Assembly (NCBI GenBank): GCA_963745025.1 | Contig: CAVUWD010000014.1 | Coordinates: forward strand, 1 to 64,000 | Direction of reading: 5' to 3' | DNA length: 64,000 bases | Source: an uncultured delta proteobacterium | GTDB lineage: Bacteria; Desulfobacterota; Binatia; JACPRU01 | Shown here: piece by piece, positions 1 to 64,000 of the stretch | Position numbering within the stretch: the first letter of the stretch is position 1 | Layout: each line of letters begins with the position of its first letter | Notes under the pieces: generated by a model | Database searches by the model: none | Seen by the model: only the letters and a program-made list of their open reading frames with translations | What the model was told of the DNA's origin: nothing | Translations under genes and position numbers: made by a program

Positions 1-502
1 GTCGTCGCTCGTACTCGGCGCCGCCGAGCCCGCCGTAGGACCGCATCTCGGCGAGCTTGTGCGTCGGGTTGGTCTCGGTGAAGTACTTCTCGAGGATGTA
101 GCCGCGGACGAGGTCGTGGTGATCGGGGAACGCGTCCCATTGGTCGAGATCGCGCGCGAAGATGTTGGCGATCCACATGCGCTGGCGGCCGAGCGCCTCA
201 GCCCACGGCGCACGGTAGGCGGCGCAGTAGACGGCGGCGGCGCCGCACGGGCTCGTGACGCGGTTGTCGACCTGCACCGGCCGCTTCTGTCCGCCCGCGC
301 AGAGGCAGTAGTTGTCGCCGTACGGCCCCTTCAGCTTCGCCTTGCAGAGGGCGAAGTTGGCCTTGAGATCGGCCTGCTGTACCTTGGTGAGCACCGGCGC
401 CTGAAATGCCGCGGCGCCGGCGGCGACGACGAGCGTCGCCACCGCGGCCATCCACACGAGCCCCGACCGGCTCGATCCCCTGGTCCCCGAGTGATCGTTC
501 AC
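1..502 (-). CDS. Secreted protein, N-terminal part only (runs off the window); resembles the N-terminus of large secreted PEP/pyruvate-binding-domain proteins
   Basis: Manual translation from GTG at 502 (AAGGGAG upstream): MNDHSGTRGSSRSGLVWMAAVATLVVAAGAAAFQAP...KGPYGDNYCLC...LVRGYILEKYF...SYGGLGGAEYE; open to the window edge; signal-peptide-like segment. Not in the ORF track because it has no stop. Family call is recalled similarity. Confidence 0.55.
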   Translation of the reverse strand, partial: MNDHSGTRGSSRSGLVWMAAVATLVVAAGAAAFQAPVLTKVQQADLKANFALCKAKLKGPYGDNYCLCAGGQKRPVQVDNRVTSPCGAAAVYCAAYRAPWAEALGRQRMWIANIFARDLDQWDAFPDHHDLVRGYILEKYFTETNPTHKLAEMRSYGGLGGAEYERR

Positions 503-545
503 GGAAGGGCTCCCTTATCCTTCATCGATGCCGAGCAGAACCACG

Positions 546-1563
546 ATGGGCGTTGATCGACTGCGGCAGCTGGGGGTGCTGGCGTCGGTCCTGCTGCTCG
601 GCCTCGCCCGTGCGGACGGGCCCCCGTCGAAGGCCGCCGACTGGCTCGAGACCGTCCGCCCGTCGCCCGAGCTGCAGGCTTTCCTCGATCGCACGATCGA
701 CGGGCTCGAAGCGCACGACGCTCGGCTCCGCGAGGCGGCTGTCCGCGTCGCCGTGCTCGACCTCGCGCACGGCGAGCCGCCGCGGATCGCGGATCATCAC
801 GGCGACGCGCCGATCTACCCCGCGAGCGTCGTCAAGTTCGTCTACCTGATGGCGGCCTATCGCTGGCAGGAGGAGGGCCGGCTGCGGATCGAGGGCGACT
901 TCGACCGCGAGCTCACCGAGATGATCCGCGTGTCGAGCAACGAGGCGACGCAGAAGGTCTTCGCGCGCCTGACCGACACCGAGCCCGGCCCCGAGCTCTC
1001 GGCCGAGGCCTACCGCGACTACCGCGAGCGACGGCAGGCCGTGAAGCGCTGGCTCGCAGACGCTCGGCGTGACGGACCTCCACTGCGTGAACCCGACCTA
1101 CGACGGCGGCGGCGATCTCTACGGCCGCGACGCACAGTTCATCCGCGACGCGAGCGTCGCGGGTGGCCTCGGACGCGGACACGGCGAGGCGCCGAATCGC
1201 CAGGCGATGACCGCGAACGGCACCGCACGACTGCTCGCGCTGCTCGCCACCGACCGCGCGCTCTCGGCGGAGGATTCGGCGACCGTGCGCCGGCGGATGC
1301 GACGCGATCCCGCCGAGCAGCCGCACTTGGTCCATCGCATCGCCGGCGGTGCGTCGCGGCTCCCGGGCCTCGAGATCTACGCGAAGAGCGGCACCTGGGG
1401 ACCGATCTACGCCGACGCCGGCATCGTCCGTCAGGTCGCCTCCGGCCGGCAGGTCGTGATCGCGGTCTTCACGGAGGCGACGCCCATCTACCACGGCGAC
1501 TTCATCGCCGACCTGACCGAGCGCGTCGTGCGACACGTGCTGATCGAACGCGACGGAAGCTGA
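546..1563 (+). CDS. Serine hydrolase, class A beta-lactamase-like; one frameshift near 1055-1070
   Basis: Signal peptide; SxxK (PASVVK) and SSN in the first frame; KSGT in ORF 1069..1563; one extra base breaks [10 protein letters not shown]. Confidence 0.8.
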
Positions 1564-1570
1564 ACGGGGT

Positions 1571-1644
1571 TCAGTCCGGCTCGCGGAGCACGCGCAGGAA
1601 TGCCGCGCCGTAGCGCGCGAGCTTGGCCGGTCCGACGCCGGGTG
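1571..1644 (-). pseudogene. RecQ-type HRDC domain C-terminal remnant
   Basis: [23 protein letters not shown]-stop. Confidence 0.6.
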
Positions 1645-2094
1645 GTCCGGCGCGTGCCGCCGCAGGATGTCCACCGCCGCCAGCGCCTCGAGCGTCGGGA
1701 CGTCGCCGCAGCAGGCCATCACCACGTCGGGCTCGCCCCCCCGGTCGTTGCTCGCCCACTCCCAGATGCCGATGCCGGCCGTGCAGTGCTCGATCGCCTG
1801 CTGCATCGTCAGCCACACCGGCGCGGGCTGCTTGCCGGCGACGATCACGTTCACGTAGTTGCGGCTCCGCAGGCAGTGGTCGGTCACGCTGAGGAGGCAG
1901 TTCGCGTCGGGCGGGAGGTGTACACGCGGATCACGCCGGCCTTCTTGTTGACGACGTGATCGATGAAGCCCGGGTTCCTGGTGGCTGAAGCCGTTGTGGT
2001 CCTGTCGCCAGACGTGAGACGAGAGCAGGTAGTTCAGCGACGCGATCGAGCGGCGCCACGGGATCTGGTGGCAGACCTTCAGCCACTTGGCGTG
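1645..2094 (-). pseudogene. xfp: Phosphoketolase internal fragment, frameshifted
   Basis: HAKWLKV...[21 protein letters not shown]...LPPDANCLL...VIVAGKQP...[19 protein letters not shown]. Confidence 0.9.
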
Positions 2095-2097
2095 CGC

Positions 2098-2228
2098 CCG
2101 GCGAGGAGATCGCGCTGGAAATCCGGCGGGATGTCCAGCGCGAACGTGTCGTCCCCGACGTCCATCCTCGCGTCCATCTCCTGCTGCGTGATGAGCGACG
2201 GCGGCGTGAAGTACGGCAGGTAGAAGGC
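2098..2228 (-). pseudogene. ABC-2 permease (YhhJ-like) internal fragment
   Basis: [43 protein letters not shown]. Confidence 0.65.
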
Positions 2229-2324
2229 GCCCGGGGGATAGCGGGTACAAGGGGCCTGGAAGGGACATAAGCTTCCATCTCGGACGCTGACTGTCGTACG
2301 ATCGGCCCGAGTTTAGCGGATGCG

Positions 2325-2490
2325 AAGCTCGGAGCGCCTGCTCGACGACCCGGGTCGACGGCAGCCCGCGTCCGAGTTCCCATCGGCCCGCGACGTGAAC
2401 GCGTAACGTCCGATCGGCGCCGAGCTCGACGTCGATCTCGGCCCTGTTCGCGGGCCCGTCGGTGCTCCGCTCGGTTGGGGCGTCGCGCAT
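2325..2490 (-). pseudogene. MlaE-family permease N-terminal (STAS-like) fragment
   Basis: MRDAP...[26 protein letters not shown], then similarity is lost. Confidence 0.45.
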
Positions 2491-2516
2491 GCAGACGTTC
2501 ACGATCGCACTCGCGT

Positions 2517-2570
2517 GGCGCGATCGGAGTCATCCATCGGCGCGATCGGAGTCATCCATCGGCGCGATCG
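2517..2570. repeat. 22-bp tandem repeat, about 2.5 copies
   Basis: GGCGCGATCGGAGTCATCCATC at 2517 and 2539, partial copy at 2561. Confidence 0.9.
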
Positions 2571-2750
2571 TACGTGGAGGATCCCGATCGTTCTTATCAA
2601 TACGCGCCAAAAAAACCGTCCGGCGCGATCGTGCAACCGGAAGAGCTTGGGAGGCGGCGAGTGGCGTGAAACGCCAAGAAGAGATGCGAAGAGACAGAGT
2701 ATGAGCGCGACGAACGTCGAACGGTTCGACGGGATCGAAAGGAGAAGCGT

Positions 2751-2894
2751 ATGAAAAGACGGATAGTGGGAATCGCAATGATTGTCGCGCTCGGTCTGTG
2801 CATGAAGATGGCCCGGGCGCAGGACAAGCCCGACGCAACACTCAAATTGAGCGGAGGCTCGATCGGGGCGGGCGTGGGCATCGTTTGGGAATAG
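2751..2894 (+). pseudogene. Truncated secreted protein (DUF1134/EipA-like N-terminus)
   Basis: AAGGAG RBS; MKRRIVGIAMIVALGL...PDATLKLSGGSIGAGVGIVWE-stop. Confidence 0.45.
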
Positions 2895-2914
2895 GGGACG
2901 GAAAAAAGACATCA

Positions 2915-3790
2915 ATGAAGCTCGCTACCTTCACGGATCGGGCCTCGACGAGGATCGGCGTCGTCGTCGGCGACGGCATCGTCGACCTCGCCGCGGCGAC
3001 GCCCGGATTGCCGACCGAGATGACGGCGCTGCTCGCGGCCGGCGCCGATGCGCTGGCCGTGGCGGGACGAGCGGCGGCGTCTCGCGCGCCGCGCCTCGCG
3101 CTCGGCGACGTGACGCTCGAGGCGCCGGTCCTTCGGCCACCGAAGTACCTCGCGATCGGCCTCAACTACGCCGATCACGTCGAGGAATCGGGATTGGACG
3201 CGCCGGCGTTCCCGGTCTTTTTCAACAAGCAGTCCACCTGCGTCGTCGGCACCGGTCGGCCGATCCATCGCCCGCGGGTCTCGGCGCTCCTCGACTACGA
3301 AGGCGAGCTCGCGTTCGTGATCGGCCGGCGCTGTCGGCACGTGCCGCGCGAGCGCGCCGCCGAGGTCATCGCCGGCTATCTCGTGGCGAACGACGTGAGC
3401 GTGCGGGACTGGCAGCTTCGCACCCCGACCATGACGATGGGCAAGTCCTTCGACACGCACGGCCCGCTCGGCCCGTGGCTGGTGACGCCGGACGAGATCG
3501 GCGACCCGCACCGCCTCGAGCTTCGTACCTGGGTGAACGGCGAGCTCCGCCAGCATTCGAACACGAGCCAGCTGATCTACGACTGCTTCGCGCAGGTCGA
3601 GCACCTCTCGACGGCGTTCACGCTCGAGCCAGGCGACGTGGTGACGACCGGCACGCCGAGCGGCGTCGCGGTCGCCATGAAGCCGCCGAGATTTCTCGTG
3701 CCCGGCGACACCGTCAAGGTCGAGATCGAGAAGATCGGCGCGATCGAGAACCGCGTCATCGACGAGCTGGCCGACACCACCCGATTCTAG
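2915..3790 (+). CDS. Fumarylacetoacetate hydrolase family protein
   Basis: IGLNYADH, LDYEGEL, NDVSVRDWQ, GKSFDT, TGTPSGV motifs. Confidence 0.95.
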   Translation: MKLATFTDRASTRIGVVVGDGIVDLAAATPGLPTEMTALLAAGADALAVAGRAAASRAPRLALGDVTLEAPVLRPPKYLAIGLNYADHVEESGLDAPAFPVFFNKQSTCVVGTGRPIHRPRVSALLDYEGELAFVIGRRCRHVPRERAAEVIAGYLVANDVSVRDWQLRTPTMTMGKSFDTHGPLGPWLVTPDEIGDPHRLELRTWVNGELRQHSNTSQLIYDCFAQVEHLSTAFTLEPGDVVTTGTPSGVAVAMKPPRFLVPGDTVKVEIEKIGAIENRVIDELADTTRF

Positions 3791-3800
3791 GAGAACACGC

Positions 3801-4406
3801 ATGCAGACGAACGAGGATCGCAAAGCGAAGCTTGACCCCGCGCGCGGCCGGGTGGCGCCCGTGAAGCTGGCCCACGTCGTGCGCCGGACCTCTCGCTTCC
3901 CCGAGATGGTCGCGTGGTACCGGACGGTCTTCGGCGCGGAGATCGTCCACGCCGACGAGATGCTCGCCTTCCTCACCTACGACGACGAGCACCACCGCTT
4001 CGCGATCGCGGCGATCCCGGGGCTGCCGGACCCGTCGGAACTCGCCGCGGGCACCGATCACGTGGCGTTCACCCACGCCGATCTCGGCGACCTCCTCTAC
4101 ACCTACGCGCGCCTCAAGCGCGAAGGCATCGAGCCCTTCTGGTGCATCAACCACGGGCCGACCACCTCGATGTACTACAAGGACCCCGACGGAAACCGGA
4201 TCGAGCTGCAGGTCGACAACTTCGCGACCGCCGAGGAGGCGAACGCGTGGATGCGGAGCGGCGACTTCGCGCGCAATCCGATCGGCGTCGTGTTCGATCC
4301 CGACGAGCTTTACGCGCGCTATCGCGCCGGAGAGCCGATCGAGACGCTGGTCGCGCGGCCGCCGCTTCCGCAAGGCGTGACGCCGTTCGACATGCTGCGC
4401 CTCTGA
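3801..4406 (+). CDS. VOC family protein (glyoxalase/extradiol dioxygenase-like)
   Basis: KLAHVV, YDDEHHR, DHVAF, NHGPTTSMYYKDPDGNRIELQ; AGGAG RBS. Confidence 0.9.
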   Translation: MQTNEDRKAKLDPARGRVAPVKLAHVVRRTSRFPEMVAWYRTVFGAEIVHADEMLAFLTYDDEHHRFAIAAIPGLPDPSELAAGTDHVAFTHADLGDLLYTYARLKREGIEPFWCINHGPTTSMYYKDPDGNRIELQVDNFATAEEANAWMRSGDFARNPIGVVFDPDELYARYRAGEPIETLVARPPLPQGVTPFDMLRL

Positions 4407-4414
4407 GGCCGCCA

Positions 4415-4522
4415 ATGAGCGAATCGCTGACCCTCTACGACGCCCACGGCTCGCCCTGCGCCCGCCGCGTCCGAGCGGTGCTGTCCGAGAAGGGCCGTGG
4501 ACGACCCGGCTCGTCCACCTGA
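4415..4522 (+). pseudogene. Glutathione S-transferase N-terminal remnant
   Basis: MSESLTLYDAHGSPCARRVRAVLSEKG, then truncated. Confidence 0.7.
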
Positions 4523-4543
4523 CACGCGGACTCTGAGGCTTGC

Positions 4544-6085
4544 ATGAAGCGCTACGACGTCGTCATCGTCGGCTACGGTCCCGTCGGCCAGACGCTCGCC
4601 ATCCTGCTCGCGCAGCGTGGCTGGAACGTGGGCGTCTTCGAAAAGCAGCCCGTTCCCTATCCGCTGCCTCGGGCGGTGCACCTCGACCACGAGGTCGCGC
4701 GCATCCTCCAGGCGGCCGGTCTCGGCGACGACCTCGCGAAGCTGACCGAGCCCGCCGACACCTACGAGTGGCGAAACGCCGCCGGCGAGACGCTGCTCGT
4801 CATCGAGAGCAAAGGCGAGAGTCTCTCCGGCTGGCCGGAAGCCAACATGTTCGCGCAGCCGGATCTCGAGCGCGCCCTCGATCGCCGGGTGCGCGCGCTG
4901 CCGTCCGTCGCCGTCCAGCGCGGCCGCGAGGTCGTCGACATCTCGCGCGGGCCGCACGAGGTCTCACTCGTTGTCGCGGGCGCGGGCGGCGAGCGAGAGG
5001 AGGTCGCGGCGAGCTGGGTCGTCGGCTGCGACGGCGCGAAGAGCTTCGTTCGCGGCCGTCTCGGCGCGACCGTCACCGACCTCGGCTTCTTCTCCGACTG
5101 GCTGATCGTCGACGTGGTGCCGCGCACGCCGCGCGAGTGGACGCCCGTCAACCTGCAGGTCTGCGATCCGGCCCGGCCGACGACGCTCGTGTCGGGCGGC
5201 CCCGGGCGGCGGCGCTGGGAGTTCATGCGCCTTCCTGGCGAATCGATCGCCGAGCTCGATGACGAGAAGACCGCGTGGCGCCTCCTCGAGCCGTGGGGAA
5301 TGACCCCCGAGACCGCGACGCTCGAGCGCCATGCCGTCTACACGTTCCAAGCGCGCTGCGTCGACACGTGGCGCAGCGGCCGACTCCTCATCGCCGGCGA
5401 CGCGGCGCACCAGATGCCTCCGTTCGCCGGCCAGGGAATGTGCGCCGGGATCCGCGACGCCGCCAATCTGGCATGGAAGCTCGATCTCGTGCTGCGCGGG
5501 CGCGCCGACGAGCGAGTGCTCGACACCTACGCCTCGGAGCGCGTGCCGCAGGTCCGACAGGCGATCGACTTCTCGATCGAGCTCGGCAAGGTGATCTGCG
5601 TTCCCGATCCGGCCGCGGCCGCCGCGCGCGACGCGGCAATGACCGCCGCCGTGAAAGCGGGCGGCCCGCCGCCTCCGCTGCCGAAGACCGCGCTCGGTCC
5701 CGGCATCCTCGCGGACGGCGATCCGCTCGCGGGACACCTCTTCCTGCAGAGCCGGGTGCGGCGTGGTGGGGTCGAGGGCCGATTCGACGACGTCGTCGGC
5801 CGCGGCTTCACGCTCGTCGCCTCGGTGGTCGATCCCGTCGCTTGCCTGTCGCCGGACCGCGCCGCGTACTTCGCGTCGCTCGGCGGGATCGGTGCTTACG
5901 TCGGCCGCGGCGCGCCGGTCGAAGATCTGGGCGGGTCCTACGAGCGCTGGTTCGCCGAGCACCACGTGGACGTGGTGCTCCAGCGTCCCGATTTCCACGT
6001 CTTCGGGTGCGCGCGCGACGCCGGCGGCGCCGATCGGCTCGTCGATGCTCTCCGTCTCGCGCTCCGCGGCGGCGGCGCATCGTAG
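4544..6085 (+). CDS. FAD-dependent phenolic hydroxylase, MhpA-like
   Basis: GYGPVG, PRAVHLD, GCDGAKS, GDAAHQMPPFAGQGMCAGIRDAANLAWKL, C-terminal RPD. Confidence 0.9.
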   Translation: MKRYDVVIVGYGPVGQTLAILLAQRGWNVGVFEKQPVPYPLPRAVHLDHEVARILQAAGLGDDLAKLTEPADTYEWRNAAGETLLVIESKGESLSGWPEANMFAQPDLERALDRRVRALPSVAVQRGREVVDISRGPHEVSLVVAGAGGEREEVAASWVVGCDGAKSFVRGRLGATVTDLGFFSDWLIVDVVPRTPREWTPVNLQVCDPARPTTLVSGGPGRRRWEFMRLPGESIAELDDEKTAWRLLEPWGMTPETATLERHAVYTFQARCVDTWRSGRLLIAGDAAHQMPPFAGQGMCAGIRDAANLAWKLDLVLRGRADERVLDTYASERVPQVRQAIDFSIELGKVICVPDPAAAAARDAAMTAAVKAGGPPPPLPKTALGPGILADGDPLAGHLFLQSRVRRGGVEGRFDDVVGRGFTLVASVVDPVACLSPDRAAYFASLGGIGAYVGRGAPVEDLGGSYERWFAEHHVDVVLQRPDFHVFGCARDAGGADRLVDALRLALRGGGAS

Positions 6086-6296
6086 GCGACAGGAGCGGTC
6101 TCCTCGCAGCTTCGGCGCGCCGTCCGCTCGAGCGCCAGTTCACGGATCTTCGCGACCAGGTCGAGGTTGTTCTGGAGGTTCGCGTACTCGTCACTTCTAC
6201 CCCGGATCCACGCCCGCAAGGCACTCCTGGGCATGACCGACCAGCGCATCCTCGTGTTTGACGGGCCGCGGCCCCCGTACTACCAGACCGTGAGTC

Positions 6297-7851
6297 ATGT
6301 CAAGTGCCGACTCGGACGGACAGGCAACGGCCACTGAGGACCGGTACCGGGCATTACTCGCCGTTTCGGAAGCGATCGTCTCGCACCGGGATTTGCCCGC
6401 GCTGTTCCACGAGCTGGCCGGCCGGCTCGTTCAGGTGGTGCACTTCGATGCCCTCTCCCTGGTGCTGCACGAGGCGGCGACCAACACCATGCGCCTGCAC
6501 GTCCTGGAGACCCTGGAACCCGTCTCACCCCGGCCCGTGATCGATCTACGTCCGGAAGACGACCCGGCGGGGTTGGTGTGGCAGACCCAGCAGCCGCTCA
6601 TCACCTCGAACGTGGCCGAGCTGAGGCGCTGGCCGCGGTTGCTGGAACGAGTGCAGCCGTATGGAGTCCAGAGCTACTGCTGGCTGCCGCTGACCACGGC
6701 CCGGCGGCGGCTGGGCACGCTGGTGTTCACGTCCAAGCAGCCGGCGACCTACGACGGATCGGACGTGCACTTCCTGCAGCTCGTCGCCAACCAGGTGGCC
6801 GTGGCCGTCGAGAATGCCCTGGCCTTCGAGGAGATCGAGGCGCTGAGGGACAAGCTCGCCAAGGAGAAGGCGTACCTGGAGGAGGAGGTTCGCACCGAGC
6901 ACGATTTCGGCGACATCGTCGGTGAGAACGCGGCGCTGCGCCCATTCTCAAGCAAGTCGAGACGGTCGCTCCCACCGACTCCACGGTGCTCATCCGCGGG
7001 GAAACCGGCACCGGCAAGGAACTGATCGCCCGAGCCGTGCACGACTTGAGCCCGCGCAAGGACCGCACCTTCGTCAAGCTCAACTGCGCGGCCATTCCCA
7101 CGGGACTGCTCGAGAGCGAGTTGTTCGGCCATGAGAAAGGCGCCTTCACCGGCGCGATCAGCCAGAAGAGTCGGCCGCTTCGAGCTTGCGCATCAGGGGA
7201 CGCTGTTCCTCGATGAGGTCGGCGACATTCCGCTGGAGCTCCAGCCCAAGCTGCTGCGCGTATTGCAGGAGCAGGAGTTCGAGCGCCTCGGCGGCACGAA
7301 GACGATTCGGGTGAACGTGCGCCTCGTGGCCGCCACCAACCGCGACCTGGCGGAGATGATCGCCGACGGCCGCTTCCGCAGCGACCTGTACTATCGGCTG
7401 AACGTCTTCCCGCTCGTGCTGCCGCCGTTGCGTGAGCGCCCGGACGACATCCCGCGTCTGGTCCGCCATTTCACACAGCGCTTCGCCCGTCGCATGGGCC
7501 GGCGGATCGAGACCATCCCGTCGTCGGTCATGGATGCCCTGGTTCGCTACCCCTGGCCGGGCAACGTGCGCGAGCTGCAAAACGTCATCGAGCGCGCGGT
7601 GATCCTCTCCAAGGGCCCGACGCTCCAGGTACCCGTTGCCGACCTGCAGCCGGCGGCTGCGCCGGCCACGGCGCCAACCGCCGCTGCTTCCGCTCACGCT
7701 GGCCGACGCGGAGCGAGAGCACATCCTGCGGGCGCTGCGCGACACCAATTGGGTTCTCGGCGGCCCCAAGGGGGCTGCAGCCCGCCTCGGGATGAAGCGC
7801 TCCACGTTACATTGGAAGATGAAGAAGCTCGGCATCTCCCGTCCCGAATAG
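6297..7851 (+). CDS. FhlA-like sigma54-dependent activator (GAF-AAA+-HTH); three frameshifts (~6940, ~7170, ~7680)
   Basis: GAF domain; [39 protein letters not shown]; [14 protein letters not shown] spread over four ORFs. Confidence 0.9.
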
Positions 7852-7990
7852 CTCGCCAACCTGCCGGCGCAGGTGGCAAACCGCCGGCACTTGGCCGCTG
7901 ACACGCCGTTGCAGGCGTCCACTGCCGTTGGACGCCTAAGTCCTTCACCCTGCGGCTCTTTCGAAACGAACGGCGGCCTATTTCCATCGC

Positions 7991-8006
7991 TGGAACGGTC
8001 GATGCG
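7991..8006 (+). promoter_or_regulatory. Putative sigma54 -24/-12 promoter (variant)
   Basis: TGGAACGGTCGATGCG, GG-N10-GC, directly downstream of a sigma54 activator. Confidence 0.5.
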
Positions 8007-8102
8007 TTCTCTGTGCTGCGAGGCGAACAGCCGCGAGATCGCCGGTCCAAGAAGCACACGAGTCGGCGATTCGCGGTCTCAGAGCCAAAGCCGGGCGTAT
8101 CG

Positions 8103-8378
8103 ATGTTGCGAATCACAGTGGAGGGTCACGCGCGGGTTCTCACCTTGCGGCTGGAAGGAAGATTGGAAGGGCCATGGGTGCCGGAAGTCGAACGGTGCTG
8201 GCGCACCATGTTGGACGCCGTGAACGAGCCAACGATCACCATCGACCTCACGGACGTAACGTACATCGATGCCGCGGGGAGGGCCCAGTTGGCGGAGATG
8301 CACGAGCAAGGGGCCCGGTTCATCGCCGGGGACTGCATGACGAAGGCCGTCGTGGCGGAGATTGTCGGAGATGAGTAA
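8103..8378 (+). CDS. Small STAS-domain protein, copy 1
   Basis: MLRIT...LRLEGRLEGPWVPE...IDLTDVTYIDAAG. Confidence 0.85.
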   Translation: MLRITVEGHARVLTLRLEGRLEGPWVPEVERCWRTMLDAVNEPTITIDLTDVTYIDAAGRAQLAEMHEQGARFIAGDCMTKAVVAEIVGDE

Positions 8379-8473
8379 CGCCTCAGGCATGATTTCCACA
8401 CCCAGCGCGGCGCTGTTCGCCTACGCACTCGCACGCTTCCGCGCCACGATCGGAACGATGGTGTGAGGCTCGC

Positions 8474-10234
8474 GTGACGGAGCCGAGCCACGACCCGTCC
8501 GGCGCCTCCGGCTGGCGGCAGGTGCTGCCGATCGTGCGCGTCTTCGCTGACCGCCGCGGCGAATCGCTCCGCGGCGACGTCATCGGCGGCATCAGCGCCT
8601 GCATCGTGATGATCCCGTCGGTCGTCGCCTACGCCGACCTCGCCGGTCTTCCGCCGGCCCACGGGCTCTACGCGGCGCTCGCCGGGATGCTCGGATACGC
8701 GGCGTTCGCGAGTTCGCGGCAGGTCATCGCCGGGCCGGACGCGGCGATCACGCTGCTCGTCGCGAGCGCCGTCGGGCCGCTCGCGGGCGGCGACCCGGCG
8801 CGTACCGCCCTGCTCTGCGCCGCGACGGCGCTGATCGGCGGGACGATCATGCTCGTCGCTGCGCGGCTCCGCCTCGGCATGATCGCCGACTTCCTCTCGA
8901 AGCCCGTGCTCGTCGGCTACATGACGGGGGCCGCGCTGATCCTCGTCTCCACGCAGCTCGAAAAGCTCTTCGGCGTGAAGCTCCACGAGCACGACTTCTT
9001 TCCGCTGCTCGCCGAGCTCGCCGGCAAGCTGTCGGAGACGCACCGACTGACCTTCGCGCTCGGGATCGGATGCCTCGCGGTGCTCGGCGTCCTCCACCGG
9101 GTCGCGCCCCGGCTGCCGGGCGCGCTCGTGGTCTTCGCCCTCGCCATCGCGGTGTCGGCGGCCTTCGGTCTCGACGCGCTCGGCGTCAAGGTCGTCGGGG
9201 ACGTGCCGAGCGGACTGCCGCACCTGGTGCTCCCCGTGATCTCGCGCGCCGACCTCCGCGATCTGTTTCCCGGGGCGATCGGCATCGCACTGCTGACGTT
9301 TCCGGACGGGATCCTCCTCGCGCGGGCGTTCGCGAACAAGAACGGCTACGACGTCCAGCCGGAGCACGAGCTCCGCGCGCTCGCGGCGGCGAATCTGGCG
9401 GCCGGCCTCTTCCAGGGCTTTCCCGTCGGCGCGAGCCAATCGCGCACGACGGTGAACGACGCCGCCGGCGGCCGGACGCAGCTCGCGAGCCTCGTCGCGA
9501 CGGCCGCCTTGGTGCCGTTCCTGCTGCTGCTCACCCCGCTCCTGAGCCTGCTCCCCATGGTGGCGCTCGGGGCGATCGTCGTCTTCGCGGGCGCGCAGCT
9601 CGTCGACATCGACGAGTACGCTCGGCTCTACCGCATCGCGCCGCTCAGCTTCGTCAACGCGCTGCTCGTCACGCTCGGCGTGCTGGTCATCGGCGTCGTG
9701 CCCGGGATCGTCGTCGGCGTCATGCTGTCGCTGATCGTGCTCCTCGGTCGTCTCGCGCGGCCGCCGGACGCCGTCCTGCAGCGGCTGCCGGGGACCGCAA
9801 GCTTCCACGACGTCGGCGACGACTCGGCGACGGAGACCGTGCCCGGGCTGATCGCCTACCGATTCTACGCGCCGCTCGTGTTCGCCAACGCCGACCACTT
9901 CATGCAGCGCGTGCGCGCGTTGGTCGCCGCGCGCCGCGGCCGGGTCCGGTGCGTGGTGGTCGACGTCCAGGCGGTGACCGAGATCGACGTGACGGCCGCG
10001 GAGATGCTGCAACGGCTCGGCGCCGAGCTCGCGGCCGAAGGCATCGCGCTCAAGTTCGCGCGGGCGAATCGGCCGCTCCGCGTGCAGGTCGAACGGCTCG
10101 GCCTCGGCGAACACCTCGACCGGAGTACCCTGTTTCCGTCCGTGCACGCCGCGATCGAGGCGTTTCTCCGCGAGCCGAGCGGCGCCGCGCCCGCGGACGT
10201 CGCCGCGGTGGCGGCGCGCCAGGACGTCCGCTGA
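8474..10234 (+). CDS. SulP family inorganic anion transporter with C-terminal STAS
   Basis: DVIGGIS...AYADLAGLP..GLY, GPDAA, ASQSRT, RFYAPLVFANA, DVTAAEML. Confidence 0.95.
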   Translation: MTEPSHDPSGASGWRQVLPIVRVFADRRGESLRGDVIGGISACIVMIPSVVAYADLAGLPPAHGLYAALAGMLGYAAFASSRQVIAGPDAAITLLVASAVGPLAGGDPARTALLCAATALIGGTIMLVAARLRLGMIADFLSKPVLVGYMTGAALILVSTQLEKLFGVKLHEHDFFPLLAELAGKLSETHRLTFALGIGCLAVLGVLHRVAPRLPGALVVFALAIAVSAAFGLDALGVKVVGDVPSGLPHLVLPVISRADLRDLFPGAIGIALLTFPDGILLARAFANKNGYDVQPEHELRALAAANLAAGLFQGFPVGASQSRTTVNDAAGGRTQLASLVATAALVPFLLLLTPLLSLLPMVALGAIVVFAGAQLVDIDEYARLYRIAPLSFVNALLVTLGVLVIGVVPGIVVGVMLSLIVLLGRLARPPDAVLQRLPGTASFHDVGDDSATETVPGLIAYRFYAPLVFANADHFMQRVRALVAARRGRVRCVVVDVQAVTEIDVTAAEMLQRLGAELAAEGIALKFARANRPLRVQVERLGLGEHLDRSTLFPSVHAAIEAFLREPSGAAPADVAAVAARQDVR

Positions 10235-10258
10235 AGCCCGCGCGCGAGGAGGACCGAG

Positions 10259-10743
10259 ATGTCATCACGAGAGAGGCATCGCACGACGGCGACCGCCGGA
10301 AGACGACACCGGAAACGCTCGGACGCAAGGAGTACGAGAAGCATCTCGCCAAGCTGCACGTCGAGCTCGTGAGCTGCAGGAATGGGTCAAGCACAAGGGG
10401 CTCAAGGTCTGCATCCTCTTCGAGGGCCGCGACGGTGCCGGCAAGGGCGGGACGATCAAGGCGATCACCGAGCGGGTGAGCCCGCGCGTGTTTCGGGTCG
10501 TCGCGCTGCCCGCGCCGACCGAGCGCGAGAAGAGCCAGATGTACCTGAAACGGTACGTGACCCACGTCCCTGCGGCGGGTGAGGTCGTGATCTGGGACCG
10601 CAGCTGGTACAACCGCGCCGGCGTCGAGCGCGTGATGGGCTTCTCCTCCGAGGAGGAGACGAAGCGCTTCCTCGAGCTCACGCCGGCCTTCGAGAAGATC
10701 ATGGTCGACGAGGGGATCATTCTCCTCAAGTACTGGCTCGAGG
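10259..10743 (+). pseudogene. ppk2: Polyphosphate kinase 2, frameshifted and 3'-truncated
   Basis: YEKHLAKLHVELV / FEGRDGAGKGGTIK, ALPAPTERE, DRSWYNRAGVERVMGF; similarity ends at LLKYWLE. Confidence 0.9.
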
Positions 10744-11168
10744 GCCGAGGACAGTGGGTGTGCCGCGTGCCGGGATTTGGGAAACGTGCCGGATCCTTGG
10801 TCCCGCCTCGGCCTCGCCGAGATCTCGTCCCCGAGGAAGGAGGGACGCATCTTCGCCCCGTACGGTCGGTTCATTCATCCAGTGCTCCTGAACGGGCGGT
10901 AACCCGCGATGTAGACGTGTAAAGTCCCGCGGGGATTTGGTTCGTGCGCGCCGACGCAGCGGAAAGTCGTTTCGGAAGTAATGCCTCACTGTCTCAAGAT
11001 CGACGGCGAAGTTGACAGCCACGGTGACAGCCAAGCCGGTGAAGGCATATGAAGTTTCTGCCGCTCTCTCGCGGCTTCTTGTTGGCTCCGTGGACGGATC
11101 GGGATGGCACACGTTCGTTTTTTCAACGCCCTACGGCGGTGTGGACGCGGGCGGACGTTGATCCTCCG

Positions 11169-11199
11169 GATTCGTAAGGTCGCCGGTTCGAATCCGGCG
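11169..11199 (+). mobile_element. Degenerate copy of the tRNA-Thr(CGT) 3' half (att-like remnant), inverted relative to the tRNA
   Basis: GATTCGTAA-GGTCGCCGGTTCGAATCCGGCG vs tRNA GATTCGTAAtcagcaGGTCGCCGGTTCGATTCCGGCG. Confidence 0.6.
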
Positions 11200-11260
11200 A
11201 GCGTCGCGCCGACCGGCCTAAGCGCACAATCGGGACGTCGGTCTCGATCATCGCTGTTGT

Positions 11261-12115
11261 CTACGGCTCGGGCACGATCGTCGCTTCGATGGCGCCGATC
11301 TTGTCGATTTCGATGCGCACGACGTCGCCGGCCTTCATGAAACGCGGCGGCTTCATCGCGGCGCCGACGCCGCCGGGCGTGCCGGTGAAGATAATGTCGC
11401 CGGGCTCGAGCGTCATCGCTTGCGAGAGATGCGCGATCTGGTCGTAGACGTTGAAGACGAGATGCCTTGTGTTCGACTCCTGGCGCTTCTCGCTGTTGAC
11501 GAGGGCGCGTATGGCAAGCGCGTGCGGGTCGCCGACTTCGTCGGCGGTGATGATCCACGGACCGAAGGGCGCGTGCGTGTCGAAGCTCTTGCCCAGCATC
11601 CATTGCGGCGTCTTGAACTGCCAGTCGCGCACGGTCACATCGTTGCCGACGCAGTAGCCGACGACGACCTCGTGCGCCTTGTCTTTCGGCACGTGCTTGC
11701 AGCGCTTGCCGATGACGGCGACGAGCTCGGCTTCGTAGTCGAGCATCATCGACACGCGCGGCAGCTGAATCGGGTCGAACGGCGCATTGACGGCGGTCAC
11801 GTGCTTGCAGAACCAGATTTGCTGCTCCGGTGTCTGCTGGCCGCTTTCGGCAATGTGGTCGGCGTAATTAAGACCAATGGCAAGGGTCTTTCCGGGACGC
11901 GGGACTGGCGCCTCGAGTTTCACCGCGCTGAGGGGCATGTCGGCCTTGCGAGCCGCGGCGCGTTCGATCGCCGGGCGGAGCTGAGGCCAAGCGCTCATAA
12001 GGCCGATCATATCGCGCGGCAAATCGCGGTCGGCCTTCTTCAGGTCAATGACGCCGTCGGCTGTAGCGACGCCGATGCGTGTGCCAAGGTTGTCGGTGAA
12101 GGTGACGAGTTTCAT
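11261..12115 (-). CDS. Fumarylacetoacetate hydrolase family protein (paralog of 2915..3790)
   Basis: IGLNYADH, LDYEAEL, NDVTVRDWQ, GKSFDT, TGTPGGV. Confidence 0.95.
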   Translation of the reverse strand: MKLVTFTDNLGTRIGVATADGVIDLKKADRDLPRDMIGLMSAWPQLRPAIERAAARKADMPLSAVKLEAPVPRPGKTLAIGLNYADHIAESGQQTPEQQIWFCKHVTAVNAPFDPIQLPRVSMMLDYEAELVAVIGKRCKHVPKDKAHEVVVGYCVGNDVTVRDWQFKTPQWMLGKSFDTHAPFGPWIITADEVGDPHALAIRALVNSEKRQESNTRHLVFNVYDQIAHLSQAMTLEPGDIIFTGTPGGVGAAMKPPRFMKAGDVVRIEIDKIGAIEATIVPEP

Positions 12116-12124
12116 CGTGTCCTC

Positions 12125-13045
12125 CTATTGGCCCATGTTCGGGGGCATTGGCATGCCCCATTGCACGCCGGCCAGATCTTGCAGCGTCGCGTCGCGCGAG
12201 CCCCAGCTTGCGGTCATCAGATCGCCGTCGGTCCAATGCTCCAGCGTGTGGCCCCATGGGTCGCGCCAATAGTCGAAGATCTGGCTGCCGAGGATGTGGC
12301 GGCCGACGCCCCATTCGTGCGCGTAGGACTTCGATTTAAGAAGGTCGTGACCGACCATCAGATCATCGAAGTCGGCGACCTCGAAGGCGGCGTGATTGAA
12401 CTTTGCGCTGCCAGTGCCGGCGAGGAAGAGCGTGTGGTGATCCGTCGGCTGCTGGCCGCGGTCGCAGCGCAGGAAGGCACCGAACGCGAATTCCGGCGCG
12501 AGCTTGATCTCATCCGAGGTGATGAAGCCGAAGCGATCTTTGTACCAGGCTTCGCTGGCGCGGAAGTCCGACACGTTGAGCACGCAGTGGCCGAGCCGTT
12601 TGACATGCGCGGCGCCGCCGCCCACGCGCTTGGTCGCATTGTTGCGCTGCTTCACGCGTCCGTCGTTGGTGGGCGATGCGAAAGGGAGGGGCAGCACCGC
12701 CGCCGGCGTGCGGTGCGCGACCACCTCGACCGCAAAGCCGTCGGGATCGGTCAAGCGCACGCGATGACCGCCGCCGGGCCCGTCGAGCGCCTCGACCTTG
12801 GCGTCGTTCTCGCGCGCGAACTTCTGGAGATCGTCGATGTTGCGGCCCTTGAAGGCGACGCCAGCGAAACCCGGCGCGCCCTTGTGGGTCACGTGCAGGA
12901 ACGGGTCGCTGTCGGCGCCGCGCATGTAGAGCGCGTTCTCGTCGCGATGGGCGCGGGTCAGGCCGAAGTCGACGAGGAAAGCTTCCATGGCGTCGAGATC
13001 GGGCGCGGTGAATCGCACGAAGGCGATGTCGTCGGCTCTGATCAT
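12125..13045 (-). CDS. Two-domain VOC protein, extradiol ring-cleavage dioxygenase-like
   Basis: RLGHCVL, DHHT, NHAAFEV, WGVGRHILGSQIFDYWRDPWG..EHWTDGD. Confidence 0.9.
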   Translation of the reverse strand: MIRADDIAFVRFTAPDLDAMEAFLVDFGLTRAHRDENALYMRGADSDPFLHVTHKGAPGFAGVAFKGRNIDDLQKFARENDAKVEALDGPGGGHRVRLTDPDGFAVEVVAHRTPAAVLPLPFASPTNDGRVKQRNNATKRVGGGAAHVKRLGHCVLNVSDFRASEAWYKDRFGFITSDEIKLAPEFAFGAFLRCDRGQQPTDHHTLFLAGTGSAKFNHAAFEVADFDDLMVGHDLLKSKSYAHEWGVGRHILGSQIFDYWRDPWGHTLEHWTDGDLMTASWGSRDATLQDLAGVQWGMPMPPNMGQ

Positions 13046-13677
13046 GGCTTTAGTTCCTTTCGACGGTTGTCCATTGCGGTCTTTGCGAAGCGCGCGGCCT
13101 CGCCTCGTTTTAGTCCCAGCGCGACCAACGCGGTCGTCAGCACTTCGCTGGAGAAGGCGTAAGGATCGGCGACGCGATGCGCGGCGTCGGTCAGCCGCAT
13201 TGCGGCGGACGAGGCCATGCCGAGCAATGTGACCACGGCTGCGTTCACCGAGGCGGCCCAAAAGCGCTTGGTCTTCAGGCCGAGCGTCACGTCGCTGCGA
13301 ATGCCGGCGTTGATCGGCATGTCCGGGTCGACGACGCCGGGGATCAGTCGGATCAACGCGCGCGCTCGGACGGGCTGAGCGATGGCGAAGGCGAGAAACG
13401 TCGACAGGCCGTTGGCCATACGAACCGCGGCGTCGTCGACGCCCTCGTTCGCCGCGGTGATTTTCTCCTCCAGCTCGATGCGAATGTGGTTCGCGATCGC
13501 GGCGGCGAGGTCCCCTTTGTCGGCGAAGTGCGTGTAGAACGTTCCTTTGGCGACGTCCGCCGCCTCCGTGATCTCGTCGATCGAGATGGCGTCGAGGCCG
13601 CGTTTGGCGACGAGTTGCTCGGCCGCGGCGACGAGCTCGCCGCGGGTCCGAGCGCGCTTGCGGACGGCGCGCGGCAT
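13042..13677 (-). CDS. TetR/AcrR family regulator
   Basis: RKRARTRGELVAAA...ISIDEITEAADVAKGTFYTHFADK. Confidence 0.92.
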   Translation of the reverse strand: MPRAVRKRARTRGELVAAAEQLVAKRGLDAISIDEITEAADVAKGTFYTHFADKGDLAAAIANHIRIELEEKITAANEGVDDAAVRMANGLSTFLAFAIAQPVRARALIRLIPGVVDPDMPINAGIRSDVTLGLKTKRFWAASVNAAVVTLLGMASSAAMRLTDAAHRVADPYAFSSEVLTTALVALGLKRGEAARFAKTAMDNRRKELKP

Positions 13678-13703
13678 GATTCCGTTGTTAATAGGCGCAG
13701 ACA

Positions 13704-15478
<1,775 letters not shown>

Positions 15479-15507
15479 GGTTCGTCCTCCGGCCTCGTCT
15501 TGGTGAA

Positions 15508-15541
15508 TTGACTATATAGTCAATAATGACTATTAAGTCAA
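15508..15541. promoter_or_regulatory. Tandem palindromic operator, probably for the TetR in the same operon
   Basis: Perfect palindrome TTGACTATATAGTCAA (15508-15523) plus ATGACTATTAAGTCAA (15526-15541), 30 bp upstream of the operon start. Confidence 0.8.
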
Positions 15542-15622
15542 TCAGAATCTTCGCGCCGTGCAGTCAAGGCTTTCTCATGCGGAGTGCGCTACCTGGGCAT
15601 CCCGGCGGAATGCCCCGAGCCC

Positions 15623-15762
15623 CTACCCGCCCGATCTCCGCCCGGTTTCCCGGATCTGTCCGAGGTGAGAGAGAATCTTCCGCACCACAGCCGGCTGCTC
15701 GACGGTCGCGAGCAGGCGCAGCCGCCCGCCGCATTCGGGGCAGGCAAGCACGTCGATCTCGA
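15623..15762 (-). mobile_element. IS91-like transposase C-terminal remnant
   Basis: EIDVLACPECGGRLRLLATVEQPAVVRKILSHLG. Confidence 0.7.
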
Positions 15763-15903
15763 TAGCTCGCCAACCTACGGGCGCGGGTGGCAAACCGCCG
15801 GCACTTGGCCGCTGACACCCGTTGCAGGCGTCCACTGCCGTTGGACGCCTAAGTCCGTCACCCTGCGGCGCTTTCGAAACGAACGGCGGCCTATTTCCAT
15901 TGC

Positions 15904-15919
15904 TGGCACGGTCGATGCG
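15904..15919 (+). promoter_or_regulatory. Putative sigma54 -24/-12 promoter
   Basis: TGGCACGGTCGATGCG. Confidence 0.65.
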
Positions 15920-16014
15920 TTCTCTGTGCTGCGAGGCAACAGCCGCGAGATCGCCGGTCCAAGAAGCACACGAGTCGGCGATTCGCGGTCTCAGAGCCAA
16001 AGCCGGGCGTATCG

Positions 16015-16290
16015 ATGTTGCGAATCACAGTGGAGGGTCACGCGCGGGTTCTCACCTTGCGGCTGGAAGGAAGATTGGAAGGGCCATGGGTGCCGGAAGT
16101 CGAACGGTGCTGGCGCACCATGTTGGACGCCGTGAACGAGCCAACGATCACCATCGACCTCACGGACGTAACGTACATCGATGCCGCGGGGAGGGCCCAG
16201 TTGGCGGAGATGCACGAGCAAGGGGCCCGGTTCATCGCCGGGGACTGCATGACGAAGGCCGTCGTGGCGGAGATTGTCGGAGATGAGTAA
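16015..16290 (+). CDS. Small STAS-domain protein, copy 2 (same protein sequence as copy 1)
   Basis: Same translation as 8103..8378. Confidence 0.85.
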   Translation: MLRITVEGHARVLTLRLEGRLEGPWVPEVERCWRTMLDAVNEPTITIDLTDVTYIDAAGRAQLAEMHEQGARFIAGDCMTKAVVAEIVGDE

Positions 16291-16307
16291 CGCCTCAGGA
16301 ACGGATC

Positions 16308-16748
16308 ATGAACGAACAGATTCGCAATGAGAATGGGGTCGGAGGGTGGAAGTCGTCCGCGCCGGCCCGCGATTTCATCGGGGTTATCCGCCAGGCCATC
16401 GAGACGTTGGCGAGCACAGACTATCCGAATATTCGGATGACCGCCGCCTTCGCCGGCTTGAGCGTTCGCACGCTCCAACGGCGTCTCGCGCAAGCCGGTG
16501 TGAGCCACGATATGCTCGTCGCGCAGGCACGATTCGCGACAGCCGCGACGGTGCTCGAGCAGACAAATGCCAAGATTCTGAACCTCGCGCTGGACCTCGG
16601 CTACTCCGACCATGCGAACTTCACGCGCGCGTTTCGGCGCTGGGCGGGCTGCTCGCCCCGCCAGTATCGATTGAGGTCGCGCACGGCCAGGTGTGTCGTG
16701 AACCCTTTCGCCACCGAGGGGGAAGCAGCGCACCCGGCGGTCCCATAG
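16308..16748 (+). CDS. AraC-family HTH protein (DNA-binding domain only)
   Basis: GLSVRTLQRRLA...LALDLGYSDHANFTRAFRRWAGCSPRQYR. Confidence 0.85.
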   Translation: MNEQIRNENGVGGWKSSAPARDFIGVIRQAIETLASTDYPNIRMTAAFAGLSVRTLQRRLAQAGVSHDMLVAQARFATAATVLEQTNAKILNLALDLGYSDHANFTRAFRRWAGCSPRQYRLRSRTARCVVNPFATEGEAAHPAVP

Positions 16749-16828
16749 TCCAGAGTCGTGCAGTAGTGGGTAGCGGATGACAGGTGGCTGTCGGACTCCT
16801 GCTCTGTCCAAAAGAGAGGATGCATCCC

Positions 16829-17170
16829 ATGAGACATAATGCAGAGATCTTCACCAGGAACGAGCGGAGCGAGATTCTTCCAGCGCATGTCAGCGATCCG
16901 TCCATGGCACCGCTCGAGCCCGAGAAGCGGCTCATGCTCGCCGTGCTCGAATGCGCAATAAACGACTTCCAGACCTACGCCATCGTCCGGACGGGACGCG
17001 GGAGAGGGATCTTCATGGAAGTGGATGCGTGGTTCCGTTCTTCCGCGACCGGCCCCTCCGATTTCGAAAGTATCTGCCACGCAACCGGACTCGATCCTGA
17101 CTACATCAGGGATGGTCTGCGCGGGTGGCATGACTCGAAGCGGCGAGAGAGCGAATCGGCGGCGGCATAG
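16829..17170 (+). CDS. Conserved hypothetical protein (PEKRLMLAVLE...FESIC..GLDPDYIR family)
   Basis: GAGAGG RBS; motif recalled from Binatia/deltaproteobacterial small proteins. Confidence 0.7.
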   Translation: MRHNAEIFTRNERSEILPAHVSDPSMAPLEPEKRLMLAVLECAINDFQTYAIVRTGRGRGIFMEVDAWFRSSATGPSDFESICHATGLDPDYIRDGLRGWHDSKRRESESAAA

Positions 17171-17392
17171 TCGTCCGCTCACCCGAAGACGACCGCACTG
17201 CGCGCGCTGTTCGATGCCGACCTTGCCGAGCTGGAGCGCCTTGCGTTCAGCCGCCCGTGCGCCAGAGCGCCGCGGCGTGCCACGCCGCGGCGCCGATCGT
17301 CGCGCCGATGAAGCACCGCGCCGCCGCAGCTCTGGCTGCGCTCGGGGAAGTGTGATTGATGAAGCGGGTCGTATGACAGAGGGAGGAGACGA

Positions 17393-17788
17393 ATGGCTAC
17401 CAGAACAGTGAAGAAGCGATCCCGGGCGAGGAAGACCGCACACGTCGCGATGCCGCGCGACGTTCGAGCCGCCTACGGGGAGATCCAGAAAGGCGTCCAG
17501 CATCTGGATCTGTCGATCGGGCAGCTCCGGGTGGGTCTGCGCAGGGCCGAGGAGCAGATCGAGGCCGACGCGCGCCGGCGCATCCGCGATCTCCGCAAGG
17601 AGGCACGCGGGCAGCTGGCGGCGTTGCAGAACAAGCAGCGCGAGGCGGCGCGCACGCTCAGGAAGCTGGCGGCCGCGGCCGGTGAATCGTGGCGCGACAT
17701 CAAGCAGTCTGGCGACTCGATCCTCGCCGATGCGCGGGCGACCGCCACCGCGATCGGCAAGCGCTTCCTCAGCGCGCTCAATGCCTGA
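17393..17788 (+). CDS. Basic coiled-coil hypothetical protein (phasin-like character)
   Basis: GGAGGAG RBS; helical Ala/Arg/Lys-rich ORF. Confidence 0.65.
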   Translation: MATRTVKKRSRARKTAHVAMPRDVRAAYGEIQKGVQHLDLSIGQLRVGLRRAEEQIEADARRRIRDLRKEARGQLAALQNKQREAARTLRKLAAAAGESWRDIKQSGDSILADARATATAIGKRFLSALNA

Positions 17789-17797
17789 CGGGGTCGC

Positions 17798-18082
17798 ATG
17801 CACTTCCCGCGCTTCATGCGTCGGGTGAACCGGGCGTTCACGAACCCGTTGCTGGGGCGTCGCGTGGCTGGTGCCGCCGCTGGCGGTGGTCCACCATGTG
17901 GGGCGCAAGAGCCGCCGGCACTACCGCACGCCGGTGGTCGCGTTCCGCACGGCGACGGGTTTCGTGACCCCCATGACCTACGGACGCGACGTCGATTGGG
18001 CGCGCGACCTCGTCAAGGCGCGCGGCGGTGAGCTCGTCCAGATGGGCCGGCACTTCCGGTTGCGCAGCCCGCGCGTCGTCTC
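17798..18082 (+). pseudogene. Deazaflavin (F420)-dependent nitroreductase family remnant
   Basis: RRVNRAFTNPLL / AVVHHVGRKSRRHYRTPVVAF...YGRDVDWARDL; frameshifted and truncated. Confidence 0.75.
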
Positions 18083-18250
18083 TCAGAAGTTGGTCTGGTT
18101 CGACTTGAGCACAGCGCGGGCCTCGGACACGGCGCCGCGTGCGCTCGTCTCATCCGCAACTGCGCGCGCCAGTGTTGCCTCGTCGGTCTCCATTTCCGTT
18201 TTCGACGGCATCTTGCCATCCTACTTGCCTCGCGAGTGGCCACCAGTTTG
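18083..18250 (-). pseudogene. MacA-like efflux membrane fusion protein internal fragment
   Basis: GKMPSKTEMETDEATLARAVADETSARGAVSEARAVLKSNQTNF. Confidence 0.5.
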
Positions 18251-18251
18251 A

Positions 18252-19793
18252 ATGGCGGTATCCAAGGCGATGAATAACGAGACGGGAATGCCGGTCGAGA
18301 CTATGGCGGAGCTGAAAGCGCTGCGGCAGGAAGTGTCCGCGCTGCGGCGGCGGGTCGCCGGGTTGAAGGCGTCACCAGACGCCGATGAGATCAGCTACCG
18401 CGAGCTGGTGCAGAGTGTGAACACGATAGTCCTGCGATGGGACCTGCAGGGTCGGGTGACGTTCCTCAACGAGTTCGGCCTGGAGTTCTTTGGCTTCACC
18501 CTCGACGAGTTGGCGGGCCGGTCGGTGGTCGGGAGCATAGTGCCGGAGACCGACACGTCGGGGAACGACCTACGACAAATGATCGCCGAGTTGTTGGAGC
18601 ATCCGGAACGCTACGTCAACAACGAGAACGAGAATGTGCGGCAAAACGGCGACCGTGTCTGGATCACTTGGCGTAACCGCGCGTTACGCGACGAGACCGG
18701 CCGCGTGCGGGAGCTGCTCTCGATCGGCATGGACACCACCGAACGCAAGCGAGCCGAGGAGGCCCTGCGGGACAGTGAGCGACGCTACCGTATTTTGTTT
18801 GAGTCCACGCCGATCGCCCTTGTGGAGCATGATGCTTCGGCGCTGAAGCTCCACCTCGAGACGTTGCAGGCGGCGGGAGTGGCCGACTTCGACGCCTACC
18901 TGCGCGAGCGCCCAGATATCTTGCCGGCGTTCCTGGCGATGGTCAAAGTCACCGACATGAATGCAGCGGCCATGGAGCTGTTCGAAACGAAGGAACTCGC
19001 TGACCTCCAGCGCTTTCCCTACATCGCCGAACCGGAGCGCTTTGCCAGCATGGTGCGCAGCATCATCTCCGATCTCGCAACGGGCAACATCGCGTCGCAG
19101 GAGCGTGAGGGGACGATCGGCACCTTGCGCGGCGCGGTGCGAAGCGTGGTGACGCGCACCACCGTCGTCCCTGGTTTCGAGACCACCTTGTCACGTATCG
19201 TGACCGCGCTGATCGACGTCACCGAGCGCAAGCAAGCCTGGGAGGCGCTGCGCGCCAGCGAAGAGCGCTTCCGCTTCCTATCCGAGCACGACAACCTCAC
19301 CGGCCTGTTCAACCGGCGCTACCTCTATGACACGCTGGAGACGCTGCTCGGCGCTGCAAGCGGGCCATGCTCGCTCCTGTTCTTGGACCTCGACGGGTTC
19401 AAGTCCGTCGTCGATAGGTACGGCCACCTCCATGGCAGCCGCGCCATCCAGGAGGTCGCGCAGGTGATCCAAGCCTGCATTCCTGAGCCGGGGTTCGCCG
19501 TGGCGTATGCGGGCGATGAGTTCGTCATGGTGCTTCCCGGCGTCAGTAGAGCGCAGGCGATGATAACGGCGGGCGAGGTGCAAGCGCAGATCGGCGCTCA
19601 CGCCTTTCTGACAGATGTCGGGCTCACGGTCCGCATGACCGCAAGCTTGGGTGTCGCCACGTACCCCGAGGACGCCGCGGACATGCGGACGCTGCTTGCG
19701 GTCGCCGATCGAGCGTTGTTCAAAGCGAAGGAAATGGGGAGAAACCGGATCCTGGCCGCAGGATTCCGAAGCACGTGCGCCGAAACGGCGTGA
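18252..19793 (+). CDS. PAS-PAS-GGDEF diguanylate cyclase (AGDEF variant)
   Basis: Two PAS/PAC domains; DNLTGLFNRR, DLDGFKSVVDRYGH, YAGDEF. Confidence 0.9.
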   Translation: MAVSKAMNNETGMPVETMAELKALRQEVSALRRRVAGLKASPDADEISYRELVQSVNTIVLRWDLQGRVTFLNEFGLEFFGFTLDELAGRSVVGSIVPETDTSGNDLRQMIAELLEHPERYVNNENENVRQNGDRVWITWRNRALRDETGRVRELLSIGMDTTERKRAEEALRDSERRYRILFESTPIALVEHDASALKLHLETLQAAGVADFDAYLRERPDILPAFLAMVKVTDMNAAAMELFETKELADLQRFPYIAEPERFASMVRSIISDLATGNIASQEREGTIGTLRGAVRSVVTRTTVVPGFETTLSRIVTALIDVTERKQAWEALRASEERFRFLSEHDNLTGLFNRRYLYDTLETLLGAASGPCSLLFLDLDGFKSVVDRYGHLHGSRAIQEVAQVIQACIPEPGFAVAYAGDEFVMVLPGVSRAQAMITAGEVQAQIGAHAFLTDVGLTVRMTASLGVATYPEDAADMRTLLAVADRALFKAKEMGRNRILAAGFRSTCAETA

Positions 19794-20237
19794 GGGCGCG
19801 CCGGTTCCGGGAGTCCCGATCGTGGCACCTTGGCGATCGGCCCACGGCGCGCCCGACCAGGGGAAAACGCTCATGCGAGAGGCGTTCGCGATGCCGTCTC
19901 CCCGGGGATCGCGAATTGTCGCTTTGGCCGTGTTGGTTGCTCCCTGGTGCTCTCCTTCAGGTTCTGAAGAGAATTCGCAGCCAAGCAGGTCGCCGGTTCG
20001 ATTCGGGCGGGCAGCTTCACTCTTTGGGCCGGCCTTGCCCGGGCGCGTGTAGTTCGGCCCGCGTTCGAGCATGCGGTCGGCGGTCCAAAGCAGGGACAGC
20101 TCCTCGCCTTCGCTGGCCGGATTGCCGCTTGGCAAGGGTCCCTACTGGACACAACCCGATGGCAGCTTCAGTAAGACGCGGTCGAGGGATCTCTAGATCT
20201 TCGCCGAGCTGCTTCGAGGGGAGGGAGTTCCTCGTCA

Positions 20238-20314
20238 TGCCGCGTTTGGGGATGAAGCGCACGACGCTGCAGTACCGCATGCAGCGATTGGGAATCGCGC
20301 CGCGCGCCCGGTGA
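20238..20314 (+). pseudogene. C-terminal Fis-type HTH remnant of a second FhlA-like activator
   Basis: RLGMKRTTLQYRMQRLGI. Confidence 0.7.
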
Positions 20315-20414
20315 GCGTGCCGGGATTTGGCACGGTGCCGGATCCCGGGCACCCCGTTCGGCACGGGCGGCGGTGCGGCGCTTGGTGTTGCGCGGGTTTC
20401 GGCGCGGCCGCACG

Positions 20415-20430
20415 CGGCACGCGCCTTGCG
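20415..20430 (+). promoter_or_regulatory. Putative sigma54 -24/-12 promoter
   Basis: CGGCACGCGCCTTGCG. Confidence 0.55.
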
Positions 20431-20442
20431 ACGCGAACGGGC

Positions 20443-20538
20443 ATGTTCCGCATCGCGACCAACACCAAGACGGCACCGTGGTGCTCCGGCTCGAGGGCCG
20501 GCACCGAGGACCCTGGGTCGCCGACCTGCGCGACTGTC
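20443..20538 (+). pseudogene. Third, diverged STAS gene remnant
   Basis: MFRIATNT / DGTVVLRLEGRHRGPWVADLRDC. Confidence 0.6.
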
Positions 20539-20539
20539 G

Positions 20540-20674
20540 ATGTACGTCGACGACCCCGACGGCTACCACATCGAGCTCACGGTGCCGTTCGACGACCCCG
20601 AGGTCGCCCGCCGCGAAATCGATAAACGCGGCCTGCTCCAAGACGTGAACCGCCGTACCCCGTGGCGGAGGTAG
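20540..20674 (+). pseudogene. VOC-family C-terminal remnant
   Basis: MYVDDPDGYHIELTVPFDD. Confidence 0.55.
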
Positions 20675-20679
20675 CAACA

Positions 20680-21245
20680 GTGCGGTCGCGCACCGACGCG
20701 CCGCCCGCCGCCACGGCCGGCGAGGCGGCGCCGGTCGTCCTCGTCGAGCACCAGGTTAAGTCCTACGGCAAGGGCAAGCAGGCGGTCACCGCCGTGCACG
20801 ACGTCAGCTTCGCCGTCTATCCGGGCGAGGTGTTCGGCTTCCTCGGGCCGAACGGCCCCGGGGTGCCGTTTCCCGCCGCCCGTCAACGCTGCGAGCGGCC
20901 GCGCGCGGTGTCTACACGCGACCTGCCGCGCTGGTGGCGCGACCGCCAGCGCTTCCTGCCGTCCCTGTTCCAGCCGATCCTCTACCTGTTCGTGTTCGGA
21001 GTCGGGCTCGGCTCCGCGCTCGGCCGCGACATCGGCACGGGCGGCGCGGCCGCGGGCACACGCCTCTGGCGGGTCCCTACACGACGTTCATGTACCCGGG
21101 CATTCTGGCCATGAGCGTGCTGTACACGGCGATCTTCTCGTCGATCACGATCGTCTGGGACCGCGAGTCTGGCTTTCTGAAGGAGATCCAGGTCGCGCCC
21201 CTACCGCGCACGGCCGTGGCGGTGAACAAGGCTCTGGGCGGCAGA
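20680..21245 (+). pseudogene. DrrAB-type ABC exporter remnants (ATPase N-terminus fused to permease fragment)
   Basis: KSYGKG..AVHDVSFAVYPGEVFGFLGPNG; then QPILYLFVFG...PGILAMSVLYTAIFSSITIVWDRESGFLKEI. Confidence 0.8.
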
Positions 21246-21439
21246 CCTATGGATGAACGGCTTCCACCAGTTCCCCACCTGAAATCGTACGAAGCGTTGC
21301 TCCTAGAATGCAAATAATAGACTTGCGAAGCGAAAAGAAATCGAAACTTGGGTACGCGCTGCTTAGATTTGCTACCCCGTCTGCTACCCTGAGTACTCCT
21401 GGGGAAGACATCAGCAACCTAACTAACTGAAAACAAAAG

Positions 21440-21512
21440 AGCCACCCGCCGGAATCGAACCGGCGACCTGCTGATTACGAATCAGCTGCTCTACCTACTG
21501 AGCTAGGGTGGC
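21440..21512 (-). tRNA. tRNA-Thr(CGT)
   Basis: Reverse complement GCCACCCTAGCTCAGTAGGTAGAGCAGCTGATTCGTAATCAGCAGGTCGCCGGTTCGATTCCGGCGGGTGGCT; full cloverleaf. Confidence 0.97.
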
Positions 21513-21699
21513 AAACTAATTTTTTACGGATAGCAGAGCGGCGGCAGCGTGGAAAAGGGGCGGGCGAATTTTTCTGGCTCGCAACGCTGCATCCGCGAAC
21601 ACGCCGTGCCACCAACTAAGAGAAAAGCGAAGAAACATCGGCTTGACATCCCGCTGCACGCGGAGGGATAGCGCCTGACAAGCGGAGGGCCGCCGTGCC

Positions 21700-22815
21700 A
21701 TGAGTCGCGTGATCGATGCCGACGGACACGTCGCCGAGCCAAGCATCGTATGGGAGAAGTACACCGAGCCCGCGTTTCGCGACCGCGTGATCCAGATCCG
21801 CCCCAACCCGGGAGCCCCCGACGATCTCTGGATCGACGGCGTGAATCTCACGAGCGGCACGCTGAACGTGGCGGCCACGTGCATCCCGGGCGGGCTCGCC
21901 GACGCCGAGATCTCGCGGCGCGCACGCTGGAAAGACGTGCCGCGCGCGGCTTCGGACCCGCGAGCCCGGCTCGACGTCATGGATCAGGAAGGAATCGACG
22001 TCGCCGTCCTCTACCCGACCCTCTGGCTTCTCTACGGCGACATCCACGATCCGCTCGTCGCCGCGGCCGCCTGCCGCGCTTACGACGACTGGATCGCCGA
22101 CTTCTGCAGCACCGATCCGCGCCGGCTCTTCGCGGTTGCGCCGATGCCGATCCAGAGCGTCGAGGAGGCGGTTCGCGAGATGCGGCGGGTCGTCAAGGAG
22201 CTCGGCTTCAAAGCGGTGTTCGTACGACCGAACCCCTTCAACGACCGGCGTCTCTCCGATCCCGCGTACGATCCCTTCTGGCGTGAAGCGCAGGATCTCG
22301 GAATTCCGGTGGCCGTGCACTCGAGCTTCGGAACCCGCATGCCAACGCTCGGCGGCGACCGCTATCGCAAGAACCCGTTCTTCTTCCACATGGTCTGCCA
22401 CACCTTCGAGCTGATGGCGGCGGCCATGGACGTGGTGTGCGGCGGCGTGCTCGCGAAATTTCCCCGCTTGCGTGTCGGCTTCCTCGAATCGGGAGTCGGC
22501 TGGCTCGGCTACTGGCTCGACCGCATGGATGGTCACTTCGAGAAGATGGGCCCGTACGTGCCTTGGCTCAAGAAGAAGCCGAGCGACTATTTCCTCGAGC
22601 AGTGTTTCCTGTCGCTCGATCCGGACGAGCGCACCGTGGCGGCGATGGTCGATCTCGGGGCGGAGCGGACGATCCTCTGGGGATCGGACTACCCGCACTT
22701 CGACTGTACGTTCCCGGGTCTCCTCCGCGAGGTCGAGCACGCCTGCGCTGGACTCTCGGAGCAAGCGAAGAAGAGCATCCGCGAAGAAAACGCGGCGCGG
22801 TTCTACCGGCTCTAA
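21700..22815 (+). CDS. Amidohydrolase family protein
   Basis: IDADGHV, DVAVLYPT, FLESG, WGSDYPHFD. Confidence 0.92.
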   Translation: MSRVIDADGHVAEPSIVWEKYTEPAFRDRVIQIRPNPGAPDDLWIDGVNLTSGTLNVAATCIPGGLADAEISRRARWKDVPRAASDPRARLDVMDQEGIDVAVLYPTLWLLYGDIHDPLVAAAACRAYDDWIADFCSTDPRRLFAVAPMPIQSVEEAVREMRRVVKELGFKAVFVRPNPFNDRRLSDPAYDPFWREAQDLGIPVAVHSSFGTRMPTLGGDRYRKNPFFFHMVCHTFELMAAAMDVVCGGVLAKFPRLRVGFLESGVGWLGYWLDRMDGHFEKMGPYVPWLKKKPSDYFLEQCFLSLDPDERTVAAMVDLGAERTILWGSDYPHFDCTFPGLLREVEHACAGLSEQAKKSIREENAARFYRL

Positions 22816-22894
22816 GAGCCGCAGACTACAAGATCTGCGCCGCTGAACCGCTCCCGTTGGTCGCGGGCCCTTCTGGAACCACCCGCGCCACGTT

Positions 22895-23737
22895 CTAATG
22901 CATTTCCTGTCCGCCCGACGTGTTGATCGCGGAGCCGGTGATGTAGCGACCCTGATTCGAAGCGAGAAACAGTACGAGGTCGGCCACGTCCTCGGGCTTC
23001 TGGAAGCGTCCGAGCGGAATCTGCGGCAAGATCGACGACTTCAGCTGGTCGACCGTCTGGCCCGAGAGCTTCGCGTACGCTTCCCAAAGGCCGCCGCGCA
23101 AGTCGAGAAGCGGCGTCTCCACCGTGCCGGGGCAGACCGCGTTGACCGTGATCCGGTGCCGGCCGAGCTCCTTGGCCGCGACCTGGGTGAGGCCGACGAT
23201 CGCGAACTTGGCCGCGCAGTACGCACCGAGCAGCGGCCAGCCCGTCTTTCCCGCCTGGCTCGCGACGTTGATGATCGCGCCGCCCTCGCCCTGGCGGATC
23301 ATCTGCCGCGCGGCCTCGCGGATGCCGAGCATCGTGCCGAGCGCCATCACGTCGAGGTTCTGGCGCCATGCCTCGACCGTGAGCTCGGTGATCGGCACGA
23401 GCCCGAGGCCGATGCCGGCGTTGTTCACCATCACGTCGAGGCGACCGAAGCGATCGACGGTGCCGCGAACGAGGGCCTCGACGTCCGCCTCCTTCGACAC
23501 GTCGGCGAAGACGATCTCCGCTTCCGCGCCGCCGCCGCGGAGGTCGGCGCGGATCTTCTCGATCTCGCTCCGGGCGGCCACCTGATAGTCCGGAAACCGC
23601 TCGAAGGAGCGGCCGATGTCGGAGAGGACGATCTTCGCCTTTTCGTGCGCGAGAGCGCGGGCGATGGCTTCGCCGATGCCGCCGACCCGGCCCGCACCGG
23701 TGACCACCGCGACTTTTCCAGAGAGTCCACCGTCCAT
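22895..23737 (-). CDS. SDR family oxidoreductase
   Basis: TGAGRVGGIG, NNAG, YCAAK, NAVCPG. Confidence 0.95.
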   Translation of the reverse strand: MDGGLSGKVAVVTGAGRVGGIGEAIARALAHEKAKIVLSDIGRSFERFPDYQVAARSEIEKIRADLRGGGAEAEIVFADVSKEADVEALVRGTVDRFGRLDVMVNNAGIGLGLVPITELTVEAWRQNLDVMALGTMLGIREAARQMIRQGEGGAIINVASQAGKTGWPLLGAYCAAKFAIVGLTQVAAKELGRHRITVNAVCPGTVETPLLDLRGGLWEAYAKLSGQTVDQLKSSILPQIPLGRFQKPEDVADLVLFLASNQGRYITGSAINTSGGQEMH

Positions 23738-23753
23738 GGGATCCTTTCCCGCT

Positions 23754-24683
23754 TCACGTGCGCAGTCGAAGCGTCACCACCGAACAGATCGAGCGCCGCG
23801 CCACGGTCTCCGCCGTGCTGCCGAGGACGAGCTGGAAAAAGCCCGTGAAGCCGAACGTTCCCATCACGATCACATCCGGCTTCCACGTTTTCTCGTCCTC
23901 GAGGATGGCGCCCGCGCGATCGTAGGCGATTGCCACGGCGGTCTCGTGCGGGATCTCGCCGAGATTCTCCGCTGCGAATCGATCGAGTCGCTCCTTTGCG
24001 GCCCGCTCCGCCCGGCTGATGCTCACGGGCTCGTCGGGCGCGAAGCCGTAAATCTCGCGGCGCATCTCCAGGAAGGCCGGATCGGTGAGGATCACGTGCA
24101 GCAGCCGCACGCGCCCTCGTTGCGCCTCGCCGATCGATCCCGCCAGACGCGTGACCGCAACCGAGGGACGGTCGAAGGCGACGGGTGCGAGCACGTTCTT
24201 CAGCGACTCTTCCGTTGCGAACTGCGGCAGATCCGACGCGCTCCAGACCGCGCAAGGACTGCTGCGAATGAGCTTTTCGTGAAGACCGCCCTGGATCCGC
24301 GCGGAGAGCTCGCTCGCCACCGACTTCGACACGACGATCAAGTCCGACCCGAGCTCCCCCTGCGCCTCGAGAATCGCCGTCGCCGGATTCGACGCGTGCC
24401 GGACGAGCGCGCGCCAGCGCACTTTGCCGAGATGCTTTCGGCCGAGCTCTTCGAGGAGGCCGCTCGCGACCTTCGCGGCGTACTCCTCGTCCGCTCCGCC
24501 CGATTCCTGCGGACGATAGACGGCGCGGTGGAGACGGTAGGACTGCGTGGGAACGACGTGGAACAGGACCACCTCGCCTTCGTTCACTTCGGCGATCCGC
24601 CGCACGAAGTTGATCACCGCGTCCGTCTTCTCCTCGAGACTGATCGGCGCAAGCAGCTTCGTGAATCGTCGGGTCGGTTTCAT
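23754..24683 (-). CDS. Tandem-domain universal stress protein
   Basis: Two USP repeats; DVIVMGTFG...LGSTAETVARRSICSV. Confidence 0.9.
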   Translation of the reverse strand: MKPTRRFTKLLAPISLEEKTDAVINFVRRIAEVNEGEVVLFHVVPTQSYRLHRAVYRPQESGGADEEYAAKVASGLLEELGRKHLGKVRWRALVRHASNPATAILEAQGELGSDLIVVSKSVASELSARIQGGLHEKLIRSSPCAVWSASDLPQFATEESLKNVLAPVAFDRPSVAVTRLAGSIGEAQRGRVRLLHVILTDPAFLEMRREIYGFAPDEPVSISRAERAAKERLDRFAAENLGEIPHETAVAIAYDRAGAILEDEKTWKPDVIVMGTFGFTGFFQLVLGSTAETVARRSICSVVTLRLRT

Positions 24684-24722
24684 GGCGTGCCTCCCACGGA
24701 CCGCGAACGGTCGGCGAACGCG

Positions 24723-25370
24723 CTAACGGATGACGGCACGGTAGAGCTCGTCGATCTCGGCTTCCCCCGCCTCGGCGAGGATCCAGCAACATTGGTTCAC
24801 GACGATCACCCAGTCACCGCCCGCATAGAGCCAGGCCTTCACGGGCGTCCAGCTCGACTTCGACAGATAGGAAAAGGCGCTCGCCAAGCCGTGAAACGCC
24901 ATCGTCGTCGAGGCGACGAGCCGGGTCGCCGTGGCACGCACGTCCGGGCGGAGGCCGATCGTCTGTTTGCAGGCGATCTCGCCGCCGTCGACGGTGTAGT
25001 AGCCGGCGAAGCGGACGCCGTGCAGCCGAAGAAAATCTTCGAGGCCGCCCGGCTCCGCGGCGGCGTCCGGCCGAAACTCAGACTCGCTCGTGCGCACGAT
25101 CGCCCAGTGATCCTGTCGGATCACCGACGACATGTCTCCGCCGGAAAACATGAACCCATGGTACGGCACCAGCGGCAGCTCGGTCAGATGAGAGAACGAG
25201 GCGGCGACGGTGCTGAGGAACATGCGCGTCGTGGCGGCGAACTGCGACGTCATCATCGCAAGTTCTGCCGAAAACGCTTCGTTCGACTTGTAGGCGACGA
25301 GCTTGCCGTCCGGGGTGAACTCGCCGACCGCGACCGTTCCAGCCTTCCCGATGGCTCTCTCGAGGATCAT
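24723..25370 (-). CDS. Tandem DUF2173-like protein
   Basis: AVGEFTPDGKLVAYK repeated as FAGYYTVDGGEIACK; P..G/W...GGD motif twice; GGAGG RBS. Confidence 0.7.
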   Translation of the reverse strand: MILERAIGKAGTVAVGEFTPDGKLVAYKSNEAFSAELAMMTSQFAATTRMFLSTVAASFSHLTELPLVPYHGFMFSGGDMSSVIRQDHWAIVRTSESEFRPDAAAEPGGLEDFLRLHGVRFAGYYTVDGGEIACKQTIGLRPDVRATATRLVASTTMAFHGLASAFSYLSKSSWTPVKAWLYAGGDWVIVVNQCCWILAEAGEAEIDELYRAVIR

Positions 25371-25446
25371 GGCGGAACCTCCTGCGCTGCGGCGCCTGCG
25401 TCGACGCTCGAACTCGTATCCTAATGCCGTGGCGAAGCAAGCGTCA

Positions 25447-25484
25447 AGTCGCGCAGACAGTCGCGCAGACAGTCGCGGAGACAG
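25447..25484. repeat. 12-bp tandem repeat x3 in a divergent promoter region
   Basis: AGTCGCGCAGAC, AGTCGCGCAGAC, AGTCGCGGAGAC, just upstream of TTGACG. Confidence 0.85.
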
Positions 25485-25535
25485 GCGGTTGACGGCATCC
25501 GCGCGGCCGCTTATCTCCCTAGCCGAGGAGAACTG

Positions 25536-26090
25536 ATGGGCTATCGCGCTCCGATTCGCATGCTGCCTTTGGCGCTCGGCCTTCTGATCGTGCTCCCGCT
25601 TGCGGGGCAGGCCCAGACGCCCGACCAGGACGCGGCACGCAATCGGCCGGGCGATTTCGTCATCAATCGTCCGGCGAGCCTCTACGCAGAGCCGAGCGCG
25701 GAGGCTCACATCATTCGCCAGCTCCATCCCCGCACCATCGTCCACGTCGTCGAGGTGCTCGACCAGTGGTACAAGGTGCAGTCGACGAAGGGGCACGAGA
25801 ACGGCTTCGTCCGCCGCTCGTACGCGGACCCCTACGGTGGCGGAGACGGCGGGGCCTCACACGGACGGCGCTTCCGCGTCGGCACCTTCCGTTTGACCGA
25901 TCCGGTCGTCGTGCGTGAGGAGCCGAGCACCAGCTCGCAGAAGATCGCGACGCTTCGGGCCGGCGCCGAGGTGCGTGTCGTCGACAAGGACCCGAGCGGG
26001 CTCTGGTACAAGATCGAATCGGAGACCGGAAACCGACCACCGGGATGGATCCCGACGCAGGCCGCGAAGCGCCTCGGCGAGGGACAGTAG
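25536..26090 (+). CDS. Secreted tandem bacterial SH3 domain protein
   Basis: Signal peptide; two repeats xxEPS...L...V.V....WYKV/I...GF/WI. Confidence 0.85.
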   Translation: MGYRAPIRMLPLALGLLIVLPLAGQAQTPDQDAARNRPGDFVINRPASLYAEPSAEAHIIRQLHPRTIVHVVEVLDQWYKVQSTKGHENGFVRRSYADPYGGGDGGASHGRRFRVGTFRLTDPVVVREEPSTSSQKIATLRAGAEVRVVDKDPSGLWYKIESETGNRPPGWIPTQAAKRLGEGQ

Positions 26091-26164
26091 ACCCACCCGC
26101 CACACCCAACACCCGGGGCTACGGGAAGGGATCCGCGGAGTCTTGCCCGTAACCCGTAGCCCGC

Positions 26165-27787
26165 TCAGCCAGGTAGCGTGTAGTCCTTGAACCGTTCCCG
26201 CAGGTCCTTCTTCGAGAACTTGCCGACGCTCGTCTTGGGAATCGCATCGACGAAGACGACGTCGTCCGGCAGCCACCACTTGGCGAACAGCGGCCGCAGG
26301 TGAGCGAGGATCTCCTCCTTGTCGACCTTACCGCGGAACTCCTCGCGCACGACCACGCAGGCGACCGGCCGCTCCTCCCACTTCGGGTGATGGATGCCGA
26401 TCACGGCGGCCTCGAGCACCTTGGGATGGCCCATGATCGCGTTCTCGAGCTCGACGCTGGAGACCCACTCGCCGCCGCTCTTGATCACGTCCTTGGCGCG
26501 GTCCTGGATGTGGATGTAGCCCTCCGGGTCGACCGTGGCGATGTCTCCGGTCTTGAACCAGCCTTCGTGGAAGGACTGCGGGCTTCGCGAATCATTGTAG
26601 TATTCGCCGACGATCCACGGCCCGCGGACCTCGATCTCCCCCGCCGCCTTGCCGTCCCACGGGCAGGGGCGCCCCGAGTCGTCGACAATGCGAAGCTCCG
26701 TGCACGGCGCCGTGAGCCCCTGCTTGGCGAGCAGCCGCAGACGCTCCTCCCGGCCGAGGCCCTCGAGGCCGACCTTGACGCGCCCGACGGTCACCAGCGG
26801 CGAGGTCTCGGTCATCCCCCAACCCTGGATGAGTCGAATGCCGCGGCGGTCGAACCGATCGATGAGCGCGAGCGGGACTGCCGAGCCACCGCAGAGCACC
26901 CGCCGCAGGCTCGAGATGTCGCGCGGCTCGCGGTCGAGGTGATCGAGCACCCCCGTCCAGATCGTCGGCACGCCTCCGGAGAGCGTGATCTCTTCCCTTT
27001 CCAAGAGCTCGGCGAGGTCGGGCGGCTGGAGAAACTGCCCCGGGAAGACCTGCTTGGCACCGACCATCGTGCACGCGAACGGCATGCACCAGGCGTTGGC
27101 GTGGAACATCGGCACGATCGCCAGGACCGAATCGTACTCCGACAGCGCGAAGCCATCCGCCATCGCGTGGGCCATCGATTGTAGGAAAAGCGCGCGATGA
27201 CTGTAGAGCACGCCTTTGGGATTTCCCGTCGTTCCCGACGTGTAGCACATGGCCGCGGCTTCGTTCTCGTCGAAGACCGGAAACTCGTAGTCGTCGGTGC
27301 CGCTGGCGACGAGATCCTCGTAGCGGACGAGCGGAGCGAGCGACGTCTGCGGCGCTGGGCCGTCTCCCATCACCACGTAGGCCTTCACGTGCCGGAGCTC
27401 GGGCGCCACCTTCTCGAGCAGCGGAACGAGGACGTCATCGACGAATATCGCGCGATCCTCGGCGTGATTGGCGATGAAGACGATCTGCTCGGGGAAGAGC
27501 CGGACGTTGAGCGTGTGGAGGACCCGCTGCGACGCGGGAACGGCGAAGTAGAGCTCGAGATGGCGGTAGTGATTCCAGGCAAAGCTGCCGAGGCGGTCGC
27601 CCGGTTCGAGCCCGAGCTTCGCCAGCGCGGAGGCGAGCCGCCGGACACGGCGACCCACCTCGCCGTAGCTCGTGCGGTGCAGGCCCTGCAGCGTGCGCGA
27701 CACGATCTCGCGCCGCGGATAGAGCTTCTCGGCGCGCTCGAGAAAATGCGTTAGCAGAAGCGCGCGATCCATCATCAGTCCACGCAT
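26165..27787 (-). CDS. Long-chain fatty acid--CoA ligase (AlkK/DmdB-like)
   Basis: [43 protein letters not shown]. Confidence 0.95.
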
Positions 27788-27828
27788 GGCCGACGTCCTC
27801 CTGGAGCCGGAAGTATTCGCAAACTCCG

Positions 27829-29724
27829 CTACGGAGGTCCAGGAGCCGGGCCGCCGACGAGGCAGCGCGCCACCTGCGCTTCGACTCCATCGTCGATGGC
27901 TGCGAACTTCCTGCCGAAGAGCTGATCGACGACCCGCGTGAGCGCCTCGCCGCGCCGCTGGGGATCGAGATAGCGCCGCATCTGCCGCGGCCCTCCGTTG
28001 TAGGCAGCGTAGACCACACGTGCCGTCACGTCCGGGGGAACCGGCTTCGCGTCATCGCCCCGCTCCTCCTCGGCCGCTTGGAGGTAGTGAATCAACACTT
28101 CCGCGCCCGCCTGCACGTTGTAGGCGATCTTCCAACGAAGCCTTTCGACCTCATAGAATCCCCGCCAGATCCGCTCGCTGATCTGCAGCATCCCGACCGA
28201 GCCCTGGCTCGAGCGCAGGTACGTCACCGTGCCGTTCGCCTTCCGGAACTGCCGCCAGCAGCTCTCCTGCCACGCCGTCGCCGGCAAGAGCTTGCGGAAG
28301 AAGTCCGCGTCGGCGCGCGACAGCTTCTCGCGGACGGCGATCGTCGACGCGCCGCGGGTGAGAAGCTCGTCGACACGCTTCAGGTAGGCGGTGACCTCCG
28401 GCTCTTCGTCCACTACCCATCCCTTCCAGTCGTGGGAGTGATCGACCGGAGTTTCCGCCCACGCGCTCTCTCCCTCGAAGAGCGTCAAGGGCCAAAACCG
28501 CAGCACCGGGTCCCACCAGCTCGTCGGCTCCGCCACCGGGACGTTCGCATCCGTATCCGACGGTGGCGGCCCGAAGCCCAGCATTCGCCGCAGCACGGGA
28601 TCGATGTCGGGGCTGTACTCCAGGGGATCGCCGGTCGCGGTCGGGGTGATCATGCGCGCCATTCGCCGCAGTCCATCCGCCGAGATCTCGATCCCGAAGG
28701 CCGGTCCGACTTGATCCAGCGCCGCGAGCGCATCTCCCGCAGCGAGGAAGGTGACGACCGCGACCGCATCCGCTCCCGGAAGGTCGCGGGCGATGTCGTC
28801 GGCCACGGGCCGCAGGCGGTCCCAGCTCTTGAGAAAGAGCTGCCGTACCGGATCTTCCTTCCGCGATGGAGCCGCCAAGGCCTCGGCGATTTGGTAGCGG
28901 GCGTCGATCAAGGTCTCGAGCAAGGCCTGACGCGCCGGCTTGCTCAGCGTCTTGGCGCCGAGGCTCTTGATCACGAAGGTGAGGAACGCGTCCCACTGAT
29001 TGACGCGCGCGGTGAAGGCATCGATCTCGGCTTCGCTGAGCGGCGCCTCGGCCACCGACGGCGCCGGCGTGCCGGGCGCCTCGGCGACCTCGAAGGCGGC
29101 CTCGACGACGATCCCTTTCGGCAGCGCATTGACGGAGACGGGACGGAGCGAGTCGATCGCCCGGCGGGCCTCCTCCGCGTGGGACGGCGCGACGATCATC
29201 GACAGGAACTCGCGCAGATCGCGAAACGGTCCGCCGAGATCGACCGTCACCGCGCCGAAGCGCGGTTGTATGCTCTCCTTGATCCGGTCCCAGAGTTCGC
29301 CGACGAAGAGCGTCTTCTCGCCCTGTTCGTTGTAAAGATTGGAGTCGACCACCTCGAAGCGCAGCTGCCAGCCGTCGACGCGCGGCCGCTCGTAGAGCTC
29401 GAGGGAGCCGCCCCAGGCGATCGGCGACAGACATGCCGCACCGAGGTCGGTGCCGAGCCGCGCTTCGCCGTGCGCGACGACGCGCAGCCGTCCGACTTCC
29501 CCTTCGACCTTGGGATCTTGCAAATAGAAGAAGCTGCACTCCCCGGGCTGGCCCCAGAACACCGCACGCTTCTGCGGATCGTTGAAGAGCTCGCGAACCA
29601 GCGCCTCACGAATCACCGTCGGCTCGATGGTGAGCGGGATCCGGACTTCGCGGGCCGAGACGGAGGAGCCGCCAAGCGCGATCAAGAGCCCCAGGAGTCC
29701 GGCGGAGCGGGCAGCGGTCGTCAC
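27829..29724 (-). CDS. Secreted protein with C-terminal lytic transglycosylase (SLT-like) domain
   Basis: Signal peptide; ATAWQESCWRQF, SVGMLQI, YNVQAGAEVL, AAYNGGP. Confidence 0.8.
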   Translation of the reverse strand: MTTAARSAGLLGLLIALGGSSVSAREVRIPLTIEPTVIREALVRELFNDPQKRAVFWGQPGECSFFYLQDPKVEGEVGRLRVVAHGEARLGTDLGAACLSPIAWGGSLELYERPRVDGWQLRFEVVDSNLYNEQGEKTLFVGELWDRIKESIQPRFGAVTVDLGGPFRDLREFLSMIVAPSHAEEARRAIDSLRPVSVNALPKGIVVEAAFEVAEAPGTPAPSVAEAPLSEAEIDAFTARVNQWDAFLTFVIKSLGAKTLSKPARQALLETLIDARYQIAEALAAPSRKEDPVRQLFLKSWDRLRPVADDIARDLPGADAVAVVTFLAAGDALAALDQVGPAFGIEISADGLRRMARMITPTATGDPLEYSPDIDPVLRRMLGFGPPPSDTDANVPVAEPTSWWDPVLRFWPLTLFEGESAWAETPVDHSHDWKGWVVDEEPEVTAYLKRVDELLTRGASTIAVREKLSRADADFFRKLLPATAWQESCWRQFRKANGTVTYLRSSQGSVGMLQISERIWRGFYEVERLRWKIAYNVQAGAEVLIHYLQAAEEERGDDAKPVPPDVTARVVYAAYNGGPRQMRRYLDPQRRGEALTRVVDQLFGRKFAAIDDGVEAQVARCLVGGPAPGPP

Positions 29725-29872
29725 GCAATTGAGGGAGTTATCGCCCCACCCCCGTTCTGACAAGGCCCAGGAGTCGGTCCGAGGAATTCGCCGGGGCGAG
29801 TCGAGCGAGTCGAACGTTCTACTTGAAATCCCTCCGTCGATCCGGCATTTAGGCGAACGGGGGGGTTCGGAG

Positions 29873-30601
29873 ATGCAGTCGAACCGATGCCTTCGGGCGG
29901 CGTTGCGGGCTCTGCTGGTTGCGTTCGTATGCTGGGTTCCATCGGTCCACGCCCAGTACGGCGGCGGCGGAGGGATGGGCACGAACGACCTGGTCAGCTC
30001 GGGCGGCGATAATGGCGTGCAGTCCCGCTACAACAAGGCCACCAAGGGCAGGAGCCTGACGGATTTCATAAAGTACCTCGGCGACGACGATCCCAATAGG
30101 CGGCTCGACGCCGTCAAGTCGCTCGGCGACTCGAACGACCCCAAGGCGATCGACTACCTCATCCAAGCGGTCAACGACCCCGATCCCCGTGTCGAGTCGA
30201 AGGCCGTAGATTATCTCGGCAAGCTCCATGCTGCCGATTCGACACCGTTTCTCGTCCAGAAGCTGTTCACCGTCGGGACCAAGGACAAGCTCCGCCAGCG
30301 GATCGTCATGACGCTCGGCAAGATCGGCGATCCGCGGGCAAGCCAACCCCTCCTCCAGTACGTCTTGCAGGACGGCAATCCCGACATTCGCGGGGCGGGC
30401 ATCTACGCGATCGGTGAGATCGGCGACCAGTCGATCCACGAAGACCTCCAGCGGCTCAGCACATACGAGGACGATCCGCGGCTGAAGCGGCTCGCGAGCG
30501 AGGCGTTGACCAAGATCACCACGCGCCAGCTTGCGCCCGCTCCGCGCAAGGCCGCGACGTTTCCGACGGCGCTCGAGGCGGCCCTCTCGACCGAACGCTA
30601 G
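29873..30601 (+). CDS. Secreted HEAT-repeat protein
   Basis: Signal peptide; repeats LGDDDPNRRLDAVKSLG, LGKIGDPRA, IGEIGD. Confidence 0.85.
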   Translation: MQSNRCLRAALRALLVAFVCWVPSVHAQYGGGGGMGTNDLVSSGGDNGVQSRYNKATKGRSLTDFIKYLGDDDPNRRLDAVKSLGDSNDPKAIDYLIQAVNDPDPRVESKAVDYLGKLHAADSTPFLVQKLFTVGTKDKLRQRIVMTLGKIGDPRASQPLLQYVLQDGNPDIRGAGIYAIGEIGDQSIHEDLQRLSTYEDDPRLKRLASEALTKITTRQLAPAPRKAATFPTALEAALSTER

Positions 30602-30735
30602 CTCGGCAGGATGTCGCATCCCCTTTGATCGCGCTCGTCGGGCGCGATCCGTGACGCACCCTCCTAGCTCGGCAGCCTACGCGGCCGGAGCCGGGATCGC
30701 GACCGACGGTAGCGATCTGTGACGCAGCCTCCTAG
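30598..30735. repeat. CTAG-delimited intergenic repeat element, two tandem units
   Basis: CTAGCTCGGCAG...GTGACGCA..CTC units at 30598 and 30664; relatives at ~32201 and 37454. Confidence 0.8.
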
Positions 30736-30808
30736 CCTCGTCGGCTCGCGGCGATAGCCGCTCCCCCGCTCCGGTTGCCGCCGCGCTCCCGCTTGCGTAG
30801 AAGGAAGC

Positions 30809-31927
30809 ATGCTCGCCATCCGCCTGAAGCAGAAAGAGAGCGTCTTCTACCTCGCCGCCTATCGGGCGGCGGATCTTCTTCGCAAGGTGCAGTTCGTGGG
30901 CAAGGCCTACGAAGGCGAAGACGACTCCGACACGACCGACGACGAGTCGGTCGTGTCCTTCTTTCGTAAAGTTCAGTCCGGGAGACAGTTCTTCCAGCGT
31001 CGCCCGTACGCGCGCAAAGTCCGCCAGATCGCCGAGTTCTACCGCGACCCGATGGGCCAGCCGCTGATTCCGGGCGCCATCCTGCTGTACACGCCCGAGA
31101 TGCTCGCCTTCGATGCGAGCGGTACTTCGCAGCTGATGGGGAACTTGCACGATCCGCGCGAGCCCTTCCTCGTGATCGACGGCCAGCATCGTCTCGCCGG
31201 CCTCGAGGTGCTCGGCCAGCGCCAGCCCGAGACGCTCGAAAAGATCGACGTGCCGTGCGTGATCTTCGACAAGTCACAGGCGGAGTTCGCGGTCGAGATG
31301 TTCGTGATCATCAACTCGACGCCGACGCGGCTCAATCGCTCCCACCTGATCGATCTCTACGACCGGCTGCAGCGCGCCACACCGATCGAGAAGGCGGCGG
31401 CGAAGGCCGTGGCGCTCTGCTACTCGGAAACGGACTCGCCGCTCCATCGCAAGATCGACATGCTCGGTCGGCGCCGCAAGACCGAGCGCTGGATCCGCCA
31501 GGCGAGCCTCTTTCGCGAGCTCCGCCGGCTGGCCGAGAAGAACCAGAAGCTCTTGGGCGAAGAGCCGAACGCGAAGGCGCTGTACGAGGTGACGCGCGAT
31601 TTCCTACGCGCGGTGCGCCGCACGTTCGCCGACGCCTGGGACCACCCGCGCTATCATGTGACGACCGACGTGACGCTGATGGCGATGATTCGCGTGCTCG
31701 GCGACTATCTGAAGAGCGCCCGCGGCCCGCGGACGTTCGAGGCAACCGAGCGGCAGCGTGCCTTCGAAGGGCTCATCGATCCGTGGCTGCGAATGGTCCC
31801 CGAGTTCCGCGGGGAAGGATTCTACGAGCGCTTCGCGGCGCGCGGGCAAGTCGAGCGCGTCAGTGTCATTCACCGGGCGCTCGCCAACGCGATCGGCGTC
31901 GGCGCTCGCGCGGTCGCCGAAAGATAA
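30809..31927 (+). CDS. DGQHR-domain protein (ParB-like/DndB family)
   Basis: FQR, IPGAILL, VIDGQHRLAG, MFVIINS. Confidence 0.9.
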   Translation: MLAIRLKQKESVFYLAAYRAADLLRKVQFVGKAYEGEDDSDTTDDESVVSFFRKVQSGRQFFQRRPYARKVRQIAEFYRDPMGQPLIPGAILLYTPEMLAFDASGTSQLMGNLHDPREPFLVIDGQHRLAGLEVLGQRQPETLEKIDVPCVIFDKSQAEFAVEMFVIINSTPTRLNRSHLIDLYDRLQRATPIEKAAAKAVALCYSETDSPLHRKIDMLGRRRKTERWIRQASLFRELRRLAEKNQKLLGEEPNAKALYEVTRDFLRAVRRTFADAWDHPRYHVTTDVTLMAMIRVLGDYLKSARGPRTFEATERQRAFEGLIDPWLRMVPEFRGEGFYERFAARGQVERVSVIHRALANAIGVGARAVAER

Positions 31928-31942
31928 CGGCCGGGGCGTCGA

Positions 31943-32158
31943 TCAATCGGAATCGTCGCCCTCGTCGTCTTCTTCTCCGCTACCCGAATCGTCGGAGTCC
32001 CCATCATCGTCGGCAGCGACCGCTCCCGGGTGGACCGCAGCCGGGTGGGCGAAAGCGGCCGCTTCCGCGGACGGCACCGATACTCCGCGTCCGGCGATTC
32101 CGAGCGAGAGCGCGAATCCGAACAATGCCAACAGAAAACGCAGTCCTTCTGGTTTCAT
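31943..32158 (-). CDS. Small secreted protein with acidic tail
   Basis: MKPEGLRFLLALFGFALSLG...DDDGDSDDSGSGEEDDEGDDSD; AAAGG upstream. Confidence 0.5.
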   Translation of the reverse strand: MKPEGLRFLLALFGFALSLGIAGRGVSVPSAEAAAFAHPAAVHPGAVAADDDGDSDDSGSGEEDDEGDDSD

Positions 32159-32364
32159 GTCCAACCTTTCTCGCCGAGGAGCCGAGGCTCGAGGGCTATC
32201 TCGGTAGCCTGCGTCGGCCGGAGCCGGGTCGGGACCAACGGAGCGACCTCAGACGCAAACTCCTAATTTCACTGTTAGCATACGGCGTCGGCCAGACGAA
32301 GCGGGAATCGTTTCCCTCCGTGTGATGCCTCAGTCTTCGCCTCCGGCGCTCGAGATCCGGAAGC

Positions 32365-32530
32365 GCTGGATTTTCCGGTCGGCCCGGATTCGGGTCGACC
32401 GGAAAATCCAGCCACCGCGCGCAAGCGCGGAAGACAATAGACCAGTGTCGAGGGTTATTGTCTTCCGCGCTACGCGCGGTCGCGGTCGATTGTGGTCGAC
32501 CCGAGTACGGGCCGACCACAACCGACCGCG
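32365..32530. repeat. Cluster of three ~48-50 bp hairpins
   Basis: Inverted repeats at 32365-32412, 32424-32471 and 32481-32530. Confidence 0.85.
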
Positions 32531-32632
32531 TCCGTCTCCTCGAGCGTCGTGCGAAAACTGATCGGGTGCGGGTCACATTCCCTCCGGCGACCCTCCCCTC
32601 CGTAGATCGAGGACCCGAGTGAGCATCCGAGC

Positions 32633-33493
32633 TCACACCTTACCGATCAAGCCCTTCTCCGCCTCGTCGATCAGGGTCAGCAGGCTCGCTTCGTCGCGCG
32701 CTCGGGGCGCGTAGACGATCAGCCGGGCGACACCGAGCGCGGCGAAGCGCTCCGCGGTTTCGCGGTCGGGGAGCAGCCGGTCGCGCTCGGGAACCGGCGT
32801 CACGCTGATCTCCACGTCCTCGAAACGGCGCCCCTTGCGCTCGCAGGCCGCGCGCACGCCCGCGATCGCGCCCTTCGTGCGCTCGAGGTCGAGGGCAAAG
32901 CCGTACCAGCCTTTGGCGAGGCGTGCGGCACGCGAGTACGCCGCCGGCGTGTGTCCGCCGAAGACAATCGGTGGATGCGGCTTCTGCGCGGGCTGCGGTC
33001 TCGCCTGGATGTTCGAGAAAGAGACGAACCGGCCCTCGAAGCGGGGCTTCTCCATCGTCCAGAGCGCGAGCATCGCGCCGAGATATTCTTCGCTGCGCGC
33101 CCCCTTGTCCTGGAACGACACACCGAGCGCCGCGAACTCGGGCTCGAGATAGCCGATGCCGATACCGAAGATCAGCCGCCCGCCGGAGAGCACGTCGAGC
33201 GACGCCAGTTCCTTGGCGAGAACCAGCGGGTTTCGCTGCGGCAGGATGATGATCCCGGTCCCGAGCCGGATGGTCGTCGTGTGCGCGGCGAGAAACCCGA
33301 GCGCGACCGTTGGATCGAGCATCGCCGAAAGCGGTGGGAGCGGCGACGGCGGCGCCTGCGGGTCGGGAAGCACGATGTGCTCGCCGGCCCAGAGGCTCTC
33401 GAAGCCAGCCGCTTCGGCGGCGCGCGCCACCCGAGCCGCGACCTTGGGGTCGGCGCACGGCCCCATGTTGCAGGCGAAGAGTCCGAATTTCAT
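32633..33493 (-). CDS. LLM class F420-dependent oxidoreductase (Rv2161c-like)
   Basis: GFESLWAGEHIV, TIRLGTGIIILPQRNPLVLAKELASLDVLSGGR. Confidence 0.92.
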   Translation of the reverse strand: MKFGLFACNMGPCADPKVAARVARAAEAAGFESLWAGEHIVLPDPQAPPSPLPPLSAMLDPTVALGFLAAHTTTIRLGTGIIILPQRNPLVLAKELASLDVLSGGRLIFGIGIGYLEPEFAALGVSFQDKGARSEEYLGAMLALWTMEKPRFEGRFVSFSNIQARPQPAQKPHPPIVFGGHTPAAYSRAARLAKGWYGFALDLERTKGAIAGVRAACERKGRRFEDVEISVTPVPERDRLLPDRETAERFAALGVARLIVYAPRARDEASLLTLIDEAEKGLIGKV

Positions 33494-33569
33494 GACAGCT
33501 CCTTTCGGCTCCTGGCTACGGGCTACGGGAAAAAACTCCGCGGCTTCTCTCCTGCAGCCTGTAGCCTCT

Positions 33570-36008
33570 TCAATAAAGCACCTTCTCCGCGCGCAGCCGC
33601 GCGATCTCCTCGGCCGGCATGCCCAGCAGCTCCCGCATCACGCGATCCGTGTGCTCGCCGATCAGCGGGGCGGGTGAGCGAACCCCGTTCGTCGTTTCGG
33701 CGAAGCGCCACGGAACGCCCGCGTGCGCGCGCACTCCGACCTCCGCGTGCTCGAGGCGCGTGAAGAAGCCACGCTCGTTCAGATGCGCATCCTCCACTAG
33801 ATCGCGGCTCGACATCGACGGGAATGCCGCCACACCGGCTGCCTGCAGCGCTCGCGTGATCTCCCAGCGGTCGCGCGTCTGCGTCCACGCGGTGATCTCT
33901 GCTTCGAGAGCATCCTCGTTGGCCTTCCGATCCTCGGCGGCCGCGAAGCGCGGATCGCTCGCCAGCTCGGTCCGCCCGATCACGCCACAGAGCGCTTGCC
34001 ACTCGCGGTCCGTGGCGCAGGCGATCGTCACCCAGGCATCCTCACCTGAAGCGCGAAAACAATTGCACGGCGACAGCAGCGGATCGCGGTTGCCGATCCG
34101 CTCCGGCAGACGTCCGCTCATCAGAAACTCCAACCACCCTTCGGCGACCAGCGCCGCCGTCGCTTCCCAGAGCGCGAGATCGATGTGCTGGCCCTTGCCC
34201 GTGCGTCGGTGCACGACGAGCGCCGCGAGCACTCCTGCTGCCGCGGTGATGCCGCCGGTGGGATCGCCATAAGAGATCCCCACCTCTGCGGGCGGCCCGC
34301 CGGGATAGCCGGTGAGCGATGCGAGCCCGGAAAGCGGCACGATCGCCGGGCCGTAACCCATGTAACTTCGCTGCGGCCCGGTATGCCCGTAACCGGAGAT
34401 CGACGCCATGATGATGTCGGGCTTCACCTGGCGCAGATCCTCGTAACTCAGCCCGAGTCGCTCCATCACGCCGGTCGCGAAGTTCTCGACCACGACGTCG
34501 CTCTTGGCGATCAGGCGGCGGGCGATCTCGATTGCACCCGGCGCGGCGAGGTTCAAGAGCACGCTCTGCTTGCCCTGATTCCACTGATTGAAATAGCCCG
34601 AGCGGTTGAGGCCCGGCTCCATGCCGGCCGGCGTGATCGGCAGCCGGCGCGCAGCGTCGGGCCGCGCCTGCGACTCGAGGCGGATGACCTCGGCGCCGAG
34701 GTGGGCGAGCTGCATCGCGCAGAATGGGCCCGCCCAGACCCAGCTGAAGTCGACGACGCGCACGCCCGCGAGCGGAAGTGGCTGCTCCGCGCGCGGGCCG
34801 GGAGCCGATGACTGCGCCGCGCTCGCACCGTTCGGCCTCGACGCGAGCATCTCACGGTTGTGCTCGCCGAGACGCGGCGCGGGGCGACGGATCCGCCACC
34901 ACGGGTCGTGGAGACGGTAGGGCGGGCCGGGCAGGCGAAGCGTTCCCGCGCGCGGATGCTCCGCCTCGACGAAGAATCCGCGCGCGCGAAGCTGGGCCTC
35001 GTCGGCGAGGGCGGCCATCGTGAAGACCGGAGCGAAGCAGACGCGCCGCTCCTGACCCGCGCGGAAGAGGTCCGCCACTCTCCATTGACGCGTCCACTCC
35101 GTGAGGTAGGGCTTCATCACGTCGGCGTTGTCGGCGCGTCCCACCAGCCCGCGGAAGATCTCCCAGCTCGCCCATTCCGGATTGCCCATCAGCTCGACCA
35201 GCCGTCTCCACTGGTCGTCCTCGACGATCACCAGGAAGATCAGCCCGTCCGCGCACTCGAAGATTCCCCACGGAAAGAGCAGTCGCTGCCCGAGACGAGA
35301 CGCGACCTTTTCGCAGTAGGTGAAATAGACCAGGTTCTGCTCGATGAACGAGGCGACGTGCGCCTGGACGGAGAGATCGACGTGCTCTCCGCGGCCGGAC
35401 GCGAGCGCGCGGAAGTAGGCTCCGAGAGAGGCGACGGCGGCGCTCAGGCCCGCGTGGAAGTCGGATTGGTGGCCGAAGGCCTTGAGCGGCGGCAGGTCCG
35501 GGCGGTCCGAGGCGCCGGGTGCGACCCAGGCCCATCCGCCGCCGTGCGCCATCGTGATCTCCTCGGCCCGATAGTCGCGATGCGGTCCGGTGAGCCCGAA
35601 CGGCGTGATCGAGCAGAGCACGAGGCGGGGATTGATCGCACGGAGCCGCTCGTAGTCGAGTCCCCGCGCCGCCATCTCTTTCGGCGCGTAGTTGTGGACG
35701 ACGATCTCCGCCCACTCGGCGATCCGCTCGAGCTGCGGCCGCTCGCGCGGATCGGTCAAATCGAGCGTCACGCCCCGCTTGTTGGTATTGAGATAGAGGA
35801 AGAGGCCGCTCTTCTCGGGGTCGGCGATGCCTCCCGGGAACGGTCCGCGCATCCGCGCAACGTCCCCGGTCGGCTCCTCGACTTTGACCACGTCCGCGCC
35901 GAGATCGGCCATGATCTTCGTCGCGTAGGCGGCCGACACCAAGTGGCCGAGCTCGGCGATGCGGATGCCTTCGAGCCCCTGCATCGTGACGACGCGGTCG
36001 TGGGTCAT
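33570..36008 (-). CDS. Fused double-domain family III CoA transferase (CaiB/BaiF)
   Basis: Two CaiB domains: LADLGADVVKVE...NTNKRG and PLAGVRVVDFSWVWAGP...NQGKQS. Confidence 0.93.
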   Translation of the reverse strand: MTHDRVVTMQGLEGIRIAELGHLVSAAYATKIMADLGADVVKVEEPTGDVARMRGPFPGGIADPEKSGLFLYLNTNKRGVTLDLTDPRERPQLERIAEWAEIVVHNYAPKEMAARGLDYERLRAINPRLVLCSITPFGLTGPHRDYRAEEITMAHGGGWAWVAPGASDRPDLPPLKAFGHQSDFHAGLSAAVASLGAYFRALASGRGEHVDLSVQAHVASFIEQNLVYFTYCEKVASRLGQRLLFPWGIFECADGLIFLVIVEDDQWRRLVELMGNPEWASWEIFRGLVGRADNADVMKPYLTEWTRQWRVADLFRAGQERRVCFAPVFTMAALADEAQLRARGFFVEAEHPRAGTLRLPGPPYRLHDPWWRIRRPAPRLGEHNREMLASRPNGASAAQSSAPGPRAEQPLPLAGVRVVDFSWVWAGPFCAMQLAHLGAEVIRLESQARPDAARRLPITPAGMEPGLNRSGYFNQWNQGKQSVLLNLAAPGAIEIARRLIAKSDVVVENFATGVMERLGLSYEDLRQVKPDIIMASISGYGHTGPQRSYMGYGPAIVPLSGLASLTGYPGGPPAEVGISYGDPTGGITAAAGVLAALVVHRRTGKGQHIDLALWEATAALVAEGWLEFLMSGRLPERIGNRDPLLSPCNCFRASGEDAWVTIACATDREWQALCGVIGRTELASDPRFAAAEDRKANEDALEAEITAWTQTRDRWEITRALQAAGVAAFPSMSSRDLVEDAHLNERGFFTRLEHAEVGVRAHAGVPWRFAETTNGVRSPAPLIGEHTDRVMRELLGMPAEEIARLRAEKVLY

Positions 36009-36116
36009 CTTGGCGATCGACTCCGCGGAGGGTGGCGTCGCGGTATCATCGGAATTGTTCCCCGCCGCCGCATAGCGCTTGTCGCGGGAGAGCCGCAAGG
36101 AGTAGAGGGGAGTCGC

Positions 36117-37457
36117 GTGAAAATTCGCACCGACGAGCGCTGGCGCGCGCGCTGCGGAGGCAAGCTCTGCAGCGCGGCCGAGGCCGTTCAGGTGGTCGCC
36201 AGCGGACATTCCGTCTACGCGGGAGGGTGGACCTCCGTGCCGGTGATGCTCTGCCGCGCGCTGGCGGCGCGCCGTGGCGAGCTTCGCGACGTGACGATCG
36301 GGACTTACCTCGCGCCGTTTTCCTGGGATGACGCCGCGACGCTCGAGAGCTTCCGTATTCGCACCTTCTACGCGGGACCCTTCGAGCGCCCCGCCGTCCA
36401 GACAGGCCGCTTCGACTACGTGCCGATCGCGCAGTGGCGTACGGGCCAGATGCCACCAGGGTTCGGCGAGCGCTTCGACGTGGCGATGATCCCGATCTCA
36501 CCGCCCGACGCGGAGGGGTATTGCTCGTTCGGCACCGGCGTCTGGTTCGGGCCGACGGCGATGGCCAACGCCGAATTGGTGATCGGCGAGGTGCATCCGG
36601 AGTTCATCCGCACCGGCGGGCAGAACCGCGTGCACGTCTCGCGCTTTGAGCGGCTCGCCGAGATCGATGCCAAGCCGCCGCCCTCGCCCATCCCCCCGCG
36701 CTCCGAGGAGACCGAGATCGCGGCGCGGGCGATCTGCACGCTCGTCGCGGCCGAGATCGTCCGCGATCGCGCAACCCTGCAGATCGGGATCGGAGACGTG
36801 TCCGCGGCGCTCCTCGCCTTTCTCGACGACAAGCACGATCTCGGCATCCATACCGAGCTCTGTCCGGCAGGCGTTGCCGATCTCGTCCGGCGCGGCGTCG
36901 TCACCGGCAAGTACAAGTCGCTTCACCCGGGAAAGGTCGTCGCCTCGGCGCTCGGGCAGATGTCCGACGACGAGCTCGACTTCATCGATGGGAACCCGGC
37001 CTTCGAGCTCCACGACTTCACCTACACGGACGACCTGCGCAATCTGTTGCTGATAGAGAACTTCATCGCCATCAACAACGCGCTGGCCGTCGACCTGACC
37101 GGCAACGTGTGCTCCGAGACGCGCGGCCCGGAAGTGTTCAGCGGTCCGGGAGGCCAACCGGCATTCGCGGTCAGTGCGTCGATCACGAGCGGCGGCTCGG
37201 TGATCGTGCTGCCGTCATCGCAGCTGCGGCCCGAGGGACGTCAGCCGCGGATCGTCGCCGCGCTCGCGCCCGGCTCGACCACGACGCTGCATCGGGGCTT
37301 CGTCGATTGCGTCGTGACCGAGCAAGGCGTGGCCCGACTGCGCGGTAAGAGCCTCCGCGAGCGGATCGGCGAGATGATCGCCGTCGCACACCCGGATTTC
37401 CGCGGCGAGCTGCGGAGCGAGGCCAAGCGGCTATACGGCGTGACGGTCTGTGGCTAG
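36117..37457 (+). CDS. Acetyl-CoA hydrolase / 4-hydroxybutyrate CoA-transferase family
   Basis: TLQIGIG, DLGIHTE, INNALAVDLTG, SGPGGQ, VVTEQGVARLRG, AHPDFR. Confidence 0.92.
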   Translation: MKIRTDERWRARCGGKLCSAAEAVQVVASGHSVYAGGWTSVPVMLCRALAARRGELRDVTIGTYLAPFSWDDAATLESFRIRTFYAGPFERPAVQTGRFDYVPIAQWRTGQMPPGFGERFDVAMIPISPPDAEGYCSFGTGVWFGPTAMANAELVIGEVHPEFIRTGGQNRVHVSRFERLAEIDAKPPPSPIPPRSEETEIAARAICTLVAAEIVRDRATLQIGIGDVSAALLAFLDDKHDLGIHTELCPAGVADLVRRGVVTGKYKSLHPGKVVASALGQMSDDELDFIDGNPAFELHDFTYTDDLRNLLLIENFIAINNALAVDLTGNVCSETRGPEVFSGPGGQPAFAVSASITSGGSVIVLPSSQLRPEGRQPRIVAALAPGSTTTLHRGFVDCVVTEQGVARLRGKSLRERIGEMIAVAHPDFRGELRSEAKRLYGVTVCG

Positions 37458-37521
37458 CTCGGCAGGATGTTGCATCCCCTTTGATCGCGCCCGTTGGGAG
37501 CGATCCGTGACGCAGGCTCCT
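37454..37521. repeat. Copy of the CTAG-initiated intergenic element
   Basis: CTAGCTCGGCAGGATGTTGCATCCCCTTTGATCGCG..., near-identical to 30598-30663. Confidence 0.85.
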
Positions 37522-37568
37522 CGTCCGCGTAGGCACTCTGTGGCGGCGTGACGCGGGCCGCGGAAGGT

Positions 37569-40500
37569 CTATTCGGACGGCCGCCGCTCGGGGGCGTCGA
37601 TGCTGGCCATCAGGCGGAGGAGCTTGTCGCGGCGCAGCGGCTTCACCATGTGCTCGTTGAAGCCCGACTCGAGCGCGCGGCGGCGGTCGATCGGCTGACC
37701 GTAGCCGGTGAGCGCCACGAGATAGACGAAGTTGGTGCCTTCGGAGGCGCGGATCTCGCGTGCGACGTCGTAGCCATCGAGCCCCGGCAGGCCGATGTCG
37801 ATGAAGGCAATCTCCGGCGCGCGCGACAGCGCGAGCTCCACGGCCTCGTTGCCGTTGCTCGCGGCGTCGACGCGGTGACCCGACGCTTCGAGCAGCAGCC
37901 GCAGCGACTCCCGCGAATCGGCGTGATCCTCCGCGATGAGGACGTGGCGGGCCACGACCTTACCGAGCTCCGGCGTCGATTCGGCTGCGGCGCGGTCGTC
38001 GGAGGGATGCGCCGGCAGACGTACCCGAAACTCGCTCCCCTGCCCCACACCCGCGCTCTCCACCTCGACGGAGCCGCCGTGTAGCTCGGCGAGTCGGCGC
38101 ACCAGCGTGAGCCCGATGCCAAGCCCCCCGCGCGGACGATCCAGCGACTGCTTTCCCTGAACGAAAAGATCGAAGATGCGCGGCAGCAAGTCCGGCTCGA
38201 TCCCTTGTCCGTTGTCGCGTACGCGAAGCTGCGCCCCGGCGCTGCCGTGACGCTCGACGGCGACCTCGACCTCCCCCCCGTCCGGCGTGTACTTGAGCGC
38301 GTTCTCGATGAGGTTGGTGATGATCTGCTCGAGGCGGACGGGATCGGCGTCGACGAAGACCGACTCGCCGCCGCAATGGACGAAGTGCCGCGACGCTTTG
38401 CCGGCGGCTCGCAGCGACTCGAGGGTCTGGTTGGTGAGCTCCAGTAGATCCACGAGGCGCGTCCGCAGGCGGATCTTCCCCGAGATCAGCCGCGTGACGT
38501 CGAGCAGGTCGTCGACGAGCTGGGCGAGCGTCTCGGTCTGGCGGCCGATGATCGAGCAGAGCATCTCACCTGCCCCGTCGCCGCTCCGTGCTTGCGAGAT
38601 CTCAAGCGCCTCGACGCTGTTGCGGATCGCGCCGATCGGGTTGCGCAGCTCGTGCCCGAGCATGGCGAGGAACTCATCCTTGGCTCGACTGGCGGTCTCG
38701 GCCGCTTCGCGTGCGCGTCGCTCCGCCTCGTAGAGCTCGGCGTTGTCGATCGCCACCGCCGCGTGGGCCGCGATGCCGGCAACGACGCGCTCCTCGCGCT
38801 TGGTGAAGGCACCCGGGTCCGGATGGGCGAGCCAGAGGCCGCCGAGGATCCGGCCCGTCCGGGAGACGACGGGGACTGCAAGAACGCTGGCAACCGAAGG
38901 CCCGGCGAAGGGAATCTCGACGCCGGACGGCGGCGGTCCGCTTCTCAGGTCGTCGATTCGCAGTGGCCCATCGCTGGAGAAGAGGCGGATCGGAAAGCCC
39001 GTCGAGCGCAGCGCCGGCAGCCCGAACGTAGCCCGAGACGTTCCCGCCGACGTATAGCTTCGGTACCCTTGTCCCTGGCCGTCGCGCGAGTGGTAGAAGA
39101 ACGTGCCGAATTGGGCGTTGGCGAGCTTCGTCGCCGCGTCGGTGATCTCCTGAATGAGCTTGTCGACGTCGAGCGTGCCCGAGGACATGGACGAGAGGCG
39201 GGTCACCGTCTCGAGCGCGGCACCCTCCTCGCGCAACCGTTCGTCGCCTCGCTTGCGTTCGATGAACTGACCGATCTGATTGCCGAGCGAGGCGACGAGC
39301 GCGAGCAGGCGCTCGTCGGGGAGGAGCGCATCTCCACTGTAGAGCTCGACGACGCCGATAAATTCCTCGCGCGCACGGATCGGTGCCCCGATTGCGGCAT
39401 GGAGGGCTTCCCGCTCCGCGGCGGGGGCGCGCAACAGCCCTTCCTCGCGCGCGACGTCGGCAATCCACAGCGGCTGACCGCTCGCCCACACGCGTCCGGG
39501 AAATTCCTCGCCGCGAGCGAACGTGAGGTCGCGGGCCGCAGCTGCGAACGCGGACGTGCCGTTCGCCGACGCTTGCCAGACCTCGGCGCAGCGAAGCACG
39601 CCGAGCTCGCGGTCGAGCGTCCATACCGCCGCCGTCTCCCAGCCGAGCGTCGAGCCGAAGGCGGCGAGAAGGCGCGGCAGCGCCGCGTGCAGGGTTTGAG
39701 ACTCCGCGAGGATCTTCGCCGTCTCGTACTGTGCGGCAAGCCGCTGCTCGTGCTCCTTCCGGTCCGTGACATCGATCATGACGCCGCGTTGCCAGTGTCG
39801 ATCGCCATTTGCCGGGCCCGCGTAGAGGCGACTCTCGAGCCACCGGACGCGGCCATCCGCGGTGACGGTTCGGAACTCGAAGTCGCAATCCCGCCGCTCC
39901 TCGTCGGCGGCGCGGAGCGCGGCCGCGATGCGCTCACGATCGCGTGGGTGCGGGAGCCGCGACCAAACGTCGCCGCTGGCGAGCAAACGCTCGGGTGAAT
40001 CGCCCAGCATCTCCCGGACAGCAGAGCTCACGAACTTGAGCCGGCCGCTCTCGAGATCGGCTTCCCAGACAATCGCGTCGAGATCGCGCAGCAGTTCCAG
40101 ATAGTGGGCCCGTGAACGTTCCGCCTGCTCACGAGCGGCATTCGCGCGCATGAGCCGCGCGTGCGCTCGAGACGCTACCTGCAGGGCTTGCTCCGCCCGA
40201 CGCATGCCGTCCGAGCCCAGCCAGATGATGTCCACGAAGCTCGCCATCGCCAGCGTGACGAGCAGCGAGATCGCTCCCGCGTGATCGAGCCACCCGGACC
40301 GCACCCCGACGATCGCGAACAGGCCGACGAGCAGCGGTCCGCCGATTGCCAGGGGCAAAAGCCGCCGGGCCACCCGACCGGCCGGGCTATCGCTGCCGAG
40401 CAGCCCCACCGCGGCGGACTCGATGCGCGTCGAGAGCAGCGCCGCGGCGGCGAGCACGAAGAAGAGTGTCGAACCAAGGCCCACGCCCGTGCGCGGTTCA

Positions 40501-41075
40501 AACGCCCCGGCCGCTCCGCAGAGCCTCGCCAGGCCAAGTTGCAGGAGCACGAACAACGAAGCGAGCACGAGAAAGTCGGAGAGGCGGTGGTGCTGCGGCG
40601 TCTTCACGTCGATGGCGAACGCCGCAGCCCCGAGTAAGACGAACTCTACGGCGCTCGGCAAGCTCATGCGCACGTCGGCGGCGGAGCCGCCCCCGCCCGC
40701 GAACAGCCGATCGATGCGAAGATCGACGCCGAAGAGGTGCTCGGCGGCGGTCGCGGCGCCGAGAAGAGCGACGACGAGCCCGAGCGCCTTGCCCGCGACT
40801 TGCCGTCGCGAGTTCTCCTCTGCCACGAGAAAGGCCGCGGCCGACAAAGCGAGGAACGGGACGGCGGCGCTCGGTCCGAGAGGGGACGAACCGGGAAGAA
40901 TGCGCGCCACGAGACTCGCCCCGAGAAGATGGTCCGCGAGGGCGAGGGCTGTGAAGGCGAAGAGCAAACCCGTGGTGATACGAACGAACCGGTCGGCCGT
41001 CTTCGAACGCAGCGAAGATGACTCCACGACCGACCCCTCCACGTTGCTACCAACCCACACGAAAGGCTCGCCCAC
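37569..41075 (-). CDS. Membrane hybrid sensor histidine kinase (TM-PAS-GAF-GAF-HisKA-HATPase-REC)
   Basis: KDEFLAMLGHELRNP, NLIENALKYT, DNGQGI, GLGIGL, DIGLPGLDG; exact start uncertain. Confidence 0.92.
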   Translation of the reverse strand: MGEPFVWVGSNVEGSVVESSSLRSKTADRFVRITTGLLFAFTALALADHLLGASLVARILPGSSPLGPSAAVPFLALSAAAFLVAEENSRRQVAGKALGLVVALLGAATAAEHLFGVDLRIDRLFAGGGGSAADVRMSLPSAVEFVLLGAAAFAIDVKTPQHHRLSDFLVLASLFVLLQLGLARLCGAAGAFEPRTGVGLGSTLFFVLAAAALLSTRIESAAVGLLGSDSPAGRVARRLLPLAIGGPLLVGLFAIVGVRSGWLDHAGAISLLVTLAMASFVDIIWLGSDGMRRAEQALQVASRAHARLMRANAAREQAERSRAHYLELLRDLDAIVWEADLESGRLKFVSSAVREMLGDSPERLLASGDVWSRLPHPRDRERIAAALRAADEERRDCDFEFRTVTADGRVRWLESRLYAGPANGDRHWQRGVMIDVTDRKEHEQRLAAQYETAKILAESQTLHAALPRLLAAFGSTLGWETAAVWTLDRELGVLRCAEVWQASANGTSAFAAAARDLTFARGEEFPGRVWASGQPLWIADVAREEGLLRAPAAEREALHAAIGAPIRAREEFIGVVELYSGDALLPDERLLALVASLGNQIGQFIERKRGDERLREEGAALETVTRLSSMSSGTLDVDKLIQEITDAATKLANAQFGTFFYHSRDGQGQGYRSYTSAGTSRATFGLPALRSTGFPIRLFSSDGPLRIDDLRSGPPPSGVEIPFAGPSVASVLAVPVVSRTGRILGGLWLAHPDPGAFTKREERVVAGIAAHAAVAIDNAELYEAERRAREAAETASRAKDEFLAMLGHELRNPIGAIRNSVEALEISQARSGDGAGEMLCSIIGRQTETLAQLVDDLLDVTRLISGKIRLRTRLVDLLELTNQTLESLRAAGKASRHFVHCGGESVFVDADPVRLEQIITNLIENALKYTPDGGEVEVAVERHGSAGAQLRVRDNGQGIEPDLLPRIFDLFVQGKQSLDRPRGGLGIGLTLVRRLAELHGGSVEVESAGVGQGSEFRVRLPAHPSDDRAAAESTPELGKVVARHVLIAEDHADSRESLRLLLEASGHRVDAASNGNEAVELALSRAPEIAFIDIGLPGLDGYDVAREIRASEGTNFVYLVALTGYGQPIDRRRALESGFNEHMVKPLRRDKLLRLMASIDAPERRPSE

Positions 41076-41363
41076 CGGCGGCGCCTTTCATTATCACGTT
41101 CTTCGCGGCGACCGATAGGGCTCAGCGGCGGCGGTAGTGGGTCGTTTCGGGATCTGCTCAAATGAGGAAGAGGACGTTGCCGCACAATCGGAATCGTTTT
41201 CCTCATTTGGCGCGAGCGATGAAAACAAATCCGGCGATGCGGCGACGTCCCCTTCCTCTGCGGCTTCGGGCGCCAAAATGGCCCACCACCTCGGCGGCGG
41301 GCGCCTATACACTCCGTAACCTCGAGTGGTAAGACCGCGGGCGGGGACAAGGCGACGAACGGC

Positions 41364-43418
41364 TTGATCATCGCCCTCGGCCTCGGGGTCGTCTACTTCG
41401 TCACGGGCAAGCTCGGTCTCGCGGTTGCGTTCGTTCACCCGAGCGCCACGCCGATCTGGCCACCGGCGGGCATCGCCCTGGCGGCCGTCTTGGTGCTCGG
41501 ACGCAGCATCTGGCCGGTCATCACCATCGGGGCGTTCCTCGTCAACTTGACGACGTGGGGCTCGTGGGAAACGTCGCTCGCGATCGCGCTCGGCAACACG
41601 CTGGAAGCGCTGGTGGGCGGCGCCCTCGCCGAGCGATTCGCAAACGGCGCCCGCTGCTTCGTGCGCGGCCGAGACGTCGTGCGCTTCGTCCTCTTCACGG
41701 GGTTCGTGAGCACGATGGTGAGCGCCACGATCGGGGTGACGGCTCTCAGCCTCGCAGGATACGCGAGGTGGTCGGACTGCGGCTCGATCTGGCTGACGTG
41801 GTGGCTGGGCGATACGGGGAGCGACCTCGTCGTCGCTCCGTTCCTCGTTCTCTGGGCGACGAACTCTCAGCTGGATTGGGACGCGACTCGAGCGCTCGAA
41901 GCGTCGGCGCTCCTCTTGGCGATCGCCATACTCAGCGTCTTCGCGATCTTCCCGTGGCCTCCGCTGCCGGGATCCGGCTACCCCGTCGCATTCCTCTCGT
42001 TTCCGTTGATTCTCTGGGCGGCCTTTGGATTCGGGCCTCGCGAAACGGCAACGGTGGTCCTGCTGCTGTCGGCGCTCTCGGTGTGGAGCACGCTGCATGG
42101 CCTCGGTCCCTTCACTCTGACCTCGCCCAACGAGTCGCTTCTGCTGCTCGATTCCTTCCTCATCGTCGCTTCGCTCACGGGAATGGGCCTCGCCGCGGTG
42201 GTCCACGAGCAACAATCCACGGCGCAGGCGCTGAAGAACGCGGAGCGCCGGCTGCAGGGCCTTCTTCGTTACGAGCAAGCCGAGCGGCGGCAAGCCGAAG
42301 CGATCAGCAAGGCGAAGGACCAGTTCCTGGCGGTTCTCGGCCACGAGCTGCGGAGCCCGCTTTCCGCGCTCAGCCACGCGATCGCGGCGCTCGGGCGAGG
42401 CGCCGAGCAGGAGCCGCGGGTCGCTCGACTGCACGCGATCATCGAGCGACAGGCTCGCTACCTGACCCGCCTGGTCGACGACCTCCTCGACGTCTCGCGC
42501 CTCGACTCCGGAAAGATCCGGCTGGCCCCCGAGGTACTCGACTTGAAGGAGGTCGCCGAACGCTGCCTCAGCTCCTTCGGCGAGACGGGGGCCTGGGGAG
42601 AACGCATCGTCTCCACCGCGCTCGAGTCGGCGTGGGTGCGCGCGGACGCGACCCGGCTCTACCAGGTCGTCACGAACCTTCTCGACAACGCGACGAAGTT
42701 CACGCCCGCGGGCGGACGAATCGAGGTGGCGGTGCGTCCGGACGACGGCCATGCGGTGCTCGAGGTCAAAGACAATGGACGGGGAATCGATCCGGCTACG
42801 CGGCCACGCATCTTCGATTTCTTCGCCCAGGCCGATGACTCGCTGGATCGCTCGCACGGCGGGCTCGGCATCGGGCTTACCATCGTTCGCCGGCTGGTCG
42901 AGATGCACGACGGCAGCGTCGAGGCGCGGAGCGAGGGGCCGGGCCGGGGCAGCGAGTTCGTCGTGCGGCTTCCGCTTCGCGCCGCGCCGCCCGTCGCGCG
43001 GCCTGCCCCGAGCCCGGCGCTCGCGTCAGCCGCGCGGCAGTGTCTCCGCGTGCTCGTCGTCGAGGACTACGAGGATTCTCGAGTCGCGCTCGAGGTCTAC
43101 CTCGGGCTACTCGGCCACACCGTGCAGAGCGCCGCGGATGGGTTGCGGGGCGTAGAGCTCGCACGCGAGTGGCGGCCTGACGCCGCTCTCGTCGACATCG
43201 GCCTTCCCGGCCTCAGCGGCTACGACGTCGCCAGGAGAATCCGCACCTCCGCGGGCGGGAACGACATGCTCCTGATCGCCATCACCGGCTACGGGCAAGC
43301 AGAGGTGAGACGACGCGCCCTGGACGCGGGGTTCAGCGATTGTCTGGTGAAGCCGGTGAAGCCGCGAGAGCTCGCGTGGCTGCTCTCGAGCCGGTTGCGG
43401 CCGGCCGCCGTCGGATAG
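41364..43418 (+). CDS. MASE1-domain hybrid histidine kinase
   Basis: IWPPAGIALA, WWLGD, FLAVLGHELRSP, REC DIGLPG. Confidence 0.92.
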   Translation: MIIALGLGVVYFVTGKLGLAVAFVHPSATPIWPPAGIALAAVLVLGRSIWPVITIGAFLVNLTTWGSWETSLAIALGNTLEALVGGALAERFANGARCFVRGRDVVRFVLFTGFVSTMVSATIGVTALSLAGYARWSDCGSIWLTWWLGDTGSDLVVAPFLVLWATNSQLDWDATRALEASALLLAIAILSVFAIFPWPPLPGSGYPVAFLSFPLILWAAFGFGPRETATVVLLLSALSVWSTLHGLGPFTLTSPNESLLLLDSFLIVASLTGMGLAAVVHEQQSTAQALKNAERRLQGLLRYEQAERRQAEAISKAKDQFLAVLGHELRSPLSALSHAIAALGRGAEQEPRVARLHAIIERQARYLTRLVDDLLDVSRLDSGKIRLAPEVLDLKEVAERCLSSFGETGAWGERIVSTALESAWVRADATRLYQVVTNLLDNATKFTPAGGRIEVAVRPDDGHAVLEVKDNGRGIDPATRPRIFDFFAQADDSLDRSHGGLGIGLTIVRRLVEMHDGSVEARSEGPGRGSEFVVRLPLRAAPPVARPAPSPALASAARQCLRVLVVEDYEDSRVALEVYLGLLGHTVQSAADGLRGVELAREWRPDAALVDIGLPGLSGYDVARRIRTSAGGNDMLLIAITGYGQAEVRRRALDAGFSDCLVKPVKPRELAWLLSSRLRPAAVG

Positions 43419-43685
43419 GCGAGCGGGCGCGCCGACGAATGGGGGCACGACGGATCACCCGTTCGGCCGTGGTTTCGAGTATTGTCCTCGAAAGAGCCTC
43501 GTCGCTGACCGCGCGCGCGAGAATCAGGCCACCGGCCATTACACAGCTTCGGCCACGGCGGCCGTCTGTGGCCCTTCGATACCTGACGGTACGGCCCTCG
43601 GATCGGTCAACCAAACCGGCACGTCGCACGTCTATAGGGGCAAGCGCTCGATAGCGGGCGCATCGATGAACCAAAGGATCATTCT

Positions 43686-44087
43686 ATGAGACCACTCAAG
43701 CTCATCACTCTGGTTGCGCCGATCACCATGGCGCTCATGGCCGCACCGGCCTTCGCACATGGCGGAGGTGATCGAGGCGCGTGTCGCGCGGACGTTCAAC
43801 GGCTGTGCCCGGACATCACCCCCGGCCCGGGCAGTCGGAAGAGCGTTCATGACTGTCTCGAGCGGAACACCGCCAACCTGTCCCCGACGTGCCAACAGCA
43901 GCTGACTCGAAGGCAAGCCAAAATGGACCAGGCCCGACAAGCCTGCCAGGCCGACATCCAAAATCTCTGCAGTGACGTCGGCTCCGATCCGCACGCGACG
44001 TCCAAATGTCTCTTCCAGCATCGGACCGATCTCTCTGCAACCTGTAGCGATGCACTTCCGCACCATCACCGCGATGGCGGCTCGTAG
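43686..44087 (+). CDS. Secreted cysteine-rich repeat protein
   Basis: Signal peptide; two repeats AC.AD.Q.LC...CL....LS.TC. Confidence 0.85.
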   Translation: MRPLKLITLVAPITMALMAAPAFAHGGGDRGACRADVQRLCPDITPGPGSRKSVHDCLERNTANLSPTCQQQLTRRQAKMDQARQACQADIQNLCSDVGSDPHATSKCLFQHRTDLSATCSDALPHHHRDGGS

Positions 44088-44493
44088 TTGGTGGAAATGA
44101 GAAAGGGCGCGAGGGACATCACCTGTACCTCCACGCCCAGCGACTACACCCCGCGCAGCCCTGGCCCTGTCCGCTGGTGATCTGGGCGCGGTGTCGGACG
44201 TGCTCGTTCCTCGACTACGATAACGCCGGCACGCCGTAGTGCGCGGCGGCTGGAAGATCTGGAAGATGCGGAGTGTGATCCAGGGATCCGACTCGGGTGA
44301 GAGCCTCCTTGTTCTCGTCGAATCGCACGGCTCGCCAGGGCGTTCCGATCGTCACCGAGTCGAGCGGGGTTCTCCTTTACGGATGGGTCCAAATGGCGCA
44401 TTGCACCGGACCAGGGATCGAGCTAGGTCCGTCGCCGCACCTGTCGGCCCCGTCGGCGATATGAGGCGGCGCCTTCGAACCACGGAGATTGGG

Positions 44494-45339
44494 ATGGACC
44501 GAGCAGGCTTCACACAGTCGTTCTCCCTGCCAATCGGAACGGGCGGCGCGTACCCACCGCCCCCGTACACGTATCGCGGCGTCGAGGACATCTTCGTCGC
44601 CTACGAGAGCTCGCGAGTGGGCGTCGACGCGCTTCTACCGCCCGGGGTCACCGCGGCCGACCGGACGCCGACGTGCATCGCCTGGGCTCGATGGGTGCCG
44701 TTCTCGACGTTCGGCCCCTATCACGAGGCCTACATCATGATCCGCGCGTCGTTCGAGGGGCAGACCTATCTCTACCAGCCGTTCATCTTCACCGACAACG
44801 AGATCCCGCTCGTGGCCGGCCGCGAGATCTGGGGCTACGCGAAGAAGCTCGCCGTCATGGAGCGTTCATGGGGCGGCGCCGGATCGCCGTTCGGCGAGCA
44901 GCTCGTCTTCACCGTCGAGCGCCCGCGAGGGCAGCGGATCCTGACGGTGTCGATGGCCTGCGACCGGCTCTGCGACCCAGCGAGCCTCGAAGACCTTCCC
45001 GTGCTCTCGACCCGCCTCATCCCCAACGCCGAGCACGGCCGGCGCCCTTCGGTCGCAGAACTCGTGCGGCTCGACGTGGCCGCGCCCATCCACCGAAGTG
45101 CGGACGGCACGCCGAAGCTCTGGACCGGGCGGGCCTCGATCACGATGGATGCGCGCTCCGAGGTCGACCCCTGGCACCTGCTCGCCCCGACGCGGGTTCT
45201 CCAGGGCTGGTTCGGCGTCTTCGACTTCGATCTGCACCACGGCAAGGTCGTCCACGACTACCTCGCGGACGACGACCTTTGGGCGGACGGCCGACGTGCC
45301 GGCAGCTCGAAAGCGACACCCTCCGCCCGCACGAAGTAG
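44494..45339 (+). CDS. Acetoacetate decarboxylase family protein
   Basis: YPPPPY.YR, GPYHEA, GREIWGYAKK. Confidence 0.88.
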   Translation: MDRAGFTQSFSLPIGTGGAYPPPPYTYRGVEDIFVAYESSRVGVDALLPPGVTAADRTPTCIAWARWVPFSTFGPYHEAYIMIRASFEGQTYLYQPFIFTDNEIPLVAGREIWGYAKKLAVMERSWGGAGSPFGEQLVFTVERPRGQRILTVSMACDRLCDPASLEDLPVLSTRLIPNAEHGRRPSVAELVRLDVAAPIHRSADGTPKLWTGRASITMDARSEVDPWHLLAPTRVLQGWFGVFDFDLHHGKVVHDYLADDDLWADGRRAGSSKATPSARTK

Positions 45340-45541
45340 TCCGGCGGGTGGGCGCGATCCCGCTCCCCTGCGCATTGCCCCACGTGCCCATGTGGTGGGC
45401 AGCGCCTCAATATTCGGCGAGGCTCGCGGCGATTTCGGCAACGTCGGCGGCCGAAATCGGGGCTACCCGCGGTGGTCGGATTTTTGCAGGTGACATCTCG
45501 AGACTGCAATGGGGTGAGGCCGCCGCGCAGGGACGGCATCC

Positions 45542-47422
45542 ATGAGGCTCCAGTACGTGCCGGGCGCACCAAAAGCGGCCATCGTCCGTTCGCCGATCGA
45601 GATGCATCTCGAGGCGATCCACGCGCGATACGCCGATCTGCGCGAGGGCACGGTCGCCACCTACATCCCCGAGCTCGCCAAGGCCAATCCCGACTGGTTC
45701 GCGATCTGCTTGGCGACCAACGACGGGCATCTCTACGAGATCGGAGACAGCGGCCGGACGTTCACGATCCAGTCGATCTCCAAGCCGTTCGTCTATGGTC
45801 TGGCCATCGAGGACCGGGGTCGCGAGACGGTGCTGCAACGGATCGGGGTGGAGCCGACGGGCGACGCCTTCAATGCCATCAGCCTCGAATCCAACAGCGG
45901 TCGGCCCTTCAACCCGATGATCAACGCCGGAGCGATCACGGCCAGTTCACTGATCGCGGGTCACTCCCCCGACGACAAGCGCGAGCGGCTGCTCGCGCTG
46001 TTGTCGACGTATGCCGGTCGCCCGCTCGCCCTCGATCATGCAGTCTACGAATCGGAGCGCGGCACCGGGCATCGCAACCGCGCGATCGGTCACCTGCTGC
46101 GCAACTTCGACATCGTCACCGAGGATCCGGAGCCGGCGCTCGATCTGTACTTCCGCCAGTGCTCCGTCGCCGTGACGTGCCGCGATCTCGCCCTCATGGC
46201 GGCGACGCTCGCCAACGGAGGCGTTCACCCGATCAGCGGCGAACGCGCGATCCGCGAAGACGTCGTGCCCGACGTGCTGAGCGTGATGACGACCTGCGGG
46301 ATGTACGACTTCGCCGGCGAGTGGGTGTATCGCGTCGGAATGCCGGCCAAGAGCGGTGTGGCGGGGGGCATCCTGGCGGTGCTGCCCGGGCAGTTCGGAA
46401 TCGGCGTCTTCTCGCCGCCGCTCGACGCGCGCGGCAACAGCGCGCGAGGCGTGGCGGTCTGCAGGGACCTGTCGCTCGATTTGGCTCTTCACTGCCTGCG
46501 TGCCACGCCCCTGTCGCGCTCGACGATCCGCTCCAGGTACAACGTGGCCAACGTCCGATCGAAGATGCGCCGCCCGGAGCACGAGCGCACGCTTCTCGAT
46601 TCGGTGGGCGATCGCGCCGCCGTCTACGAGCTACAGGGCGATCTCGTGTTCGGCACAGTCGAGCCGATCGTTCGGCGTATCTCGGAGCAGAGCGGCGACG
46701 TCGATCTCGTTCTTCTCGACATGCAACGCGTGAAGCGCGCCAACGCACCCGCCATGCGAGTGCTCCGCGACCTCTGCCTCGAGGCTCGCGCGCACGGCAA
46801 GCCGCTGCTTTTCGTCGGTGCCGAGCGCCAGCCGGGATTCCTGCGGGTGATCGAAGAGGCGCTGGCGGAGCGCGGTGAAGCCGCGCGCAGCCTCAACTTC
46901 GCCGATCTGGATCCGGCGCTCGAATGGTGCGAGGAGCAGTTGCTCCGCCGCCACGGCAGCGCCTTGCCGGCCCTGCGGGCGAGCGCGACGCTATCTGCCC
47001 AGGAGATCTGCCGCGGCCTCGACGACGACGCGCTGGCCGTGCTCGAGGCGCTGATGGTGAGAAAGCGATTCGCGTCGGGCGAGCTCGTCGTCCGCGTCGG
47101 GGAGGCCGCCGACGCCATGTACTTCCTTCTGGAGGGCCGCGTGAGCGTGGTGATGAACCGCGACACCGGGGAACCGCAGCGGCTGACCACGCTCTCCCCG
47201 GGCATGGCGTTCGGCGAGCTGGCTCTAGTGACTCGCGCGCGGCGCTCCGCCGACGTGCGCGCCGACACCGTCGTCGACTGCTACGTGCTCTCGGCCGATG
47301 CCTTCGAGCGGCTCGGCAAAAGGCACCCCGCCGTCAAGATGCAGCTCCTCGAAAACGTGCTCCGCCAGGCGCTCGACGTAGTCGCTCGCCTCAACCAGGA
47401 GGTCGTGGCGCGACAGCATTGA
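45542..47422 (+). CDS. glsA: Glutaminase A with STAS and cNMP-binding domains
   Basis: YIPELA, FTIQSISKPF, NPMINAGAI, CGMYD, PAKSGVAGG; C-terminal FGELAL...RSADV. Confidence 0.93.
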   Translation: MRLQYVPGAPKAAIVRSPIEMHLEAIHARYADLREGTVATYIPELAKANPDWFAICLATNDGHLYEIGDSGRTFTIQSISKPFVYGLAIEDRGRETVLQRIGVEPTGDAFNAISLESNSGRPFNPMINAGAITASSLIAGHSPDDKRERLLALLSTYAGRPLALDHAVYESERGTGHRNRAIGHLLRNFDIVTEDPEPALDLYFRQCSVAVTCRDLALMAATLANGGVHPISGERAIREDVVPDVLSVMTTCGMYDFAGEWVYRVGMPAKSGVAGGILAVLPGQFGIGVFSPPLDARGNSARGVAVCRDLSLDLALHCLRATPLSRSTIRSRYNVANVRSKMRRPEHERTLLDSVGDRAAVYELQGDLVFGTVEPIVRRISEQSGDVDLVLLDMQRVKRANAPAMRVLRDLCLEARAHGKPLLFVGAERQPGFLRVIEEALAERGEAARSLNFADLDPALEWCEEQLLRRHGSALPALRASATLSAQEICRGLDDDALAVLEALMVRKRFASGELVVRVGEAADAMYFLLEGRVSVVMNRDTGEPQRLTTLSPGMAFGELALVTRARRSADVRADTVVDCYVLSADAFERLGKRHPAVKMQLLENVLRQALDVVARLNQEVVARQH

Positions 47423-47649
47423 TCCGTTCGCCGCTCACGTGAGGGCACGCACGTTTCGTTGATCGGGCCGCAAGGTTGCGGTGGATACCCTGGCGCAGAT
47501 CGCCGCGCGCATACGGGTCCCCTCGGATTACGGCGTTGACTTCCAACGCTGGCTCTTCGGGCGCTAATACCGACTATCCGCAGCCGGCGCGCCGGCATTC
47601 TGTGGGTCGTTCACTTGAATCGAGATGGTAATAGGTAAGGAGGTTCGCG

Positions 47650-48798
47650 ATGGACTTCAGCTTTACTGAAGAGCAGGAGCTTTTTCGGCAAACAGTGCGC
47701 CAGTTCAGCGAGCGCGAGGTGCGACCGCACTACGCGGAGCGCGAGCGAATGGACTATGATCTGCCGTCCTTCCTGCAGAAAATGGCGCAACTGGATCTGC
47801 TGGGGCTTCGCGTTCCGGTGGAATACGGCGGCGTCGACACTTCTTATGTCAATGTGGGTATCGCCACGGAGGAGCTCTCTCGCGGCGATTACAACGTCGG
47901 TACGCTCATCGTAAGCAACGTGATCAGCGCCGAGATCCTGAGCCGGCATGCCAGCGAGCGCGTGAAAGAGGAGTGGCTGCGCGACATCGTCACCGGCCGC
48001 CGGCGCGTCGCCCTCGCACTTACCGAGCCCCACAGCGGCTCCGACGCCGTTGCGCTGACAACGCGGGCCGTGCTCGACGGCGATGAATATGTGATCACGG
48101 GCGAGAAGTCCTCCACCAGTCAAGTTGACGCCGACGCCTGCATCGTATTCGTGCGCACGCGCCAAGTGGCGGGTGCGCGCGGCGTCAGCGCGATCCTCGT
48201 GCCGCTCGACGCGCCGGGACTAGGCACCTCACGCTTCACCGACCTTGGTATGAAGCTCAGCCGTCGTGGCGCGCTGCACCTTGACGGCGTGCGCGTCCCG
48301 GCGCACAACCTGGTCGGCGAGGAGGGGCAGGGCTTCTACGCTGTGATGAACCAGTTCGACTACAGCCGCGCGGTCATCGCCATTCAGTGCGTGGCCACGG
48401 CCATGCAGTCGGTGGACGAGACGATCGAGTACGTGAAGACGAGGACCGCCTTCGGGCAGCCAATCGCGCGCTATGAGGGTGTCTCGTTTCCGATCGCCGA
48501 GGCGATGACGAAGCTGGAGGCGGCGCGGCTGCTTTGCTACAAGGCGCTCTGGCTCCGTGATATGAACCTGCCGCACGCCAAAGAGGCGGCGATGACGAAG
48601 TGGCTCGGACCGAAGCTAGCGGTGGAGGCGATACACCAGATGCTTCTGCTGCACGGGCACGCCGGCTATAGTAACGACTACCCGCACGAGCAACGGCTGC
48701 GCGACGTGATCGGCCACCAGATCGGTGATGGGACCGGCGAGATAATGAAGCTGATCATCGCGCGCGAGATGTTGGGGCGTGAGTTCCGGCCACGCTAG
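47650..48798 (+). CDS. Acyl-CoA dehydrogenase (cyclohexanecarboxyl-CoA dehydrogenase-like)
   Basis: LTEPHSGSDA, TGEKSS, R.AFGQPI, HGHAGY, RDVIGHQIGDGT; GGAGG RBS. Confidence 0.88.
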   Translation: MDFSFTEEQELFRQTVRQFSEREVRPHYAERERMDYDLPSFLQKMAQLDLLGLRVPVEYGGVDTSYVNVGIATEELSRGDYNVGTLIVSNVISAEILSRHASERVKEEWLRDIVTGRRRVALALTEPHSGSDAVALTTRAVLDGDEYVITGEKSSTSQVDADACIVFVRTRQVAGARGVSAILVPLDAPGLGTSRFTDLGMKLSRRGALHLDGVRVPAHNLVGEEGQGFYAVMNQFDYSRAVIAIQCVATAMQSVDETIEYVKTRTAFGQPIARYEGVSFPIAEAMTKLEAARLLCYKALWLRDMNLPHAKEAAMTKWLGPKLAVEAIHQMLLLHGHAGYSNDYPHEQRLRDVIGHQIGDGTGEIMKLIIAREMLGREFRPR

Positions 48799-49586
48799 TG
48801 GTGGTGACGGCGGGGATCGACATCGGCCACGAGAGCGTCAGCGTCGTCGTCCTGGACGACGACGCGATTCTGGGCCAAGCGACGTTCGTCATTTCGGGAG
48901 AAGTGGGCGCGACGGCGAGGCTCGCATTCGAACAGACGCTCGATCGACTGGGGATCGCGCGGGCCAGCATCGACCGCATCTTCGCCACCGGGGTCGAGCG
49001 AGAGAAGGTCGCGCTCGCCGACGGTCACCGAACGCAGATGCTGAGCCATGCCCGCGGGGCGCACTGGTGGTTCCCGGGCGCCCGTACCGTCATCGACGTC
49101 GGCGCCGAGGGCAGTCGCGCAATGCGCTGCGACGCCAGCGGCCAGCTCACGAACTTCGCCCTCAACGACAAGTGTGCGTCCGGCTCGGGCGTGTTCCTGG
49201 AGACCGTTGCCGGGATGCTCGACGTCCCTCTCGCCGACATGGGCGCCCTGTCGTTGCGAGCGCCCAGACCGGTCGTGCTGACCAGCACCTGCGCGGTGTT
49301 CGCCGAGTCGGAGATCGTCGCGGAGATCCATCGCGGTACCTCGACGGAAGACATCCTCCGGGGGGTGAACGAGTCGATGGTCTCGAAGATCGCCGCCATC
49401 GGCCGGCGCGTGGGCATCGTGCCCGACGTCGTGCTCACCGGAGGGGTTGCCCGGAACGTCGGCGTCGTCCAGGCGCTCCGGGAGCTGCTCGAGATGGATG
49501 TGGCGGTGCCGGAGCATCCCGAGATCACCGGCGCGCTGGGCGCGGCGCTGCTCGCCCGGGAGCCCGCGGGAGCCGCTCGAGCATGA
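48798..49586 (+). CDS. ASKHA ATPase activase subunit (BzdP/BcrD-like)
   Basis: TAGIDIG, VIDVGAE, NDKCASGSG, STCAVFAESE. Confidence 0.88.
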   Translation: MVVTAGIDIGHESVSVVVLDDDAILGQATFVISGEVGATARLAFEQTLDRLGIARASIDRIFATGVEREKVALADGHRTQMLSHARGAHWWFPGARTVIDVGAEGSRAMRCDASGQLTNFALNDKCASGSGVFLETVAGMLDVPLADMGALSLRAPRPVVLTSTCAVFAESEIVAEIHRGTSTEDILRGVNESMVSKIAAIGRRVGIVPDVVLTGGVARNVGVVQALRELLEMDVAVPEHPEITGALGAALLAREPAGAARA

Positions 49587-50380
49587 TCGTCTGCGGGATC
49601 GACGTCGGCGCTCGCACCGCCAAGGCGGTGGTGCTGGCTGATGGCAAGATCGCGGCCCATAGCGTCATCGGCACGGGTCCGCAGAGCGCCGCGGCGGCGG
49701 TGGCAGCATTCGAAGCGGCCATGGCGACGACGTCCCTGCGCCGCGAGGACGTCGAGTTCACCGTGGCCACCGGGTACGGCCGCGTCGTGGTGCCGTTCGC
49801 CCAGCGGAACGTGACCGAGATCGCCTGCCACGCTCGGGGAAGCCATCACTTCTTCCCCGAGGTCCGGACCATCCTCGACATGGGGGGCCAGGACTGCAAG
49901 GCGATCCGCTGCGACGAGACGGGAAAGGTCACCAATTTCCTGATGAACGACAAGTGTGCGGCGGGCACCGGCCGCTCCCTCGAAGTCATGGCGTCCCTGC
50001 TCCAGGTGCGTCTCGAGGACGTCGGTCCGCTCTCCCTGGAGGCGAACAACGGGCTCGCGAAGATCAGCAATACCTGCGTCGTCTTCGCGAAGTCCGAGGT
50101 GCTGGCCCTCGCGCGTCAGGGCGTGCCCACGCGCGACATTCTCGGCGGGTTGTGCGACGGCGTCGCCGACCGCGTGAAGCGGCTCCTCCGCGCGGTGGGC
50201 GTGGAGGAGGACTTCGTGATCAGCGGCGGGATCTCGAAGAACGTCGGCGTCGTGCGCCGCATCGAGCAGAAGCTCGGCGTGATGTCGCACATCTGCTTCG
50301 AGCCACAGATCGTCGGCGCCGTGGGCGCGGCGCTGTTCGCGCAGGCCTTCCTGGAACGGAAGGCTTCGACGGGACCGTAG
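49583..50380 (+). CDS. ASKHA ATPase activase subunit (BzdQ/BcrA-like)
   Basis: ATGYGR, TEIACHARG, ILDMGGQDCKAI.CD..GKVTNFLMNDKCAAGTGR, CVVFAKSE. Confidence 0.9.
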   Translation: MIVCGIDVGARTAKAVVLADGKIAAHSVIGTGPQSAAAAVAAFEAAMATTSLRREDVEFTVATGYGRVVVPFAQRNVTEIACHARGSHHFFPEVRTILDMGGQDCKAIRCDETGKVTNFLMNDKCAAGTGRSLEVMASLLQVRLEDVGPLSLEANNGLAKISNTCVVFAKSEVLALARQGVPTRDILGGLCDGVADRVKRLLRAVGVEEDFVISGGISKNVGVVRRIEQKLGVMSHICFEPQIVGAVGAALFAQAFLERKASTGP

Positions 50381-50384
50381 CGCT

Positions 50385-51488
50385 CTACGCGAGCGATTCG
50401 ATGAACGACTGGACTCGCACGTTCAGCTGCTCGATCGAGCCCGGCGTCGCCTCGGCCTCCAGCTTGAGGTGCGGCAGCTTCCAGCGCTCGAAGCGCTCCT
50501 TCAGCACGGCGTACTCGAACGCGTACGCGTCGCAGTAAAGCTGGACGAGATAGATCAGGCCCTCGGCTCCCGCCCGGCTCATCGCTTCCCGGATCCCGTT
50601 CGCCCGATCTTCCACGGGGTACATCCCCGGCGCCGGCACCGTGCGCAGGTAGCCCCGGGCGAGAGCCCGGAACGGGTCCCCGTCGGTCGGCACGTCGGCG
50701 GAGCCGTACCGCGCGTTGCGGATGAAGTCGTCCGTGACCACGGTCGCGCCGTACTTCTCGACCATCCGGATCACGTCCAGTGACATGGGAATGTTGAGCG
50801 CGGACAGCATCAGCTTTGGGCCGGACTTGGGCTCCCCCGGCGACAGCGAGGCGAGCAGCTGCCGCAGCAAGGCGTTGTGCTCCTCCACGGGCGTCGTCAG
50901 CGCCGACGCGAAGACGTACACGGCGTCCTCGGCCGAGATGCCCGCGGTCGGACGGGTCTCGTAGAAGCGGCGGAACAGGGCACGGTTCTCGTTGAACAGC
51001 GCAATCGACTCCCGGAGGCTGTCGTCGGCGACCGGCTGGCCCGACACCCTTCCCAGCTCGGCCGCGAGGCGTCTCAGCTCCTTCGTGAAGTAGTCGATGG
51101 CCCCCTCGTCGTTCTTCGCCGGCGTGCGGACGAGCCAGTGGTTCGAGAACGCGCGCTGGTGCACCCAGATGTCGAGCATGTGCCGGTTGGTGTCGCAGAC
51201 GGTGGACACCATGACGCCCTCCATGTAGCCGAGGACGCTGGACGCGATCTGGCCCGCCAGGTTCTTGCTCATGCCGCACATGTACGGAAGCAGACCCGAC
51301 TTCGCCTCGTACCGCGAATCCCGGTCCTCGACGAGCTGGACGGGCACCATCCCGGCCGCGTGCACGAGCTCTTTCGGCGCCAGCCCATAGAAGCACGCGA
51401 CGATCTTCTTGCCCCGCTGCTCGAGCGCGCGCGCGCGCTCGTGTCGCGTCTCGAACCGCTCTCTGAATCCGACGATCGCGTTCGTCAC
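50385..51488 (-). CDS. HGD-D family subunit (BzdN/BcrC-like)
   Basis: PKELVHAAG, LPYMC, STVCD, YCD, RVQSFIE. Confidence 0.85.
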   Translation of the reverse strand: MTNAIVGFRERFETRHERARALEQRGKKIVACFYGLAPKELVHAAGMVPVQLVEDRDSRYEAKSGLLPYMCGMSKNLAGQIASSVLGYMEGVMVSTVCDTNRHMLDIWVHQRAFSNHWLVRTPAKNDEGAIDYFTKELRRLAAELGRVSGQPVADDSLRESIALFNENRALFRRFYETRPTAGISAEDAVYVFASALTTPVEEHNALLRQLLASLSPGEPKSGPKLMLSALNIPMSLDVIRMVEKYGATVVTDDFIRNARYGSADVPTDGDPFRALARGYLRTVPAPGMYPVEDRANGIREAMSRAGAEGLIYLVQLYCDAYAFEYAVLKERFERWKLPHLKLEAEATPGSIEQLNVRVQSFIESLA

Positions 51489-52705
51489 TTCTTCCGGCCC
51501 TCCAGGATCTCGATGAACCCGTCGATCCGCATCCGGGCGTCGGCCCAGCTGAATCCCTCGGGATCCGCCTGGTCGCCCTCGAAAATCAGCACGGGCAGAT
51601 CGTGTCGCGCCGTGATCAACTCGATGAGCTCCTGCTGGCCCAGGGACATGGGCCGACAGCTCCGGTTCGAGAACATGACGAGCCCGTCCACCGCGTAGTC
51701 CCGGATCGCCTCATCGAAATATTCGAACCGCTTCGCGATCGGCTTGTTGGTGAAGACGTTCGTGTACTTCTCGGCCATCGTGTGGAAGGGCCGGTGGAGA
51801 TCCAGCCGTCCCGTGCTGGTCTTGTTCCCCCAGTTCAGCGAGGTGTACGGCTCCCACACGAAGTTCGCGCCCTTCTCCTCGAAGTAGTCGATGATCTGCA
51901 AGTGGTGCCAGATCGGGATGCCGTTCCAGATCAGACGATATCGCTCGCCATCCCGCGCCGGCGTCTTGCCTTCCTTCGCGTCCTGCACGTACCGCTCATA
52001 CAGTGCCTCGTAGAAGTCGGCCGCGTCCTGCTCGCCCAGCGACGTGACCAGTGGCAGGACCTGGCCGGCGAGCGCCCGGAAGCTGATCGGGGAGGGGCGA
52101 TGCCGCCGCAGCTCCATCATCTGCTTCCAATAGTGGCCGGCACGATCGGAGTTCCCCAATGACTCGTCCAGCCGCTCCCGCTCGAGCCGGCAGGGAGTGG
52201 TGCGCTCGATGAACGTCACCATCTGCCGGATCTGGCTCTCGTAGTAGTCGATGTACTCCGGCGCACCCGGGTCGTCGGTCGACGGCATGTCCATGTAGAA
52301 CGTCGGCAGCGCGAAGTGGTCCTCGAGATAGGACCACCACGTCTGGTGCAGCGAGCACATGTTCACGTCGGTGATGGAGATGGTGGGCTGCGGAATGGGT
52401 CCGAGCGCGGTCTGGCGGGTCCAGCAGATGCCGAGCCCGCACCGCGTGTAGGAGCAGATGGTGCTGGACATCCCGCGGTCCTTCGCCTCGTCGAAGAACG
52501 GCTCCGCCTTGCCGACCCCCGCGGAGATCGCGGCCAGGCTCTCGGGGTAGATGGCGTGCACGCCCATCGCGTGCAGGACCTCGTTGGGGATGCCGGCGCT
52601 CGCCACGCAGACCGGCTGTCCGGCCTCGGCGGCCGCGATCAGCTTCCGGTGGTTCGCCCCAGCCGTCACTCGTCGCTGGATCGCCTTTAGCTCCAGTTCG
52701 GCCAT
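51485..52705 (-). CDS. HGD-D family subunit (BzdO/BcrB-like)
   Basis: YPES, ICSY, NMC, NRSCR, FEGDQAD, RIDGFIE; GGGAGG RBS. Confidence 0.85.
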   Translation of the reverse strand: MAELELKAIQRRVTAGANHRKLIAAAEAGQPVCVASAGIPNEVLHAMGVHAIYPESLAAISAGVGKAEPFFDEAKDRGMSSTICSYTRCGLGICWTRQTALGPIPQPTISITDVNMCSLHQTWWSYLEDHFALPTFYMDMPSTDDPGAPEYIDYYESQIRQMVTFIERTTPCRLERERLDESLGNSDRAGHYWKQMMELRRHRPSPISFRALAGQVLPLVTSLGEQDAADFYEALYERYVQDAKEGKTPARDGERYRLIWNGIPIWHHLQIIDYFEEKGANFVWEPYTSLNWGNKTSTGRLDLHRPFHTMAEKYTNVFTNKPIAKRFEYFDEAIRDYAVDGLVMFSNRSCRPMSLGQQELIELITARHDLPVLIFEGDQADPEGFSWADARMRIDGFIEILEGRKK

Positions 52706-53242
52706 GCGGTCCTCCCTCGAATCGACTGCGTAACCCAGGTCCGAAACAATCTTCCGCCCTTTGCCCGATCGGTCCGGAGCTCTGACGCCCGGCCGCACTC
52801 CGAACCTCGGCCGGTCAGCCGCGCACGCGGGAGTATAGCAGAAGCGACGGGCGCGCGTAGCACTTCCACACCCGGCCCGGTGGGAGGATGCGCGTGAACG
52901 ACGAGGCACCCGCGCCGAGCCGGCGACGGCGGCCTCGGTTTGCACGGGGGCGCCTCAGACGAGCCGAAGAGTCCCGCCCGCGAGCGTGGCGGTGGTGGCG
53001 GTAGCACACACCGTCGGGAGTGCCGCCGTTACCTTCCCTAGCCCGCCGCCCGGTTGCTATGCTGGCAGGATGACACATGGGACGCCGGCACTTCCCCATC
53101 TCTTGCCCCGCTTTGGCTGATCCAAACTTCGCGATCATCCACGATCGGTCCAATCCTTGTGCACCGGGGCCGGAATCAGACTTCCCCGCAAGAGGGCCGT
53201 TTCAATTCCGGAACTCGCCACGGACAACGCGCATCTACGACC

Positions 53243-54469
53243 ATGGACCGGAAGCTTCGCTGGATAGCTGCCGCGGCGCTGGCCGGCATCGTTGGCTTCG
53301 GCGTTGCCGCGGATGCCCGTGAAGGCGATGCCGCGGCCGAGACCCCCTCGCAGGTTTGCCTCACGCCCGCTGCCTGGACGGTGCCCGACGGCGAGCGGTC
53401 GCACGTCACGAGCGCCAGCGCGTTACTGACGGAGATGGCGAAACGGCAGGTCGTGTTGCTGGGCGAGGACCACGACGAGGATGACCATCACCGCTGGCAG
53501 CTACAGGCGCTTGCCGCGCTGCACGCCCGGCGGCCTGACATGGTCATCGGCTTCGAGATGTTCCCGCGCCGTGTCCAGCCGGTGCTGGACAGCTGGGTGG
53601 CCGGGGATCTCACCGTGCGGCAGTTCCTGGAGCAGTCGGAGTGGCGCAATGTCTGGGACCTTCCGGCCGACCTGTACCTGCCCCTGTTCCAGTTCGCCCG
53701 CATCAACCGCATCCCGATGGTGGCGCTCAACGTCGACGAGAAGCTCAACAAGGCCGTCGCCGCGAAAGGCTGGGATGCCATCCCGGAAAGCGAGCGTGAA
53801 GGCTTGGGCCGTCCCGCGCCGCCGTCCAAGGCCTACCGCGACTACCTTTTCGAGATCTACCGCGAGCACGCCACCGTCGGCGGAAACGATACCACGAAGG
53901 CAGAGGTGACCGACCGCGCCTTCGGCTACTTCGTCGAGGCGCAGACGACGTGGGACCGGGCCATGGCGGAGCCGTTGGCGCGGTACGCCCTTGCAGGCTC
54001 GGGCGGCGGAAAGCCACTGACGGTGGGCATCATGGGCAGCGCCCACATCCGTTTCGGCCACGGCGTGCCGCACCAGCTGCGCGTCTTGGGCGTGAAGAAC
54101 ATCGGTACGCTGCTGCCGCTCCCCTTCGACGCCGATTGCAGCAAGGATCTGCCGACCGGTCTGGCGGATGCAGTATTCGCGTTGCCCCAAGTGGCAACGG
54201 CAAAGCCCGAGCCACCGCGACTTGGCGTCCGATTGGAAGAGAGCGAGGGTGGCGTGCGAATCGTCGACGTCACGGCCGGAAGCCTGGCCGACGAGACCGG
54301 ACTCAAAGTCGGTGACCTTCTCGTGGAGGTCGCTGGCATCGAAGTGAAGCAGCTGACGCCGGTGGTTGCCGCAATCCGGCAGCAGCCTGCGGGCACCTGG
54401 CTGCCGATCCGGGTGAAACGTGGCGACGAAACGTTGGATCTGGTGGTCAAGTTCCGCGCCAAGCCATGA
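53243..54469 (+). CDS. ChaN/EreA-like family protein with C-terminal PDZ domain
   Basis: VVLLGEDHD, IGFEMF, AQTTWDRAMA, MGSAH; PRLGV...GLKVGD. Confidence 0.88.
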   Translation: MDRKLRWIAAAALAGIVGFGVAADAREGDAAAETPSQVCLTPAAWTVPDGERSHVTSASALLTEMAKRQVVLLGEDHDEDDHHRWQLQALAALHARRPDMVIGFEMFPRRVQPVLDSWVAGDLTVRQFLEQSEWRNVWDLPADLYLPLFQFARINRIPMVALNVDEKLNKAVAAKGWDAIPESEREGLGRPAPPSKAYRDYLFEIYREHATVGGNDTTKAEVTDRAFGYFVEAQTTWDRAMAEPLARYALAGSGGGKPLTVGIMGSAHIRFGHGVPHQLRVLGVKNIGTLLPLPFDADCSKDLPTGLADAVFALPQVATAKPEPPRLGVRLEESEGGVRIVDVTAGSLADETGLKVGDLLVEVAGIEVKQLTPVVAAIRQQPAGTWLPIRVKRGDETLDLVVKFRAKP

Positions 54470-56514
54470 CGGTCGTGTTCGCCCGCCCGTCCCGCGTGGC
54501 GCTCCTGGCGGTCGTCACGAGCATCGCTTCGACTTCGGTCCGGGCCGCGCCGCCATTCCTCGATCTCGAGGTCGAGCTCGACCCCGGCACGCGCCACTTG
54601 AAGGTTTCGGCACTCGTCGTGCCGGAGTCGCGCGACTTCCGGTTCGCGTTGCACGAATCCCTGCAGGTAACTGCTGCCTCCGCGGACGGCAAGATGCTGC
54701 GCATCGTTTCGACGGGACGCGCGGGGGCGGTTGGCGGCTGGCAGGTGCAGGTGCCGGCAGACTCTGCCGGGCTGCGGCTGGAATATGGCGGTACGCTCCC
54801 GGTACTGGACCGAAATCTCGATGATCGCGGCGTGCTGCGGCGCCTGCCGCCGATGGCGTCGAACGAGGGTAGCTTCCTGCCGGCGGGCGGTGCCTGGTAT
54901 CCGCAGCCGGCGGCACGATTCATCTACCGTGTGAAATTGTCGGTGCCCGCCGATCAACGCGCGCTGGTGCCCGGCCGGCTCGAGTCCGAGGAAGTGCCCA
55001 CCGAGGCTTCGGGACGCTATCGTGCCCGCTTCGAATTCTCGCGGCCCGCCGAGGGCATCGACCTCATGGCCGGGCCCTGGGTCGTTCGCGAGAGGACGAT
55101 GACGCGCGCGAACGACGGGCCGGTGCGGCTGCGCACCTATTTCTTCCGCGACCTCGATGCGACGGCGGGGCTGGCTGACGGTTATCTCGAGGACACGCGC
55201 CGCTACCTCGAACGCTACGGCGGCGAGATCGGCGCCTATCCCTTCACCGAATTCTCCGTCGTCGCGAGCCCGCTCCCCACGGGCTTCGGCATGCCAACGC
55301 TCACCTACATGGGCGCTGATGTGCTGAAGCTGCCCTTCATCCGCGCCACTTCGCTCGGCCACGAGGTGCTGCACAGCTGGTGGGGCAACGGCGTCTACGT
55401 TGACTACGCGCAAGGCAACTGGTCGGAGGGACTGACCACCTTCATGGCCGATTACGCGTACAAAGAGCACGAGTCGGCGGAGGCCGCACGCGAAATGCGG
55501 CAGGGGTGGCTACGGGATTTCGCCGCGGTGCCGCCCGGCGGCCACCAGGCGTTGGCGTCCTTCCGTTCCCGCACCCATGGCGCAGCGGCTGCCGTCGGGT
55601 ACGGCAAGTCGGCCATGCTGTTCGTGATGCTCCGCGATGCCATCGGCGAGGATGCGTTTCGGCGTGGCATTCGCAGGTTCTGGGAGAACCACCGATTCCG
55701 GGCGGCTGCATGGAGCGACCTGCGCGCCCGCTTCGAGGAGGCGTCGGGCAGATCGCTGTTGCCGTTCTTCGACCAGTGGCTCAACCGGTCCGGAGGGCCC
55801 GCGGTGAAGATCGCCACGGCCAGCGCGAAAACGGAGGCGGCCAGAACCCGCCTGACCATGGCCCTCGAGCAGACCGCACCGGCCTACGCGTTGCACGTCC
55901 CGCTGGAAATCGTGTTCCCCGGCCGCACCGAGACGCGCTGGATCGATATCGAACGGCAACGGGACGTAGCGACGATAGACGTGGATGCAATGCCCGAAGG
56001 CGTGCGGCTCGATCCGGAGCTGCGCGTCTGGCGCATGCTGGACCGGGAGCAGCTGCCCCCGATCCTGCGCCAGTGGGTCATTGCTCGCGCGCCCCGGATC
56101 GTGCAGGCCTCGACCGCCGGCGACGTACGCGAGGCGGCGCTGTCGCTGGCGAAACGCTTCTTCGAGGCTCCGCCGCAGGAGGTGCCGCCAGACCAGCTGA
56201 ATCGGGGCCGCGAGCCGGTGTTGCTGATGGGCCTGCATCCGGACGTGGGCGCGGCACTGGCCCGTGCCGGTTTGCCGCGGCAGCCCGCAAATCTGGAGGG
56301 ACGCGGCAGCGCCCAGGTGTGGACCGTCGCGGGCGAGGCAAGCGCACCGGTGGCGGTGATCTCGGTGACGGACGCCGACGCGATGCGGGCGCTCCAGCGC
56401 CCCCTCCCGCATTACGGCGCGCAGAGTTGGCTGGTGTTCGAGGGCGCTCGCATGCTCGAGCGCGGCGTGTGGTCCGCGTCCGGCCGGCTGACCCCAGTGC
56501 ACAGCATTCGTTAG
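54466..56514 (+). CDS. Secreted M1-family aminopeptidase
   Basis: GFGMP, HEVLHSWWGN...NWSEG, GYGKSAM; start overlaps upstream stop (ATGA). Confidence 0.9.
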   Translation: MTVVFARPSRVALLAVVTSIASTSVRAAPPFLDLEVELDPGTRHLKVSALVVPESRDFRFALHESLQVTAASADGKMLRIVSTGRAGAVGGWQVQVPADSAGLRLEYGGTLPVLDRNLDDRGVLRRLPPMASNEGSFLPAGGAWYPQPAARFIYRVKLSVPADQRALVPGRLESEEVPTEASGRYRARFEFSRPAEGIDLMAGPWVVRERTMTRANDGPVRLRTYFFRDLDATAGLADGYLEDTRRYLERYGGEIGAYPFTEFSVVASPLPTGFGMPTLTYMGADVLKLPFIRATSLGHEVLHSWWGNGVYVDYAQGNWSEGLTTFMADYAYKEHESAEAAREMRQGWLRDFAAVPPGGHQALASFRSRTHGAAAAVGYGKSAMLFVMLRDAIGEDAFRRGIRRFWENHRFRAAAWSDLRARFEEASGRSLLPFFDQWLNRSGGPAVKIATASAKTEAARTRLTMALEQTAPAYALHVPLEIVFPGRTETRWIDIERQRDVATIDVDAMPEGVRLDPELRVWRMLDREQLPPILRQWVIARAPRIVQASTAGDVREAALSLAKRFFEAPPQEVPPDQLNRGREPVLLMGLHPDVGAALARAGLPRQPANLEGRGSAQVWTVAGEASAPVAVISVTDADAMRALQRPLPHYGAQSWLVFEGARMLERGVWSASGRLTPVHSIR

Positions 56515-56777
56515 AGCGATCATTGCCAACGCCAGCATCGACTCCACACGGCTGGGATGAACGGCCGGCGAACGGCGAGCACTGGCCAAGAACGATGGGA
56601 CCTTGCACGGCCGCCTCGGCCGAATCACTCGACTGGCATGCAAGATTTCTCTGGAGTTGTTCCATCGAGTACGACCGCGTAGATCGTCGAGAACTCCATG
56701 TTCATCCGCGGCGACCCACGTGACGTCCGCGCCGCAGGCGAGTACGCTGTTCGCGTGTTGCTGTGGAGGGTTCACGC

Positions 56778-57791
56778 ATGCCTGCCAATCTCTCGCCCGA
56801 CTACAAGGCCGCGGAGGCCAACTTCCGCAAGGCGCGCGACCCGCAGGAGCGCCTCGAGTGGCTGCGGGAGATGCTGCGCGTCATTCCCAAGCACAAGGGT
56901 ACGGATCACCTGCAGGGCGACATCAAGAGCAAGATCCGGCAGTTGTCCGAGGAGCTGGAGGCGCACAGGAAAGGCGCGACGCGCGGCGGCCCCAGCATCG
57001 TCACGCACCCAGAAGGCGCCGCCCAGCTCGCGTTGATCGGCCCGCCCAACTCGGGCAAGTCTTCGCTCCACGCGAGGCTGACAGGATCGAATGCACACGT
57101 GGCGCCCTATCCCTTCACCACCCAGTTCCCCGAGCCGGGGATGATGCCGTACCAGGATATCCACTTTCAGCTCGTCGATCTGCCGGCGATCTCGCCCGAA
57201 CATCCGGTGGCGTGGATTGCCGACGCTGTGCAGACGGCAGATGGGTGCCTGCTGGTGGTCGATCTGAGCGACGCCGATTGTGTCGACCAGGTGCAGGCGC
57301 TGCACCTGGTGCTCGCAGCGCGGCATGTCACGCTGAGCGAGCACTGGGCCCCGGACGAAGAGGCTCCGGACACCGAGACAGACGTCTTCCGAGTGCGTCT
57401 GCCGACGCTGCTGGTGGACAACAAATGCGACCGGGAAACGGAGCCGGAGGAAGACCTCGAGGTATTTCGCGAGTTGACCGGGTTGCGTTATCCCGCGCTG
57501 GCCGTATCGGCCGTCACCGGACACGGCCTCGGCGAGCTGGGGGCCTTCCTGTTTCGCAACTTACGTATCGTGCGCGTTTATACCAAGACGCCGGGGCATG
57601 CCGTCGATCGCCAGCGCCCGTTCACGCTGCGGCAGGGGCAGACCATCGAGCACGTGGCGCGCCTGGTGCACAAAGATCTCCTGAACACCCTGCGCTATGC
57701 CCGCGTGTGGGGAAAGTCGGGGTTCGATGGTCAGCACGTGGGAGGCGAGCATCGCGTCGAAGATGGGGACGTGATCGAGCTTCACAGCTGA
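56778..57791 (+). CDS. OBG-family DRG-like GTPase with TGS domain
   Basis: MPANL..., PKHKGTDHL, GPPNSGKS, YPFTT, DLPA, NKCD; TGS domain ending DGDVIELH. Confidence 0.9.
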   Translation: MPANLSPDYKAAEANFRKARDPQERLEWLREMLRVIPKHKGTDHLQGDIKSKIRQLSEELEAHRKGATRGGPSIVTHPEGAAQLALIGPPNSGKSSLHARLTGSNAHVAPYPFTTQFPEPGMMPYQDIHFQLVDLPAISPEHPVAWIADAVQTADGCLLVVDLSDADCVDQVQALHLVLAARHVTLSEHWAPDEEAPDTETDVFRVRLPTLLVDNKCDRETEPEEDLEVFRELTGLRYPALAVSAVTGHGLGELGAFLFRNLRIVRVYTKTPGHAVDRQRPFTLRQGQTIEHVARLVHKDLLNTLRYARVWGKSGFDGQHVGGEHRVEDGDVIELHS

Positions 57792-57829
57792 GCGAATGAG
57801 GCGCACACGCGGCCGCTCTATTCCTTGCA

Positions 57830-57960
57830 TGCCCGCTGCGCGGGAGTTTCTGAGGGCGTGGTTCTGATGACCGGCGGTTGGAAGACGCGGCCGATCTTCG
57901 AGCGCTACAACATCAAGAGCGAAGACAAACTGCGCGACGCCGCTGCCGCGGTTGCCGTTT
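57830..57960 (+). pseudogene. Tyrosine integrase C-terminal remnant
   Basis: AGVSEGVVLMTGGWKTRPIFERYNIKSEDKLRDAA. Confidence 0.75.
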
Positions 57961-58052
57961 GCGCCCTTGGGAAAGAATCGAGAAAACAGCTCGCACGAAA
58001 CCCATCGGGAAGACTTGGAGGTCTCGCGATACACCGTGACTTCCAGTTTTTT

Positions 58053-58108
58053 TGAGTGCCGGAAGGGGGACTCGAACCCCCACGGCCTTGCGACCACCGG
58101 ATTTTGAG
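58053..58108 (-). repeat. att site: 56-bp duplicate of the tRNA-Leu 3' portion, up to the anticodon loop
   Basis: TGAGTGCCGGAAGGGGGACTCGAACCCCCACGGCCTTGCGACCACCGGATTTTGAG. Confidence 0.95.
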
Positions 58109-58714
58109 ATCTGGATAATATCGAGCAGTACGGTCAAATCCGAAGGAACTCAAGGCCCTTGGCGGGTTCGAGCCGTAGCCGTCCGTACCTGCCCAGCACG
58201 GAAATGGGTCGGAAATGGGTCTGTCTAATCGCGCGGCGCTGAGTCCCGCGAGCCTTCCTCGAAGCTGCAAATGGCGGTGCGCTCGGGCCCCCTGGGAAAC
58301 CCCTACGGGGTGCGCCACCCGCGGGTACGCTGCCGTACTGTGCCGTCGCCCTGTTGGGCAGAGGTTGGGCGCGCCCTCGTGCGTCTTGACAACACTCTCG
58401 GCGCGGGCAAACGTCTTCACTGATGAGCTGAAGAGGTCCGTCGTCGGCGCTGTTCCAGCGGATCGAAGGAGATGGAAGGGTCTCGAGGATAAAAAGAATT
58501 ACTTCAAGTTGCAACAGGCGGTTCGTGTCCACTGTGCCGCATCCGGCATTGGCGAACATGTCACGTGGGCCCCACCGAAGACGCAGCCAGCATGCACAGC
58601 CGACGGCCTGCTCTACGAACGCGAGAACGGCAAGAATCGAGTGACACCGATGCAATCCCATCGCAGGTGACAGACGCCGGGGAGACCATCGTCGAAAGGG
58701 AAAGGGCGTACATC

Positions 58715-59345
58715 ATGGCAAAAGATTCCAAATCGGTAACAGCAACAAATCCCGAAGGAGCCAACGGAGAGAAGTCCCTTTCCGTGGCCGACCTGGGCAT
58801 GGGCGATGCCCGCGGCGTGGACAAGATCCGCGATCTCCTGTTCGGAAACCAGATGCAGGATTACGATCGCCGGTTCTCGATGCTCGCGGAAGGCTTCCAT
58901 CAGAAGCTGCGAGACGTGGAGTCCGAGACCGCTCGGAGCCTGAGTAGCCTAGAGGCCAACCTCAAGAAGCAGCTCGACTCGATCGCGGGCCAGGTTCGGG
59001 AAGAGAAGGATCTGCGAACCGACGCGGACAAGGAGCTCGATCACAAACCTGCGCGAGTCGAGCCAGGCGCTGGAGAAGCGCATCGGACAGCTGTCCGACC
59101 AACTCGCGTGCCTGGAGCGGGACATGAACGATCGCGTCAGCCACGATGTCCAGGGCTTGCGTGAAGAGATCAAGCGCCGGAGCGACGACGCGCGTGCCAC
59201 CCTCGATCGGATGTTCGCCGAGCTTCGCGACGTGAAAACGGACCGGAGCCTGCTTGCCGGCTTATTCGTGGAAGTCGCGCGCTGCTTGAACCAGGAGCTG
59301 CCTCCGTCGCTCGCGACCAAGAGCGGAGGCGGCGAGCGGAGCTGA
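58715..59345 (+). CDS. Coiled-coil protein; one frameshift near 59045
   Basis: VDKIRDLLFGNQMQDYDRRF...KTDRSLLAGLFVEVA, joined across two frames. Confidence 0.8.
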
Positions 59346-59369
59346 ACCGCGCCGCGCAGGGCGCCGGTC

Positions 59370-61211
59370 ATGTCGGATTCCCCGCCGCTTCGCAGGCCGG
59401 GTTCGGACGTCAACGGGCAGACGCCGAACCCTGATCGGCTCGCCAACCTCTTGATCGGGATCGCACGGTACGTCGATCCCGCGACCGCTCCGAGCATCCC
59501 GGCGCCGAGCGGCGATCCGAGTCTCGACGCGGTCCGGCACATCCTGCTCGACCGGGAGCTGCAAGTTCTCGCCCGGCTTCGGAGGACGCTCGACGAGCCC
59601 GAGCGCTTGGCCGCGGCCGTCGGTGACGTCCTGTCGCTGGCCGTTCAGCGGGCCGCGGCGCGCGACGGGCGGTTGGGTGAGGTGCTCACCCCGGCGGTCG
59701 AGCGCGCCGCGCAATGCTCGATCAAGAAGGACCCGCGGACGTTCATAGGCATCTTCTCTCCGCTGATGGGCGCCACCATCCGCAAGTCGATCGCGGAGGC
59801 TCTGGAGAGCACGCTCCAATCCCTCAATCAGGCGCTCAAGCACAGCCTGTCGTGGCGAGGGCTCATGTGGCGGATCGAGGCGCGTCGCGCCGGCACGACG
59901 TTCGCGGACGTGGTGCTCCGGCACACGCTCGTCTACCGCGTCGAGCACCTCTTCCTGATCCACAAGGAGAGCGGCCTCCTCATCAGCCACGTCGCGGCGG
60001 ACGACGCCGCGAGCGAGGACCCGCAGCTCGTCTCGGGAATGCTCAGCGCCATCCAGGACTTCGTCCGGGACTCTTTCGGTCGCGCCGACGCCACCGGCCT
60101 CGACACCCTGCGTCTGGGTGATCGGGTCCTGTGGTGCGAGCAAGGCGCGCTCGCTTTTCTCGCGGCCGTCATTCGCGGCACGCCGCCCGAAACGCTCCAC
60201 GTCACTCTCCGCGAGACGTTGGCGAGCATCCACGACGAGTGGCGCGCCCCACTCGCGGACTTCGCCGGCGACGATGCGGACTTCGCCGGCGTCGCCGAAC
60301 GCCTGCGGACGTCTCTGCAAGCGCAGGCGAGCGCCCCCGAAAAGCGCCTGTCGCCTCTCCTCTGGGTGCTGCCCCTGTTGTTGGTCGCCCTCGGCGGCTA
60401 CTGGCTGTACGAGCGACACGAAGCCCGGCGGCGGTTCGACCGGTACGTCGCGCAGCTCGAAGCCGAGCCTGGGATCGTCGTAACCAGCGCCGGAAGGCGC
60501 GGCGGCGTCTGGCAGGTGACCGGCATGCGGGACCCGTTGTCGCCCGACCCGACGACGCTGCTGGCCGCGGCCGACCTGGCACCGGCCGAGGTCGATGGAC
60601 ATTGGCAGCCGTATCTCGCGCTCGACCCGGCCCTAGCGCTCAAGAGGTTCCAGACGAGCCTGCAGCCGCCGCCGACCGTCTCCCTCGCGCTCGAGGATGG
60701 CACGGTACGGGCGCACGGGTCTGCGCCGCACCATTGGATCGAGCGGGCACGCGCCCTCGTTCGCACGTTGCCACCCGGATCCCCCGGGCTCGATCTGGCG
60801 AGCCTCGAGGATCCCGAGATGGCGGAATACGAGCGCGTACGCAGCGCCGTCCAATCCCACGTGATCTACTTCGATCACAACGTCCCGAAGCCGGCGAGCG
60901 GCCAGGAGGCCGAGATCGACGCTCTGGCTGGCGAGCTGCTCGAGCTCGAGCGGGTGGTGCGCGAGATGCGCGTCTCCGCGCGCGTGACGATTGCAGGCCA
61001 TGCCGATTCCACGGGCAAGGACACGCCGAACCTCGCCCTCAGCATGGGGCGAGCGGAGGTCGTTCGCTCCATGCTGAGGGCGCGTGGCGTCGATCCCGAC
61101 CTGTTGGCGGTCCGGGGCGCGGGGCCGCTCGAGCCCTTGAAGCCAGAGACGACCGAAGAGGATCGTTCCATCAATCGACGCGTGTCGTTCACCGTCGGCA
61201 TCGGAGAGTGA
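59370..61211 (+). CDS. Single-pass membrane protein with cytoplasmic N-terminal domain and C-terminal OmpA-like domain
   Basis: YRVEHLFLIHKESGLL, VSGMLSAIQDFVRDSF, TM LLWVLPLLLVALGGYW, GMRDPL, GHADSTG...NLALSMGRA...NRRV. Confidence 0.9.
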   Translation: MSDSPPLRRPGSDVNGQTPNPDRLANLLIGIARYVDPATAPSIPAPSGDPSLDAVRHILLDRELQVLARLRRTLDEPERLAAAVGDVLSLAVQRAAARDGRLGEVLTPAVERAAQCSIKKDPRTFIGIFSPLMGATIRKSIAEALESTLQSLNQALKHSLSWRGLMWRIEARRAGTTFADVVLRHTLVYRVEHLFLIHKESGLLISHVAADDAASEDPQLVSGMLSAIQDFVRDSFGRADATGLDTLRLGDRVLWCEQGALAFLAAVIRGTPPETLHVTLRETLASIHDEWRAPLADFAGDDADFAGVAERLRTSLQAQASAPEKRLSPLLWVLPLLLVALGGYWLYERHEARRRFDRYVAQLEAEPGIVVTSAGRRGGVWQVTGMRDPLSPDPTTLLAAADLAPAEVDGHWQPYLALDPALALKRFQTSLQPPPTVSLALEDGTVRAHGSAPHHWIERARALVRTLPPGSPGLDLASLEDPEMAEYERVRSAVQSHVIYFDHNVPKPASGQEAEIDALAGELLELERVVREMRVSARVTIAGHADSTGKDTPNLALSMGRAEVVRSMLRARGVDPDLLAVRGAGPLEPLKPETTEEDRSINRRVSFTVGIGE

Positions 61212-61720
61212 TGCAGCAGAAGAAGATCTGCATGCTAGGTGCGTTCGCCGTGGGCAAGACGAGTCTCGTGCGCCGCTACGTCGACAGCATCTTCTCGGAC
61301 ACCTACCTCACGACGGTAGGGGTTAAGATCGACAAGCGCGTGGTCACGGTCGGCGACGACACGCTGAACCTGATTCTCTGGGACATCGCCGGCGAGGACG
61401 ATGTGTCTTCCGTCCGGATGAGCTATCTCCGCGGCGCGAGCGGCTATTTCCTGGTGGTGGACGGGACACGTGCCGCGACGCTCGACGTCGCGCGTTCCAT
61501 CCAGCAGCGCGCCGAAAGCGAGATCGGCAGCGTGCCGTTCATCGCCCTCGTCAACAAGCTCGACGTACGCGACGAGTGGGCCGTCACGCAGGAAAGCCTG
61601 GCCGAGCTCGAAGACGCCGGGTGGTCGGTGGCGCTGACCAGCGCCCGAACCGGCGAAGGCGTCGAAGTGGCGTTCCGCACCCTCGCCGAACGCATGCTCC
61701 GGCCGAACCCGGCGACGTGA
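61211..61720 (+). CDS. Rab/Ras-like small GTPase (prokaryotic Rup-type)
   Basis: G1 GAFAVGKTS, G2 YLTTVG, G3 WDIAG, G4 NKLD, G5 SAR. Confidence 0.93.
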   Translation: MQQKKICMLGAFAVGKTSLVRRYVDSIFSDTYLTTVGVKIDKRVVTVGDDTLNLILWDIAGEDDVSSVRMSYLRGASGYFLVVDGTRAATLDVARSIQQRAESEIGSVPFIALVNKLDVRDEWAVTQESLAELEDAGWSVALTSARTGEGVEVAFRTLAERMLRPNPAT

Positions 61721-63159
61721 TAAACCTGCCCGGCAGCCTGAGGGAAGCGCTGCTCGGCCGCGTATGCGCCGAGCACGAGCCCACGTATCTCCTGCTCGAT
61801 TCCAGCTACCGAGTCGCCCGGGTGGGCGCCGACATGGAGCGTTACGGCCTGAACGAGCTCCGGATCGGCGAACCCGCCAACACGCAGGTGCGGTTCCTCG
61901 AAGGCCTGCTTCCGCCACGAGACCTGCCGTTCACACTACCTGCCGTGGAGATGCCCTCCGGTCGCGTCGCCGACGTGCTGCTGCACGGCGACGTCGACGG
62001 CCTCTGGGTGGTCCTCTTGGACGTGACCGGCGAAATCGAACAGGCCAGGCTCTTACAGCAAAAGGCATACGACATCATGCTGCGGAGCGAGCGCGCGGCG
62101 CGGCGCGGAGAAGCCTGGCCCGCCGCAGCTACCGATTATCTCAATCGGCTGCTGCAAGAGCAATTTCGCCCGGCCTTTCTGCAAGTCGATGTGGACGGCA
62201 ACGTGATGGCGGCTGGCGGCGCGCTCGAGCTGTACGGACTTTCGGTGGTCCAGGTGGGCGCGTCCATCGTTGACTACCTGCCCCTCCTGATGGGCCTCTT
62301 GCCGCTGCAAGCGCCGGGCGATCCGTTCGTAATCCCCTGGGTCAACATCGACGGCGGCGGCTATATGGATGTCCACCTCGTTCCCGGCGACGGCTCCGAC
62401 TTCGTAATCTGCGTCGAGGCCCTCGTCGAAAGGCAGGAGCGCGTGGCATGGCAGCAGAAGGGAAACGAGCTCGCCCTGACCAAGCACAAGCAGGCGCAGC
62501 TGCTCGAATCTCACGTGGGAAAGTACGTTGCCGAAGAGCTGCTGCGGGGTGGTTTGGTGCCGGACGAGGAAGGCGAGCGGTGCGAGGCCTCGCTTCTCTT
62601 CTGTGACATTCGCGGTTTTACCACCTTCGCCGAGCGGCAGCCACCGCAGGTGGTCTTCCAGACGCTGAATCAGCTTCTCCAGGCCATGGTTCAGCCCATC
62701 CTCGATCACGGTGGCTGGCTCGACAAGATGGCCGGAGACGCCGTGTTTGGCGCGTTCGGTCTCATTCCCTACCAGCGACCTGACGGAGACGAACTGAAGA
62801 CCACAGCGCCGATTCGCGCGCTGCTCGCCGCGCAGGCCATCATGCGCGGGCTGCGCGACTGGAACGACGAGCGGCGGCGTAGCGGAGCCGAGGCGCTGCA
62901 CGCCGGAATCGGGATCAGCACTGGAGCAGTCGCGGTCGGAGTTCTTGGCACGCGTGAGCGGCGGCAGTTCACGATCATCGGCCACCACGTCAACCTCGCG
63001 GCGCGGCTGCAGACACAGGCGCTGGCCGGCGAGATCATCATTGATACGTCGACCCACGAGGCGCTTGGCGAGCTCGCGCAGGGCTTTAAGCCGCGACCGC
63101 TTCGTCTCAAAGGCCTGCAGGACCTCGTGACTGCCTACGTACTCGCCGCGGATTTGTAG
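61717..63159 (+). CDS. Class III adenylate cyclase with two N-terminal PAS-like repeats
   Basis: FCDIRGFT, DKMAGDAV, GIGISTG, FTIIGHHVNLAARL; GTGA overlap with the GTPase stop. Confidence 0.92.
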   Translation: MINLPGSLREALLGRVCAEHEPTYLLLDSSYRVARVGADMERYGLNELRIGEPANTQVRFLEGLLPPRDLPFTLPAVEMPSGRVADVLLHGDVDGLWVVLLDVTGEIEQARLLQQKAYDIMLRSERAARRGEAWPAAATDYLNRLLQEQFRPAFLQVDVDGNVMAAGGALELYGLSVVQVGASIVDYLPLLMGLLPLQAPGDPFVIPWVNIDGGGYMDVHLVPGDGSDFVICVEALVERQERVAWQQKGNELALTKHKQAQLLESHVGKYVAEELLRGGLVPDEEGERCEASLLFCDIRGFTTFAERQPPQVVFQTLNQLLQAMVQPILDHGGWLDKMAGDAVFGAFGLIPYQRPDGDELKTTAPIRALLAAQAIMRGLRDWNDERRRSGAEALHAGIGISTGAVAVGVLGTRERRQFTIIGHHVNLAARLQTQALAGEIIIDTSTHEALGELAQGFKPRPLRLKGLQDLVTAYVLAADL

Positions 63160-63401
63160 ACGCCGCTTCGCCGACGTTGCTGTACAGTGGGCGATGCGAC
63201 AGCGTGATCGGCATCCCCGAATCGACTTCCTCGATCGCGCGCGGCGGTTGAAAACGGCTACCTGCAGCTAAGCGAGCAGGGCCTTCGCGAGGCGGCCGAG
63301 AGAGTAGCTAGCGCCTCTGTTGGTAGCGTCGGGCAAAACGGCCGATGTAGTGCCACCCCTAAGAGATCCTCGGCGGGCGACGTACCCCGGAACTACGTGA
63401 G

Positions 63402-63486
63402 TGCCGGAAGGGGGGACTCGAACCCCCACGGCCTTGCGACCACCGGATTTTGAGTCCGGCGCGTCTACCAGTTCCGCCATTCCGGC
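63402..63486 (-). tRNA. tRNA-Leu(CAA)
   Basis: Reverse complement GCCGGAATGGCGGAACTGGTAGACGCGCCGGACTCAAAATCCGGTGGTCGCAAGGCCGTGGGGGTTCGAGTCCCC...TTCCGGCA; long variable arm. Confidence 0.97.
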
Positions 63487-63619
63487 CTAGTTTGCGGGTA
63501 TCAGCGAAGCTCTTGAGATTCAAGGTGATTCTTGCCGGGGTACGCGGCACATTGCGGTGCTACAGCGCGGATTTCGTGACGTTCATCCCCTCAACTCGGG
63601 CTTTTGCCCCCTTATCTCG

Positions 63620-63745
63620 GGCGGCAGCTACCTGCGCTGCGGCATTCCGCAGATCATCCTCGTTCTTGATGTCGTAGCGGTCGAACATCTAGTGCGTCCT
63701 CCATCCGCAGATCTGCATCACGATCCCTTCTGGCACGCCGCGCCG
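63620..63745 (-). pseudogene. Second tyrosine integrase C-terminal remnant
   Basis: RGVPEGIVMQICGWRTH*MFDRYDIKNEDDLRNAAAQ. Confidence 0.72.
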
Positions 63746-64000
63746 CCATCTCATTCTGCCTCGTCGCCGGGGCTGCTCCTTCCGCTCGTCGCGAGTCAAT
63801 GTAGAGATCCATCCGCGGGTCCGTCACGGCACACCGGCATCGCCGTCAAAGCGGGACAGGAGATGGGGAAGTGCCGCGTCCGAGATCGACCGTTACGTAG
63901 CGTTTCGGCCCTTGTAGCCGCTAACCTAACCGCGACCTAGCACCTCCACCGCCTCACCGGCACGTCGAGCAACCGGCACTCCTTTTCAGCAACGGCTTCT

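What the first reader, a model, noticed from the sequence alone, without database searches (positions are those of the whole stretch)
58715..63159. Mobile four-gene signalling module: coiled-coil, membrane OmpA protein, Rab-like GTPase, tandem-PAS adenylate cyclase
Seen: four co-oriented genes, the last three translationally coupled (TGATG at 61209-61213, GTGA at 61717-61720). The GTPase has intact G1-G5 motifs. The cyclase keeps both metal-binding Asp, the Lys/Thr ATP-selecting pair and Asn-x3-Arg. Established: prokaryotic Ras-like 'Rup' GTPases have been noted computationally next to coiled-coil and OmpA-domain genes plus variable signalling outputs; I know of no assigned function. Inference: a peptidoglycan-anchored receptor controls the nucleotide state of the GTPase, which gates cAMP synthesis. 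This would be a bacterial analogue of receptor, G protein and adenylate cyclase signalling. The operon is the only intact cargo of the island, so it appears to travel as a self-contained unit.
Basis: partly seen in the sequence, partly recalled or inferred. Interest (0 to 1): 0.85.

Follow-up and report, generated by a model that had tools for sequence, protein, structure and literature searches.

The report
Bacterial Rab-like GTPase signalling operon
This is a four-gene bacterial signalling operon built around a Rab-like small GTPase, of a type first described by computer analysis in 2014 and never tested, here coupled to a cAMP-making enzyme; modelling suggests how its parts fit together.

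Summary
The four co-oriented genes, both overlapping stop/start junctions, the GTPase motifs and the cyclase catalytic residues are all present. This is a Group 1 "Rup" module (coiled-coil, unknown-domain/TM/OmpA, Rup GTPase, output enzyme), described computationally by Wuichet & Sogaard-Andersen in 2014, so the architecture is not new.

- Gene 1 carries one extra C at 59048/59049 that splits it. All 3 public contigs covering that base lack it, so it is probably an assembly error or a private mutation.
- The "island" is a 5.3-kb segment between 56/57-nt tRNA-Leu repeats. It holds only integrase remnants and no mobility gene.

What this work adds:
- In 160 related loci the order is conserved and position 4 swaps between PP2C (62), class III cyclase (46) and histidine kinase.
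- The output's N-domain has a PAS fold with an invariant QQ. It is predicted to dock on the GTPase switch I/II and P-loop (ipSAE 0.90, best control 0.24).
- This cyclase carries two such domains, a rare chimera that is real in four soil studies.
- The "unknown" cytoplasmic domain of the OmpA protein models as a longin fold (Z 13), the fold of eukaryotic Rab GEF platforms.

Function remains untested.

The parts
57840..57971 (+). Integrase C-terminal remnant, lying just outside the left repeat.
   Evidence: tblastn with the intact integrase of G001 (L092 7357-8286): residues 252-295, 59% identity. No Pfam hit for the 76-aa ORF.
58053..58108 (-). Left direct repeat: a copy of the 3' half of tRNA-Leu(CAA).
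   Evidence: the repeat finder families D16 and D1 match 63398-63454 at 100%, apart from a one-base difference in a G run. ARAGORN calls no tRNA here.
58715..59345 (+). Gene 1, a coiled-coil protein, split in this assembly by one extra C at 59048/59049.
   Evidence: Searches show the two frames. One search aligns it to the intact 237-aa G006 gene; 29 of 29 relatives are in frame; the contigs of 3 of 3 runs that cover the base lack it.
59370..61211 (+). Gene 2, a 613-aa inner-membrane protein: cytoplasmic N-region, one TM helix, a periplasmic module and an OmpA-like domain.
   Evidence: Pfam OmpA. AF2 model of all 613 residues, mean pLDDT 72.2. At least 1557 homologs.
59937..60338 (+). Longin-fold domain of gene 2 (residues 190-323, order beta-beta-alpha-beta-beta-beta-alpha-alpha).
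   Evidence: VIA-align: 3egd_C Sec22 Z 13.2, rmsd 2.5, 124 aligned; 4afi_B VAMP7 longin Z 13.2; 7q3d_C CPLANE Z 12.8; TRAPP, AP sigma/mu and SR-alpha Z 11-12. pLDDT here is only 54-83. No sequence-level hit.
60357..60464 (+). Transmembrane helix region of gene 2 (model helix, residues 330-365).
   Evidence: AF2 secondary structure; a hydrophobic stretch conserved in the alignment.
60807..61202 (+). OmpA-like peptidoglycan-binding domain (residues 480-611).
   Evidence: Pfam. Foldseek and VIA match Pal/OmpA C-domains, Z up to 15.4.
61211..61720 (+). Gene 3, a Group 1 Rup small GTPase of 169 aa. G3 reads D-I-A-G-E-D, with Glu62 in place of the catalytic Gln.
   Evidence: It is the only copy found in its own genome.
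61717..62112 (+). Gene 4, N-domain A (residues 1-132): PAS fold ending in a helix that carries invariant Q114 Q115.
   Evidence: AF2 pLDDT 91.3. All 50 listed VIA rows are PAS domains, best Z 9.8. Foldseek gives 13 hits at E <= 1e-3, the listed ones PAS, LOV or phytochrome domains. Predicted to dock on the GTPase. The core 61735-62092 is absent in L001 and G006.
62113..62526 (+). Gene 4, N-domain B (about residues 133-270): a second copy of the same domain, with Q246 Q247 K248.
   Evidence: Internal repeat, E 1e-6. Invariant columns. This is the only N-domain kept in the 353-367-aa close relatives.
62569..63144 (+). Gene 4, class III nucleotide cyclase catalytic domain (residues 285-476).
   Evidence: Pfam. 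PDB phmmer E 4e-24 to 6fht/2w01, with the catalytic positions aligned.
63244..63342 (+). Second integrase C-terminal remnant, between the cyclase gene and the tRNA.
   Evidence: tblastn: residues 269-302 of the G001 integrase, 59% identity.
63401..63486 (-). tRNA-Leu(CAA). Its 3' half (63398-63454) is the right direct repeat.
   Evidence: ARAGORN; the repeat finder.
63644..63833 (-). Third integrase remnant, in two pieces and with a stop, on the far side of the tRNA.
   Evidence: tblastn: residues 52-80 and 254-284 of the G001 integrase.

Best explanation
The locus is a Group 1 Rup small-GTPase signalling module whose output is a class III adenylate cyclase.

Shown by sequence: there are four syntenic genes. 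These are a coiled-coil protein; an inner-membrane protein with a cytoplasmic domain, one TM helix and a periplasmic OmpA-like peptidoglycan-binding domain; a Rab-like GTPase that has Glu in place of the catalytic Gln; and a cyclase with all six catalytic positions of an ATP-using class III enzyme.

Supported by models only: the cytoplasmic domain of the membrane protein has a longin fold. The cyclase N-domains have a PAS fold ending in a helix with an invariant Gln-Gln. [quoted passage not shown]

Inferred mechanism: a periplasmic or cell-wall cue acts through the membrane protein. Its longin domain, perhaps together with the coiled-coil protein, recruits Rup or exchanges its nucleotide, as longin platforms do for Rab GTPases. 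Rup-GTP then binds the PAS domain and changes the geometry of the helical linker and so the activity of the cyclase dimer. The Gln-Gln supplies the missing catalytic Gln in trans, so the effector also switches the GTPase off.

The second N-domain is a leftover of output swapping. Domain A resembles the N-domain of PP2C-output relatives. It was joined in front of a B-type cyclase, and most close relatives have since lost its core by a 360-nt in-frame deletion.

The operon sits between tRNA-Leu repeats in a decayed integration hot spot and is not itself mobile now.
For: Family identity: the four-gene neighbourhood, the missing G3 Gln and the invariant Gln of the output N-region match the description in PMC4316618 (passages). 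Glu62 is invariant in 55 of 55 sequences, and Q114 and Q115 are invariant in 55 of 55.

Synteny: 81 of 84 loci with enough upstream DNA have both upstream genes. Outputs among 160 loci are PP2C 62, cyclase 46, HK 6, other complete 9, cut 20 and no N-domain hit 17. Five further ones were resolved by Pfam as PP2C, cyclase or HK.

PAS fold.

Binding: ipSAE 0.90 in each of three runs, best of 3 controls 0.24. The mark was reached by 58 of 80 solved and 2 of 110 mismatched pairs, which holds only roughly here (own alignments, ligands riding along). The runs agree in at least 98% of contacts and the partner pLDDT is at least 90. The interface on the GTPase is residues 12-13, 32-40, 55, 60, 63 and 69-76. 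On the N-domain it is residues 72-78 and 107-125, including Q114, Q115 and Y118.

Longin fold: Z 13.2 / 13.2 / 12.8 to Sec22, VAMP7 and CPLANE longin domains over residues 190-323.

Cyclase residues.

Tandem domain is real: contigs of four runs from four studies run from the GTPase gene into domain A (X1, X4, X5) or across the A/B junction (X7). Two other full-length two-domain proteins appear among the 150 best representatives: P0185, a cyclase, and P0307, an HK.

Deletion origin of the short forms: L001 and G006 lack 61735-62092 but keep the start motif of A and the linker after A.
Against: No experiment exists for any Rup protein in the literature I could search.

The complex was modelled only for domain A, not for domain B, which is the one adjacent to the cyclase and the one kept in all close relatives. 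It was also not modelled for the longin domain.

The longin region of the model has only moderate confidence (pLDDT 54-83, 35-row alignment) and no sequence-level support. Pfam gave nothing at E <= 10 and the PDB profile search gave nothing at E <= 10.

A predicted interface says nothing about GAP activity, and I could not measure the distance of the Gln to the gamma-phosphate.

The direction of signal flow is assumed.

Gene 1 is frameshifted in the window as assembled. If that is real, this copy may be impaired.

The PAS domains could bind a small ligand instead of, or as well as, the GTPase.
Confidence: 0.6

Rival explanations
1. Inside-out control. The PAS/enzyme protein is the sensor and GAP, and Rup is the relay. 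The real target is the longin/OmpA membrane protein together with the coiled-coil protein, which would change the cell envelope or a peptidoglycan-anchored structure. On this view cAMP synthesis is a parallel or secondary readout.
For: PAS domains are typical input domains, and the fold is supported. Longin domains also act as GTPase effectors or anchors: SR-alpha and AP sigma/mu chains are among the matches. The OmpA module with MotB-like topology resembles stator and anchor proteins.
Against: The C-terminal enzymatic domain is the part that is exchanged between otherwise conserved operons, which is the usual behaviour of an output. The PAS domain's predicted contact surface is used for the GTPase.
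Confidence: 0.15
2. The module is an island-borne anti-phage or conflict system. On this view the cyclase makes a nucleotide alarm signal, as in Pycsar, triggered by envelope damage.
For: It lies between tRNA repeats in an integration hot spot. It is absent from the same-genus genome G001. The cyclase domain matches PADLOC PycC models (best E 5e-21), and the OmpA part matches ZorB models.
Against: These PADLOC hits are generic class III cyclase and MotB/OmpA similarity, and the GTPase has no PADLOC hit. No effector gene is present among the four genes. Alternative outputs are PP2C and histidine kinases. The Lys/Thr pair points to ATP (the rule is recalled). Only 7 of 46 full-length genome loci have any tRNA within 6 kb.
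Confidence: 0.05
3. In this genome the module is a decaying relic. Gene 1 is truly frameshifted and the cyclase is an aberrant fusion, so nothing functions here.
For: There is an extra C at 59048/59049. The surrounding mobile element is decayed to fragments. The two-domain cyclase is rare: 3 full-length cases among the 150 best representatives.
Against: Genes 2-4 are intact with all conserved residues. All contigs covering 59048 in 3 of 3 runs from three studies lack the extra base. The two-domain form occurs at 95-100% likeness in four studies. Both domains keep the invariant QQK.
Confidence: 0.1

Closest known systems
[quoted passage not shown]
   Same: It has the same four components in the same order. 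The GTPase lacks the G3 Gln. The second protein has an unknown domain, then a TM helix, then OmpA. The output has an N-terminal region with an invariant Gln. Mesorhizobium, the paper's reference organism, is among the relatives found here.
   Different: The passages I read name GGDEF/EAL and histidine kinases as the typical outputs. Here the output is a class III cyclase, and among this GTPase's nearest 160 loci PP2C and cyclase dominate. The paper left both accessory domains without a fold; here they model as PAS and longin.
MglA/MglB and the actinobacterial conservon (small GTPase with a Roadblock-domain regulator)
   Same: Each is a prokaryotic Ras-superfamily switch paired with a regulator from the Roadblock/longin structural class and linked to signal-transduction proteins.
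   Different: No Robl_LC7 match was found in the window's genome (the genome is 92.65% complete). The regulator-like domain here has longin order, is fused to a membrane and peptidoglycan anchor, and the GTPase is Rab-like rather than MglA-like.
Eukaryotic Rab GTPases with longin-domain GEF platforms (TRAPP, Mon1-Ccz1, CPLANE Fuzzy-Inturned)
   Same: The GTPase's best PDB sequence matches are Rabs, namely Rab23, Rab1 and Ypt7. Residues 190-323 of gene 2 superpose on longin domains of CPLANE, TRAPP subunits and longin SNAREs at Z 11-13.
   Different: There is no sequence similarity to any longin family. There is one longin-like domain on a single-pass membrane protein, not a soluble heterodimer. 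No exchange activity has been shown. That these eukaryotic complexes are GEFs for those Rabs is recalled knowledge.
Heterotrimeric G protein - adenylate cyclase signalling
   Same: It has a membrane sensor, a GTPase switch and a class III cyclase. The effector may also act as GAP, as some G-alpha effectors do (recalled).
   Different: The GTPase is a small Ras/Rab-type protein, not G-alpha. The predicted contact is with an N-terminal PAS domain, not the catalytic domains. The sensor is a single-pass peptidoglycan-binding protein, not a 7TM receptor.
PAS-regulated class III cyclases and PAS-PP2C proteins such as Rv1364c
   Same: The order is N-terminal PAS fold, helical linker, then catalytic domain. 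The Rv1364c PAS domain is among the structural matches.
   Different: Pfam PAS models do not match. The conserved feature is a Gln-Gln on the C-terminal helix that is predicted to face a GTPase, not a ligand pocket.

Membership tests
Group 1 Rup system | Single-domain Ras-superfamily GTPase of 150-240 aa with G1-G5 motifs | tested here: met
   169 aa; Pfam Ras E 2.8e-27; the motif residues are invariant in 55 of 55.
Group 1 Rup system | Catalytic Gln of G3 absent | tested here: met
   G3 reads D58-I-A-G-E62-D. Glu62 aligns with the Gln of Rab23 and is invariant in the alignment.
Group 1 Rup system | Not coupled to an MglB/Roadblock gene | tested here: met
   No Robl_LC7 match in the whole genome at E <= 0.001 (the genome is 92.65% complete). 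None of the four genes matches it.
Group 1 Rup system | Neighbourhood of a coiled-coil gene, an unknown-domain/TM/OmpA gene and an output gene whose N-region has an invariant Gln | tested here: met
   81 of 84 loci; Q114 and Q115 invariant.
Group 1 Rup system | Placement inside the Group 1 clade in a tree with the paper's sequences | not tested
   No tree was built. Mesorhizobium relatives at 63-64% identity are only suggestive.
Class III adenylate cyclase | Catalytic domain above Pfam's cut-off | tested here: met
   PF00211, 63.6 bits against a cut-off of 21.9.
Class III adenylate cyclase | Two metal-binding Asp, a Lys plus Asp/Thr substrate pair, and transition-state Asn and Arg in one chain (homodimer type) | tested here: met
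   D297, D341, K337, T419, N426 and R430 by alignment to 2w01/6fht. The residue roles are recalled.
Class III adenylate cyclase | Makes cAMP | not testable with these tools
   Needs an enzyme assay.
PAS domain | Five-stranded antiparallel sheet with flanking helices (PAS fold) | tested here: met
   Domain A model pLDDT 91.3. All 50 listed VIA rows are PAS domains, best Z 9.8, rmsd 2.3, 84 aligned. Foldseek E 7e-5. Domain B is placed here only by homology to A.
PAS domain | Match to a Pfam PAS sequence model | tested here: not met
   No PAS family at E <= 0.01 for the 480-aa protein.
Longin domain | beta-beta-alpha-beta-beta-beta-alpha-alpha fold superposable on longin domains | tested here: met
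   Residues 190-323; Z 13.2 (rmsd 2.5, 124 aligned) to Sec22 and 13.2 to VAMP7. The model confidence is moderate.
Longin domain | Sequence-family membership | tested here: inconclusive
   No Pfam hit at E <= 10. No PDB profile hit at E <= 10. The ESM Atlas gave no named lead.
Longin domain | Binds or regulates a small GTPase | not tested
tRNA-integrated genomic island | Direct repeats made of the tRNA 3' end | tested here: met
   58053-58108 against 63398-63454, identical but for one base of a G run.
tRNA-integrated genomic island | Own integrase or other mobility gene | tested here: not met
   Only three remnants of 29-44 residues each, none inside a complete ORF.
tRNA-integrated genomic island | Variable presence among close relatives | tested here: met
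   Not found in the same-genus genome G001 (82% complete), whose tRNA-Leu is followed by an intact integrase. Present next to the same tRNA in G006, a different genus.
Pycsar defence system | Cyclase paired with a nucleotide-activated effector gene | tested here: not met
   Only the cyclase domain matches, and none of the other three genes is an effector type.

The most novel reading that the evidence does not exclude
Group 1 Rup operons encode a complete bacterial Rab-type GTPase cycle built from the same structural parts that eukaryotes use. A membrane-anchored longin domain acts as exchange factor or recruiter for a Rab-like GTPase, and a PAS-domain effector doubles as a Gln-in-trans GAP. 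If so, the longin-Rab partnership would predate eukaryotes in bacteria, not only in Asgard archaea, and could have entered eukaryotes together with the Rab/Ras-like GTPase by gene transfer.
Probability: 0.3. Interest if true: 0.85.

Novelty: new variant of a known kind. Interest (0 to 1): 0.6.

Why it matters
Group 1 Rup GTPases are the closest bacterial relatives of Rab/Ras/Rho/Ran according to the 2014 survey, and none has been studied at the bench. This work turns a gene-neighbourhood note into specific, cheap tests:
- a defined PAS-GTPase interface with two invariant Gln to mutate;
- a candidate longin-type regulator on the membrane protein;
- an enzymatic readout (cAMP) that can be scored in E. 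coli.

If the longin assignment holds, it bears on where the eukaryotic Rab-longin machinery came from. For this particular locus the practical points are three. It is a member of a published family. Its first gene is probably mis-assembled rather than dead. Its cyclase preserves a rare intermediate of output-domain swapping.

Tried and rejected
- Sequence-level identification of the cytoplasmic domain of gene 2 failed. Pfam at E <= 10 gave nothing for residues 165-300 or 21-327. The ESM Atlas gave three unnamed clusters at 0.83-0.85, below the level that means anything. A profile of 65 sequences (A8) found no PDB chain at E <= 10.
- Foldseek on the whole 613-aa model listed only OmpA-type chains. 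The longin match appeared only with VIA-align.
- Promoter and terminator scan of 58000-63500: 0 promoter-like sites and 3 terminator-like sites against 3.0 expected. This is uninformative.
- PADLOC and NCBIfam gave only generic domain matches.
- Read laying: no contig of the four runs covered 58187-58560, and cover of 63049-63235 was thin, so the island borders could not be checked in other samples. No joint corresponding to the short form (61734 to 62093) was listed in these four runs. X5 did not cover 59048.
- The runs hold at most 0.39 of the sampled words, so they are relatives, not the same strain.
- A first tally of outputs used too strict a spacing rule and miscounted overlapping genes. 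It was replaced.
- MAFFT placed all single N-domains on domain B of the full-length protein, so that alignment was not used for folding. Domain A alone (A5) was folded instead.
- The eLife 2020 conflict-systems paper mentions OmpA and small GTPases only in unrelated systems.
- I considered programmed frameshifting in gene 1 and rejected it, because relatives are in frame.
- The complex of the GTPase with domain B or with the longin domain, and a Rup tree with the 2014 sequences, were not done.
- The supplementary tables of PMC4316618 were closed and may list outputs I call unreported.

Full report
ANATOMY. The region holds four + strand genes.
- Gene 1 starts at 58715.
- Gene 2 (59370-61211, 613 aa) has a C-terminal OmpA domain.
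- Gene 3 (61211-61720, 169 aa) is a Ras-family GTPase.
- Gene 4 (61717-63159, 480 aa) ends in a class III cyclase domain (Pfam).

The stop of gene 2 overlaps the start of gene 3 (TGATG, read). The stop of gene 3 overlaps the GTG start of gene 4 (GTGA). The GTPase has all five G motifs. Its 60 best listed PDB sequence matches are all Rab proteins, led by Rab23. In G3 the usual catalytic Gln is Glu62, and this residue is invariant in 55 of 55 aligned relatives.

The cyclase domain aligns with Cya2-type structures (E 4e-24). This alignment places D297 and D341 at the metal positions, K337 and T419 at the substrate positions, and N426 and R430 at the transition-state positions. The meaning of these positions is recalled knowledge of class III cyclases.

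GENE 1 IS BROKEN IN THIS ASSEMBLY. The frame from 58715 ends at 59164 after about 40 residues that look out of frame. The conserved C-terminal half is read in the next frame up to 59345. Alignment with the intact 237-aa gene of a related genome (G006) shows one extra C at 59048/59049. In 29 of 29 metagenome loci where both halves were found, they are in one frame without a stop.

I laid Logan contigs of four public soil and wetland runs from four studies on the region. The three runs that cover the base (X1, X4, X7) each have one contig there. All three lack the extra base, and X5 does not cover it. The break is therefore either an assembly error or private to this strain. It is not a feature of the family, and I reject programmed frameshifting.

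IT IS A PUBLISHED KIND OF SYSTEM. Wuichet & Sogaard-Andersen (2014, PMC4316618; abstract and passages read) defined the Rup family. They described Group 1 Rup genes as lying in a conserved neighbourhood of three further genes:
- a cytoplasmic coiled-coil protein;
- a signalling output, 'typically' GGDEF/EAL or a histidine kinase, whose N-terminal region has an invariant Gln.

They noted that Group 1 Rup lacks the G3 Gln and speculated that the output supplies it in trans. Every one of these features is met here (see the membership table).

Three literature searches found no experimental study of a Rup protein. Searches found none. In one search only 3 papers since 2015 hold Rup, MglA and GTPase as whole words, and the 2 listed were neither about Rup function.

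NEIGHBOURHOOD SURVEY. I fetched 80 metagenome loci with the GTPase and 80 genome loci with a GTPase alignment. The record titles include Variovorax, Limnobacter, Mesorhizobium, Acidobacteriota, Myxococcaceae and others.

tblastn mapping gave these results:
- Of 84 loci with at least 4500 nt upstream of the GTPase, 81 have both the gene-2 N-region and the coiled-coil gene.
- At position 4, 62 loci have an N-domain followed by PP2C, 46 by a cyclase and 6 by a histidine kinase.
- Nine have a complete ORF with no recognised output, 20 are cut by the contig end, and 17 have no N-domain hit (11 of them with 600 nt or more of room).

Pfam on ten of the unresolved ORFs gave one more PP2C, one more cyclase, four kinases, two PAS-only proteins and two with nothing. 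A protein search with the N-region of gene 4 likewise returned cyclase, PP2C and kinase partners. Cyclase is a common output of this clade.

THE OUTPUT N-DOMAIN. Pfam sees no PAS domain. An AlphaFold model of residues 1-132 (55-row alignment, mean pLDDT 91.3) has the order helix, two strands, short helices, three strands, long helix.
- All 50 listed VIA-align matches are PAS domains. The best is photoactive yellow protein, Z 9.8, rmsd 2.3, 84 aligned.
- Foldseek gives 13 matches at E <= 0.001, and those listed are PAS, LOV or phytochrome domains.
- The alignment has invariant Q114 and Q115 on the long C-terminal helix.
- A profile search of 1.84 billion representatives finds 937 clusters at E <= 0.001 and 634 at E <= 1e-10.

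PREDICTED BINDING. I used the one complex job on the GTPase (55-row alignment) with domain A (55 rows), GTP and Mg.
- The score was 0.90 in each of three runs, and the best of 3 controls was 0.24.
- The mark was reached by 58 of 80 solved complexes and 2 of 110 mismatched pairs in the tool's calibration. This holds only roughly here because my own alignments and riding ligands were used.
- The runs agree in at least 98% of contacts, and the partner's pLDDT is at least 90.
- The confident interface comprises GTPase residues 12-13 (P-loop), 32-40 (switch I and the following strand), and 55, 60, 63 and 69-76 (switch II). On the PAS domain it comprises residues 72-78 (a strand) and 107-125 (the helix), with Q114, Q115 and Y118 against T34 and residues 12-13.

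This is the model's confidence, not a measurement. I know of no solved PAS-small GTPase complex that it could have memorised, but that is recalled and not searched. It fits an effector that reads the switch regions and places the conserved Gln pair near the nucleotide, as the 2014 authors guessed.

TWO N-DOMAINS, A CHIMERA. Gene 4 has two copies of the domain (A, residues 1-132; B, about 133-270). They are 26% identical to each other (E 1e-6), and each has the QQK motif. Ten close cyclase clusters (70-86% identity) are only 335-367 aa long and align to B plus the cyclase. Domain A is 72-79% identical to the N-domain of two PP2C-output proteins of the same clade (P0134, P0135).

The nearest locus L001 (90% GTPase identity) and genome G006 (87% DNA identity) lack window 61735-62092. 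After allowing for a 2-nt overlap in the G006 match, this is an in-frame 360-nt difference. Several short proteins still begin with the start motif of A, followed by the linker that follows A, and then the start of B.

I infer three steps. An A-type domain was first joined in front of a B-type cyclase. The short forms are later deletions. This window keeps the intermediate.

The two-domain form is not an assembly artefact. Contigs of X1, X4 and X5 run from the GTPase gene into domain A, and a contig of X7 crosses the A/B junction. It is rare. Among the 150 best representatives, 4 have two matched stretches. One is this protein's own cluster, one is a 106-aa fragment, and two are independent: P0185 with a cyclase and P0307 with a kinase. 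None of the 41 complete cyclase ORFs in the 160 loci exceeds 441 aa.

THE MEMBRANE PROTEIN. An AlphaFold model of all 613 residues (35 rows, mean pLDDT 72.2) shows these parts in order:
- a helical N-region of low confidence;
- a beta-beta-alpha-beta-beta-beta-alpha-alpha unit at residues 190-323 (pLDDT 54-83);
- a long helix at 330-365 that contains the hydrophobic segment;
- a periplasmic alpha/beta module;
- the OmpA-like domain.

VIA-align against 48,161 PDB representatives matches residues 190-323 to longin domains:
- Sec22 (3egd_C, Z 13.2, rmsd 2.5, 124 aligned);
- VAMP7 (Z 13.2);
- a CPLANE subunit (7q3d_C, Z 12.8);
- AP sigma/mu chains, sedlin, TRAPP subunits, SR-alpha and a Lokiarchaeota Roadblock-Longin protein (Z 11-12).

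The tool notes that a typical best Z for models without a clear Foldseek match is 7-8, so this match stands out. There is no sequence-level support, and the domain was not folded alone.

One literature search on longin domains, bacteria and small GTPases found nothing that links a longin fold to Rup operons. Passages of PMC3521125 and PMC10933270 treat longin domains as eukaryotic or Asgard descendants of Roadblock domains. No Roadblock (Robl_LC7) match exists in the window's genome (92.65% complete). Longer homologs in Mesorhizobium repeat the periplasmic module two or three times.

THE 'ISLAND'. A 56/57-nt direct repeat (58053-58108 and 63398-63454) is the 3' half of tRNA-Leu(CAA) at 63401-63486. 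Only the operon lies between the copies. Three integrase remnants lie around them, matched with the intact integrase of G001:
- 57840-57971;
- 63244-63342;
- 63644-63833, which contains a stop.

G001, of the same genus and 82% complete, shows no DNA match to the operon. It has an intact integrase and an HTH_17 gene next to its tRNA-Leu. G006, of another genus in the same family, has the operon 4.3 kb from the same tRNA, with unrelated gene fragments between and no integrase.

Of 46 full-length genome loci, 7 have a tRNA within 6 kb, and in 4 of these it directly follows the output gene. So the operon was probably brought in by an integrative element at a hot spot. It now has no means of moving, and 'self-contained mobile unit' is not shown.

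MECHANISM AND RIVALS. My best reading has four steps:
1. The membrane protein senses something in the periplasm or wall.
2. Its longin domain, possibly with the coiled-coil protein, sets or localises Rup.
3. Rup-GTP binds the PAS domain and modulates the cyclase through the helical linker.
4. The Gln pair completes the GTPase active site and ends the signal.

The parts and their conservation are shown. The two folds and one interface are modelled. Exchange activity, GAP activity, direction of flow and the cAMP product are inferred.

The rivals are inside-out control of the envelope, a defence role and a dead locus. They are set out with their evidence in the rival section. None is favoured by the data.

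VERDICT. The locus is a new variant (cyclase output, duplicated PAS domain) of a known but experimentally untouched system. Its interest lies less in this locus than in what the family now offers: a concrete PAS-GTPase interface and a possible bacterial longin partner of a Rab-like GTPase.

LIMITS. All structural statements rest on predictions. Domain B and the longin domain were not tested for binding. 

Noticed in passing
window 56763-57791: An Obg/DRG-like GTPase gene (MMR_HSR1 plus TGS domains, 342 aa) lies directly left of the integrase remnant. It is 77% identical in DNA to a gene of the same-genus genome G001, so it marks the conserved chromosome flank.
   Followed up: partly
window 57840-57971, 63244-63342, 63644-63833: Three separate remnants of tyrosine integrases surround one tRNA-Leu(CAA). 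This suggests repeated integration and decay at this site. The relative G001 has an intact integrase and an HTH_17 gene at the same tRNA.
   Followed up: partly
P0015, P0036 and other 885-1021-aa homologs of gene 2 (alignment A6): Mesorhizobium and other homologs repeat the periplasmic module of about 130 residues between the TM helix and the OmpA domain two or three times. The window's protein has one copy.
   Followed up: no
P0219 (771 aa): One representative protein starts with the Rup-associated PAS-like N-domain (residues 4-128) and ends with an OmpA domain (residues 635-734). This may be a fusion of parts that are separate genes here.
   Followed up: no
L052, L138, L148 (289-aa ORFs after the GTPase): In some loci, whose record titles name Acidobacteriota-type MAGs, the position-4 protein is the N-domain followed only by a Pfam-recognisable PAS domain. 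It has no enzymatic output.
   Followed up: partly
L097, L147, L167, L168: In four of 46 full-length genome loci a tRNA gene (Leu, Gly, Leu, Ser) lies directly downstream of the output gene. This hints that these operons often sit at tRNA integration sites.
   Followed up: no
G019:C3:2686272-2687907 (L086): A same-class genome shows 68-73% DNA matches to parts of gene 2 and the GTPase gene, so it probably carries a homologous operon. I did not examine it.
   Followed up: no
window 61034-61082: A 22-nt inverted repeat (91% complementary, 5-nt loop) lies inside the OmpA-domain coding region. It also appeared as a self-match in the genome search. Its significance is unknown.
   Followed up: no
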